DNA of 63,159 bases, filler included, from Craspedostauros australis (taxonomy: Eukaryota): NCBI GenBank assembly GCA_030167865.1. It is 12 parts of 12 records of this genome, joined end to end, with 100 filler letters (N's around TTAATTAATTAA, not from the genome) between each part and the next. Parts side by side here need not be neighbours in the genome. Positions count along the whole stretch, not along the records: positions 32,215 to 54,180 come from JALAGF010002468.1; 11 more parts are not named here. One strand, written 5' to 3'. This document shows, piece after piece, positions 1 through 63,159 of this stretch (position 1 is its first letter; every line of letters begins with the position of its first letter). The translations under genes were made by a program, and so were the position numbers. The notes under the pieces are model-generated. The model was not told the DNA's origin, did no database searches, and was given only the letters and a program-made list of their open reading frames with translations.

Positions 1-463
1 GACCCTGCACTGATGTACTTGGTTCAGTGCTACAGGGTATACAGTCATTACAGCGCCTTGCTCTCCACATACGTAGATACACTGCAGTGTAGATCATGGC
101 ATGTGGCAGTGACGACCATGAAGCAGTGGCTGTGGTTGGAGCTGGCTCTCGGATTCCATTGTTTGAGTTGAAGCAGGTTGGATACACGCGTTAAGACCAC
201 GGCAGTGGTGCAGTAGTCATCAGCATGGAGGGAATCAAAGTATGTTGTAGTAAAAGGATCTGAGGAGCATATAGTTCCCAAGGTGGGATGTGAGTCAGGT
301 TGGTCATGTTTGGGTCATGATGGATTCGTGAATGGAGGAGAGAAAGGAGGAGAAAAGATTTGGTGGTCGATCAAGTCGGAAGATTTCGCGCCAAAACCAA
401 GAATTTCTCCCATCAGGTTGATACCGTGTTCGGTAATAGTCTGTCCCTCATTGAATCTCAACT
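1..463 (-). mobile_element. Partial LTR, same family as the LTR at 25267-25954 (cut by window start)
   Basis: The reverse complement of 1-463 aligns with 25267-25731, with scattered substitutions. Similarity stops exactly at the shared AGTTGAGATTCAAT end. Confidence 0.85.
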
Positions 464-723
464 GTACCCAACACTTCGCACAACTCGGGCCTGGAAACGA
501 CGAGGATCTGCATTCCACGTTGACAGTCCTCCTCAACTAGCCATGTATGGCATGAGTACATGCTCGTACCATGCCAAGAGGCACCATGAGATACCATACA
601 ACATCCAACCATCCAACCATCCAGCCATGCGATACCATTCAACCATTCAACCATTCAACCAATCATCCAATCATCCAACAACGGTCCAGAAACCCCTCAA
701 CAGCTATCAACCACCATCTCACC

Positions 724-1286
724 ATGCCAGATGTTTCAATCAAGCAACTCTTTGCTGCTTCCAGTACTGGTGATCTGACAGCGATGACGAAATGGAAGAA
801 GCAGAATGAAAGAGGTGATATCAACAAGGTGAAAAGAAGCTGGGGCTGCACTCCGCTTCATTACACATGTGCACATGGCAAGTGACAATGAGGATGGTTG
901 CTGAAGACACACATTCAGTGTTTACCCACAGAGAATCCAGCAGGTTGTATCAGAAGCCTCAGCTGATGGGAGATGTCCATTCCTTCTGCTGTGGTGGAAC
1001 AATGAGCAACAGATTTGATGACGAGTGCAGTGCAATGCCCTTGATGGAGTTGTACAAGGTTATGGAGAAGACAAGGGTACTGAGCAAGTCGATTCATTGG
1101 AGTGATGGTGATGGTACAAAGTGGAAATCGCAATCACTCCACTGCTGTGTCACACATTCCAAGTCACTCATTGGCTCAACACTTCCACACATATGCAGTG
1201 AAATGACGATGGCCAGTGTGCATGTGCTATGGAAGGTGGTGCAGGCAGTGTACTTCATCATACCATGGCTAGCTTGCACTTCATGA
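724..1286 (+). pseudogene. Degenerate ankyrin-repeat gene fragment
   Basis: LFAASSTGDL...GDINK...WGCTPLHYTCAHGK then a stop. A later GSTLPH resembles the ankyrin G-x-TPLH motif in another frame. Confidence 0.4.
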
Positions 1287-2450
1287 TTTGGTTTGGTTGT
1301 GGATAGTGAGACAGGATGGATGTGAGTGTGAGTGGGCAAGGAGCTTGGAGTATCAACAGCATCGAACCTCAGTCACAGTCACTATTGATGCTTTCATCGT
1401 CATTGCATTGTCGGGTTCTTGCGGTATGCAAGCATTCACCCGATTGTTCAGACCAGCCATTGGGCAGCTGGTGAGCCAACAAGCGAAGAAAGAGCCATGC
1501 ACCTTGCCAATTGCGCTTTGGTCAAGCTTGATGCAACCAAAGCATACCTTTGCAATACCCAGAGGATTTCCAACACTTGTGTCCTCATTTCTGCATCTAA
1601 CAATACTCTGAATGATCACTTGATGAAGCTTGTGAATGTTGCGATGGCATCTGACTTGACATGTGTGGGTGGCTCTTGATCTGGATTTGGTGCACGATTG
1701 GGATCAAGCTGAGCAATAAGAGAGAACAAGAAACAGCGTGCAAGCAGGAGAGCAACCAAGGGGATGTCATGTGACACCAATTGAAGATTGTCACTGATGT
1801 GATCATGCATGTGCTGATAGCAAAACCATGCTCACCTGGCTCTACTCCTCCACTGTCTTGGATTGCTGCCATTGGAGTGTGCAAGGCTTGTTGCAGTCCA
1901 ACCAATTGGTTGGATTTGCGAATACTCCAGTGTTCAAAGTGATGTATTTTGTGTGCAATGTATTGGTACCATATGATGCATTGGCGCCAAGCTGTTGTTT
2001 TTTGCATCTCAGGACCAATTCACCTCAGGGTGTGTGTGTCTTGAGCAATGCTCCAGCTTGACAACTTGGCCAAAGGCATCATTGGATCAAAGATGTGCAG
2101 CATTGGCATCAACGCGGAGACATCGCACACATCTCCAGCATGATGCGTGATCTGGCCTCAGCTCTGCCATCCGTAAGCTTCACGTTTCCGCACAAGGCGT
2201 ACATCCTCCGCCCAAACTTGTTCAGATGGGGGAATTGAAGCACTGGCGATCGTGTTCATCATGTCGATGGCATTTGCAGAAGGAAGTGTGCTCGGGTGGG
2301 TATTGCTATTGTGGTAGTCGGAGATCATGGTGTGTGTGTGGTGTTCTGTGGGAAGTGTAGTCGTATCCTTGGCTGTTGTTGGTGGCACTTCACTCTCTTC
2401 CTCTTGTTCTTGTGCGATCTTCTGCCACTCTTGGATTCTAGTTCTCGTCT
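1270..2450 (-). repeat. Dispersed degenerate repeat, copy 1 (homologous to ~10720-11560)
   Basis: Shared blocks include ttgttcag(a/g)ccagccattggg, ttggtacca(t)a/gtgatgc and tgctccagcttga. Minus-strand peptides PMAGLNNRVNA and PMAGLNNRANA match. Boundaries are approximate. Confidence 0.65.
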
Positions 2451-3146
2451 GCCGACTCTCCCGTTGTCGCGACGTCCGTAGCCAAATGCAAAATGAGAAA
2501 TGCCAACGAATGTGAAGTTGATGCCACAACCAGAATCAACGAGTGTGCTGACGACTACACGCCGTGCTCAACCAATGATTTCCCTCGATCGTCGTCAAAA
2601 TTCATCATGTTTCTCGTGTGTTCCTTTTGTCAAACGTGGATTCAAACGTGGATTCAAACGTGGATTATTGCGTTGGAAGCAACTTCGCCGATGAAGCAGA
2701 AACAACATGACTTTTCTCGCCGTCCTTCGTTCGTGTCTTCACCAAGGGTGGCGAGAGGGAAACCAACAACTACATCAACTCAAGGGGCGGAAAGGAAAAG
2801 TGTCCCACTTCCAAGGTGCGCACATGGCGCGTGGTAAGTACGAGTAGAGTACTCGCGTCGTCTTATTGCAGCACCACAAGTACTCGTTGACGTATGTCTG
2901 GTGGAGTACGCGTACGTGTATTTGTACCATAGTCGTATTCCCATACTCCCATGCCGATTGCACGTACTCCTCCACTACCGAAAGACGCTGTACAGACTCA
3001 TTGCAAATTTCAGCTCACAATCCAACCACGACAGCAATCTCAACTGCTACTATGATACCAACAAAACACGCATACTCGTACCATACTAGTAAGACCATCT
3101 GCACTTGATGCTATTCTTTCGTGGCGCATACTTCCTACTTTCAACC

Positions 3147-3638
3147 ATGGTGATTCGCAACGTTCAAAAGCAAGACATTCCTGGAATCAAGGCAGTGATC
3201 GACTCCACTGAACTCTTTCCATCCGAGATGCTCGATGACATGATCAAGGGATATTTGGAGAATCCAAAGGATTCTTCCAACATCTGGATGACAGAGGTCA
3301 AGCAGGACGATGGTGACAAGGCCGAGGTGCCCATCTCCATCGTCTACGCCGTGCCCGAGAAGATGACTGCGGGCACCTACAACGCGTTGCTCCTTGCCGT
3401 GTCTTCGGACGCCCAAGGGCAAGGCCACGGCAGCAAGTGCATGCAAAGCCTGGAGAAAGAGCTGAAGGAGAAGCGTGATGCACGGATCCTGCTGGTGGAG
3501 ACCTCCGGTACCGACGACTTCGCACGTACCCGGGCCTTCTATGAGAAGATTGGGTTCGAGAAGGAGGCGCGCATTCGCGACTTTTACGAAGCTGGCGATG
3601 ACAAGATCGTCTACCGCAAGGATCTGACCAAGAAGTAG
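3147..3638 (+). CDS. GNAT family N-acetyltransferase, bacterial-like, intronless
   Basis: Acetyl-CoA motif A (LAVSSDAQGQGHG), RILLVETSG, RAFYEKIGF and EARIRDFY...DKIVY. ATG at 3147 is preferred over the TTG ORF start at 3105. Confidence 0.9.
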   Translation: MVIRNVQKQDIPGIKAVIDSTELFPSEMLDDMIKGYLENPKDSSNIWMTEVKQDDGDKAEVPISIVYAVPEKMTAGTYNALLLAVSSDAQGQGHGSKCMQSLEKELKEKRDARILLVETSGTDDFARTRAFYEKIGFEKEARIRDFYEAGDDKIVYRKDLTKK

Positions 3639-5019
3639 GTTGAGCATTCTCTGGAGAGTGGTTGGACTGGTGGCCACGCAGGGCAGCACATTGCAAGAAT
3701 GACTTCACCTCTCGGTCACATCGCAGTAGAGGCGGAACGGCACCAACAGGAGCATCCTAGCCACAGCCATATCCATAACTGTAGAAAAGTACTACTACAA
3801 CGACAATTGAGTTTCCATGAGTGTCACTATCAGTGCGGTTACGTTGGCTGGATTGAACATCGGTGCGTCCAAATCAAGCAACTGTGAACCGTGAACCTTC
3901 GGTCGTTGCTCTTCAGTTTGAGGCGCTCGTGGATGCACCTCCTGCGAACCTGATAATACACTCAGCATACCATACTACTACCAATGCAACGATCACTCTA
4001 TTTGGTTGGCAGAGGGGATAGAGGCAAAGAGGACATCACGGGCGACGCCAAAGCGATGGAATGACGATGGCCAACGTGGAGAGAAATCCGACACATACGA
4101 CTAAATCGATGATTTCAATCGTGAACGTGATTGCATGACTGCAACACGAAAGATGCCATTCACGTTCTCCCGATTCATCAAAATCGCGAGCGTCTCGGAG
4201 GAACGAAAGCCATGGTTGACGACCGCGATGATGGTCATAGTGGTGATAATGATGATGGCGATGGCCGTGATGGGAATATCTGCCGTTGCCAGAATCGAAG
4301 ACAGAACATCATACTGCAAAGAGATGGGAGGTGGAGGCATCGGCGCAGCGAAGCCCACGCACCATCGTGGAACATGGAGTCTGCGTGATATACCATGCTG
4401 ACGAGTATCCGGTTGCGGCAAATCACGAAGTGTGAGCATCAAGATCATCATCGACGAGCACAGCGATGCACTCCACGATGAACGAATCCTCGTTCTGCGA
4501 CGGAACCCATGCCTAACCGCAGTGCAGCGCATCAAGCGCGGTTGGCATCACGGCGCCGGGCCACCATCGAGGCGAATGGCAACAATATCCATTGAGCCCG
4601 TCCATTCTGCAACCGCTGCAGTAGCGCTTCAATGTCACGCATTGGTCAAGAGCGCGAATGGTCCGGATACGTACGACCATGGCCCGCTGCATCAGCGCTA
4701 CACCATTCGAACAGAATGGAAAGTCATGATGTGGGGCACGCGACCAACAACTGCGATGCGAGACAGGACGGGACTTGGCGACACGTGCGCCAGAATGACT
4801 TGGTCACCGTCGCGGCATTGGAATGTGGGCAAGCGCACGCCGCGCCGCACTGGCTTGGCCGACTGCGGGATGCAGAGTTGCGACGACAGAGAGGTTCCTG
4901 GGGTTATTCCATCCCATCGAAGCGATCGGCAGGGTAGTGATACACAGAAGGGCATACCAACTTTCGCAGTTGCCGCGGTCGCTTTACATTCAACATGTAC
5001 TACTCGTCTACTACATAAC

Positions 5020-7559
5020 TTACTGGTCCGCATCTGTCAACACTGAACAGTTGTCGTCCATGGCACTTGCCGTATCACTTCTGCTGCCCATTTTCTCCTC
5101 TCTCCACGTCTTCACTGTTCGAGAAATGCTCGGCTTTCTCATCGAACCCGCGTCCGAAACAGAATGAACCGGCGCATGGCTTGGCGTTCCTTCAGACGTC
5201 ATATCTTGGCTGGTGCTCGACTGGCCCTGACGTCGTTGTGTCGAGCCAAGGGGTGTGAATTGATCTGCGAGGCTGTGCTCCATCTTCATCTCGCGAACGC
5301 GATCTTCGTCAACGTAATTCCCGTAGGTTTCACGAAAGATCTTGCATTTGGGAAGAGCGCCCCAACTTTCATAGAATCCCAATGCCTCGGTGAAATAGGC
5401 ACGGATGCGAGGGTCTTCTGGGTTACTGCTCCTCAGCATGTACTTGCCTGCCAGCTCGCATGCGAGTCCTGCTTCGTGAAGGTGGTCTCCTTCCCGGGCT
5501 TGCTTGATGGCGTCATTGTAGCAGGACTCCACGAGAGCGGGCTTGGTGCCTCCTACCTTGATTGCTTTCCATTCGGCACGAAGAATCAAGTACCGATGGA
5601 ACGCGCACATTCCTTGTGTGTCACAGATGTGTTTCAGCTGCCGCTTTCGCTGTCGCAGCATCTTGAGGTATTTCCGCTTCTTCGTTTGGTGATATCGACG
5701 AGAGGCCATGACACCGCTGAGGATGGTGGAAGATGTAGAGCGGTCAAAGCTGGGATCAGGAGTGTCGTTTGTCATGAACAGATGGTCCATCTTCTCGGCG
5801 TGTTCAAACTTCCCGAAATACACTGCGATGTGGAGTCTGCACCAATAGGCAAGAGACTGGTCGTGTGGATCTGAGTGATAATATTTGTCAGCGTCCATGA
5901 GTGCCTCCCAGTCCAACTTGAGAGTGCCGCGCATGTAGTGGATGGTATTTGCCACTTCAGTGACCATGATTTTGCGCGTTTCGATTTTGTATATCTTCAT
6001 GTGTTCGATGAGAGAGCTTGCGGCTGCTATCACCTCGGTGATAGGGCGCCCGCCAAAGAATAAGGATTGAAGGCTGCCAACCTGAACGATTACGCTGAGC
6101 TCAACTTCACCAACTGCCATGGCAGACTTGTAAGCTTGTTGGAAGTCATGTCTCAGTACATCAACGGGCTTGAAGAATGGATCGATGATCATGACCGCGG
6201 CATAGTAGATCCATCCCTCTGCCTTCGTGCCACTGCCTACCCTGCGTATGATCTCCTTTGCGAGCTCGGAAGTCCGACAAGCACCCGCAAAATCACCCGT
6301 ATTTGCCTGAAGTATGGATACACCGCTCATAGCAGCAGCAGAATACTCGCAGATACCACACCTTCGGGTGACTTGGACCATTTGCGTGACACCCAATGTC
6401 CACGCCAGCAAATCTCCGACTGAGAATGCTCGGATGGTGATCTGATGCAATAGATGCAGCAAGAGTAGCGTTTGCGGATTGGTTGTGCTGGGATTTTGCT
6501 CGAAGAACTGCTCCATACTTGTCTTCTTCAAGTACGCTTTGACAGAAAGAAGCTGCGACACTGCGCGCAACACCAACCATCGCTTCGGATACTCCCCACA
6601 CAATTGAACGCCTTGTTGAGCCAACTGCAAGCCTTTCATATGCTCATTTTGCTTTCCCAACGCATTGGCCATCGCGATGTACGTAGGCAGCTTGTCATGG
6701 ATGGATTGGCCATGATCAAGCACCTCGTATCCCAACGAATACCCCAACTCGAATCGATTCAGTGTGAGCTCGATGTCGCACCGAGAGCGTACCAACCGAA
6801 TTATCAAGTCGTACTGATCTTGCCATGGGTCACCTCTCACCTTGCGCAATGACGTGCTTGCGAGCTGGAGGTACGTCGCAGCAGGCACCAACGCGGCAAT
6901 CTGGAGCGCGTACTCGCCGACCTGAAGATTGCGCCGAGTCGCTGCGAGGTGGTCCTTGGTTGGGGCGCAGTTGAGGTGATCGGCTGCGATGAAGAACACG
7001 CTGCTGTCGCTCCCTTGATCATTGGCGTTTTTCGTTTCGTCGCCGTTTGTACTTGTGCAGAGATTCCACAAGCACTGTCCGATCCGCAGGCGGAGCTTGA
7101 TGCGAGGCTCTCCGAAAGGTACGAGATTGCGTGCTGCCTGCTGGATTCGGTCGTGTGCAAATCGATAGCTGGCACCGCCGATGGAGTTTGCAAGGAGTCC
7201 CTCCAGAACGGCTTGCTCCAACCACTCTGCGAGTGGCTTTTCAGCTTTCGCCTTGGTAGCCTTGCCTGGATCTTTGCTGGTCATACTTGTGCCTCGGCTT
7301 GGGCCGGCGGGAGGAAGAGCGTGAGCAGGAGTAGGGAGGATGTCACTTCCCGTTGGATTGTGTTGCTCTTCGTACTCCCAGACCGCCTGTAGAGTATCAA
7401 ACTCAAACGACGATCGAATATACGATGCCAGTATCAGGGCCTTCTGCAATGGGACAGGCAAAGATCGCAGCTTGGATGAAATGAGCTGGACCACGTTGCT
7501 TGCTGCCGCCTTGCTGCCGCTATCCATATCATCATTGCCACTGGTGCCGCCACCCCCAT

Positions 7560-7594
<35 letters not shown>

Positions 7595-9189
7595 TCGTTG
7601 TGGCTGGTCTGGTTGAAACTGAGCAGAGAAGGATCGAGCTCCCACTGGAATGTGATCCGGCTGTACGTCAATGCCTTCTTGCGTTCCATGTCTTGCAGAA
7701 GCTGGATCGTGTGGAAAATGTTGCCGTCGGTCTGTTCATGCAAAAGCTCAACGACCTCATCCACAACATCATCGTCCTGATCGAACAATTGCGATACCCA
7801 ATCGTACAGCTCCTTTTTGCTGAAGTTCTGCAGATAGATGTCGGTGTGGGCCGTGTCATCCGGTGATGACGAATATTGCGATTGCAGCTCGCCAAGGAAC
7901 TTCATGAGGGGAAGGTCTGCGTTGAACTCCATCAGCTCGTTGGGGGATTGCGGATTGATCTCTTGCCGGATCGTGCCAATCCACAGAAGGTGAGGCTGAT
8001 GCATGGCGGTGGAGATGAGATCCATGCATTCTTGAGATGCCCATTGCAGATCATCGAGTACCATGACGACTGGATGGCGTCTTGATGAGATGAGGGACAA
8101 GAACTGGGTGAAAGTATACTGAAATCTGTTCCACGATGTCTCTGTGGATGAGATCTGCGCAGTTTGGGATTGTTGCGCAAGTGAGGATGTGATGGATGCG
8201 TCACATGTTTGATCTTCGCCGAAGAGGATTGAGAGCGCTGGTACGAGTGTCACAAGCACATCCTTCTGCTGCATTGTGAGGCTGCTCGATGCGATGATGG
8301 ATCGAAGGCGTTGTAGCTCTGATGATTGGCTCACGACGGGGTGGTGGCGGTGCTTGTCTGCGTTGCCATCACCAGTCATTGCTGCAGTCCTCGCTGCGCT
8401 ACTGGCCTCCCCGCTTTGTGTCATTGATGGGCGCGAGGAAGCAAGTTGCTTGCACCAATCGGAAAGTGACTGGGTGATGGCGGAGAATGGGTTGCCTTGC
8501 TGATGCTCCTGGAACTTCCCCTTGAGCACACGGACATGTTTTGTCCTGTTCGTGGTTCGGCCGGGATCGAGTAATTGGTCACAGAAGATATCCACGAGCT
8601 TCGATTTGCCTGTACCGCTGGTGCCCCAAACGAAGGCTGCTGGGGCGAAGGATCGGCTGGAGGATGCATCCACAGGTGATTCTGACTCAGGAGTATCGTG
8701 CGATGAAGTGTTCTGGGTGTTTCCCTTCGTTCGTTCGGTTGGTTTTCTTGGTTTGGAATGTTGCATCATCTGATCGAATACACGATGCAGCAATCGCAAC
8801 TCCTTCTCGCGTCCAAAGAATCCGTTGATGTCATCGCCATCAACTTTGCCGCCGCCACTGTCGATGTGATTGGAGAAGAGAGTGCTTGGGACCTCTGTCT
8901 CGAGCTCGGTCTCGTTGTATCCATCGTCGTAGAAGTCGTTGCCTGACGTCAAGACATTGTTGTGCAGCCGAAGCAATGCCCTGTCCATCGATGACTTCCG
9001 CGTGGGCTGAGCGCCTTGCAGTGCATCTGAAGCGGAAGCCGCAGTGGCGGTGGTGGTGGTGACAGTGGTGGTAGAAGGGGCCATCCTACTTGTAGAGTCC
9101 AACTCCTTGATGGATGTTGGGAAACGAATGGATTCTGATGGTACCACTGGGGTTATCGCTGAGGACCTCGAAGATGGATGAGGTGACAT
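5020..9189 (-). CDS. STAND/AAA_16 (COG3899-like) P-loop NTPase with C-terminal helical TPR-like region, 1389 aa
   Basis: FFGREKEL, Walker A GTSGTGKS, KGKF, Walker B VLDDLQWA, TDGNIFH, FAHDRIQQAA, and terminal A...YESWGA..K motif. The ORF is uninterrupted. Confidence 0.88.
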
Positions 9190-9225
9190 GTATTATGTTG
9201 AGTGTTGGGCGCCAATTGATGGTGC

Positions 9226-9237
9226 TGTTGTTGTGGT

Positions 9238-9308
<71 letters not shown>

Positions 9309-9310
9309 TT
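9226..9310. repeat. (TGCTGT)n microsatellite just upstream of the STAND gene
   Basis: Directly visible hexamer run. Confidence 0.9.
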
Positions 9311-10144
9311 CTGGGTGCCTCACCTTCGCTCTTGCCTCTGCTGTTTTGGTGACGTGAAGGTAGTGCTGGACTTCATGCCATGTGCTTCTTTCCTCCTGGA
9401 GTCATTCCGGAGCCAGGAAACGGGACAGTGAGGATACTTTGTCTCTTACGATTGCCCCATCGTCTCTTTCTCTCTCTCTCTCTCCTCTCCCAACATGCCA
9501 GGGTCCGGAGAGTTGTCTTCCACGGTGCGGGTCTTGGCGCGTGTTGCCCTCTTCTTGTGGCAATTCCGCGCGTCCACGATGTCGCCATCTTTCGCTTGTG
9601 ACCCTGCGAGAGTCTGACGCGACATGACGTCATCTGGCACAAACCAACGAATGTGTCGCGATGTTGATTTCGTTCCGAAGAACACGAGCACTTTGCAAAG
9701 AGCGGTTGACGAGACGTCACAATTGAACTCACAAAGGTCACAAATGCGTTTGTGATGGTGTCATGCTATTCGCCAAAGTGTATTGGAATAAGTAGATATT
9801 GCACAGAGACGACGAACAGGGCAACAAAGAGAAACATATTTAAGCTCAGTCAAAGCACACAATCACATTTAGTCTTTTATGTCCAAGTTGCAATATACCA
9901 TGATGTCACTGAAAAATTGCTGAAAATTGGTATTTTCCCTTCATGTCCCCATTGACCGGTGACCGAATTGTCTGTACGACCACCAGTACACACGATTGAG
10001 CAACAAATGGACAGGCACTCTACCTCCAAAAGAGACTACATATGTGAAGGCATCTGTCTACAAGAATACAAGTGCATGGCTCATCCTGCATGCACAGTTG
10101 ATGCTTCTCACTTGCCTCTTTGCCATGTGTTCCAAGATTACATA

Positions 10145-10244
10145 NNNNNNNNNNNNNNNNNNNNNNNNNNNNNNNNNNNNNNNNNNNNTTAATTAATTAA
10201 NNNNNNNNNNNNNNNNNNNNNNNNNNNNNNNNNNNNNNNNNNNN
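10145..10244. other. Artificial contig spacer N44-TTAATTAATTAA-N44; also at 13925, 18721, 20382, 22939, 32115, 54181, 56299, 58263, 60227, 61915
   Basis: Identical 100-nt linkers carrying stops in all six frames. Confidence 0.97.
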
Positions 10245-10364
10245 CGTGTTGTTTTCCAGCAGTAGATTCGACTGATTTGGAAGAGGATACTGCCTGGCTC
10301 TGTAAACTATTAGTAACTCAGAGAGGTAGTTTGCAACTAAGAGACTAACAAAATTATAAGCAGA

Positions 10365-10490
10365 TGATGCATGGATTGTACATCATTGATTTGAATTGTG
10401 CATGGTTTGTGCATCGTTGATTTGATCGTGCATGATTTGTGCATCGATGATTTGATCGTGCGAAATTTGTGTATCGATGAGTTGACCTGT
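10365..10490. repeat. ~30-bp degenerate minisatellite (gatttgatcgtgcatgatttgtgcatcgat)
   Basis: About 4 imperfect units visible. Confidence 0.7.
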
Positions 10491-10719
10491 GTTCGGCTCT
10501 TCTTGATTCCCAAAGTAATCGTGCATTCGTGTTTTGATATCATTGGCTGACAGGATTTCAAATAAACCAATCAGGCTTCTGCTCCTGGATCCGCTGTGAA
10601 GAATGATGTTGCCTGGGGCGTTAGGCTAGGGTCCCATTTGTTTCTGACCCTCAGACACCATACAATCCCACACCACGGCATCCAACAATCACTCGATCAT
10701 TGTGAAGTTCAGTTGCGCG

Positions 10720-11560
10720 GCGTTATTATGTGATGGAGAGACAAGATGGTTGTGAATGTGAGTGTGAATGTAGGTGGGCAAGGAGCATGGAATATGAGTG
10801 CTGTGGAGCCTCCGCCGGGTTCACACTCATATTCGTCGCCTTCACCATTGGGGCCTTGTGATACGAGAGCGTTTGCTCTGTTGTTCAGGCCAGCCATTGG
10901 GGTAGCAGATGAGCCAAGCAACAAAGCAAGAACTATGCGCCTTGCCAATTGCACTTTGGTCATGCTTAATGCGATCGCTCGTTGCCGACGCAGTACGCGA
11001 GGCTTGATGCGGCCCAACCACTTGGCTGGGTTGGTGACTGCTCCGGCGTCCAGAGCGATGCGTCTCGTGCGCAGCGCATTGGTACCATGTGATGCTTTGC
11101 TGCCAAGCCATTGCTTTCCGCACCTCAAGACGAACTCGCCGCAGAGTGAGAGTCTTGCTCAGTGCTCCAGCTTGATGACTTGGGGATTGGCATCATCTGT
11201 CGAAAGATACGCGGAACCGAAGTTGAAGCCAAGAGATCGTGCACATCATCCACATGGTGCGTGATCCGACCTCAGCTCTCTCGTCCATCATCCGCACTTT
11301 TCCGCGCAACGTGTGTGTCTGACTTGTTCAGGCGGCGTAATTGAAGCAGCGAAGACCGCGCTCATCATCTCGGAGGTGTTTGTACCAATAGTTGTGGTTG
11401 TACGAGTAGAGGGAAGTGTGCTCGTACGAGTATCGTGGTGGTTGGACACCACGCTGCGCGCAGCCTGTTGTGTTGTGGTGAGCGCGTCTCTTGGTTGTTG
11501 TTGGCGATGCCTCCCTCTTCCACAATCTTCTGTTTCTTGGATTCCTGTTCTCATTTGTTG
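10720..11560 (-). repeat. Dispersed degenerate repeat, copy 2
   Basis: Colinear with ~1270-2450 but lacks the ~300-bp segment at ~1540-1865 of copy 1. Confidence 0.65.
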
Positions 11561-11683
11561 ATGTGGAGGTTGCACGTGTTTGTGTTGTTGTGACATGTAT
11601 AGCTCAATGTAAAATACGAAACATCAATACGCATTCATTTGATACCAAAATCACAATTTACAAAGGTTGACAAGTTCGGCACG

Positions 11684-12379
11684 ATGTCAGCATATGATTC
11701 CGGCAGCAAAGACACAAAAGTGAGATCCACAACAACAACAACAACAACAACAACAACGATCACACCAACAGACACGATCCCATCAACCCACCCCATATAC
11801 TCCTGCACCTGCAGGGGATCCCCAAGACTGAGCCCATTGGCAGCCATCAACCATCGCCACAGCGATGACTGGTGATGAGAGGCTGTGGAACAGATCTGCT
11901 TGTGATGGGAGGAAGGGGAGAAGTCGTGAAGGTGGAGGGAGAAATGCAAGAAAGGATGGAACATCACGCAAGAAAGCACCCTTGAGGATCTTTCGTGTGA
12001 CTGCTGTTGCTGCGGCAGCTGCTGTGACTGTTGCCAGCATCATCATCGTGCTGACATGGATGACGCTTGTCCCTTGAAGGGTCTGCATGAGGTGGACTTA
12101 TCTGCTCCAACGCATCCATCTCACTTTGGTGCCTCTGGTGATGATGTCGCAAGCAAGAGTATTGGCGATGTGTCTGGGGAGCAATCCTGGGATCATGTGG
12201 AGGATCATGTGAAGGATGATGAGAAAGGTATCATGAGAAATGACAGCTGCCAAGACAACCACCAAGATGACCAGCTGTACCAAAAGCAGCAGCAGGTGAA
12301 GACACCACGCCTCATCATCCATGTCGGACCATCAAAGACAGCCACCACCACTGTGCATGTTGGAAATCAGGGGTGGTGA
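11684..12379 (+). pseudogene. Frameshifted, truncated type II membrane sulfotransferase-like gene
   Basis: A TM anchor (AVAAAAAVTVASIIIVLTW) and PRLIIHVGPSKTATTT (resembles the 5'-PSB loop) lie in different frames. A stop follows the motif immediately. Confidence 0.5.
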
Positions 12380-13211
12380 TGATAGTAGAAAGCTAATCGT
12401 TTGTTAGAATCTACTTCTCTGAACTGTGACCTCTTCATGGCTCTCAACTTCCAAAGTTCGATCTCTTCCTGAGATCTCCATGGGTTCATCTGTTGGTCTA
12501 GCATGCATCCACATTGCATTCATCATGAATTCATCATGGACATACATGCACCACTGAGTACCCCATGTCTGTGCACTCAACACATCATCCTCCTTCTGAG
12601 TTTTGTTGGCTTAGACATCATTGAGTCACAGGCATCACTTGGCTTGTTCCATTTGATCAGATTGCTGTCTCCCATTCTTCACAGGAACACCTTGGATGAT
12701 TACTTTCTCAGCTTCTCATCATTGCACATCTCCGATACCTCTCCGGCACTTCACTGATCCTTCACCAGTTCGTCATCAGTGATCTATTCACAGGCCATCT
12801 CACTCTTTGTGACATCGGCATGTCTCGAACACTCTCTTTTCATTCATTGCGGCATGGGGGCCGTAGTTGTGTGTATTGTGATATTGGTCACGAATCCAAC
12901 ATCCCTGCCCCCTGTGACATTCACGTGTGATTCGCATTCCTGCATTGAGGTCACGAACATCACAGTCTGGTTCGCATTCGGCATGTGGCATTCTCCACCG
13001 CAGGACGCGTGTAGCTCAAATTGTTTTTGTCACAAAGATCCAAAGTGAGAGTTGCGGTAATATATCGTTGCTCGACATTCGACTCCCTACTATTGGGAGG
13101 TGCGGCGATTCGGTGTTTCAGAACACCCGATTCCTGACAAACACGTACGACAAGAGCATGTTCGAATGATGGAATCCGTGGCCATGGTTCATGTTGGTGT
13201 CGTTTCGCGGG

Positions 13212-13290
13212 CAACATCTGTGGACAACATCTGTGGACAACATCTGTGGACAACATCTGTGGGCAACATCTGTGGGCAACATCTGTTGGA
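13212..13290. repeat. 13-bp tandem repeat (caacatctgtgga/g) x6
   Basis: Directly visible. Confidence 0.92.
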
Positions 13291-15805
13291 CTGGAGAACG
13301 CAGAAACGCACGGATGAATGAAGGATAGATGAAGGATAGGTGAAGCATGGAATATATCTGCAGATGATGGAATATTGTAATAGTACTCGTATGGCACCAT
13401 ACACACCCATTCAGTTTCATGGTGGGCTCCGAGTATCCTCGTCAAAGTATGAAGAGGCATTATACAATATTGTGCTATTTCTGGTTTGGACGATATGGTT
13501 ACTTTCATTCGATCGACATGCATACGTCGACTGGCGGGCTATTCCAACCATCGGTGCCGGATGGTTGCTCTTGGTGCGCGTTGACTTGCAGCTAAATGGA
13601 TGAAGCGGATCGGCCAACTCCCTGCGTGCGAGCATCGCTCTGCGGTATTACATCCAGCGACTTCGTGCTCGGCAGCCAACATCGAAATTGCTGTGCCGCA
13701 GTGAGCACACCCACATCAAATCACTGTCAAGAATGAGCGAGTGCTGGACTGGACTGCGCGGTCGCTCTTTATGACTGCTGTGTTCACTCATGCAGCAACC
13801 ACGGCTTGGACAGCTTTCGGGCTGGGGCGTGCGTGTGGACCGACTTGAACTTGTCAGCGTCCTCGTAGTCGCGGAACGTTCTCCAGTCCTTCGGATCGGC
13901 GGATTCGTTCGCACCGTCAAAGGTNNNNNNNNNNNNNNNNNNNNNNNNNNNNNNNNNNNNNNNNNNNNTTAATTAATTAANNNNNNNNNNNNNNNNNNNN
14001 NNNNNNNNNNNNNNNNNNNNNNNNTCGGATACCTTTGAGTCGATCGATTCGTGTCTTGGATACCAGTTGAGTCCCGTATGTGATTCTCGGATACCATATT
14101 ATCCCACACAATGCCCTCCTCCTCCTCTTCGTCTTCTTCATCAATGAATCATTGCCTGTATCTGTACCATGATTGATCTGATTCAAACACTCTGAGTGCT
14201 ATTCTCTTCAGATCTTGTTGATTGCAAACCTCTTCGATTCCCTTTTTGACCATCAGCACCAGCATCACCACTGCACCACTACAGCAATGCACTGGAGAAC
14301 TAACCTGCTTTAACAATGACAAGGAATCCAACAGCGAATTCCAACTGACAACAGCTGCAACCACTTGATTGCAACTTCAACAGAATGCTGAGTGTTGTGA
14401 TCTATGATGTAATACATTTCAAAGCAACAACAGTTTGAAAGTGGAGTGGAAGAGGCAGTGGGTCTGCCCTCAACACACTGAACCATGAGGATCAGTGCAG
14501 AGCTGTGACAGTCATGCCAATAGAGCCCAAACATAGTGGCTGTGGTCTTCATGGTAGTTATTGTTGCTCATAGCAGAGGCTTCATTTCAAGCTGTCTGAA
14601 CTTGAGTTCTTCTGTTCAGAAGTAGTTGATTGAGAGTACTAATGATGGTGAAGAAATGTGCAGATTGTGAGTGTTGCTGCTATGGTTCTTGCTGGTGTGG
14701 TACTCTGTGTGAGTTTCCCTCCAAGAAGGACTGCAGGGTCATGTAGCGCCAGTACCACAGGTGGTTCCATTCATCGGGGGTGGAAATTCGAAGGAGGTCT
14801 GCGGTGCAGGCTCCTGTATCTTGCTGTTCCTTGTGGCCATTTGCTGTGTATGGGCATCGAGTTTCCCGTAGAAAGGGTTCCAATGAGCCAGTCACTAGAA
14901 TCCTATCGATCCTGGGTCCCAAAGATCTCTTCAATGGTTCATGCCGGCTCCAAACGTGGATACGTCTGGGACGTGGTTCGGACCAATTCGTGGGAAACTG
15001 GGTCATGAGTGCCAGGAAAGTCTCCCCCATACTACTACCGATGCTAGTTTAGCTCCATTCAAACACGACCAATGAGAATACTAGTTTGATGTGATACAAG
15101 AGTACGAACATGATGGCAGTACGAATGGAGGGCTCCAGTCACATCAAGACGTCAACCAGTCGAGCTCGGGATCGGTGCTTCAGGCAAGCTCCGCACACTC
15201 CACAAGGTGATTCTCGTTCTCTGGCCCTCGCTCACTCACATTCGGTGCTTCCTTCTCTCTTGGCATGATTCTCTCGTTTTCGGAATAAGTTGGGACAGAA
15301 GGATCCACTTCAAGAGTAGCTCGTACGTATCCATGAGCCTTCATGCTTCGCCCTCTACTTCGCATCCCAATAGACACACACAAACACACTCTATCGCACA
15401 CACTCTATCGAGCAAATGGGTGAAGGTCAACAACGAAAGTGTACATGTATATTTAGTGTCGCATACTCTGCTATGGTCAAGTAATTAGTGTTGTAATGTT
15501 GTTTATGTATGTGTTGTACGCTGCAAGGTGCTTGCTATGTTCTGGTCGAAGAATAGAGACCTTCCGAGGCAGGTGGTGGTGATGGTGATAGACGCGCAAG
15601 TAGCACCTCCATGCACCATCCGTACCATCCACTCGTTTCGGTTATCAATCCATTCATCAATAGCAAGTGTGCGATGAGCATGATCAGGGAGACCATCAAG
15701 GTCAAGCTGGGTGATCAACCATCAGAGCACTATCCTCTCAACGACTGAGCATTCAAGATGATGTTCCATTTGAGCCATTGCTGGACGTCTCTTCCTGCAC
15801 ACTCC

Positions 15806-17005
15806 TTAACCGTGAACACCTCGAGAGCAGGCAGCTCGGTTTGGTCCTGGGCAGTCCTGCCTTGGATTATTGATGGTATAGGTAGACCTGGCGCGTCGGG
15901 AACACATATCCGTCCTGACACAGTCTTGACAGCTGTTCGTGCTATCGCAGGTACCTGAAGCAATGACAAGGTCATCAACGGCAGCGTCACTGTAGGCGAC
16001 ACCATTGCAGCTGTTTGTCCGCGCGCATGCACCATCCCCAATGAGAAGACTTCCATCCTTCTTGGAATCACCTCTGTGGGCATTTCTGCACGCAGTTCTT
16101 CCTTGGCATGCGTTTTTCCCGATGATGATGTCGGCGATGACGAGCGAGCGCACGCTCTGTCCCTGGATGCGACGACGTCCGAGATCCATGCAACTGCCCG
16201 ACCCACTGCATGCTCCGTCGTGAACTCGGATAGAACCGTAGATGTTCTTTCCAAGATTCAGACAGCTGCCAGGAGCGGTGCATGCATTTGGTCCAATAAT
16301 CTTGTTACCAATGACAGCTCTACTGTTCGGGCGAACTGGGTGGAACTTTCCAAAGTTGCTGCAGGAGTTCTGCCCAGTGCAGCTATCGAAGATCATGATG
16401 TTGGGAGCAACGTTGGTGCAAGAGCCATCAAACGTGCAGGAGTCTGGGGTGATGGTGAATGTCCCACCGGTGCGTGAGCAACCTCCGGATGGACAGCAAC
16501 GGTATCCTCTGGCACTGCATGCTGTGGTGAGTGCGTCGCCTCGTCCGGTCATGATGATCCCGTCGCGTCGGACAGCCTTCAAGATGGCGGCGGTAGCGTC
16601 GTCATCATTCTTCACACGGTCGAAGAGCATTTGGGAGATGTGTTGCATTTTTTCCCGGTTATTTGCGTTGCACGCAAAGATGCTCTTGACGAGCCTGTCC
16701 TTTTTGCCTGGGAGTTTCTTGATGGCCTTCACAAAGTCGGCACATGTACCATCGACCTCGTCGCAAAACACTTTGGACGCAGGGCTTGTCTTGTCGAAGT
16801 TGCTGTTGACATCTCCCGGCGTTCGGAGGCAGCCGACGACCATGGAAGGCGGAACAGGAGTCTCAGTCGGCTCCTCTGATGGCATCGACGACGGCATCGA
16901 CGTTGGCGGAGCGAACACCGAATCTTCAGCTGGATCCAAAGCCAGTGTCATTGCCATGTTGGCAAAGACGAGAGCGCCGATAATAGTCGCCTTGATTTTG
17001 ATCAT
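15806..17005 (-). CDS. Secreted cysteine-rich repeat protein, 399 aa
   Basis: Signal peptide (ATIIGALVFANMAMTLA), PTSMPSSMPSEEPT spacer, and about 7 repeats of (I/V)xxx(A/S)CxxxxSC. Confidence 0.8.
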   Translation of the reverse strand: MIKIKATIIGALVFANMAMTLALDPAEDSVFAPPTSMPSSMPSEEPTETPVPPSMVVGCLRTPGDVNSNFDKTSPASKVFCDEVDGTCADFVKAIKKLPGKKDRLVKSIFACNANNREKMQHISQMLFDRVKNDDDATAAILKAVRRDGIIMTGRGDALTTACSARGYRCCPSGGCSRTGGTFTITPDSCTFDGSCTNVAPNIMIFDSCTGQNSCSNFGKFHPVRPNSRAVIGNKIIGPNACTAPGSCLNLGKNIYGSIRVHDGACSGSGSCMDLGRRRIQGQSVRSLVIADIIIGKNACQGRTACRNAHRGDSKKDGSLLIGDGACARTNSCNGVAYSDAAVDDLVIASGTCDSTNSCQDCVRTDMCSRRARSTYTINNPRQDCPGPNRAACSRGVHG

Positions 17006-19136
17006 GGTTGCTATCGGTTGGTTTGTCAGTGTGCGTCGTTATCTGCATGAAACGAAACAGTACGCATGCAGATGCAGATGCAGATGGGTCGCAGACATGT
17101 TGTACCATGCAAAGAATAGGTGGACACGAGCCACATCATTGGCCGCAGCCAGATCAGACAGGAGTCAAGATGCAATCCGTCCAGCGATTTGTTTGTTGAG
17201 AGAAGCGTCGTGGTTTGGGATGGACGAACAAGTGGACAATGCGATGAGCGTGTGATGAGCGAGTATGTGAGAATGAGGGAGAACGAGAACGAAATCTGCT
17301 GTTGTCGAACGTGGTGGTAAAGTGGAATGGCATGGCATGCCTTTGCCACATTGTGACACCGGTGGACCACCATGAGAACAGCTCGCAGGTAGAGCAGAGG
17401 ACGATTCCGAGAGTGTGTAGGTGACTGGCAAGCTGGACCCGGAAACGACTCTTCAAGTCAGTCACAATGGCGCGTTGGCATCTGCTGCCCTGTGCCATGG
17501 TGTTGACAATGGCCGCTGCCATGATGCACACAAATGAACGTACCGTTGACTTCGTTCTGTTTCGGTTTTCGATCAGTTGGTGTTGTGTTTCGAGATGGCT
17601 GTGGTTGTGTTTTGCTTGCACTTAGGTGTTGTACGACTTCTATAAGTTATCGTTGCTGTCGCTGTTGGTGTTGTGAGACAGTTGCTGTTGTGAGATTGTT
17701 GTTTTTATGAGATGTGAAAAGGGAGGCAAGATCGTTCAAAGTGAGTATGGGTACTTTCATGCGGAGAAGTATGGTATGGTGCACAGGAAGAGGACGATGG
17801 CTCTGCACAACACGTCCTTGATAGGCGACATGCCTCCCATCCATGTTGGTTGCTGAGAGGTAGCAATCTTCAGTGGTCCCTTGAGGGTTCTACAAGGTGG
17901 AAGTGTGTCCAATTGTTTGGCGCACAACATCCAAGAAGGAGAAAGCGCGCTCTTGATAATTCTGACTGTTTTCTTCCAAATGAGAAACACGGAAAAATGC
18001 ATGCGATCTTCGGGGCGACCCAACAGGAGACGTTTTTGGTGTTCCACTCCAAACACAGTTCGGCCGCCGATGCTGCACATAACACACAAGGAGGAGCGGA
18101 TACTTATGCGGCTCGATGCCACCACAGAGTCCGAAGTATAATAGAACGAAAAGGATCTCTCCCACAAAACACTTCTGCAAATCGTGGCGTATCGCACTCA
18201 TACTCGTAGTCAAGGTATACAACCACGAATGGTGAACCACACCATTCACTCTCTTCCGCAATGCCTTTGTTCGCAGCAGTATCTTATAAGCAAGAACAAG
18301 GACAAGAGCAAGAATAATAGTCGTACGAGAGGCTAAGAGTGGAAGGCAATGCCAGGTGTTTCCTTGTGAAAGGAGTATGACTGTTTGACCTAGACTGATA
18401 ACTAGCTAGAATATCCTAGTCTCCCAATTGAGTCCAGTCATGTATCTACTGTTGCCAGCACTGGATCAAGTCCNNNNNNNNNNNNNNNNNNNNNNNNNNN
18501 NNNNNNNNNNNNNNNNNNNNNNNNNNNNNNNNNNNNNNNNNNNNNNNNNNNNNNNNNNNNNNNNNNNNNACCAAACTTGATGCCAAAACATGGAAGCAAG
18601 TAAATGAGCGACCAGGTGGCGCAGGTTTGGAATTCAGGCGTGGTTCTTGGAACAGGCACGGAGTAAGCAGAGACGGCATGGCAGAGTGCGCTACTTGTGG
18701 AGTAACGCAAAGTAGAGCAGNNNNNNNNNNNNNNNNNNNNNNNNNNNNNNNNNNNNNNNNNNNNTTAATTAATTAANNNNNNNNNNNNNNNNNNNNNNNN
18801 NNNNNNNNNNNNNNNNNNNNTATTTCTCCCATCTTGGAACCCACGAGCATCACGTTACACCAGTACAACTGGTATGTTGCAATTCTTCCATCTACAGATA
18901 ACAGTGGATTCATTGTTGTTGGGAAGGTCGAGAGGGCGGTGTAGGCCTGCCCTCCATGACAGTAGGGATGGGATGTGATGGTGTTGGAACACTGCTATTT
19001 GGCTTTTGTATGGTTGATTCTGTCTTGGTTCGTGTCAATGCCACCCCTCAAGCACAGAGATGTAGAGCTTTGGGTTGTTTGGNNNNNNNNNNNNNNNNNN
19101 NNNNNNNNNNNNNNNNNCAATCTTGCAACATTCATC

Positions 19137-20381
19137 ATGCCACGAAAGAAGGAAAAGAATCCACGCTTCATGAAGAAGGGCGAGGATGCCAGGCAGCTCA
19201 TCTACGAGCTTTCAAAGGACAGCACTCTCTGGTTTTGGGAACCAGGCAGACTGCAGGAGCATTTCGCATTTCTGACAAAATACCCATGCAAGAACTTTGC
19301 TGCAGGATGGAAGGAGATTAAGTCACAGCTGCTACAAAATCAGGTCTTTTTTGGTAAGTTGGAGTGCAATGATGGTGTTGGTCTCTCCGGTGATGTTCAT
19401 GTGTGTGTGGTGCATCACTTCTCAAATTTTTTTTTGTTTCCTCACTCCCCTCTCATGAATACCAATCACTCCTTGTTGTGCGCAGACAACGGAGAACTCA
19501 ATCCCGACGTCGACAGCAATTTTCACTTCGACGTGCGCCCATTGGATGCACCAGATGGGCTCTATAACGCCATGCTGTCCAAGACTCCCAACAACGAACA
19601 ATCTCCTCCCACACTCCCAAACACGGCCACTGCCACCTCCAAGGTAGCAGCCAGACCCACATCACGAAAGAACAGCCCCAATTGTGCTTTGTGTACTGCT
19701 GAACGACAAATGGATGATGGTTTGGAATCATTGAGTCCAGACAGTTCGAAGAGTTCGCGGAGTTCGCAGTCTGAGAGTGATGATGATGTCTACCACGGTG
19801 AAATTGAGGATGTCACTGCCAATTACACAGAGAATCGCTGCAGTTCACCCACATCACTGATGATTCGAGACCCGCTAAAAGAACGCTTCTCGCAGTTCTT
19901 CGCGATGTCCGAGAAGGACAAGGTGAAAGAGTTTTGCGCTTTCCCCAAGACCATCGAGGTGTTCCATACATCGCAAATTTGGACGCCAGTGGGACAAGCN
20001 NNNNNNNNNNNNNNNNNNNNNNNNNNNNNNNNNNNNNNNNNNNNNNNNNNNNNNNNNNNNNNNNNNNNNNNNNNNNNNNNNNNNNNNNNNNNNNNNNNNN
20101 NNNNNNNNNNNNNNNNNNNNNNNNNNNNNNNNNNNNNNNNNNNNNNNNNNNNNNNNNNNNNNNNNNNNNNNNNNNNNNNNNNNNNNNNNNNNNNNNNNNN
20201 NNNNNNNNNNNNNNNNNNNNNNNNNNNNNNNNNNNNNNNCGAGCCCTTCACAGCAGACCGACGGTGCAAAATGTTTGTGCCAATGCCGTTCCCAATCGAT
20301 ACTTGGTTCTGTGGCACTCCTTGTCGCACTGTCAAAGGGGCTGCAATCCTGCGCCACACTGTGAAAGATAACAGTGACCGC
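19137..20381 (+). CDS. Hypothetical protein, partial and gapped; probable intron 19354-19485
   Basis: MPRKKEKNP start. GTAAGT...CGCAG brackets a 132-nt pyrimidine-rich segment. The ORF runs into N gaps. Confidence 0.45.
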
Positions 20382-20483
20382 NNNNNNNNNNNNNNNNNNN
20401 NNNNNNNNNNNNNNNNNNNNNNNNNTTAATTAATTAANNNNNNNNNNNNNNNNNNNNNNNNNNNNNNNNNNNNNNNNNNNNTT

Positions 20484-20783
20484 GTGGATCCTGAAAACGG
20501 GTACGCCAAGGTTGGCGAGGATGACGATCCCATCACTCTTCTTCATTTTCAAGCAGACCCTGATCGTGTTGTGAAGGTCTTCGAGGATGATTCTGATGAC
20601 GATGACATGCCCATTTTCTATGTCATGTATGCATTTGCTCTTTGTGTCCGCGATACCAAGAAGGTGAAGGCGACGCCAATTGCGAAGAAAAAGGTGCGAC
20701 GTGCTCGACGTGCTGCAGCGCACAAGCAGAAGGACATNACCAAGGATGACATGTCCATCCATCCCAATGAAGCCACATCCTAG
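20484..20783 (+). CDS. 3' fragment of a hypothetical protein at the contig start
   Basis: Open frame with acidic then basic tail. No recognisable motif. Confidence 0.3.
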   Translation: MDPENGYAKVGEDDDPITLLHFQADPDRVVKVFEDDSDDDDMPIFYVMYAFALCVRDTKKVKATPIAKKKVRRARRAAAHKQKDXTKDDMSIHPNEATS

Positions 20784-21147
20784 TGCAAACAGTGCACAAT
20801 CGCATCTTGCACCAACATCAACACCAAACATAACAGTAGTAGTAGTTCTCAACAACAATCAGTTTTGTGAGATCGAGACAGCTGATTTGTGTTGTGTTAC
20901 GAAACATTCGAGATTGTTCGATCCGATTCTGAGATGTTGAATCACGGGTGGAGATATGTCACGGATGTCAATTTCCCTCAACTCCCTGTCGACGTGTTTC
21001 TGAGTCGTTTTGCTTGTGTTTTTGTTCTTGGGTGCTGATTTTGTTCCTCGTTCTTGTTGCTGTTCTCGTTGCTGTCGTGGTTGCTTCTGTTGATGTGGTT
21101 GTGATGTTGTACTGCTCATAAAATCAAAACGACAACAACCAACAGAT

Positions 21148-21148
21148 C

Positions 21149-21192
<44 letters not shown>
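21148..21192. repeat. (CAA)n microsatellite upstream of the kinase
   Basis: Directly visible. Confidence 0.9.
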
Positions 21193-21273
21193 CCCAACAA
21201 TACAAACAAAGAAGCAACCATCACAGCAACTACACTAGCAACAGTTACAACAGCAACCACCACCACCAACACA

Positions 21274-22521
21274 ATGATCAACGACAACAACAACAACAAC
21301 GAAGGCGGTAATGCTGCTGTCGCCATCCACGAGAACAGCATTGGGAACAGTTCGGAAGGCTCCACGATCGAGGTCGGCAACTTCATCGGCCATGACAGCT
21401 TCGATTCCCGAAAGCTGTCAAGCGCCAAAGCAACGAAAGTCGCGAACTACTGCGTGAAGAAGTTCGACAACTTCATCCAGTCAGAGGATTACCAATCTCT
21501 GCAGCGATCGCCACTCACAAAGAAGCGCACAATGAAGAGACTGAGACACTCGCAGATCGAGATCGGTGAATTGCTCGGTGAGGGCGGCTTCAGCACGGTC
21601 TACGAAGTGCGCAAGTGCCTCAACGAGGAAATCGATGTCGACTCCGATCGCTGCGTCGTCAAGATGCTTCGAAAGAAGGCGCTGCAGAACCCGCCAATGC
21701 TCGCTGCCTGCGCCTTGGGCCTTGCCAAGGAAGGTCAGCTGCTCTCCATGCTGGAGCACCCGCACATCCTGACAGTCCGCGGCACGGCCACTGGCGGCCT
21801 CGCGAGCTACGCATCCGGACGCAACGACTGCTTCTTCCTCATTCTGGATCGTCTCAGCGAGACCCTGACAGATCGCCTCATCAATTGGTCCTACCGCCCC
21901 GAGCACGCTTCCAGATTCAGCCTCTTCCCAAAGCTCCGCAAGCAGCAGAAGGCATGCTTCACCGACCGCCTCGTCATTGCATCGCAGCTCGCCGACGCCG
22001 TTGCTCACATGCACAAGCACAATATCATGCACCGCGACCTGAAGCCAGATAACATCGGCTTCGATGTCGACGGATCATTGAAGGTGTTTGACCTGGACGT
22101 CGCCCGCGTCACACCGGAGGGCAAGACGGAGGACGAGACCTTCAAGCTCACCCAGAAGATTGGCACGCGCCGCTACATGAGCCCGGAGATCGGCCTGTCC
22201 AAGAAGTACAACCTCAAGTCCGACACCTACAGCTTCGCGATCATCCTGTGGCAGATCATGGCGCTGAAGCTCCCATTCTCGCAGTACTTCGACAAGCAGG
22301 CGCACACCACGCACGTGTTCGCGCAGGGAGAGCGACCCAAGCTCCAGAAAGCGTGGCCAACGGACCTTCAGACGCTGCTGTCGGACTCTTGGTCGAAGCA
22401 CATCTCAAGACGACCAACCATGCAGCAGGTCCACATCGAGCTGCAGCGCGAAATCAACGTCCTCACAACCAAATGGAGCACACCAGTCGCACCCACGGCC
22501 GCTCCTGTTGCTGACCAGTAA
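21274..22521 (+). CDS. Protein kinase (TKL-like), 415 aa
   Basis: GEGGFS, VVK, HPHI, HRDLKPDN, DLD at the DFG position, GTRRYMSPE, SDTYSF and RRPT. Confidence 0.93.
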   Translation: MINDNNNNNEGGNAAVAIHENSIGNSSEGSTIEVGNFIGHDSFDSRKLSSAKATKVANYCVKKFDNFIQSEDYQSLQRSPLTKKRTMKRLRHSQIEIGELLGEGGFSTVYEVRKCLNEEIDVDSDRCVVKMLRKKALQNPPMLAACALGLAKEGQLLSMLEHPHILTVRGTATGGLASYASGRNDCFFLILDRLSETLTDRLINWSYRPEHASRFSLFPKLRKQQKACFTDRLVIASQLADAVAHMHKHNIMHRDLKPDNIGFDVDGSLKVFDLDVARVTPEGKTEDETFKLTQKIGTRRYMSPEIGLSKKYNLKSDTYSFAIILWQIMALKLPFSQYFDKQAHTTHVFAQGERPKLQKAWPTDLQTLLSDSWSKHISRRPTMQQVHIELQREINVLTTKWSTPVAPTAAPVADQ

Positions 22522-22687
22522 AGACAAGTCAATGCAGCAGACAAAAGAAAGCGGGGTTCGTGGCCACTCGCACACACATGTACACACACGCACATGTACA
22601 CACACGCACATGTACACACACGCACATGTTCATTCACACACACGCATACATACGACCTCCAGGTCGCAGTTGATGCACTCACGATAA

Positions 22688-22938
22688 CACTAGTTGTGGA
22701 GTGTTTTTTGAGTTTTACTCGTGATGAGTCGTGATAAAGTAGACTAAATTAGAGCACACCCAAAACCATCCAAACAACTGCTTATGATGTTATATCTCAA
22801 CAACGCACCATTTAAAATTAAAACTAGACAGTTCATTCGGACGCTTGGCTATCGTTTATTCTGAATATCTTAGTTAAATTTGTATGAACTTTATTTTTAA
22901 TGTCGTTTTGGCTTGCTGTCTGTCAGGTGGTGGGTGCA
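22688..22938 (+). mobile_element. End of a DNA transposon, CACTA/EnSpm-like
   Basis: Begins CACTAGTTGTGGAG, is AT-rich, and matches the reverse complement of 32350-32599. Confidence 0.6.
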
Positions 22939-23180
22939 NNNNNNNNNNNNNNNNNNNNNNNNNNNNNNNNNNNNNNNNNNNNTTAATTAATTAANNNNNN
23001 NNNNNNNNNNNNNNNNNNNNNNNNNNNNNNNNNNNNNNGATGGCGAGTGCTTGGCTGCGTGTTGATGTTCATCATGTTGTCATTGTTTTGGAACAGTGAT
23101 TCATTGCGTTCCGTTGCAGTGGATGACGTTGAGTCTTGACACGATTTTCTGAGTCTTGTTTTCCTCATTCAGTCTTGGTC

Positions 23181-23340
23181 CAGCATTAGTTTCATTGAGA
23201 CGTCATTAGTTTCATTGAGACATCATTAGTTTCATTGAAACATCATTAGTTTCATTGAAACGTCATTAGTTTCATTGAATCGTTATTAGTTTCATTGAAT
23301 CGCTGTTAGTTTCATTGAATCGCTGTTAGTTTCATTGAAT
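23181..23340. repeat. 20-bp tandem repeat (c..cattagtttcattga..) x8
   Basis: Eight units with invariant core ttagtttcattga and no spacers. Confidence 0.92.
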
Positions 23341-23753
23341 CAGTTGACTGTAGTTGGAGTTCGCTTTTTAAAATATTGGCGTTAAAGGCGTTATCCTCAA
23401 ACCAATGAAAACAATCGATTGAGTCGAGCAGCAATATCGATTCAGCTGTTCGCGACAAATGGTCGTAGTAGTCGAAGACGCTCGAAGTTGTGTTTCAACG
23501 TTTTTCCCGTGCCTTGCAGTGTCTATGCACGAAGCGTTCCGCCTTGTTGATAAATAATCCATTTATGGGGTATGTCCTTAGGGTTCTGAATTCCTTATGT
23601 GGCCTTGTTTGCAGCGGAAATTGCCTGTGCCAGAAGGTTCCAGTTAAACAATGAGAGAAGCCACCACACTGGAGGACCATGTTGGTCTGGCATGCGATCT
23701 TGCCACCTACACGTGGAGGCCAGCGTGCGCTGTTGATGCGAACCCAAAAGAAG

Positions 23754-23785
23754 TGACAAATTTGGCACATGTGCCAAATTTGTCA
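23754..23785. repeat. Perfect 32-bp palindrome
   Basis: tgacaaatttggcaca|tgtgccaaatttgtca. Confidence 0.95.
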
Positions 23786-23803
23786 GCAAAAAACTCATTA
23801 GGG

Positions 23804-25266
23804 ATATCGACCAACAACGACAGCATCATTTCCATCCACAGTGGCACGCTCACCGGTAGGCTGCTGCGAACGCAGGCGGAGGTGCTCACACTCCAAGTAG
23901 GAATGCCCAAGGTGATGGAATTGGACTACGACAGATGGAGTCTGCTTGCAGAAGAGTCCTGGATGAAGTCTGTCTGGGAAGAAGCTCAATCAGCGGGAAT
24001 TCGCATTCAATACAAGGATCCCATCGTCACACCTCCGCGTCAGCATGATACCCCAGTAATGGCCCTCGTGATGAAACTGGGTCTACCCAAGGCAATGGTG
24101 CGGGCAGTGAACCTGTGCTGGCAGAAGAAGCAGGTGTTTTGGCTTTCGGATATCTCCAATGCCACAGGCGACGCCCTGGTCTCCAATGCACTCGATCCAG
24201 GGCCGTCGGCCCTCCGACAATCAGTCATGGCATGGCCAGCGATGGGGGACATCAGCTCAGCAAAGTGGCGGCAATGGAAGCAGGTGATCAGCCAATGTTT
24301 TCCCGCGTCAAGAACGCGTACCATCGCGCTGGAGCGGCCCTTAGGAAGCTGGATAAAGTTCTCTTCGATGAGGCCTCTGGTTTTCCGATGCGCTCGTGAA
24401 GATCGGCTGTCTTACTCTCTACAACCCAATCATCATTGCCGCAGAGTGCCACGGCGTAGACGACAACAACTATACGAGAGATCTGAAGGAGGGATCATCC
24501 CAGGCCAAGAGGTGGTCGATGGATACCTACATCAAGGAAGAATCGTGGCCACAGACTCGGGTCCAGGGTCACCACCGCACACCAGTCCAGTGGTAGAGTT
24601 TGACGCCCTCATTCGCAGCATGCCGCTATCCAAGTCCTGGTTGATACGTGTTCACGACGTCATGGGGGAAGTGGGTACTATCGCCTGCTCCTTGAGAGAA
24701 GGCACCCTCACAGCATGTAGCGACGGATCTGTTGCAGACGGCCGAGGAGCCGCGGGTGCAGTCATTCATGCCAGTCACCGGAACAAAGTGGCGCGGCTTT
24801 GGCTCGCCAATAGGACTCCAGCCACCAACGAGGTTTTGCAGTCCCATCGGGCGGAACTCGCTGGGATCTACGGAGTGCTTGTCATCGTCGAGGCCATCTG
24901 CGATGCCTATCAAGTGGCAAGAGGCGCGATGACTCTGGGATGCGACAATGTCAGTGCGCTTAAGGCGCTGGATGGCGAGTGGCATCTGTCCCCGAGATCC
25001 ACAGATGCAGACCTGCAAAGAACAGTTCGAAACCTCAGTCAAAGCCTCCCGATTGAAGTGAGAGGGAAACTTGTCAAAGGGCACCAGAACGAGGCAACGG
25101 ATTGGGCGAGCCTCGAAGAGTGGGCAAGACTCAATGTCGAAGCCGAAAAGCTTGCAGGTTCGGCGTGCACATCACTTCCAGAGGAGTGCGTCTACAGCGG
25201 CGCTATCCATGGAGAAGGTGTGTCCATTCATGGCCGGTCAAAGTTGACGTCGATCAGATATAACAG
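23804..25266 (+). mobile_element. Non-LTR retrotransposon (LINE) fragment: post-RT region plus RNase H, truncated by LTR insertion
   Basis: RNase H motifs SDGS, SHRAELAG, CDNVSAL, VKGHQ and NVEAEKLA. Upstream WMKSVW and FWLSDI are LINE-like. The ORF (23651-25282) ends by reading into the LTR. Confidence 0.75.
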
Positions 25267-25954
25267 AGTTGAGATTCAATAAGGGACAGACTATTACCGA
25301 ACACGGTATCAACCCCGATGGGAGAAATTCTTGTTTTGGCACGAAATCTTCCGACTTGATCGACCACCAAACCTTTTTCTCCTCCTTTCTCTCCTCCATT
25401 CACGAGTCCATCATGACTCAAGCATGACTGACCTGACTCACACCGTACCTTGGGAACTATATGCTCCTCATACCCTTCGACTACAACACTCCTCGATTCC
25501 CTCCATGCTGATGACTACTGCAATACTGCCGTAGTCTTGACGTGTGTATCCAACCTGCTTCAACTTGAGCAATGGAATCCGAGGGTGAGCTCCAGCCACA
25601 GCCATTGCTTCATGTCCAACAACTGCTGAACGTCATGACCTACACTGCAGTGTACCTACGTGTATGAAGAGCAAAGCACTGTAATGATCGTCTACCCTCA
25701 AGCACTGAACCAAGCATATCACTGCAGGGTCTCGCCAAGTTGTGTGGCATCGTTTCTTCATCCTACTAACACTACAAGCTAACACATAATAAACAGACAA
25801 GGATTAGCTACAAGGCACTCTTCTACTCATCGTTACAGTAACAACTCTTCAACCAATACACCTCTCTTGAACTGCATCACACGGCTATCCCGAAGCCAGC
25901 AGATCCAAGAGGCATTCTCCACCGATTCGCGCCGTCTACGCTCGAATCCTAACT
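25267..25954 (+). mobile_element. 5' LTR of a Ty1/copia element (AGTT...AACT ends)
   Basis: Left edge is fixed by the second copy at 1-463. Right edge is inferred from the adjoining PBS. Confidence 0.75.
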
Positions 25955-25971
25955 GGTAGCTGTGAGTGGTT
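25954..25971 (+). promoter_or_regulatory. Primer-binding site, probably initiator tRNA-Met
   Basis: TGGTAGCTGTGAGTGGTT parallels the metazoan tRNAiMet PBS TGGTAGCAGAGGATGGTT and implies the A1:U72 pair typical of initiator tRNA. Confidence 0.65.
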
Positions 25972-26382
25972 GCCAAATACTCTCTTATCAACTCCACCGA
26001 GCATCTTCCTCTGCCAACCGATCGCAAGAGTCTCTCTGAGACTAAGCCAAAAGGCACAGCTCGCAAACCGAGCCTCCACCAAAGGACCACGTCCTCATCG
26101 CATGCATCTGATCTGAAATCAGATCCCCGACGCTCGAAAACCGAGCCACTCAAGAGGACAAAAGTTCCAGCTGAAGGTAAGTGACCAAACGTCGAACTTC
26201 AGTAGCCTCTACCAAAGCAAGCTATAACCGCACTCGCTGACTGAGTACGAGCCTCTCCAAGCCTGCATCGAACTTCAGTGCACACCTTCCCAACGAAGTG
26301 AAGTCGAGCAAGAGCAAGAGAAGGCAAACAGATCGATCCCCTCGACGTCCGAAGACTACTCGAGAAGTCCCTGCTATCCATC

Positions 26383-29300
26383 ATGGCGGAAGAGACAACC
26401 CCTGCCACGCTGGAAGAGCTGCAAGCGCAGCTCGAAGCGATCACGGTCAAGAACGCTCGCCTCACACAGGCAACGTTGGCGGCCGAAGCCGCTGCAGAAG
26501 CGGCGAACGCGGCTGTAGCCACTGCCCAAGCAGCAGCAACAGCCACCGCGACTCCAAGCCGCTCCGGTCTCGGGCGCAGCCGATCAGTCGGCGCCGCACG
26601 AACCCGGACGGACCAGTCCTTCCTCGATGACAGTCTCTTTGACACAGAAATGCCCATGCCCAAGAAGAGCAGGAAGTCAGGTGAGGACAGTGACGACGAC
26701 GACGATGACCTCTCTGGGAAACCAACCGTTCCCATCATGGGAGGTCTCCTCAAGCAAGGACGCAACTGGGTACCCTGGACCACAGGCGCACCAAAACGCG
26801 CAGTGGACCGGCCTCCAAGACGAGTCACAGACCAGGTGGACCAACTCTCAACAACAGAGAATCCTTCATAACAGTGCTGACTCCACCAACCAGTCCAAGC
26901 AAGAGCAAGGATTCGCCGACAAGTTCAAGAAGGGAGGCAACATCCAGCAGTTCATCCGCCTGGTGCGCAATCACATGGCCAAAACTGGACTCCTCACCAT
27001 GGCGTACATCGCTGACGACAACGCAGAGTCAGAGATGACTTGCGTTCTGGATTCACCCGCCGCCTTCACTCTTGAAGATGCCACTGAGCACTTCAACGAG
27101 TACCACCTGAAGTGGGATCACTACGACGTCCAGAACAACGAAGCGGCCGCAGCGTTCTTCCGCGACAGTCTTGACCCAAGTCTCGAAGACCAGCTTATGA
27201 ACCGAATCGAGCCGAAGTTTCACGACAACTTCATCACCCTCTTCGTTGAGTTCATGAACAGCAACTCGGCCAACTCTTTGGATGAGCAGGACGCCCTTGC
27301 ATCCAAGATCCGCGAAGTCAACTGCAGAAGCTTCCCCAACGAAAATGTTGGACTCATGGCGGTCCACCTTCGTGCTCTTTGCAAGCGCCTCGACGACGCT
27401 GGTCGCTTCGACCTCCGTCTCCTCCGCAAAATCCTCGATGCCTTCCTCCAGGCGGGAGGACAGATCCGGTCCGGTGAACAGTACCGACGTCCTCTCTATG
27501 TGATGAAGGATGACCTTGAGGAAATCCTCATGCGTCTTCCCGTCTTCACGTACAAGCACGCTCTCCCCAAGCTCGCCGCAAAAGATCTCACATGGATGGC
27601 AATCTGCAACAAGGCCCAGTCGTCGTACGACAACGAGGTGCGTGGCAATCGCTGGCATGCCATCAGGCGTACCAAAGATAGCAACGTGCCCAGGTACTCG
27701 TACGCCAACAACGCCATCCAGAATCCAAGTGCCAACATTCTCGAGCAACACAAGGGTTTCTCCAAGAACGACGGAAAGAGGAACAACTCCAGGAAGCCCA
27801 AGGAACGCGACGCCAAACGCAACGCCGGCCAGAGCTGGTCGTCCAAAGCCCCCAAGCCTGGTGAACCACAGCGCAAGCTTGTCAATGACAAGACCTTCAT
27901 GTGGTGCGCCAAGTGCCGCCGCTGGCGTCTCTCGCACAACACCGAGAGCCACCAGGATAACTTCAAGTTCAAGGCAAAGGCTAAAGGCAAGCATGTTCCC
28001 AAGCAGGACAACCTCTCCATCGACATGGCTGCGTGGACGTGCTTCACAGCCGCCTCCAGTCAAGATGAAGACACCTGGTGGTCCCTCATCTGCAACCTCT
28101 TCACCTCCTTCAACTACTTTGGTAGCATCGTTGGAATGGTTCTCCTCTTCGCTTCACTCCAAGTCATCACCATTGGAGTAGAGTATGGGTGGTACATCGC
28201 GGCAGCTAATGCCTGGATGCTCATCGCCGTAACTCTACTACTCCTCCACACGAACGTTCCACGAAGACCCTACTCAATCAACTCTACTGATCTAGCCTAT
28301 AACAAGGCACAAGTCAAAGAACGGTACAAGCAAGTGCACAAACGTCCAACACACTTCAATGGGGCTGTGAAACGCAGTCTCTACGACCTCGTGATGGAAA
28401 GTCTCGACCCAGATGGACCCAAACCCGTGAACGTGTCGAAGGTGAACTCCCCACGAACAAAACGTGTGTGGCGTCCCCAGGCTCGGACCAAAACTCGCAA
28501 TCACAGATCAAAACGTCGTCACTGGAATCAATCGAAAAATTCCACTTATGGTAAAAACCAAACACTCACGACAGCAAAATTGCCCCGCCAGGAAGGTCGC
28601 ACCTCATCCATCTCACGAAACCTCTGGAGCCTGTACCCAACTCTCGGGATTGACTTGGTGTGTGGCTGGAACCAGAAGCAACAATGTGACAATGACATGC
28701 CCGCTCTACTCACCCTGCAAGGTCTAGCATCCTACTTCTCCAATCGCAATGCTTTCGCATCTCCAGCTAAAGTTGAGAGTTATCTCTCACCCAATGCTCC
28801 ATTCGAACTTGTATGGGACAGCGGAGCGTCAATTTCTGTGACAAATGACCTCAACGACTTCTGTTCTACTCCAAGCCCTCCACCAAGGCCGACCTTTCTC
28901 AACGGATTCCTCAAGAAAATCCAAGTGAATGCGTTGGGAACCGTCGAATGGTATGTCCTTGATGTGACTGGAAGCCCTCGCAAACTGCGACTGCCCGCTT
29001 TCCATGTTCCCCAATCAAAGGCCAAGCTAATCAGTACTTCCAGTCTCCTTGAGGAGTACCAGGGAGAGACAATCGTGTTCGACAAGTCCTCCTGCCAACT
29101 CAGCGGAATCCAAGGAAGCGACGATCGCAATGCAATCGTAGCGAACTACAAGAAATCCACAAGGTTGCCAACATCCGTCGGCTACAGCGCCGACAACATC
29201 CATGATATCAACATCTAGAGCGAAATTAGGTATTCATCTCCCATGACTGAAACGTGATTCATTATTTTTGATTCGACTCGATTTGAGAGTATAGTCGAGT

Positions 29301-30452
29301 GAGTCTTGATACACGATTGAGATTCAGTCACTACTGTCATCGAATCTGACGTAGGCACTGACATCATCAATGACATCAGAGGATCAGTCATTGTGATCCA
29401 AGGAATCGAGATTATATCTTAGTCATGGTATGCTGACCTGTCTAGCAATGCCAAGTGCATCATCGAGCACGTGGCAACAACACTTAGGATCCAGAACAAC
29501 ATCGTCAGAGGTGATGCATGCACCTCATCGACGTAGACGGATCAACCCATATATGATCAAACAGAGATCAAGATTAGGCAAGACCAGGAGAGATGAAGAA
29601 AGACCCAAGGGCGAGAATAACACGAGATATCGTGTAGATCAACATGCCATCTTGGGCAATGTTTTAGGAAAGACTGCAAGATAAACCACGAGGTAATCGA
29701 GCAGCACGTTAGCAACCGTGCAATAGGCACCATCATTAGAAATAGGAGATCATCATCTCATAATTCAAACTCAATCATCAATTGAATACAACCATAACTT
29801 AGCAACAACTATCACCAAACACACCGACTTCACCTGACGGATTGATCACCCTGGCGGAGGAGTAAATGCAGTGTTTGGTGCCTGTCCTGTATTGAATTGC
29901 TGATTATCACATGACGTACCAGCCGCACTGACGTTCATCGTCTCTACTGTATCGGACCACAACGTGAACCTCACCCAACCGCAAAAGGAACTTCTTCGGT
30001 GGCACTATCGTCTTGGACACTTATCCTTCAGTCGAGTGAAGTTCCTGCTGCGTTCGGGTGCACTCACTGGGTCAGAATCGTCTAGAAAGATGCATACAGC
30101 TGCGGCAAAGGTCACGAATCTCCCGCTCTGCGCCGCATGTCAATTCGGAAAGCTGCACCGTCGCCCTTCACCAGGAATAACCCAATATGTCATTCGTGAC
30201 AAACAAGGAGTTTTGCGCACCGATCACTTGTTTCCAGGACAACAAGTATCAGTGGACCACTTCGTCGGTCGAACGCCAGGACGTCTTTTCTCAGGACGAG
30301 GCAAAGGCGATCCAAAGGAAATGTACAAGGGCGGAGCCATCTTCGTCGATCACGCGTCCGGATACATCCATGTGGAACCAGTGGCAGCGCTAACCACGCA
30401 CGCCACCCTTGAGGCCAAGGAACAGTTCGAACTGATGTGTCGAGATGTGGGG
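26383..30452 (+). mobile_element. Ty1/copia (CoDi-like) gag-protease-integrase, disrupted
   Basis: Gag with PIMGGL..WVPWT and knuckle WCAKC-x6-H-x4-H; protease VWDSGAS; pre-integrase LLRWHYRLGH...CAACQFGK; integrase VSVDHF and FVDHASGY. Disruptions: frameshift at ~26795, insertion 29206-29909, truncation at ~30452. Confidence 0.9.
29206..29909. mobile_element. 704-bp insertion (probable solo LTR) with 5-bp TSD CATGA
   Basis: CATGA at 29201-29205 and 29910-29914. Removing the insert restores the frame NIH-DVPAALTFIVSTVSDHNVNLTQPQKE. Confidence 0.85.
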
Positions 30453-31147
30453 TGTTGGCAAGTTCCGTGATTGGAAGCCTACGATCGTGGAAGATGGTGT
30501 TGGTTGATAGTCATTCTGTTTGCTATTTCATTACTTGGCTACTCCAATCCTCTCGGTGTACGCCCGTTCTCTTGCCCGATGCTCTTGGTGCTTCAATCTG
30601 TTTCATAGATTTGGTCTCTGACTATGAGTCGGTACGCGAAATGCTCTCTCGCTCCTCTCTGTATTCTCTCTCTCTTTGTCTTAGTATCGTGTGTTTCGTG
30701 CTACACGATACTCCATGTTCGATGCGTATTCCGCATTCGATACTTTGTTCATTCAGTACTGGTTCCTACTCCATGAGTACTTACCATTTGAAGTTCACCT
30801 TCTGTATCCATGATGCTGATCCTCTTCGGTCATCGGATCTTCGCCTCCTGCTCTGACTTGGAGACAGATGTCAACATGGTGACACAATGACATCCTGTCA
30901 ATGTCAGTAGGTGCCCTTCTGCTCTCCAGATGTCACGTTCCATTGGTGATGCAGCAGTCTGTCAGATGATATCGTCATCTGAGGTTTAGTTGGGAGGTAC
31001 CTCGAGATTCGCTTGGTATCATACGTTTCCATTGATGGATGGACGGACGATGTTTCTAATTCTCAGAAATCGTTGATTGCAAATTTCCTCCAGAAATTCT
31101 GCTCATTTTCGTGTGTTCCATTTCCACTGTAATTCTGACGAATCACA
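30453..31147. mobile_element. Possible further LTR-like insertion truncating the integrase
   Basis: Integrase homology stops at TGTTGGCAAG and non-coding CT-rich sequence follows. The right end is uncertain and no TSD was found. Confidence 0.35.
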
Positions 31148-32349
31148 GCATACTATCGACACGAATGTAGTTATACCGTCCAAGTGCGTATGAGAGAATA
31201 ACGGGTGAACAATGCACATATACACGTACATCTCGACATATACTCACATGTACATCTCGACAATCGCTCGTTGATGGTTGAACGCGTGTCCCGCCGAATC
31301 TCCCATCGTTTCTCCCAAGCCAATGCCTCAGCCGCTGGTGTGACTGGAACAACAGTCAAATCTGGTGGGGAGAGCTCGGAGGGCGACGGTGGGTCTGACA
31401 AGAATGCAGACGACTCGCAGGTGAAGGAAGGAGACGAGGACTCCGTCCACGTGTAAACGAAGTGGCGCCATGAGGTGAGACGAGACGCGATGAGCATACT
31501 CTATCAGACTTCAACCAACTCGAGAGTCGCCAAATCAGGGTGGACCATTCCGACTTGCATCAACTGCGACGTGGGGCATTTCCGATGCCAAACTTTGATG
31601 GTTCGGCATCCACGATGGTTTGCGAAGGCGGTGGATACGTAGATACGCGGGTTCATGGATGGATGGGTGGATGGACCAGTATGAAATCAATACCCCGATT
31701 CGCTGACGGGGCGGCCTCACTTCGGTGAATACTTTGCTTCCATACGACACGACCGTGCACTCCAACTTGCCCATACGACCATGACCTATGAACAGACACA
31801 TACAATTCAGGCGAGTAGGCAGCAACATGGCTATGGCTGTGAAGACTGCAGACCCCGAACGGACAATAGTACCAACATGAATTCAGAAATCAGTGGTATT
31901 ATCCATACGTACTCGCACATGTCGTAAGCAAACATGAAAGCTCTGCATTTTCTTTGTGATGTCTCGGCACATGTGCATGTACATGTGTATGCGCATGTGT
32001 GTGCGCGTGTATGAGTGTTTGCGTGCGCGCGTGTGTGTCTACGTCCGGATGTCGAGACAGAACCAGCGCTTGCTGCTGCTGTCGTATTGCTTGCCTTCTT
32101 CGTCTGTTGTTCCANNNNNNNNNNNNNNNNNNNNNNNNNNNNNNNNNNNNNNNNNNNNTTAATTAATTAANNNNNNNNNNNNNNNNNNNNNNNNNNNNNN
32201 NNNNNNNNNNNNNNGGAGAAGCTTCATGGGATGGACAGATGGGGGGTATGCGGAGCTAATGTGGTGCGCAGATTGTGAAAATGCCAGGGATGATAATGAT
32301 GATCATGGGTGCTGAAGGGAGGGCAGCATGGTGCCATCGAGAATTTTTC

Positions 32350-32599
32350 GCACCCACCACCTGACAGACAGCAAGCCAAAACGACATTAAAAATAAAGTG
32401 CATACAAATTTAACTTCAATATTCAGAATCACTGATAGCCACTCGTCCGGATGCACTGTTTATTTTTAATTTTAAACGATGTGTTGTTGAGATATAACAT
32501 CATAAGCAGTTGTTTGGATGGTTTTGGATGTGCTCTAATTTAGTCTACTTTATCACGACTCATCACGAGTAAAACTCAAAAAACACTCCACAACTAGTG
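32350..32599 (-). mobile_element. Second copy of the CACTA-like transposon end
   Basis: Ends ...CTCCACAACTAGTG and is a reverse-complement match to 22688-22938. Confidence 0.6.
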
Positions 32600-34463
32600 C
32601 TATCGCGACACCGTTTTACATTGAGTGCAGGTCGTACTCTGCGCAAGAGAGGAACGTTACAATCAACTCTCGCATCAGACACGCACATAGGTGTTCCAGA
32701 GACATGATCGTCAACACAGATGACCCACATGCCTGTGGGACTGTTTCGTTGATGCGAAGAACAGGTCATGCACGAGCAGGTATGCGGATGTCACCTTGAG
32801 TTCCAGAGTATGCAGAGCAGTCGTATTCTTCTCCGTCTGTTATCTTGCATTATGTAATGAAAGTATAGGGAGGAATTTGTAGATGTTAATGGCATCCTTT
32901 TCCTTCTCCAATGCCTTGCATCTCCCACAAGCATTTGTTCGTTGCAAAGTCTTATTGGAAACTTTCCGCCATATATTTTGGGCACACGCTGATCGTTCCA
33001 CATCGCCGAAGCTGTCTTCTTTGTTACCCTCATCCATTGCGCTATTTTTATGAAGAGAGCACAACGGCATCTGACTAAGTCTGGAACAAGCAAGGAGTAG
33101 AACGGATTGTCTTCCCTTCGCTGAAAGTCGCCTCGTTGCGTGACAGGGATAGCAAAAGTTGCGATTTGTTGCATGAAGCTTTTGCCAAAACCCGGGACAA
33201 GAGATGCCGAATGCGATCTCCCAAACTCAGAAGTGACAGCATGGATCGAAACGCAATCACAAAATGGATACCATTATACCATGAAGCAGAGCAACCATTC
33301 TCAACAGAGGAGTGATAGATGTGGAGTGTAGATGAATGGATTAGATTGGTTGGTCATGGAGAGGTAAGCGGCGCTGATGGAATGGGGCTTGGCAATTCCA
33401 TCTCGGTATGAGCATGAGTGCGGATGCTCGCTTCCATCTCTGCCACGCAAGAGAACACTCAGAGCACTCCAGAGATACACTTTCTTCTCGCTTCTCGTTT
33501 CACTTCTCTTCGCTTTCTCTCACATCACAACGATAACTCCAGAACCGGCAATGTGCTCTAGCGACTTTTTGATTGGAGTGGTTCGTGCTCTGGCGCTCTC
33601 ACGCTCTGCTTCCCAGAACAAACATGACAGTTTGGTCAATCCTGCTTCCTTTGAGGGCATGTCGGAATTTGTCCCCTTTTCAAAGACTGGTGGCGAACTG
33701 TCTGTCTGCCACACGCTTTGTTCGAGAATAGAATGTCTCATATTCCGTCCGCCCATCGCCCAACGCATACGTTCCATTCGTGGCGAGTTCTTGTTGGAAT
33801 GTTCTGTGATTGGCCAGTTTCGCAACCACCAATTCCTTCTTCCGAAAAGCGTCCGTTGCCTTGTTCCTTGTGTTCGTGAACTCTGTCTTGGACCAAAGAT
33901 ACCATCTCGAAGGATCGACTTCATTCAAGGGTGCAAGAAGCACCATGATTGGCAGAGGTACGTCAGCAACGCATCATTCACGCGCACTTCTGATCAAGAC
34001 GCGCATGGTGGACGCAAAAAGTGAACCTCGTTTGTCGTCGCACGTCACGCTGCACGAGTGACGCGACCCATCAAAACGATCGCGACGATGTCTGATGTCT
34101 GATGTCTGATGTCTGTTGTCTCCTGCGTTTTGTGACAGGAGAACGAAGTTGGTCGGCTGCGACCACACGCTACGACCTACCGAACGAGTACACACCAACA
34201 TCACAACAAGATCCTCAACAGCACGACAGAAGCCACTGCGGCATTGGCACCTCCATCTTCATCACAAAAGAACTTTCGGGTCCAGGCTCACACATTTGAC
34301 CATCAACGTTGTTGATCAGTTGCTGTGCATATCCGTACTCGTATTCGAAACAGGCATCTGGACGCAACCAAGGATCGAACGCACGAACGACATCAGTACT
34401 CTCTGGAGAGCACAAGAATAATTGTAGAGCTGCTGCATAGAAGACCGCACACGCGACAATACC

Positions 34464-37400
34464 ATGTTCCGTCTCGCCTCGCTGACCGCCAAGCGCATCG
34501 TCGCGAGCGTGTCCAACGCAAATGGAGCAGCACGGCGTCAGATGTGCGGATTGGTGGCTGCCATCGATGATGTCTGGACGACAGCGCCTACCTCGGGCAA
34601 CTGGCATGGCGATGTGCCCATCTTGGGCGACTCGGCCGCCATGTCCAAGACCGCCAATATTCTCTACCATCGCGGACCTGATGGTATGCAGGTTGCATCG
34701 GGTGCCGTGGGAAAGTACTCGCAAAGATGGAGTATGGGGTGAGTTGTTCGTCTGAAGTCCTTGTGCTATCATGGCCTCGAAAGTCATGGACGATTCCGAT
34801 TGCAAGAAAATGCGGAAGCGACTGCGACTGTGACTGCGAGCGTGGCATCATCTCATCTCAGTTCATCTCATCCTATCTCACTTCCTCCAACATCACAACG
34901 TATCACAACGCATCACACCGTATCACGCCGCATCATGTGACTTCTCACACTCTCATGCAATGCGCACGTACGAATACCAACAGCCACACCCGATTGGCAA
35001 TCGTCGATCCATCCAACCGCAATGCCGACATGCCCTTCCACATGAAGTTCGAAAATAAGAGCATCCATCTGGCCGCCAACGGCGAAATCTACAACCACAC
35101 AATCCTGTACGACGAACTTCAAGCCGACGGATGGAATCACGCGCGATTTTCCGGATCCGACTGCGAGGTCATCGGACATGCCTACGCCAAGTACGGCGGG
35201 CCCGCCACTGCTGCCAAACTCGATGGAATGTTTGCCTTCGTCGTGTTCGAAGAAGACGAGACGACGGGGGAGGTCCGAGCATTTGCGGCGAGGGATCCGG
35301 TCGGAATCAAGCCATTGTACTATGGTCGCACGGCCGGTTCCGATGCCAACGACGCATCGGCCTACGTGTTTGCATCCGAATTGAAATCCTTGGTGGGACA
35401 CGTAGATCCATCGACCGTCGTGAACGTTCCGCCGGGTCACTATTGGACGCCAGATGATGGTCTTGTCTGCTACTACAACCCGGATTGGCTTCGAAAGGTA
35501 CGGTGACGCAGCCCAATTGTGCAGAGATCTGATTTACAGGGGAAATCGTTCGTTCATGTTGATGTTGATGTTGACCATTGCTGCATAGAGATGGTCTGGA
35601 ACCAAATGGGGAAACGAGCAGGAATGGAATCATTTCAATGCCAACACCCGTGCCAACTCAAATGTCCAAACGTCACAAGAGCTGCCGTTTTGGCATGCGC
35701 GTGGAATAACAAGGCGCAATACTCGGAGCTTCATTCACAACACTTGCATCGTTCTTCGTCACTCATCATTCTTCATCGACGTTTTCTGCATCCTTCTTGC
35801 ATGTTCTGCTCACAATCGCGCACTCCCCCAAACTTCAATCAAACAACTAACATGCTCACATGCACGCAACGCATTCCTATTTCGGCGATTGTCATCGACA
35901 GGACGACTACGCTCCATGGACCGACTCTGCGCACAGCGTCACAGACGATGATATCAGAGAGGCATTCACAAAGGCCGTGCAGAAGCGAATGATGTCTGAT
36001 GTTGACTACGGTTTCTTCCTTTCTGGCGGCGTCGACTCCTGCATTGTGGCTCATGATCTGCTCCCGCTGTACAGAGAGTCTGGCGACGACCGTCCCATCA
36101 AAACCTTCACTGTGGGCATGGAGAATTCGCCAGACATGATGGCGGCCAAGGGCATGGTTGATGCTCTTGGCGGCGAAAGATACGTGGATCATCGCGTCCG
36201 CACCTTCACACCGGAGGAAGTGTTTGAGCTCATTCCCAAGATTGTGTATCACATGGAGACCTACGAGGCAGAATTGATCCGCAGCGCCATCCCCAACTGG
36301 CTGCTCGCTGAACGTGCTGCCCAGGATGTCAAGATGGTGCTCACCGGCGAAGGAGCTGACGAACTGTTCGCTGGTTACCTCTACTTCCAGGACGCCCAGT
36401 CAGCGACCCAAGTGCAGAACGAACTGCGAAGAATTTACGGCATGCTCGGCAACGTCAATCTTCACCGCACGGACCGCATGACCATGGCGCATGGCCTGGA
36501 GGCGCGCGTTCCCTTCCTCGACACCGAATTCACGAAGCTCGTCATGAGCATCGACCCAGCTCGCAAGATGGTCGACGCCGAGGCTGTCAAGACCAACAGC
36601 CGCGGGCGCGAGAAGACGTTCCTGCGCGAACTCTTCGAGGCTCCAAACTCCAACGGAGATTCCATCCCACGGCCGGTCCTCTGGAGGGCGAAGGCCATGC
36701 AATGCGAAGGCGTAGGAGAGGACTGGGTCTCCATCCTGCAAGGCAAGATCGCCTCCCTCGTTTCGGACGCCGAAATGGCGGAAGCAGCAACCGCGTATCC
36801 CATCAACACTCCGCACACTAAGGAGGAGCTGTACTACCGCAAGATCTACGACGAGCAATACCACGGCATGGAACATGCCGTCAACCTTTGGGAAGGTGGT
36901 GGCAGAGCCCTGGGTGCTGAATGGAAGAGCGAGATGTACACGCGAGAAGGTTTGGCCGATACCGACCTTCTGAGCCACGCGCTGCAGCAGCAACGAAGCT
37001 ACTCCACATCCAGCACGCCCGGCGGCTTCGGAGCAGGAAGAGGTCTCACCAGAGCCGCACACATGGGCACGACGACGGCGGCGGCAACGGGTTCGGCTAC
37101 AAGGGGCCGCCGGTCATTCTCCGTCAGCCCTCAGACATCGGAAGAGCCACTCGCCATCAAGGCGTCCCTCGAGGCACAGGCAGCAGCCTTCAAAGCCGGA
37201 TTCGATGAATTTGAAGCCATGATGACCACGGGAGGTGATGACCGGAGTCTGATTCTCGAAACTGGTACCAACAAGTACCACATCACGCCACAGCCAATCA
37301 ACGAGGGTGATATCTTCCGCGGATCATGCACAGGCAACCCACCAACTCGACGTGGGTACGATGCTGCGCATGCTCTGTACGCGAGCAAGTTGAAGGGATT

Positions 37401-38670
37401 GGAAGGCGAGCAGCTTGCAGCTGCTGTGCGAGAGGTGTTGTCAGAGCAAAGGGAACGGCTGGCAAAGGTGCTGGAACTCCCGGAGGGCGCCGAAGTCATG
37501 CTGGTACCATCAGGATCCGATGCCGAATACGTCCCGCTCGCCTTCGCTCGGGCTTTGCACCCCGGCAAGGAGATCGCCAACGGCGTCACGCAACTTCGAG
37601 AGATTGGAGCCGGGTCCGCCCCAGCCGCTGTCGGCAAGTTCTTCTCCACCCATGCTCCACTCGTGGGAGGCATCGACGGGGAGGAACGCCTGGCTGGTTT
37701 TAATGGAATTGACGGCGTTGCAATCGATGCGCGTGCGCGCAGCGGTGACGCAGTTGACGCTGTTGCTGAGATGAAGAGCTTTCTGGATGCTGCGGTCAAC
37801 GACGGCAAGTTCCCCATCATCCACGGTGTGTTCGGTGGCAAGACTGGAATGCGGGACGCCGCCATGCCCGCAAGCCTCGAGCAAGGTGACAAGTCGTTCG
37901 GTGTTATTGATGCATGCCAGGCTCGCTTCCAGCTCAAGGAATTGCATGGATGGATCGAACAGGATTCCATCATCTTGTACACGGGCAGCAAGTTCTACCA
38001 AGCACCACCATTCTGTGGCGCCGTCCTCATCCCATCCACCATCGCCAAAAAACTCCGCGAAGCCCAGGCTCCAGCTGACATGCTTGGCAGCATGGGGCTC
38101 GGTGCCTTCTTTACAGACAAGGAGCTTCCAGAATGCCTCGAGCACTGGAAGGAGCACTTGAAGGATGAGGCCGCCAACAATGTCGGGCTCGTCCTTCGAT
38201 GGGAAGCAGGGTTGGCGGGGATGGAGGCCCTGAGCTCCACTCCGGACGATCAAAGAACTGCCTCTGTGAAGGAATGGAGCTCCAGCGTCTCCACCATGGT
38301 CAACAACGAAGCCCAGCTCGATGTGTTCTGCTTGGACAGCGACATCGTGAGTCTGCGGATCGCCAAAGGTGACGATTGGTTGAGCATGAGCGAATTGCGA
38401 GATGTCTACCGCTGGATGAGCAAGGATGTTTCCTCAATCATTCCCGAAGCAACGGCGGAAGAGAAGCAGGCATTGTCGCAGGTTGCGTACACTGGTCAGC
38501 CGGTCGACGTCGCAGACTCGCACGCCATCATCCGCATTGCTATTGGTGTGGATGGCCTGCTGTCCTACCTGAACGACGCAGAGAGCACGCTGGCCGAGGA
38601 CAGGCTGACTGTCAACAAGTTGGCCGCTCTCGGAAAGTACTTTGACAAGCTCAAGCAGAGTGGGCTGTAG
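34464..38670 (+). CDS. Asparagine synthetase B-type amidotransferase fused to a C-terminal PLP-dependent (fold type I-like) domain; exons 34464-34738, 34984-35497, 35902-38670 (1185 aa)
   Basis: Amidotransferase/synthetase motifs MCG, HRGPD, GHTRLAIVD (made by splicing), NGEIYNH, SDCEV, LDGMFAF, ARDPVGIKPLY, LSGGVDS, GEGADELFAGY, EARVPFLD. C-terminal motifs PSGSDAE, VIDACQ, TGSKF. Both GT-AG introns keep the frame. Confidence 0.9.
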
Positions 38671-39164
38671 GAGCTTTGGCAAATTTATGCCCTCTCCACG
38701 GGTGCTCCGATCGCGATTGCGATTGCGACCGTGGAATGAAAATGTCAACTTGTGACAGCCACGCGATCGTGCGTACGTGCGTGCGCCGACATCTACATCC
38801 ATATCCAAGTTCGTGCTGCTAACATCCTCACGTAACCTTCTCCACAAAACTAGACACCCATACCCTTGACCAGGAGAACGCTGATGACGGAAATATTGAG
38901 TGGGCATACCCACCGCCATGTTTGCCGAGCGCTCTATGGTACGACCACCCGTACTCGTATAACGGCCATCGTTGCGATAATGAATACAGCTGCGAACAAG
39001 GCGACATTTCCATGCTGACTGAGCTCTCACATGAAAACCGAGGCAAGTGTGGTTTAACGCTTCAGTCCCACAAACTTTGGCCGAATCTCAACCAACCGAT
39101 GGAATTGCGTTGGAGAACGCTTTGCCCTGCGCATGCGATCGGACGGGGCGAGCGGTATGGGGCG

Positions 39165-39262
39165 ATTGCGTTGTATTGCATTGTATTGCATTGTGTTGCA
39201 TTGTGTTGCATTGTATTGCATTGTATTGCGTTGTATTGCGTTGTATTGCATTGTTTTGCATT
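39165..39262. repeat. Pentamer microsatellite (TTGCA/TTGTA)n
   Basis: Directly visible. Confidence 0.9.
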
Positions 39263-39368
39263 GAAATTGGAGCGAAATGGAGTGAATGCCACATCACATC
39301 ACTTTTTGATGTTGAGGCCATCAACCCACTAGCACCCAAACGTGGCAGAAAACCTCGCAGAAACGAAG

Positions 39369-40904
39369 ATGAATGGCACCATGGGATGGTTCCGACGCAA
39401 TCAGTTTGTGCTCCCTCACGACGATTACGTGTATGGCGACGAAGACGAGGATGATGACGATGACGATCGACAACGATCCTACCTTCCAAAGTACATTGTG
39501 GGTGCATCATCTTCGCTGCGATCCGCATCCATCTCGGAGCTGACCCCTCCAGCACGAAGATACGACTGTGGCATTGCACAAAATCGCCACCCCACCAAGC
39601 TGCGAGAGATGGAAGTGAAAGACATGAGTGGAGATGGCGATGAGACTCGCAGCGGGGTACCGGAGACGCCGAAACGCAGACCCAAATGTCTTTCGAGATT
39701 GTTGGATCCAATGCGTTTCGACAGGAGCAACAGGAGGAAGAAGAAGGGGACGGTTCTGGTCCATCGAACATACACGCAGATGAAATGCAAGCGGGCCGGC
39801 ATGGACAATGCGGAGGGCAGTAGGCCTCATGCAAGTGTACCTCCCGAATGCTCCTACGGATCAGTGTCGTTATCCTTCTCATTTGCGCCGTCATCAGCAT
39901 CGTCGTCATCGCCATCATCGTCGCCATTGCCGAGAGATCGTCTGTTGCAGCCGCGCACTTCGGACAAGATGCAAGGCGCGTGCGCGACACCGGATATCGC
40001 GGACGGAGCAGCAGCGGCTGCATCTGCATCTACACAACTCGAGAAGGAGGCAACCCAGCATGCGGGTAGCAACGAGAGAAAGCACATTCGACAACAAAGA
40101 CGTTTGGAATCGCATGGTACGGATACGGTGTATGCCCTCTTCCCAAAGTATGCGCCTGAAGCCACGAGCAATGTTGATCGTGCGGAGACCCATCGCTCAC
40201 GCTCCCCTACATGCAATGTGCGAAACCAGCTATCGCAAGAAGACACTGCGTCACCCGTGAGCCGCAGCAGGATGTGCCTGGGGGTTTCGTTCTCCCATCC
40301 TGCCAAGGGAGCCACTAAGTTCGCACCGTTTTCCTTCCAGAGGATGCCCATCATTGAGAGTGAAGATCGTGGTTTCCATTGCTTTAGCCCTCGATCGTCG
40401 CACGAACAAAAGGACGAGGAAGAGGCAGATGAAGAAGAACACGAGGTCTTTCATGAAGACAGCGCCAATAGCATGTTTCCGAACCCAGGCCGCACAAACG
40501 AGATGGTGCACGACACAGAAAGCGATCATTCCGGATCATCACAAATGGCATCCTTCATTTGTTTCGACAACCCATTTCCGAGATCTGGAACCAGAAAGAT
40601 GCCTGTACTGGAAGATCGTCCCAACTCAGTGCCACTGGTGCCTTCTAAATGCGTTGCAGGCAATTTGGATTGGGCAGCCGCCCCTTCCATCTCTCTCAAT
40701 GTCCAACAACATACTGCAAAGCAGCATGAACCACTTGCACGCCATCCCTCGTACGATCTCGTCCCACATCCCAATCGCATTGAATGGCACGGGGAAATGG
40801 TCTCCATGCCGTTGCGGTGTGACTTGCCGCACGGTGGGAGAATGAATCGCACTCAACAACAAGGCATCAACACCACCGATCGACGTCGAATCGTTCGACA
40901 TTGA
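39369..40904 (+). CDS. Hypothetical low-complexity, probably disordered protein
   Basis: Over 500 open codons, Ser- and acid-rich, with no domain recognised. Confidence 0.5.
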   Translation: MNGTMGWFRRNQFVLPHDDYVYGDEDEDDDDDDRQRSYLPKYIVGASSSLRSASISELTPPARRYDCGIAQNRHPTKLREMEVKDMSGDGDETRSGVPETPKRRPKCLSRLLDPMRFDRSNRRKKKGTVLVHRTYTQMKCKRAGMDNAEGSRPHASVPPECSYGSVSLSFSFAPSSASSSSPSSSPLPRDRLLQPRTSDKMQGACATPDIADGAAAAASASTQLEKEATQHAGSNERKHIRQQRRLESHGTDTVYALFPKYAPEATSNVDRAETHRSRSPTCNVRNQLSQEDTASPVSRSRMCLGVSFSHPAKGATKFAPFSFQRMPIIESEDRGFHCFSPRSSHEQKDEEEADEEEHEVFHEDSANSMFPNPGRTNEMVHDTESDHSGSSQMASFICFDNPFPRSGTRKMPVLEDRPNSVPLVPSKCVAGNLDWAAAPSISLNVQQHTAKQHEPLARHPSYDLVPHPNRIEWHGEMVSMPLRCDLPHGGRMNRTQQQGINTTDRRRIVRH

Positions 40905-41575
40905 TTGCAATAGGATGGAATCGAACAGCAGCGGATGAGTCAAACATTATCCTGTGTTTAATAGAATAGTTGGCTGAGAAACCAATATTAGTTTGTATAC
41001 GACAATGTCTATGTCTATGTCAAGTGATTGGAGTGGAGTGGGAAGAAGGATCATCCGTTTGATGTTTCATTCATCCGTTCGTTCCTTGTGTCTTTGCTTG
41101 TGTGTCTTTGCTTGTGTGTCTTTGCTTGTTGTTGTTGTGTGTGTGCGTTTGTATCGTGCAAAGAATGGTTTCGCTGATGAAATTGTGACGCATTCGTGCG
41201 GATTCCGAATATCCATGACTGGAAGTTTTCTACTTGCGTTGGTGATGACGTGAACGGAATTCCTCATTTGCTTCCACTCTTTTGGCTGCTCAGTTGTTTG
41301 CGGTTCGTTTGATTGTGTTGTCATCTGCTCGGGCAGTGTTGCAAGCGTGTTTCATGCTGACGTTGTGGCGATCGCTTTGTTTGGAGATGTGTCAATACGA
41401 CTAGTTGTTGGCAACGTGTTCATCTTTCCATCATCATTCTTCATCCCACAGTCTCATTCACATCACCTCCGCGTTCAGACCATCAGCAGCATCGCCATCG
41501 CCATCGCCATCGCCATCACCCTCGCACTACACTTGCACTCGTACTGCCCCGCACACCAATACGGCAACGACGGCA

Positions 41576-42436
41576 ATGACAACAGCCATGACAATGACAA
41601 GGTCAACCATAGCACCCCTGCTGCTGGTGTTGACGATGATGGCGCAAACGGCGCCAGTCGACGCGTTCTCGCCCATTCAAGCATTCTCAACCAAGACAGC
41701 AGCAGCAGCAACTGCATCCACGGCAGCATCCTTGCCCACGTTTGATTCTCTCACGCAATCCATCGGCACGGACAGCACGTTCCTCGTTGCGCTATCAGCA
41801 CCCTCTTTCCAAGGACTGCTGTCTGCCTACACCACCGTACTGCAACAACACACGTTGCCAACCCAAATTGTGACGGGCGCCACGTTGGCCGTCGTTGGCG
41901 ATGCCATCGCACAACGCACATCCGCGTCCAAAGTCTACGATTCGCGTCGCGCCGCATCGTTCGCTGTCTTCGACATGGCGTATCGTGTTCTGCAGCATTA
42001 CGCGTTTCCATGGATCATTCACAATTGCCATGGTCAGTTCTTGGGTCCCGCGCTGCACGATCCGTTTCTGGCGTCGACGTTGGAACAGACGTTGGCCAAT
42101 CAGCTCGTCATCGTGCCGTTCCTGTATTACCCCGCCTTCTTTGCATTGACGGGATTTCTGCAGGGTCTCACGCCCGATGGCACGGTGCAACGCGCGCGCG
42201 AGACGTTCTTCTTCCTGATGCAGCGCAACCTCATGTTCTGGATTCCGGTTCAGTTCATTCAATTCGGGTACGTTGCGGAGGAGTACCAAATACCCTTCGT
42301 GTGCGTGGCGGGTTTGATTTGGACCTGCATCCTGTCCATCTTGGCGGGATCGACGCAAGGGTATTCGAAGGATGACCCAGAAGGCGGTGTAGACGACGAG
42401 GTGATGGCGTCCGCCGCGGTGGAGACGAGCAACTAA
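41576..42436 (+). CDS. Mpv17/PMP22 family membrane protein with probable plastid bipartite presequence
   Basis: GDAIAQ, ANQLV..P.YYP.FF and FWIPVQFIQF motifs. The signal peptide ends VDA-FSP. Start could be 41576, 41588 or 41594. Confidence 0.88.
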   Translation: MTTAMTMTRSTIAPLLLVLTMMAQTAPVDAFSPIQAFSTKTAAAATASTAASLPTFDSLTQSIGTDSTFLVALSAPSFQGLLSAYTTVLQQHTLPTQIVTGATLAVVGDAIAQRTSASKVYDSRRAASFAVFDMAYRVLQHYAFPWIIHNCHGQFLGPALHDPFLASTLEQTLANQLVIVPFLYYPAFFALTGFLQGLTPDGTVQRARETFFFLMQRNLMFWIPVQFIQFGYVAEEYQIPFVCVAGLIWTCILSILAGSTQGYSKDDPEGGVDDEVMASAAVETSN

Positions 42437-43047
42437 TGGCGCCCGCCATGGCGCTTGGGCGACCGCTGATGGTGGGCCCAGTTGGGAGATTTGTGCACAT
42501 GTCCGACGGTCATGAAGCAGACTTACTCTCGTCGTAGCAGGAACAGCAGCAGCTACGGCAGCAAAAGCAACGGGTATGGACTAATGAGGAAGGACAGTAC
42601 CAAAGGTGATATTCTTCGGCGATATTTAGTTGTGGGACATAAAAGGCAGCAAAGCGCAGTACGTATGTATGATGCATGCATGCATATGAACCTCCTCGCA
42701 CGGTATTATGCGAAGACCACTCATCCAAACCCCATCCCGTTCCGCGCACATCGGAGGATTCACGCTGCAAACACAGTTGTTTCATTCACTGTCCTCGATA
42801 CTAAACACCCAATGTACCATACTACTGCTGTTCATTGGTGTCGAGTTTGATGTTTCACTGATTTAGAATTGGACATGCATGTAACAATTTGTGCACTGTA
42901 CTCTCCATGAATTATGTTGCCCGTCGTTCATCGAGGAAGTCAGCCACAGCATTCTCTCGCAAAGCACGAACGCTATCGAGGCAGTAACATCGAGACTGAC
43001 GAGCCGGTTTTCCCTCTTCATCTCCAACTATTATTGCAGCACCGTGA

Positions 43048-43914
43048 TCATGCCTTGCTGCTGCTGCCGAATTGCCAAAACTTCTTCTTCGGCTTGGACT
43101 TCTCCTTCTCCTTGCCCTTGCTGCTGCTGCTCTTCTTCTTGTAGCTATCTGCCTTTGGCATCTCCGGTGGCGGCGACGAAGACTTTCGGGACTTTCTGGT
43201 ACTGCTCTGCGACACGGCCGCTTGCGCCGTCGCCGCCGGTGAGGACGACGAGCATCCGCACGATGGTTCCAGGATCTCCAAGAACTCCCCGTCGATCGGA
43301 TTGCGCTTCATGGTGTAGATCTTGTTGACGAGACCGGGAATGGTGGTCGAGATGCCGCCGAACACCTGCAGGCACGTGACGGGCTTGCCCTGGGTCGACT
43401 CCGGCGCTTCCTGCGACAGGATGGGGATGCCCATGCCGTACAACGTGGCGACGTTGAGCTCCAGGCAGATCCATTCGAGATCGGGATCCGTCGTGTGCTG
43501 GTAGAAAATGTTGGCCGTGCTGATGATGTCGTTCTTGAAGACCGTGGCGCGCGTGAACTTGCCGTCCTTGACGAACGTGGGTGGGAAGTAGGGTTGCTTG
43601 CGCTTCGCGGCCTTCAACCAGTTCTTGCCTTGGCAGAGATGGTAGATGTGATCGACATCCGGAGGTGGCGGTGGCGGTGCGCTGTCGGATGGCAACGGGC
43701 AGGCCGAGTAGCCTGTCGCTGCATCGCCGACAGAGGCAGCGGCAGTGTTGCTGCTGCTGCTGCAAGTGGCCGTCGGTGCCGTCGATGCCGTCGTCGTGTT
43801 CGCCGCGGCGCCAGAGCCGCTGCAGGAAGTTCCTCCACGAGTAGCCTCCTGCTTGGATGCGTCTGCCTCCATGTCGTCAAAGCCGGTAAAGTCGGCGGAG
43901 TGGTACCAACCCAT
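43048..43914 (-). CDS. DUF952-like domain protein
   Basis: HIYHLC...W..A....YFPPT...DG.F and LELNV, flanked by low-complexity regions. Confidence 0.7.
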   Translation of the reverse strand: MGWYHSADFTGFDDMEADASKQEATRGGTSCSGSGAAANTTTASTAPTATCSSSSNTAAASVGDAATGYSACPLPSDSAPPPPPPDVDHIYHLCQGKNWLKAAKRKQPYFPPTFVKDGKFTRATVFKNDIISTANIFYQHTTDPDLEWICLELNVATLYGMGIPILSQEAPESTQGKPVTCLQVFGGISTTIPGLVNKIYTMKRNPIDGEFLEILEPSCGCSSSSPAATAQAAVSQSSTRKSRKSSSPPPEMPKADSYKKKSSSSKGKEKEKSKPKKKFWQFGSSSKA

Positions 43915-44733
43915 GGTCAAAGTCTTTCAGTTGCTCTGTTCAGATCGTTATTCAGGGAATTGGCCTGGACTGCTTCTTGCAAAAGTATTGCGTCCTTCGG
44001 TATCCAATAAAGAACTTTTATGAATGGTTGTGGCTGTGGTTGTGGTGGAGGCTCTGAAGAATCAACAACCAGATCCCTTGCGGCTTCCCTCCTCTTCCTT
44101 TCGTCGATTCTCTCCACTCAATGCCACGAATACGAACTGCAAGCACAGGCAGCAATCAAGCAGACAGAACTCGCCACCTCTTTCTCGATAATCGATGACT
44201 TGTTTGATGTGGTTGATCCTAACGTCGGCGAAGTTGGTGGCGATGATACTCACACCGAGTGACCGCATCAATCGCAACCAACAAAAAGCGTGGCCAATTG
44301 AAGAAATCACGTTGGGCCTATTTGTTGAGAGAGGGTCATTTCTGCTTGTTCTTCACAATCGCCGAGAATGACTTGAGCGACTTCACAATATGATCCGTTG
44401 AGTCGAATTTCTCGCGTCTTGTGACTCTCATGTGACGTCAGCAGAAGATACGAAAACAAATCAATTTGCCTTCAACCAAACAAACAAGGAGCGAACAAAA
44501 CTACAACCCTGACGACAACGTCAACAACGCCAACAGCAACCATGTGGGCGAAGGAGGCTGACCATGGCGATCTGCGGGTGCTGTGACGGCTGTCGGTGTC
44601 ACCATGAAGACACCGCCTGTCACGCTCGTAGGTTTCTCCCCATTGCAAAGCACAGAGCATTGACTGATCGTCGCATTTCCCTCGCCTTGCCTCTGCTGCA
44701 TTCTCCTTCCATCACGAGTGATCATCCAGAACG

Positions 44734-46074
44734 ATGACCATGGCATCTTCCAACGTCGCGCGACGCATGCTGTTCACAGTGGCGGTCATCACAGCACTAT
44801 CCGCAACGGCAACTGCGTTCGTGCTGAAGCCAGATGGTGGACGATCGCCTTCGATGGCAGCATCATGCCCGGCCATGTCCACCACATCGCTGCACATGTT
44901 CGATTTCTTGAAACCAAAGAACGACGAAGGAAAGGAAGACGACACGTCGAATGCAAATACGAAAGAACCAGCTCAGCAACAACAACAACAACAACAACAA
45001 CAAGCATCCCAAGATGTCGATCCGGTCGACAAGATCTTCGGTTTCTTCTTCGGTGAAAAGGAAGAGGCGCCGATGGGCCTCAAACGCGGATTGGAGCGCT
45101 TTCCGGAGCAGTATCCCGCAGTCATTGATCAATTTGCCGATCCGGTGGCATCGGATACGCGGGACATGGCAGCAGTTCGGCCGCTGCTAAAGAATACCAA
45201 CCTGGAAACACGGGGCTTGAAATTGACGTACGATGCCAACAAGGATGGGTGGGACGCCGATACCTTTCATCAACGCGTCGACCGGTTGGGTGGTGGATTG
45301 GTCGTCTGCACGACGGCGGATGGATTGATTTGCGGTGGATGTGAGTGCGAACAAGGCAGCGTCTGATTTGGTCGAAGACTTTGCGTTGGATGGAATGGAG
45401 AGCATGGCATTGCAAGCGCAAGATTCAGTGATGCAAGTGTGAGCGACTTCACACCTAGCTCGTATGTCAAAGGCTTGTATTGTCATGTTGCAGCGCATCG
45501 TACCATTCTGAAAACTAACGTGATTGCCTTCCCACGTTACTCGTATCTCTTTCATGTCCGTTTCCCATCATCGCGTTTGCGTTCCCACATCATTCACTGG
45601 TGGTCCGATTTCTCTCCACAATCGTCGTCGTCCTCCTCCTCCTCCTCGATATCATGGTAAATGGTATCCTCCACCCTGCTCTCCTCAATCACAGACAATC
45701 CAAAGGGTTGGGTCGGATACGGCGAGGCGCGTGGGTCGATTGCTGCATTCCTGTTCGTGTACAAGCGCGGGTACGACGAGCTGCCGACGAAGCTGCGCAA
45801 GGTCGGTGGGGCCAGTCTGGCGCAGCAGGACTTGCCCGAATCTGGGCCATCGTTTGGAGCTGATTCCCTCGTCATCCCGCTGGCCCGAAACAATCCCAAA
45901 TACGCACGCAGCAAGCTGGGCAGTTACTATGAACGCTTCCCGGATGGAACCAACACCTTGTTTGGGAAGCGCGGTGGGAGCGTGCAGTTGAAGGATCTGA
46001 AAGTGTATCACGGTGTCTACGAAGAAGGCGAGTACATTCCGTTCACAGACGCCGAGCCGTTTGCATTGTACTAA
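44734..46074 (+). CDS. TLDc-domain protein, probably plastid-targeted; exons 44734-45340 and 45695-46074
   Basis: YDANKDGW....FHQRVD, GGYNPKGW (made by the GTGAGT...ACAG splice), AFLF and GPSFG. The signal peptide ends ATA-FV. Confidence 0.88.
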
Positions 46075-46264
46075 AATACATATAACACCTTGCTATATGG
46101 ACGACCAGGACATGCCAGAATCAGCCGAGCTACCTAAAAAAGATCTGTGCGCACTCTAAGTCTTATTCCTACGTATGTCCTCTCTGTGTGCGTATCGCAT
46201 TTGTTCGAATCGACAATGGTCGTTCATTATCTCATGGAGCATGGTGCATATGCCGTTTCGCATA

Positions 46265-46296
<32 letters not shown>

Positions 46297-46604
46297 TTGT
46301 TAACATTGTCGTGTGTATGTGTGCCATCAATGTACGTGCGGTGTTGCTTTCAGCGATCATTTCGACAGAGAGCTCCTCGTGCTGCCGATGATCGCTCCAC
46401 CAACCTGAAGCCAATGAGTGGTATTTTTCTACTATATCACACAGCAAGGAGCATCTCCAGTTGGTGCGGCTGTTTTGAACAGGATCTGCCTGACGCTACC
46501 TCCGTACTTGCTCTAAAAGCACGCAGACGACTCAACAACTTTGGCCTCGTTCACCTCATCATTGTCGTGCCTCGAAGAGCCTGCTAGAGAGTGCCACGCA
46601 TGCT

Positions 46605-46847
46605 TTACAGCTCGATGGTATCTTCCGTCGCAGCGCCAGTTGCATCAGCTGTCTCCTTCTTGACGACCTTCTCCGTATTGATGCCCATGAACTCGGGCAC
46701 CGGCGGTGGCCTCGGAGGACCTCCAGCAGCGGCTTGATTGCTTTTCACGCTGTCGAAGACCGTCTTTGGTGGGACGGAGCGCACGTACAAGGCGAAGGCG
46801 ACCAGGAAGGCAAACAGGATGCCACCGACTGCTGGGAGGAAACTCAT
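46605..46847 (-). CDS. Small single-pass membrane protein, 80 aa
   Basis: N-terminal TM helix followed by a Pro-rich tail; GC-ending codons like neighbouring genes. Confidence 0.5.
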   Translation of the reverse strand: MSFLPAVGGILFAFLVAFALYVRSVPPKTVFDSVKSNQAAAGGPPRPPPVPEFMGINTEKVVKKETADATGAATEDTIEL

Positions 46848-47959
46848 GCATTCCTAATTTGCCCGATGGCGATTGAAGATGCACGTGCGTGCAATATGTG
46901 GAATGTTGGGATTGGAGTGGCGTGAGCCGATCACGCAGAAGAAGAGAGGTGGAGGCAATGCTGTTAGCCACCGACAGAAGTCTCGGAGAGTGGAACGGAT
47001 CTTTGCAGAACAGCAACTTCATCGTCCACTTCACTTCACTCCAAATCAAACCGAAAGTCGGTGATGCAATGCAACCGGACTTGACGCAATGAAATACGAT
47101 ACCATAAATTGCAGCATTGCCAGGCGCTGATCATACCAGTACACGTCGACGAATGCACGAAACGTGGCGTACCTGCCGTGCCTCTTCCTGGGCTTCCAAA
47201 CGTCTCCTCCGCTCTTCCTTCGTCTCCTTCCTGTGCTTGCCATCAGCAGTCTTCTTCGTGCCTCCCTTGGATTGCTTGGATCTTCCCATGGTATCTTTTT
47301 TTGCTTCCTTGCCTTCTGGCTTCTTTGTTGCTGTCTCTCTTCGGCTGTTTCGGATGAATGCGCTGCTGGTATCGGTGATGCCTTCTTCTCGATGCGTTCC
47401 AGAGTACTCCCCAACGTTCTCGGTAATGACGCTGACAATGATGATGCTGTCGATGTCGATGTCGGTGCTCTGATCAGCATCGGTGGGTGTTTGGTTGGGT
47501 CGAGAATGCTTTTGATGCGGGGGATGGTGTCAGTGTCGGTCATTTTCGATTCCTTTGCGAAGCCGAATCGAGCTTGTTTACTCGGAGGGGTCGACTCATT
47601 CACGAACGAGCAAAGCGCCACACGATCAAATGACGGCGCATCAACTCGCCACCTGCATCGTATCAGTGCTCGTGCTTACTTACACTCACACACCAAGATC
47701 TTTCATCACACCAGCCACACCAACACGCCCACTGTCGACGTCGCAACATCACGGAGTCGTGCCATAGTTCGTAGAGCCTCGTCCGGTACACCCGTGTGCC
47801 ACAAGTCGTCACACAACAATCAGCAATACTATACAACGGGGATGGAATTACGAGCCTTGCATTAATTGCGGATTCGAAACCATGGAGCATGACACGTGCC
47901 AGTGCATCATGTCGCTTGTTTACTCTATCATATTGTATGACTGTGCATCTTGTGGGAGT

Positions 47960-48362
47960 CCTCATTGATGTACCAGCTGGAGAGCTGGTAGGCTCCAAGG
48001 AAGCGATATCCATTCTCCTGAATCTTGTTCTGCGCCACCATATCCTTGCGCCAGCCGACGTGACTTTGCTCCACGAAGATGATGCCAAATTTTTAGGCAT
48101 CAAAATCTACACCATTGATTGCAGTCCTTTCCACACCTTCCACGTCAAGCAAGAAGAAATCGATGAAGCCGCTGGGGCCCAAGGCTTCGTGCGGAATGTC
48201 CGTCAGCGTCGTGCATTTCACGATGGCGGCATTCTTGATCAATGTCGGTGTCCACCATCGCTTTTGGTATTCGTCACTGGTGAATTCGACACAGCCGCTG
48301 ATGGCAAGATGTTTCCCAGCAGCGGATCTGCCTGGTTTGGACGGTGGCACTGACTGGCTCAC
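47960..48362 (-). pseudogene. FkbM-type methyltransferase C-terminal remnant
   Basis: IDFFLLDVEGVE...VDFDA*KFGIIFVE...ENGY, with an in-frame TAA at 48093-48095 and no N-terminal SAM motif seen. Confidence 0.6.
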
Positions 48363-49238
48363 TTATGACAATTGGAAACCTACAAATGCAGTGTCACTCT
48401 GAAACTATTTTGTCAGTATGTTTACGTAGGTATGGATCTATCTACCTTTAGGTGCGTAGGTAGCTCGCACATTTCTCTCTCTTGCTCTTCAGAGACGACT
48501 CTTCTCGGACGGTAGACTACTCGTGCGACCATCGCCTGCAAAGAGCGCAATGATCACCGCGAAGAGCAAATGTTGTTTCGTGACGATACCCTCTCCTACT
48601 TCGCTGTTACCCACCTGAGATTTTGCCGTGTCCAGGATGTCCTAGATTGCAATATGGGCACACGATGATCCCAAGAGATACCCTCACCACCTCTCCTGCA
48701 TGCGTCAGGAGTCCAAGAGTGTGTCAACGAACTACTCACGAAATCAGCAACATCATAATCGTATCTGTTGCACATCCAACCATCCATCCAACCAAACTCA
48801 TGAGCTAAGTTCAGTTTTCTTGTTGCATCGCTCTATCTAGATCTGTACGGTAGGCTTCCACACAAACGATTCGGAACGTCGCGATTTTCAGGCATTCACG
48901 GAGAACACAGTTCGGAGAATCTAGGAGCACAATTTCCTCCGATACTTGGACATGTCGGCGATTTTTTGTCTCGCTTGTCCCGATTGGCATTCGCACGACC
49001 ACATCATCAACGAGGCAACTCAAACACGATTTGGTTCCTCCTGCGTTCCGTTCTCCCACGAACAAAAACGCGGAACGTGAAGGAAAAGCACCTCTCTGCA
49101 CAAGACCAGAAGATCCAGCGACGCCGCGTACTCTCCATCTCCTCCTTGCTTCGGCACCTCCTGGTCCATCTCATAAAATCGAATCGCCAACGCCAACGCA
49201 AACGAACCAATCAACAAACACCCAACCGCAGCAACGCC

Positions 49239-49913
49239 ATGCCTTCTTCAATTCAGTCCCAACGCAGCAGCAGCAGCAGCAAGACGAACAAGCACACATG
49301 CAATCGCAACACGACGACAACGAATCGCAAGAAGTCCGTCTCGTTCAACCGCAGAGTCAGGGTGAAGGAGACTCTCCACCTCAACAACTACACAGACGCC
49401 GAGATCGATGCATGTTGGTTGTCCAAGCAGGAAAGCATGCACATCAGACAGGACATTGCCAACACGCTCAGACAGCATCACCAACACAACGGAGGCGTCA
49501 GCTACAGCGACATTCGCGGACTTGAGTGCCGCACCAAGCAAGGCTCCGAGCAGCGACGGAGGGATCGCAACGAATCGATCTCCGCTGTGTTGGACGAACA
49601 GGATCTACAGGATCATGAAGGATCATGCTGCCCAGATATCATCTCGTATGTCTACACCGAAGCCTCGCGAAGCGCGCAGATCAGAGCGAACGTCCGGGCG
49701 ATCCTGGATTACCAGGTCGTGAATTACAGAGAGCACGTCGCTCACAAGCAAGCCCAGCTGGAGATGGGAGCACGCACAAGCACAACTGAAGGCACGCACT
49801 CTGTGCCGATCACAGCAATAGATGCATCACGTCAAGTGCAAAGCGTTGTACTGAAGACGAATCCACGCCAGCGACAAATGGTGCCGCACAACGTCGCAGG
49901 AACTGCGGCCTAA
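49239..49913 (+). CDS. Uncharacterised diatom-expanded family protein (KSVSF/RGLE/VLDEQ motifs)
   Basis: KKSVSFN.RVRV...YTDAEI..CW, RGLE, AVLDEQ..Q and Y..AS. Confidence 0.75.
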   Translation: MPSSIQSQRSSSSSKTNKHTCNRNTTTTNRKKSVSFNRRVRVKETLHLNNYTDAEIDACWLSKQESMHIRQDIANTLRQHHQHNGGVSYSDIRGLECRTKQGSEQRRRDRNESISAVLDEQDLQDHEGSCCPDIISYVYTEASRSAQIRANVRAILDYQVVNYREHVAHKQAQLEMGARTSTTEGTHSVPITAIDASRQVQSVVLKTNPRQRQMVPHNVAGTAA

Positions 49914-50429
49914 AAGACCAACATCTTGACTGGTTATTCGATGTGCATGCCGAGCAGCGCCGTGCAGTGCATTCCGATGCAATCGGACACAATGCAATGC
50001 CAAAGCCACACGCGCTTTCGGGTAGCCATCATCTCTCTGACACAGCATAGATTCAACTCATAACATCCCATAGAGCCATCCAAGCCGACATCTCCACAAC
50101 ACTTGACTCCAGAGCACTATTCGATACGGCCATGTACGCAATCCAACCAATCATTGTGGTCCTTTTCTACCGACGGGACGAGCAGGGGTGCGCGTATTTT
50201 CTCCACCAGCTTGCTACGATGCATGGACGATTCGAAGGTAGAATAGAATTCAATACCTCTGGGCCATTGAAACGCATCTTGAGTACTCGTGTGGAGTTAG
50301 TCCACCGTTGCTCTGGAGAGACAGTCTTGTCATTATGTTACCTCATCCTAATATATAATATAATAGAATAATACACAAGTAATACTACGGCATGATACAT
50401 CCCCCATTTGTTTCATTAGTGGAGTACCT

Positions 50430-51689
50430 CTAGAGTCCATGCTCCGAGATGAATGCGTCGATGGCTGGCATATCGCATGTGTATGCGAATGGGAAATCCA
50501 TCGCTTGTGTTGCGATGAATTGCAGAAGACCATGCAGAAGGAAGGCGTAGAATGAAAGCCGCAGTCCCTTGCTGGCGTTCTTTGCGCTGATGGACGCTTC
50601 AGATGTTGATGTAGCAGCGGCAGTCTTGTTGTGCTGCCTCATGTTCTTTGGAATCGTCATGTAGATGAGGGTCGCCACCATCAGCAGCATGTAGGCGCCG
50701 TGAGTGGTGGTTAGGTGCTGGATGCGGATACTGATGATGTCATGGTGGTGAGCAGGACACCCTGTCATTCGGAACGCAATACGAAAGCCCCACCGTGAGA
50801 ACCCTGTGCCGCAGATCGTCGTCATGAGCAAGGTCATGTACGTGATGTGGAGTCGGAAGCGCACGGCGCGGCTGGGGATGCGCTTGGTGTCGTGCAGGCT
50901 GGAGCGGCTCAACCACCAGAACATGGCGATCATGGTCGGCGTGAGAAGTGCTGCGGCGAAAGGTAGGGAGTACTGAGCGGTCTGCCAGATGGTTGGATGG
51001 ACGGCATCCGCCAACAGATGCCCCTGTGCCAATGCGGCCGACTTGGTGGACACGAAGACCCAGGAAGCGTTTGTGTGGAGTTCGAGGATTATGGCTGGGA
51101 GGAGCACGTCCAAGGCGAACCAACCCAGGATGGAATGCAGTCTGTAGGCCTTGAAGATGGCGGTTAGGACCTGCACGGTGGATACGACAGCCCAAAGGGA
51201 CATGAGGACGAGGTGGAGGTGGTCAATGAGGTAGCGCTGGAGCTCGGGGAGGCTGCCGCCACTCCATGAGTTCTTGGTGACCACGTAGATGATGAATGGG
51301 ATCATCGCTGACATGCACATGACGAGGTTGATCATGGCGAGCGTTCTTGACGTGACCTTGGGGATGTGCCAATGACGGTAGGCGTGAAGGCAGATGACGA
51401 TAGTGAAGATGGTGCTGACGGTCCAGTACGATGACGGCAGAGTCTCGGCGAAGATGGGAGCCTGACCTTCGTTTGTACCATTGGTACTGCTGATGTTGCC
51501 TGCGACGAAGTTCTCACCACCAAGCATTGAGGAGAAGAAGCTGGTGCTTTCGATGGATGATATCGCCGAGGCATCAGTCAACGAACTGCTGCTGAGGTTG
51601 GAACCATTGGATGGAATGGTGAGCATTACAGAGGATGCTATGTCATGAGATGGCAGGGCCACGTTCGGTCGAGGGATGCAGATATTCAT
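50430..51689 (-). CDS. Multi-pass membrane protein, unknown function
   Basis: About 8 hydrophobic segments with His residues (DHLH, RLH, RLHI). Start chosen at MNICIPR; the ORF extends to 51893. Confidence 0.7.
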   Translation of the reverse strand: MNICIPRPNVALPSHDIASSVMLTIPSNGSNLSSSSLTDASAISSIESTSFFSSMLGGENFVAGNISSTNGTNEGQAPIFAETLPSSYWTVSTIFTIVICLHAYRHWHIPKVTSRTLAMINLVMCMSAMIPFIIYVVTKNSWSGGSLPELQRYLIDHLHLVLMSLWAVVSTVQVLTAIFKAYRLHSILGWFALDVLLPAIILELHTNASWVFVSTKSAALAQGHLLADAVHPTIWQTAQYSLPFAAALLTPTMIAMFWWLSRSSLHDTKRIPSRAVRFRLHITYMTLLMTTICGTGFSRWGFRIAFRMTGCPAHHHDIISIRIQHLTTTHGAYMLLMVATLIYMTIPKNMRQHNKTAAATSTSEASISAKNASKGLRLSFYAFLLHGLLQFIATQAMDFPFAYTCDMPAIDAFISEHGL

Positions 51690-54280
51690 GTTGCTTTGGT
51701 ACAGTTGCGAGAATAGTAGAATGCGTTGATGCGTATATGCGTGTATGTGTGATGGCAGGAGTATGACAGTGCTGCACGATGTACGAGTCCATGAAATAGT
51801 TATATGCGTTTTGCGTGGCTTTGCTTTATTCTCGTGTTGGGTTTTATGACGACCAGGGTCACAAAGATGCCGACGAAACGTCCTACATGCCATTCACATC
51901 GTCGCTGATGACATAGTACGAGCGATTCCGAGACCATAGTGGTGGGTCCCCGTTGCAGCACCCTCGCTAGCACTGGCATATGTGTTGCCTTGTTCCACAT
52001 GCAGCTCATGTGTCAAATGAATTGTTGATGTGCGTTCCTACGCATTCGAACAGCGAACTTGGGGCACCATCTCCGGCCTCGGAGCGTTGCTGACAGGAAT
52101 CGGTTTGGAGCTTTCCTTCATTGAACGTCACAGATCTCTGCAGAGTATCAACATGTGACGCTCTGCATTTGCATGTTTACCTCTACCTAACACAACCATG
52201 CTCGAATAAATCTCGGCCCTCTCAGGAATACCGGGTCCATCCCCGCATCACCTTCCCCCTGTCTGTTTCCACACAGTTGTGAGCTGCCTGGGCATCTGGA
52301 TGGTATTGCCTCTGTGCCCTTCTCACTGACATCGCTCGCGGCTGTCGCCTTTGGGAGGTGATTGCTTTGCTGAGACATCGTTTGGTCAAGGAATCGTGAA
52401 CACGACGACGAGCGCACGCGTTCGCGCGTTCACGCGTCCATGCTTTGCCACCCAGACTCGCACGACGACAGGAGATGCGGAAGTGTGGGTCGATTCGGGG
52501 ATCGTTCGTGATGATTGAGATATTCTGGGTGAAGGTATGACAAAACGGGCGGCTTCGGTTGCGGCTGTGTTGGTTGAATGATCTCCAAAAGAACAGCACA
52601 TTTTTAGCATTGCCATTTCCGTGGCACCAAGGTGGCGCGTGTGTGTGGAGAAAAAGCAGAACCTTGTGAAACAGCTCCAGAATTAATGGGCTCCGCCTGC
52701 TGGTGCGCAAGCGTCGTTCATTCAATCCGAACACTGAACCGCCAACAACTATGACATCGCCGAATCAATTGATCCAATCGTTCAACCGCGCTCAACGTGA
52801 ATTGGTTGACTATTCCATTGCACAGGTGCTCTGCTCTGGTCTACTCAACTTGACTCAAGTCTGCTCCACCCAACTCGACTTGTGAATTTGGGTGCACAGC
52901 ATGAAGCAACGAACAGCCCAAGATAGACGATTGCAGCAGAAGCGCCATGTCAGAGAAGAAAGGATGGAGGCAATGTCAAGGTGCCACGTATCGCAATGCT
53001 TCTGAAATAGATTCACGGCACCGGAGTGTAGCATGCGTTTGCTCGCATACCAGAGTAGTTTCGCAATGCGGTCTGTACTCACGTACAAGCCTTGCGTGGA
53101 TTCATCCATCCGCCATCGCACCAATCACGCATCATCCAAAGGCATGCATCTAACAAAAATGATGGCGGTCGAGGAAACATGAGCAATCAGAACAAGATGT
53201 ACTAATCACATTGTATGCCACCCCACCATACTGATACGTTTCCCTGCTACTACCAGGAAACAATACTCCATGCTGCTTCTCCCACAACATACCGCGCCAC
53301 ACCATACCTTCAGGGAACGCTACCCAATGGCAGATAGGTACAGACACAATTACGATCACGTATTCTGGAGATCAGAAACGTCCTTCAAACAGAAACGATC
53401 GGCCTTTGGAGACTGGACATCATTGCCGCGGACATGTTGTTCATCGCATCTGTCTGAACGTAGGTAGTGCAACCTCCGTCCTAAATCGCCACTGCTGGTT
53501 CGTCAAGGCTCGTATGTCCGCTCTGCGTTGATTTGTGAAACGAGGTGGTCATTTTGTCCACGAAACCCAAAAAGTCGTCATTCGACGCATCCGTGAATGG
53601 TAGTGGAACCGAGTGACTGAAAAGTGCGACATCCGTGAAGCATGATACCATTCCGCACAACACAAATCGGAGAAGCTGAGGAAACGAACCACGCAGGCCA
53701 GAGGAGGTCTCCAGACGTACCAACGCGAGCACTCAGCATGATCGAAGCACTTTAACATCTAGCTCGTAGGTCGTACTCTCACCGTACTTGTACTCGCATA
53801 ACCACTCTGCAACAATCTCTGGTGGCTAGTACTACTGTTAGAACGTAATCGTAGATGGGTGTGAAGGATACCGCACCGAGAACGTAGAGTGATCAAGTCG
53901 TTGTTGTTGGTGAGGAGAGTGTTTGTTTACTGTNTTATTCGTATGGTAGTAGGAATGCTGTCGAGCTCACAAGATGGTTTCTTGAGAACTGTGAGCATGA
54001 GAGAGGCATGACATGATCTCATGCAATTGCAAGTACAATTAACACGGAGACAACACGACAAATGTGCGTGTTACTGCGTGAAGATGAGGTGCAAAGAGTC
54101 AATGAACAAAACACCGCGATAGCCCGTGTTGTGAATTACGTCTTCTCACGATGTTGCTAGTAGTACGATCACACGATTGANNNNNNNNNNNNNNNNNNNN
54201 NNNNNNNNNNNNNNNNNNNNNNNNTTAATTAATTAANNNNNNNNNNNNNNNNNNNNNNNNNNNNNNNNNNNNNNNNNNNN

Positions 54281-56298
54281 TGGGTGACAGGGATATCATT
54301 GTCAATCACCACGACGTCATCATGTGTGGGAACGAACTCATTCATGTTGATGTGTCTGGGATGGTCCGGTAGGTCGATGTGATCGACTGACATGATGGGA
54401 GTGTCCTTGTCACGAACAACATTGTCGGCGGGAGGGTCTTTGTGAGGACAGGAATTCGTCATGGAGTTGCATGCGGAAAACGGTTGGTGAATGTCTGGTT
54501 GTGCTGTGTGTTGACGTGGCTTCCATGGCGTATCTCTGGTGATAGTGTATGACGGCAACGTTGAAATGTCTTCATCTGTTGGCGATGATAGTTGGAAAGT
54601 CATGAGTGCATTGTGGAGAACAAGGTTAATGCACACATCGTCAGATGGATGGAACAATTGTGTCCCGTGTTGACGAGGTTGCATGGACTTGTAGTGTTCC
54701 TTTGCGACTGAATCAACCACACATCCGGCCTCCCTCAGCTGAAACTCTGACAAGAGTGTCACCCGACTCAGGGGGTTCAGTGCACACTCGTGTGCTCGGA
54801 GGATGATGTTCTTCCCATTTGATGTCGTTGCCTTGGTGACAGCGGACACAACGCGGAGTCCATTCTTACGCATCGATGATGGGATGGCCCCGATGATGTT
54901 GATGAATCGATGTGGGTGTACGATCTCCACCTGCCATGCATCCCCAAGGCTGCCAAGAATGGAGCATTGTGCACCACTGTCACAGATTGCATACGCTGGC
55001 TCTTCAACGTTTGTGGCATTGGCCTGGATGTGTACATTGGTTGATGTAGCCAGAGGATCTTGTGGTCGTGCAGTCACTGGCATGAGCATGACGGGGCTGT
55101 AGTGAGTCTGCACCATGCCAGTAAAGAACCGTTCATCTGTGTCATGTGCATCATACACATCGTATGTCTCGTCGGTGTGGTCACTGGAGGACGATTCAAC
55201 GGCATAGGATTGTACATCACCAACCTGGCTGTATCCGTCTTGCTCGGTTTGGTTGACGTTGTACTGCATTGGCATGGCACTGGGATTGGCAGGCGCCCCT
55301 GTTTGTTGTCTGACGGTAGTGGGTGGTAGTGCAGGAACCCCCCCTTGACCCTGTGTCCCTTGCCGCATGGTGGTACCACGGCGGTCTGGAAGACGGCCAG
55401 ACATGCCACGAATGCGTGAGCGCAGATGCCTGATTGCACGTCGAACAGAGGCAGGGAGACTTTGGAACGTGTCGCCATCAATGTAGTCAGGGTCGTCCGA
55501 CAGCCGTGTGAGGTGAGGCTGGGCTGCATAAACGAGTGCCTCAGCATGAGCATCGTCGCATGCCAGTTTCTGCGCGAGGAAGACAATGCTGTCATTGATG
55601 GCGGTGGGAGGTTCTGTTTCCTGGTAGATGTGATGCTGTGTGGTGACAGACTGGATGGCACGATCACGTGGGCGTGCTTTTCGTCGGTGTAGGGACTGCT
55701 GAACTGTACGTTGTTCACGTGCTAGGGCCTGGATGTTGGTACAGAATGCTTGGAATGAGAATGTCCGGTCGTTGGTGCGGACCAAATTCATCCAGCCAAC
55801 GTACTCCTGGTTCTGGGATGCGATGATTGCCCGACTGAGCTCCTCGCACATGGCCACATCGTCAAACTTGTCACGGTCTCGAGCAACCTCGTCGTTGTAG
55901 GCCAAGATGTTGTCCCTGAAGTCATCGATGTACTGTACCAGGTCGTCAGTGGGGCGAAGCTGGCGTCGTGTGCGGTCAACCAGTGCGGTGGATCGCATCT
56001 TGCGGTTGTGACGGTTGTCGCAAGCCTCCAGCATCTCCTGCCAGATGCGCACACCGTTCCGGTCATTCGATCCACGAAGAAGATATCCAATACTGGATTC
56101 CCCAACAGCGTCATCAAGGAAACGAGCCAGGAGTCCCATGTCGGACTTCAACTGGACAGCATCGATGGGCAGGGGGCCTTCATAGAAGTCATCCAGGTAG
56201 TAGTCAAGTACCTTGCGACCGTGTTTGCTGTGCAGCTTGGCAAAGACGGGGTTGAGCAGGTATCCCATTCCATAGGGCATAAGGAAGCCAGTGAAGGC
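54281..56298 (-). mobile_element. Ty1/copia gag-protease fragment (second family)
   Basis: Gag-like NGVRIWQEM..C and protease AICDSGA. 54281-55375 is the reverse complement of 56399-57493. Confidence 0.85.
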
Positions 56299-56398
56299 NN
56301 NNNNNNNNNNNNNNNNNNNNNNNNNNNNNNNNNNNNNNNNNNTTAATTAATTAANNNNNNNNNNNNNNNNNNNNNNNNNNNNNNNNNNNNNNNNNNNN

Positions 56399-58262
56399 TA
56401 CCACCATGCGGCAAGGGACACAGGGTCAAGGGGGGGTTCCTGCACTACCACCCACTACCGTCAGACAACAAACAGGGGCGCCTGCCAATCCCAGTGCCAT
56501 GCCAATGCAGTACAACGTCAACCAAACCGAGCAAGACGGATACAGCCAGGTTGGTGATGTACAATCCTATGCCGTTGAATCGTCCTCCAGTGACCACACC
56601 GACGAGACATACGATGTGTATGATGCACATGACACAGATGAACGGTTCTTTACTGGCATGGTGCAGACTCACTACAGCCCCGTCATGCTCATGCCAGTGA
56701 CTGCACGACCACAAGATCCTCTGGCTACATCAACCAATGTACACATCCAGGCCAATGCCACAAACGTTGAAGAGCCAGCGTATGCAATCTGTGACAGTGG
56801 TGCACAATGCTCCATTCTTGGCAGCCTTGGGGATGCATGGCAGGTGGAGATCGTACACCCACATCGATTCATCAACATCATCGGGGCCATCCCATCATCG
56901 ATGCGTAAGAATGGACTCCGCGTTGTGTCCGCTGTCACCAAGGCAACGACATCAAATGGGAAGAACATCATCCTCCGAGCACACGAGTGTGCACTGAACC
57001 CCCTGAGTCGGGTGACACTCTTGTCAGAGTTTCAGCTGAGGGAGGCCGGATGTGTGGTTGATTCAGTCGCAAAGGAACACTACAAGTCCATGCAACCTCG
57101 TCAACACGGGACACAATTGTTCCATCCATCTGACGATGTGTGCATTAACCTTGTTCTCCACAATGCACTCATGACTTTCCAACTATCATCGCCAACAGAT
57201 GAAGACATTTCAACGTTGCCGTCATACACTATCACCAGAGATACGCCATGGAAGCCACGTCAACACACAGCACAACCAGACATTCACCAACCGTTTTCCG
57301 CATGCAACTCCATGACGAATTCCTGTCCTCACAAAGACCCTCCCGCCGACAATGTTGTTCGTGACAAGGACACTCCCATCATGTCAGTCGATCACATCGA
57401 CCTACCGGACCATCCCAGACACATCAACATGAATGAGTTCGTTCCCACACATGATGACGTCGTGGTGATTGACAATGATATCCCTGTCACCCAACAGGAT
57501 TTCTCTGTCCTTAAAGCATTGACCACTGTACCTGGGAAGCTCTGGATGCAACAGTCTCCGTTGGTGGATCCAGACGACACCACCGTTCCCGTTGCCAACA
57601 CACGCAAGGCATTGACCGATGACGTGTCTGCCTACGATGACCTGTCTGATGCCCTGCGGCACCAACACCATCAACGGCTGAACCAGACTGCTCCAGATGC
57701 TCAGAACGTCCATGATGTGGGATTCCGAACCAAGGCAAAGCATGTCATCGACGACCCGGCCAAGCTACAGCCCTATCTGGGATGGCGCAACATACGGATT
57801 ATCCAAGAGACAGTCAAACGAACAACACAAAACTGCAAAGCCGTCATCCGTTGGCCGATGATTCGACACCTTCGCTCACGCTTTGCTTGGATGCGACGCC
57901 CACGTCTCCGTGAGGTGGTGGCCACTGACACCTTCTTTTCCAATGTCCCCTCCTATGGTGAAAACTACACATGTGTCCAGGTTTTCTTTGGCACTTCATC
58001 TCACGTCATCAATGTCATTGGCCTACGGTCCAAACAACAGGCCCATGATGCCATCAACTACTTCATTCGTGATGAAGGTGCACCCTGGGCGTTTCGGATG
58101 GATAACGCTGGCGAACAAACTGGGGAGAAGGTTGACGCCATCCTCCGTGAACTGCACATCGGCGTGGAGCTATCCGAACCAGACTATCAGAATCAGAATC
58201 CCGCTGAACTCCGTGCCGTCAAGTGGCTGAAGACGAACGTGCACGCCATCCTTGACCGTTCA
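56399..58262 (+). mobile_element. Ty1/copia protease-integrase fragment, copy A
   Basis: AICDSGA, LLSEFQLRE, and integrase DDE motifs VATDTFF / RMDNAGE / QNQNPAE. Confidence 0.9.
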
Positions 58263-58362
58263 NNNNNNNNNNNNNNNNNNNNNNNNNNNNNNNNNNNNNN
58301 NNNNNNTTAATTAATTAANNNNNNNNNNNNNNNNNNNNNNNNNNNNNNNNNNNNNNNNNNNN

Positions 58363-60226
58363 TACCACCATGCGGCAAGGGACACAGGGTCAAGGGGGGG
58401 TTCCTGCACTACCACCCACTACCGTCAGACAACAAACAGGGGCGCCTGCCAATCCCAGTGCCATGCCAATGCAGTACAACGTCAACCAAACCGAGCAAGA
58501 CGGATACAGCCAGGTTGGTGATGTACAATCCTATGCCGTTGAATCGTCCTCCAGTGACCACACCGACGAGACATACGATGTGTATGATGCACATGACACA
58601 GATGAACGGTTCTTTACTGGCATGGTGCAGACTCACTACAGCCCCGTCATGCTCATGCCAGTGACTGCACGACCACAAGATCCTCTGGCTACATCAACCA
58701 ATGTACACATCCAGGCCAATGCCACAAACGTTGAAGAGCCAGCGTATGCAATCTGTGACAGTGGTGCACAATGCTCCATTCTTGGCAGCCTTGGGGATGC
58801 ATGGCAGGTGGAGATCGTACACCCACATCGATTCATCAACATCATCGGGGCCATCCCATCATCGATGCGTAAGAATGGACTCCGCGTTGTGTCCGCTGTC
58901 ACCAAGGCAACGACATCAAATGGGAAGAACATCATCCTCCGAGCACACGAGTGTGCACTGAACCCCCTGAGTCGGGTGACACTCTTGTCAGAGTTTCAGC
59001 TGAGGGAGGCCGGATGTGTGGTTGATTCAGTCGCAAAGGAACACTACAAGTCCATGCAACCTCGTCAACACGGGACACAATTGTTCCATCCATCTGACGA
59101 TGTGTGCATTAACCTTGTTCTCCACAATGCACTCATGACTTTCCAACTATCATCGCCAACAGATGAAGACATTTCAACGTTGCCGTCATACACTATCACC
59201 AGAGATACGCCATGGAAGCCACGTCAACACACAGCACAACCAGACATTCACCAACCGTTTTCCGCATGCAACTCCATGACGAATTCCTGTCCTCACAAAG
59301 ACCCTCCCGCCGACAATGTTGTTCGTGACAAGGACACTCCCATCATGTCAGTCGATCACATCGACCTACCGGACCATCCCAGACACATCAACATGAATGA
59401 GTTCGTTCCCACACATGATGACGTCGTGGTGATTGACAATGATATCCCTGTCACCCAGCAGGATTTCTCTGTCCTTAAAGCATTGACCACTGTACCTGGG
59501 AAGCTCTGGATGCAACAGTCTCCGTTGGTGGATCCAGACGATACCACTGTGCCCGTTGCCAACACACGCAAGGCATTGACCGATGACGTGTCTGCCTACG
59601 ATGACCTGTCTGATGCCCTGCGGCACCAACACCATCAACGGCTGAACCAGACTGCTCCAGATGCTCAGAACGTCCATGATGTGGGATTCCGAACCAAGGC
59701 AAAGCATGTCATCGACGACCCGGCCAAGCTACAGCCCTATCTGGGATGGCGCAACATACGGATTATCCAAGAGACAGTCAAACGAACAACACAAAACTGC
59801 AAAGCCGTCATCCGTTGGCCGATGATTCGACACCTTCGCTCACGCTTTGCTTGGATGCGACGCCCACGTCTCCGTGAGGTGGTGGCCACTGACACCTTCT
59901 TTTCCAATGTCCCCTCCTATGGTGAAAACTACACATGTGTCCAGGTTTTCTTTGGCACTTCATCTCACGTCATCAATGTCATTGGCCTACGGTCCAAACA
60001 ACAGGCCCATGATGCCATCAACTACTTCATTCGTGATGAAGGTGCACCCTGGGCGTTTCGGATGGATAACGCTGGCGAACAAACTGGGGAGAAGGTTGAC
60101 GCCATCCTCCGTGAACTGCACATCGGCGTGGAGCTATCCGAACCAGACTATCAGAATCAGAATCCCGCTGAACTCCGTGCCGTCAAGTGGCTGAAGACGA
60201 ACGTGCACGCCATCCTTGACCGTTCA
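58363..60226 (+). mobile_element. Ty1/copia protease-integrase fragment, copy B
   Basis: Same length and identical protein to copy A; four synonymous differences noticed. Confidence 0.9.
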
Positions 60227-60326
60227 NNNNNNNNNNNNNNNNNNNNNNNNNNNNNNNNNNNNNNNNNNNNTTAATTAATTAANNNNNNNNNNNNNNNNNN
60301 NNNNNNNNNNNNNNNNNNNNNNNNNN

Positions 60327-60560
60327 GCGCACATGCACCAAACTGGAATCTTCCCACTGCACGGCCACGCAATCTTTCTGCGATTGCAACGTCCACGAAC
60401 GCAATTCGCGCACGACGCCGCGCCGTAGACTGCCGTGCGCGTCAAGTTTGGGACCCAATTTGGGTTCGAGCCAGTTGGGACCAGGTTCGACGTTGTCGCC
60501 GACTTGGATTTCGTAGGAGGCAGATGCTCGCAATGTCCAATTCTCCACCATTGCCATGCG
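60327..60560 (-). CDS. Possible MIB/HERC2-like domain fragment
   Basis: IQVGDNVEPGPNW...G...GVVREL.SW....VAVQWED resembles the G.RV.RGPDW...G.V.....V.V.WD pattern. It runs off the contig. Confidence 0.35.
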
Positions 60561-61199
60561 CACTTTGCCCCATACGCAAACAAGGATAGAAACAGCAGAC
60601 ATTCTACTGGGCAACCGTGGAAGGAGACACGCTAGGTTTGGCCACACGCATGTCGTCGAGCACATCCTTCGCTTCAGTGAGACTCACAATACTCGTGCAT
60701 TTGGTACTGGTATGCATCAACATCTGAGACATCGCTGACAAAACGGTGCTGTATCATGCTTGTTTCTTCTCCCAAGTCGATGTAATAGAACGCTTGCTTC
60801 GATGTTACGATATGCGTCCGATGATCAACATTCACGCCCAATAGACAGCGGGATGAGGCTCAGCAGTTGCAAGGGAATGCTCCAACGAGAAGTTGACATC
60901 GGGTACTGCACCATCGCATCATCAGGCGCAGTCCGCCGACGCGTCCGCTCCATTCGAACCGCAGCGACCGCCACGCCAGCCATGCCGCTTGTGCATGCAG
61001 TTTTGAGTACTCTGATGAAACGAGATGACACTTTGACAACAGTAGAATAGCTGTGGATGATGCGCGTACAGTTGTGTGATGTTGCAATAGAGAAATCTAT
61101 CGATGCTTGGTTACAGTTGGCGGTCATTTCTTTCTCATCTGTCTCCACTGCCTGCCGTTCCGCGTAGAGTCGAACTATGGCCGAAGGGTCACAAGGACC

Positions 61200-61859
61200 T
61201 CATGCAACGGCGTCCGCCTTCTCGGTGCAGCTGAAGGAGTCATGGGCGATCACGCACTTGTCCACGGTGCGGTAGTACTCGTGTGGACCATTCTTCAACG
61301 CATCGCACCATGCGGTCTCCCAACGATGGGCCTTGTGCTCAGTCAATGCCGCTTGGAACTTCTCAGCGCCAGATTTCTTCGCCTTGGCGTTGACCTTCTT
61401 CTCCCCGAGGTTGCGAGCCAACGAGGTGATGGTAGAGGAGATGCTTCCTGTGTAGAAGTCATCATCATCGTCATCATCAAAGAAGCAGTAGGGACAAAGG
61501 ATGTCAGCCACGAAGCTGTAGTCCCACGAGATGGGCTGATGATCCCAGGCGAGGCGGTTCATCTCTCCACCATCGAGAGTGTTGACACCAGCGGACGCTC
61601 CACGAAGGCCGGCAGCATCATCCCTCTCCATGGAGGCGACCACACGCTTCTCTTCGAAGATGTCCATGAGATCGACCTTGTCGAAGGAGAGGTCTGGGTG
61701 CACATCGTGGAAGGTCTTCATGAACATGCGGCGAGAGAAGTTGAGCTCCTTGATGGTTGGCTCTTGGGCATGGACACCGCAGGTGTATCCAACGGCGTCA
61801 GCGAATGGAGTGAAAGTCGTGGCGAAATGATGCATCGCGATGGCCAACGGTGCGCGCAT
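61200..61859 (-). CDS. Hypothetical protein, 219 aa
   Basis: Open frame with coding-like codon use and no motif recognised. Confidence 0.45.
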   Translation of the reverse strand: MRAPLAIAMHHFATTFTPFADAVGYTCGVHAQEPTIKELNFSRRMFMKTFHDVHPDLSFDKVDLMDIFEEKRVVASMERDDAAGLRGASAGVNTLDGGEMNRLAWDHQPISWDYSFVADILCPYCFFDDDDDDDFYTGSISSTITSLARNLGEKKVNAKAKKSGAEKFQAALTEHKAHRWETAWCDALKNGPHEYYRTVDKCVIAHDSFSCTEKADAVA

Positions 61860-62015
61860 TCATGACTGTGTACGCACAAGGAGGAAGAAGCAGGTTTCTC
61901 ACAGAAAGTTCCACNNNNNNNNNNNNNNNNNNNNNNNNNNNNNNNNNNNNNNNNNNNNTTAATTAATTAANNNNNNNNNNNNNNNNNNNNNNNNNNNNNN
62001 NNNNNNNNNNNNNNA

Positions 62016-63159
62016 ACGGGAGCCACAGCAGCACAAATCAGCGCAGCCACCAGCATCCACAAGGAACAAGAGCGCCTGTGGAGAGAGTACCGCGCTGTCG
62101 ACAACGCGCTCAAGCAACAACTTCTTGGCGCCGTCGAGGACCAATACGTGCAAACACTTCGGCACAACATTGTGGGATACGCCAACGTCTCCACCCTGCA
62201 GCTGCTCACCCACCTGTACAGCACGTACGGCAAGATCACCCCTCAAGACCTGGATGCCAACGACAAGGCCATGAAGAATGCCTACGATCCAGCGGAGCCA
62301 TTCGAGGTGCTCGTCTCACAGATCGAATCNNNNCGCGATCTTGCCGCGGCAGCCAAGACACCGTACACCGATCACCAGCTGGTCAACACAGCGTACAACC
62401 TTGTGTTCCAAACACAGCAGTTCCCCGAAGCATGCCGTTCTTTCCGTGCCCTCAGTGCAGCCGACAAGACCTGGACACGGTTCAAAGCCTACTTCGCAAC
62501 CGCCCACCAAGACCTCCGCGAAGCCCAGTCGTCCACCACGACTTCGGGGTTCCAAGGAGCCAACGCAGCAACTGCGGCTGAAGAGACAGCCGAGGCTCTC
62601 GCGAACCTCGCGTCAGCCACTGCAGCCGACCGCAACGCCGTCGCCCTTCTCACCGAAAGCAATGCGAACTTGGTCAAGCAACTGTCCGAGATCACCGCCA
62701 TGGTATCCAAGCTTCAAGTCAACACCGCGGGAGCAGGAGGGGCAGCCGCGAAGACGCACAAGCACAAGCACAACTCGTACTGCTGGACACACGGCTACAA
62801 GGTCAGCGCAACACACAACAGCGCCACCTGCAACAAGCCCGCCGAAGGACACAAGCGTGAGGCGACCCGAAGCAACACCATGGGAGGGTCCAACGCGGGA
62901 GCACCGACGAACGCATGACAAAAACGGCAGGAACACAGTAACCAAGTAGTGAACTCCATCACGAATTCATCACCCTGTGTGCCTGCCCTAGCCATTGTCG
63001 ACTCTGGCTGTACCAGCCATTTCCTGCGAGCGACCGATCCGTGCCTCAACAAGACAAACGACAAAAATCCACTCCAAGTGACGCTGCCTGATGGTTCGAC
63101 GATTGAATCGTCGCACCAAGCAACGGTGAGCATGACCAACGTGCCCCAACACGCATGCA
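62016..63159 (+). mobile_element. LTR retrotransposon gag (to 62918) with in-frame protease after a UGA (third family, probably copia)
   Basis: Gag LYSTYGKIT...YDP..PFE and knuckle YCWTHG...HNSATC, then TGA, then the same frame gives AIVDSGCTSHF...VTLPDG..IESSH. Confidence 0.85.

Follow-up and report, generated by a model that had tools for sequence, protein, structure and literature searches.

The window analyzed here is a stretch of 63,159 nucleotides of DNA from the diatom Craspedostauros australis, assembled from 12 joined parts and including the filler between them. It carries a gene that encodes an asparagine synthetase (AsnB) joined through a linker to a pyridoxal-phosphate (PLP) enzyme (Table 1). 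A tblastn search with a 1195-aa orthologue (P0123) as the query gave three collinear blocks on the window, and the spliced coding sequence is 3558 nt long with a lone stop at its end. In the product, a mitochondrial-type N-terminal extension is followed by AsnB, the linker, and a fold-type-I PLP domain of ~506 aa. The linker sits in an open frame (35851..38670) that corresponds to exon 3. Because the linker is free of stops in all three reading frames, this open frame is by itself weak proof; the case made here rests mainly on motif conservation and on transcripts of relatives. From run X1, a single 284-nt contig fell on 38505..38788 only; the linker lies outside that range.

Table 1. Features of the AsnB-PLP fusion gene and its product, in window coordinates
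Feature	Position	Strand	Remarks
Whole gene, AsnB-linker-PLP fusion	34464..38670	+	3 exons, 1185-aa product
Exon 1	34464..34738	+	
Exon 2	34984..35497	+	
Exon 3	35902..38670	+	Stop included
Introns	34739..34983 and 35498..35901	+	Both GT..AG; splice sites read from sequence
N-terminal extension, residues 1-27 (MFRLASLTAKRIV...AARRQM)	34464..34544	+	Basic, acid-free; probable matrix-targeting presequence
AsnB, glutamine-hydrolyzing: Cys28, GATase (exons 1-2), Asn_synthase (exon 3)	34545..36984, introns excluded	+	Ends ...LLSHALQ
Interdomain linker, residues 625-679	36985..37149	+	Disordered, R/S/T/A/G-rich
Site 1, R628-S-Y-S-T	36994..37008	+	Putative MPP (+Icp55-type) site; would free AsnB C-terminus
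Met651, within spacer	37063..37065	+	Possible alternative start for stand-alone PLP precursor
Site 2, R666-R667-S-F-S-V	37108..37125 (RSFSV itself, 37111..37125)	+	Putative MPP site; would create N-terminus of PLP enzyme
C-terminal fold-type-I (class-V-like) PLP domain, residues 680-1185	37150..38667	+	AF2 pLDDT 96.5, pTM 0.94
Asp of VIDACQ	37909..37911	+	Invariant; 60-sequence comparison
Ser-Lys of TGSKF	37987..37992	+	Invariant; 60-sequence comparison

The two enzymes of the fusion

By sequence, the upstream half is a glutamine-hydrolyzing asparagine synthetase, an Ntn amidotransferase: it has the Cys nucleophile (Cys28, located in MCGLVAAI), a class-II GATase domain, and an Asn_synthase domain, and both Pfam matches (GATase_7, E 2e-29; Asn_synthase, E 7e-61) lie upstream of the linker. 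The closest orthologue, P0123, taken at full length, passed the NCBIfam cutoff for TIGR01536 (302.8 bits versus 267.1) and fell below that for NF006949 (448 versus 499); the exon 3 part of the window protein alone scored 300.5 bits against the same NF006949 cutoff of 499. As the catalytic N-terminal nucleophile of AsnB, Cys28 needs to be exposed, and the residues ahead of it are probably a matrix-targeting presequence. Residues 1-27 form the top presequence-composition window of the protein (score 0.49; protein mean, −0.52; sd, 0.34), R25 stands at −3 relative to Cys28, and the acid-free N-terminus (residues 1-34) is the second-longest D/E-free run in the 1185 residues. MTS-like extensions, of the MLRLG, MLRVG, and MYRLAS types, were found in 37 of the 57 orthologues with a Cys anchor; they end in R-x-M or R-x immediately ahead of the obligatory N-terminal Cys, with R at −3 or −2 from it. 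Four proteins of >1000 aa (P0130, P0140, P0146, and P0173) lack this anchor.

On its predicted structure, the downstream half is a fold-type-I PLP-dependent enzyme, in which the fold, the presumptive Schiff-base Lys after a β-strand, and the Asp expected to contact the pyridine nitrogen can all be recognized; S287, K288, D261, S128, and G129 (P0002 numbering) are invariant in the 60 sequences compared. The best VIA-align match was cystine C-S lyase (C-DES, 1elq; Z 22.5, rmsd 3.9, 349 aligned), followed by NifS-like enzymes, alanine:glyoxylate aminotransferase (AGT), and PhnW, and ~50 further fold-type-I entries were matched at Z ≥18.4. The domain resembles these class-V-like enzymes in its fold (Z 20-22.5, 335-357 residues aligned), in the invariant Lys of an S-K motif, and in an Asp-x-x-Gln motif, but it is only 8-15% identical to them and has ~45 extra N-terminal residues. 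Sequence matches to the domain were absent from Pfam, NCBIfam, and PDB (the only Pfam match at E ≤10 was a chance one to V-SNARE_C), and 0 of 14 stand-alone PLP relatives (~460-510 aa) matched a Pfam family. Assignment to Aminotran_5 (PF00266), the class V aminotransferases, was considered and rejected: the family HMM is unmatched, and the domain is therefore classed only as a fold-level relative. Foldseek gave group-II decarboxylases at the top (TM ~0.5), whereas VIA-align gave class-V-type enzymes; since these methods disagree and the protein atlas holds only "hypothetical protein" clusters for the domain, its reaction is not assignable.

The PLP family comprises 1546 representatives at E ≤1e-3. 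Its bacterial homologue is paired with an Orn/DAP/Arg-type decarboxylase in 73 of 80 loci; at locus L002, a distant Asn_synthase-like gene lies two genes downstream of the PLP homologue. An AsnB of the window type was nearby in 0 of the 80 loci, and this gene order does not support the view, put forward in the preliminary description, that the fusion is a eukaryotic stand-in for an operon.

The linker and its paired motifs

The preliminary description portrayed the linker as free of acidic residues, rich in R/S/T/A/G, and flanked by R-S-Y-S and R-R-S-F-S, and the sequence agrees, with the motifs at R628 and R666-R667. Its length was put at ~45 aa; domain boundaries give 49-55 aa, and the linker sequence quoted at that time is in frame at 36985..37131 (49 aa), while 36985..37140 holds 52 codons. 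The linker is the core of the longest D/E-free run of the product (residues 619-676, 58 aa, 36967..37140), and the sole long segment with pLDDT <50 in an AF2 model of the exon 3 product covers protein residues 622-676 (P0001 residues 373-427). AF2 gives two confident domains with a pTM of 0.58, that is, no fixed mutual orientation. The second-best presequence-composition window of the protein lies within the linker (residues 643-667, score 0.46; next best, 0.16); in composition, no other stretches of the protein are as presequence-like as the linker and the N-terminus.

R-x-[FYL]-[SA]-[STHQV] has exactly two matches in the 1185 residues, RSYST at R628 and RSFSV at R667, and when the 54-aa linker was shuffled 100,000 times with its composition preserved, only 269 shuffles had at least two R-x-[FY]-[SA] sites. 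Site 2 stands ~10 residues ahead of the first helix of the PLP enzyme. R-x-x-S and R-R-x-S also match basophilic kinase sites. The yeast consensus for the mitochondrial processing peptidase (MPP) is [R][AFR][FLY]↓[AKLS][HSTQ], where the arrow marks the cut (PMC5063612). Site 1 fits this consensus, which is that of yeast and may not be that of diatoms, except at the residue after R; in both window sites this residue is Ser, where yeast has A, F, or R.

Both motifs persist among orthologues while the remaining linker diverges. This was one of the checks named in the preliminary description, and all of its refuting conditions that sequence data can address came out in favor of its reading. Site 1, scored as [FY]-S-[TS] within the first 14 linker residues, was present in 55 of 63 distinct mitochondrial-clade linkers, and site 2, scored as [RK]-x-[FY]-[SA] within the last 22, in 58 of 63; each was found in 0 of 21 plastid-clade linkers. 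These counts derive from the 86 proteins that have both anchor motifs. The 63 linkers contain 113 motifs, compared with 6.0 ± 2.4 in shuffles (maximum 15 in 1000 shuffles), and over the 84 distinct linkers, motif density is 113 per 2595 linker residues versus 32 per 86,515 residues elsewhere. Across the family, site 1 has the consensus Q-Q-[AS]-R-[AS]-[FY]-S-T and site 2 the consensus G-[RK]-R-x-F-S-[TS]; the aromatic residue is F or Y at the first site in 40 of 40 distinct cases and F at the last site in 42 of 42. Placement is also fixed: in 35 cases R occupies linker offset 2, and in 35 it precedes the PLP helix by 6 residues. Thalassiosirales-like sequences have [KR]-A-A-[FY]-S-T as site 1, a form that lacks the R at −2 from the aromatic residue. 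Between the window protein and P0123, AsnB is 87% and the PLP domain 77% identical, versus 16% (5/32) for the intermotif spacer.

All 76 long homologues (≥899 aa) have both the Asn_synthase and the PLP domain. Several fusion homologues are MMETSP "type:complete" transcripts, and a transcript-derived protein of Stauroneis constricta has a linker identical to that of P0123. The fusion is present on a single mRNA in relatives, which upholds the earlier assumption that one transcript encodes both halves.

Targeting classes and stand-alone relatives

N-termini were sorted by our own sequence rules, the final rule having been fixed after inspection of the data; ten N-termini of <15 aa fell outside the classification. 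An initial classifier (hydrophobicity ≥2.2 over 11 aa) mislabeled obvious signal peptides and was replaced. At least one motif occurred in 36 of the 37 proteins with MTS-like N-termini and in 0 of 10 with a signal peptide followed by an ASAFAP-like N-terminus, an association that on the trees amounts to only two independent switches (sign test, p 0.5, not significant). The lone motif-free MTS-like case, P0182, belongs to a plastid-type clade and is truncated at the 5′ end. Two clades (SH-aLRT 100 and 96), in which the known N-termini are plastid-type, account for all 21 motif-free linkers; both trees come from a quick LG+G4 search, with a long-branch warning on P0188 and P0197. A mitochondrial-type N-terminus in the window protein, together with the lack of motifs in plastid-type clades, favors the mitochondrial location first suggested for the fusion.

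Some plastid-clade fusions (P0168, P0171, P0028, P0147, and P0079) have acidic linkers of only 6-16 aa and no site. The AsnB-PLP fusion therefore probably also works uncut, and separation would not be required for activity. In one plastid-type clade, the linker contains L-[YHF]-M-S-T-[MV]-x-E-V-[DE] in 7 of 7 members (P0179-P0184 and P0096). This motif fits the pattern that N-terminomics is reported to have given for the diatom stromal peptidase: Leu at −2, Met at +1 that is later removed, and then acidic residues (PMC3774753). We can imagine, though we hold it doubtful, that the fusion is a retargetable "self-splitting" cassette, the linker being matched to the peptidase of whichever organelle the N-terminus addresses.

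Other diatoms, Chaetoceros tenuissimus (P0404 and P0052) among them, have AsnB and the PLP enzyme as stand-alone proteins. Stand-alone AsnB ends 2-12 residues past ...LQ, which is where site 1 is located (e.g., P0404 and the MMETSP-complete P0384). Stand-alone PLP proteins have N-terminal extensions of their own, with R-x-[FYL]-[SA] at the end of the extension in 13 of 31; the 31 were drawn from 39 rows, the other 8 having a domain that starts at the N-terminus. Yet other copies (P0022, P0032, and P0008) retain the extension, the linker, and the PLP domain but have AsnB only as remnants. Given such stand-alone and AsnB-remnant copies, AsnB and the PLP enzyme therefore work as separate polypeptides.

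Proposed maturation and comparison with known precursors

The gene product is, in our view, likely to be a composite (tandem) mitochondrial precursor whose linker is cut by MPP to yield two enzymes after import. As read from its sequence, the protein combines a probable presequence, two independently folding halves, an unfolded, targeting-signal-like junction, and MPP consensus sites. Cytosolic synthesis of the 1185-aa precursor would be followed by import into the matrix, directed by residues 1-27. MPP would take off this presequence, with R25 at −3, and trimming of Met27 would expose the catalytic Cys28. MPP would also cut the unfolded linker after about Y630 and F669, at the R-x-[FY]↓S-T sites, and one-residue trimming of the Icp55 type may follow. 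An AsnB of ~603 aa and a PLP enzyme of ~516 aa would be produced in equal amounts, the ~39-aa spacer would be degraded, and the linker, like that of yeast Atp25, would be a cassette resembling an internal targeting signal that is cut out at its two ends.

The same linker may instead remain uncut, as a tether and internal targeting-signal-like import aid (e.g., by receptor or chaperone binding) within a stable bifunctional matrix enzyme. Its disorder and presequence-like composition would suit that role, the site-free plastid-clade fusions suggest that the fused state is functional, and diatom metabolic fusions with spacers of 8-25 aa are known (PMC2173943); however, it is two cleavage-type motifs that are kept at fixed places around a poorly conserved spacer, not general amphiphilicity, and the repeated splits into stand-alone AsnB and PLP genes oppose obligatory coupling, so that we regard a permanent tether as unlikely. 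Quite improbable, in our judgment, is that the PLP enzyme is also, or instead, made from a start of its own (Met651 or an internal promoter), with the linker serving mainly as its presequence. Met651, 16 residues ahead of site 2, could be the start of a stand-alone PLP precursor: the spacers of several relatives contain a Met, P0010 begins at the equivalent one, and there are PLP proteins that stand alone and have presequences of their own. Yet the presequence left over would be short (~19 aa), P0010 comes from a 1745-nt contig and is possibly truncated, full-length single transcripts occur in relatives, and the conserved site 1 at the end of AsnB would go unexplained.

A regulatory role has to be weighed as well, because R-R-S-F-S of site 2 matches the basophilic kinase consensus and the linker is disordered and Ser/Thr-rich. 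R-x-x-S and R-R-x-S might be phosphorylation or 14-3-3-type sites in a hinge, comparable to that of plant nitrate reductase. This is very improbable: the invariant aromatic residue and the S-T are features of the MPP consensus and not of kinase sites, motif loss coincides exactly with the plastid-type clades, and the same motif closes the N-terminal extensions of stand-alone relatives. Finally, although its open frame is weak evidence, there is hardly any chance that the linker is a missed intron or that the fusion is a chance read-through of two adjacent genes. The linker is in frame in transcript-derived orthologues, its GC content is 65.5% versus 47-49% in the two real introns, and protein-level conservation of its motifs extends over 63 distinct linkers.

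Yeast Atp25 undergoes three MPP cuts, by which an internal targeting signal is "spliced out" at two sites (Woellhaf et al. 2016, PMC5063612). The diatom fusion shares its layout of N-terminal signal, first protein, targeting-signal-like linker between two MPP consensus sites, and second protein. Atp25 differs in being fungal and in joining a ribosome-silencing factor to an mRNA-stabilizing domain, of unrelated functions, whereas the diatom gene joins two metabolic enzymes; moreover, cleavage of Atp25 was shown by experiment, and that of the diatom fusion is inferred only. In fungal Arg5,6, MPP cleaves at an internal site that resembles a targeting signal (Friedl et al. 2020, PMC8734313). As is proposed for the diatom fusion, Arg5,6 and Neurospora arg-6 deliver two metabolic enzymes from one matrix precursor with a targeting-signal-like domain junction; this junction signal is conserved among the species with the fusion, and the tandem form goes with mitochondrial location (PMC8734313). 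Arg5,6, however, has one internal site, catalyzes consecutive steps, and mirrors a bacterial operon, in contrast to the two sites of the diatom fusion and the bacterial gene order described above. Diatom fusions such as the mitochondrial TIM-GAPC3 are likewise encoded by nuclear genes, and a single mRNA specifies two metabolic enzymes connected by a short spacer (Kroth et al. 2008, PMC2173943), and posttranslational cleavage of some such fusions was considered possible there. In TIM-GAPC3 the partners are instead consecutive glycolytic enzymes, and the portion of that paper available to us describes no processing motif or targeting-signal-like spacer and does not mention an AsnB-PLP fusion. 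Full-text literature searching found no description of this fusion, and in the available part of a 2013 review, on how diatoms make amino acids, each genome is credited with only "one putative AsnB sequence" (PMC3901274).

For annotation, the finding means that entries of 1100-1250 aa named "asparagine synthase" conceal a second enzyme, of the PLP family. If the proposed processing is true, composite mitochondrial precursors would extend beyond fungi and plants, and Arg5,6 would be joined by a second case in which two metabolic enzymes are delivered. As to how general internal MPP cleavage is, the family offers dozens of natural linker variants for comparison, some of which have the sites and some of which lack them, and a linker of ~50 aa might serve as a tool for the equimolar codelivery of two proteins to diatom mitochondria. 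Should the more doubtful idea of a retargetable cassette be true, diatoms would make polyproteins of two enzymes for mitochondria and plastids alike, and the stromal peptidase, too, would cut at internal sites. For models of nitrogen metabolism in diatoms, the proposed precursor would place glutamine-dependent asparagine synthesis in the mitochondria or, in other clades, in the plastids.

Structure of the fusion gene and its product

Searching with P0123, the closest full-length orthologue (1195 aa), gave three collinear tblastn blocks, whose junctions we read from the sequence to obtain a 3-exon gene encoding 1185 residues after splicing. The linker flagged in the preliminary description lies in a continuous open frame, which by itself says little because all three reading frames of the linker are free of stops. 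Its GC and GC3 (both 65.5%) are near exon GC3 (67 to 71%), unlike the introns (47 to 49% GC). That both halves share one transcript is supported by the relatives of the fusion protein, which are from diatoms: Asn_synthase lies upstream of the PLP domain in 76 of 76 homologues of at least 899 aa, which include single MMETSP "type:complete" transcripts as well as gene models predicted in the genomes of Thalassiosira profunda, Nitzschia inconspicua, Mediolabrus comicus, and Epithemia. The 90% cluster of P0123 also contains a protein from the Stauroneis constricta transcriptome, whose linker is identical to that of P0123.

Coordinates of the AsnB-PLP gene and of other open frames in the window
Feature	Position	Strand	Basis or detail
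Exon 1	34464..34738	+	tblastn block and junction reading
Met27-Cys28	34542..34547	+
Intron 1	34739..34983	+	GT..AG
Exon 2	34984..35497	+	tblastn block and junction reading
Intron 2	35498..35901	+	GT..AG
Open frame with linker	35851..38670	+	continuous
Exon 3	35902..38670	+	tblastn block and junction reading
Linker	36985..37149	+	residues 625-679
Other large frame	5020..9192	-
Other large frame	21094..22521	+
Other large frame	41405..42436	+
Twin frame	56355..58310	+	651 codons
Twin frame	58319..60274	+	651 codons

Exons 1 and 2, continuing into exon 3, encode a glutamine-hydrolyzing asparagine synthetase (AsnB; Pfam GATase_7, E = 2e-29; Asn_synthase, E = 7e-61), and P0123 scores above the NCBIfam TIGR01536 cutoff (302.8 versus 267.1 bits). 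The catalytic Cys, residue 28, is immediately preceded by MFRLASLTAKRIVASVSNANGAARRQM, a basic extension with zero acidic residues and with R25 at −3 from Cys28. Met27 adjoins this Cys, and R-x-M-C-G is the reading in most mitochondrial-type orthologues; K-R-[HQK]-C-G orthologues have no Met before the catalytic Cys. A start at Met27 would give a cytosolic fusion protein without a presequence.

Sequence searches of Pfam, NCBIfam, and PDB gave zero matches to the C-terminal ∼506 residues. Their predicted fold (pLDDT 96.5) was matched best in VIA-align by cystine C-S lyase 1elq (Z 22.5; rmsd 3.9; 349 aligned residues), then by NifS-like proteins, alanine:glyoxylate aminotransferases, and PhnW; the top Foldseek matches were group-II decarboxylases (TM ∼0.5). 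Across 60 sequences, the Ser-Lys pair of TGSKF and the Asp of VIDACQ never vary. Together, the predicted fold-type-I match and these residues indicate a fold-type-I PLP enzyme, so the original "PLP" label holds at the fold level. At E ≤ 1e-3, this unnamed family numbers 1546 representative clusters.

The window contains no further gene for AsnB or the PLP enzyme. Three other large open frames, with matches to AAA_16 ATPase, protein kinase domain, and Mpv17/PMP22, are ordinary nuclear gene content. The products of the adjacent twin frames align over 621 residues with 100% identity. By eye, aspartic-protease-like (DSGA) and integrase-like stretches can be seen in them, and Pfam gave no match at E ≤ 0.001; the pair arose either by tandem duplication of a retroelement fragment or as a duplication in the assembly.

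The linker and its conservation

We confirmed the observation that the linker lacks acidic residues and carries R-x-(F/Y)-S at both ends. Residues 619-676 (58 aa) are the protein's longest stretch without acidic residues, the second longest being the N terminus, and R-x-[FYL]-[SA]-[STHQV] has exactly two matches in 1185 residues, R628 (RSYST, site 1) and R667 (RSFSV, site 2); of 100,000 linker shuffles, 269 produced at least two R-x-[FY]-[SA] sites. A presequence-like composition score, trained on the N-terminal extensions of 36 orthologues and applied to 25-residue windows, peaked at residues 3-27 (0.49) and 643-667 (0.46); the third best was 0.16 (protein mean, −0.52; sd, 0.34). Residues 622-676 form the sole long segment with pLDDT <50 in the AF2 model of the exon-3 product.

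As anticipated, the sites persist in otherwise variable orthologue linkers. Fused proteins with both fixed anchors (n = 86) yielded 84 distinct linkers of 6 to 79 aa, in which R-x-[FY]-[SA] occurs 113 times in 2595 residues, versus 32 times in the 86,515 other residues; 21 linkers have no motif, 16 have one, 44 have two, and 3 have three. The 63 distinct linkers of mitochondrial-type clades contain 113 motifs, whereas 1000 composition-preserving shuffles gave 6.0 ± 2.4 and never more than 15. Among them, 55 have [FY]-S-[TS] inside the first 14 residues and 58 have [RK]-x-[FY]-[SA] inside the last 22; the consensuses are Q-Q-[AS]-R-[AS]-[FY]-S-T-S (site 1; Thalassiosirales-like sequences depart from it with [KR]-A-A-[FY]-S-T) and G-[RK]-R-x-F-S-[TS] (site 2). 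The window's protein and P0123 both retain the two sites, with 87% identity in AsnB, 77% in the PLP domain, and 16% (5 of 32) in the inter-site spacer.

Linker motifs and organelle targeting

N termini of 57 fused proteins with a recognizable catalytic-Cys anchor were classified by our own rules, revised after a first attempt failed. Under these rules, 36 of 37 proteins with an MTS-like extension have at least one linker motif, the exception (P0182) being truncated at its 5' end and belonging to a plastid-type clade; none of the 10 with the ASAFAP-type plastid signal of diatoms (a signal peptide and then small-x-small-Phe) has one, and all 10 with an N terminus too short to classify do. All 21 motif-free linkers fall into two clades of an 87-row tree (7 rows, support 100; 14 rows, support 96), in both of which every known N terminus is plastid type; because this represents only two independent switches, the link between targeting and motif is not significant (sign test, p = 0.5).

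In some fusions of the plastid clades, the linker is short (6 to 16 aa) and acidic and has no site, so the fusion probably works uncut as well. Linkers of one plastid clade conserve L-[YHF]-M-S-T (7 of 7 rows), which resembles a diatom stromal-peptidase pattern described from N-terminomics (PMC3774753); this likeness is the reason for considering a rather doubtful reading, in which the linker would be matched to the processing peptidase of whichever organelle the N terminus addresses. In one plastid-type subclade (P0154, P0166, P0158, P0405, P0407, P0409, and P0410), the linkers are long and rich in Ser/Thr and have in common the motif F-S-[RK]-L-G-F-[SA]-G, which may be a remnant of a transit peptide's Phe motif.

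A putative composite precursor

Yeast Atp25 is described as "cleaved three times" by mitochondrial processing peptidase (MPP), its internal targeting signal being flanked by two MPP sites and "spliced out"; the consensus quoted there for yeast is [R][AFR][FLY]|[AKLS][HSTQ] (PMC5063612). In Arg5,6, MPP is described as cutting at an internal junction that resembles a targeting signal and is conserved in all cases where the fusion is mitochondrial (PMC8734313). The diatom linker shares the Atp25 layout, although cleavage by MPP is reported for Atp25, whereas the diatom gene is known from sequence. Based on this layout, we infer import, cleavage, and the protease, and read the gene, on indirect evidence, as a fairly probable composite precursor. 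Residues 1-27 would direct import of this precursor, whose N terminus would be trimmed back to Cys28; cuts after about Y630 and about F669 would separate AsnB from the PLP enzyme, and the spacer would be discarded. Our full-text literature search found no account of the AsnB-PLP fusion as a composite precursor; in a review of amino-acid synthesis in diatoms, AsnB is listed only as a single putative sequence for each genome (PMC3901274), and Kroth et al. state that other diatom enzyme fusions "may be cleaved" (PMC2173943).

The suggestion that the fusion is an operon stand-in finds no bacterial support: window-type AsnB lies beside the PLP homologue in 0 of 80 bacterial loci, and in 73 an Orn/DAP/Arg-type (fold-type-III) decarboxylase gene lies directly downstream on the same strand, with stop and start often overlapping (e.g., L002:4977-7623). 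This pair looks like a conserved two-gene cassette; several Bacteroidota have it among polysaccharide-synthesis genes. PLP relatives occur in fusions with an Orn/DAP/Arg-type decarboxylase (P0259), a group-II decarboxylase (P0258 and L057), and a HAD hydrolase (P0215).

Other diatoms have stand-alone AsnB proteins (634 to 710 aa), and those that look complete end 2 to 12 residues past ...LLSH[SA]LQ, the position of site 1 (LQEGKEEIAFES-stop in Chaetoceros tenuissimus P0404; LQEPKTEAA-stop in MMETSP-complete P0384). The same C. tenuissimus genome encodes a stand-alone PLP protein, P0052. Among 31 usable stand-alone PLP N termini, 8 carry R-x-[FY]-[SA] no more than 25 residues from where the domain begins, a count that becomes 13 when Leu is accepted in place of the aromatic residue, and several others have R-M-[RK]-F-S-T, its register shifted by one residue. 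In P0022, P0032, and P0008, the N-terminal extension and the linker are kept and the PLP domain is intact, but AsnB is reduced to ∼15 residues from its start and ∼10 from its end, and P0022 and P0032 lack the catalytic Cys; these proteins look as if they derive from the fusion by gene fission or exon skipping, or could be faulty gene models. Cylindrotheca fusiformis has a stand-alone AsnB (P0369) alongside P0022, in which the same N-terminal extension is kept. Taken together, the stand-alone AsnB, stand-alone PLP, and AsnB-remnant proteins indicate that both enzymes work as separate polypeptides.
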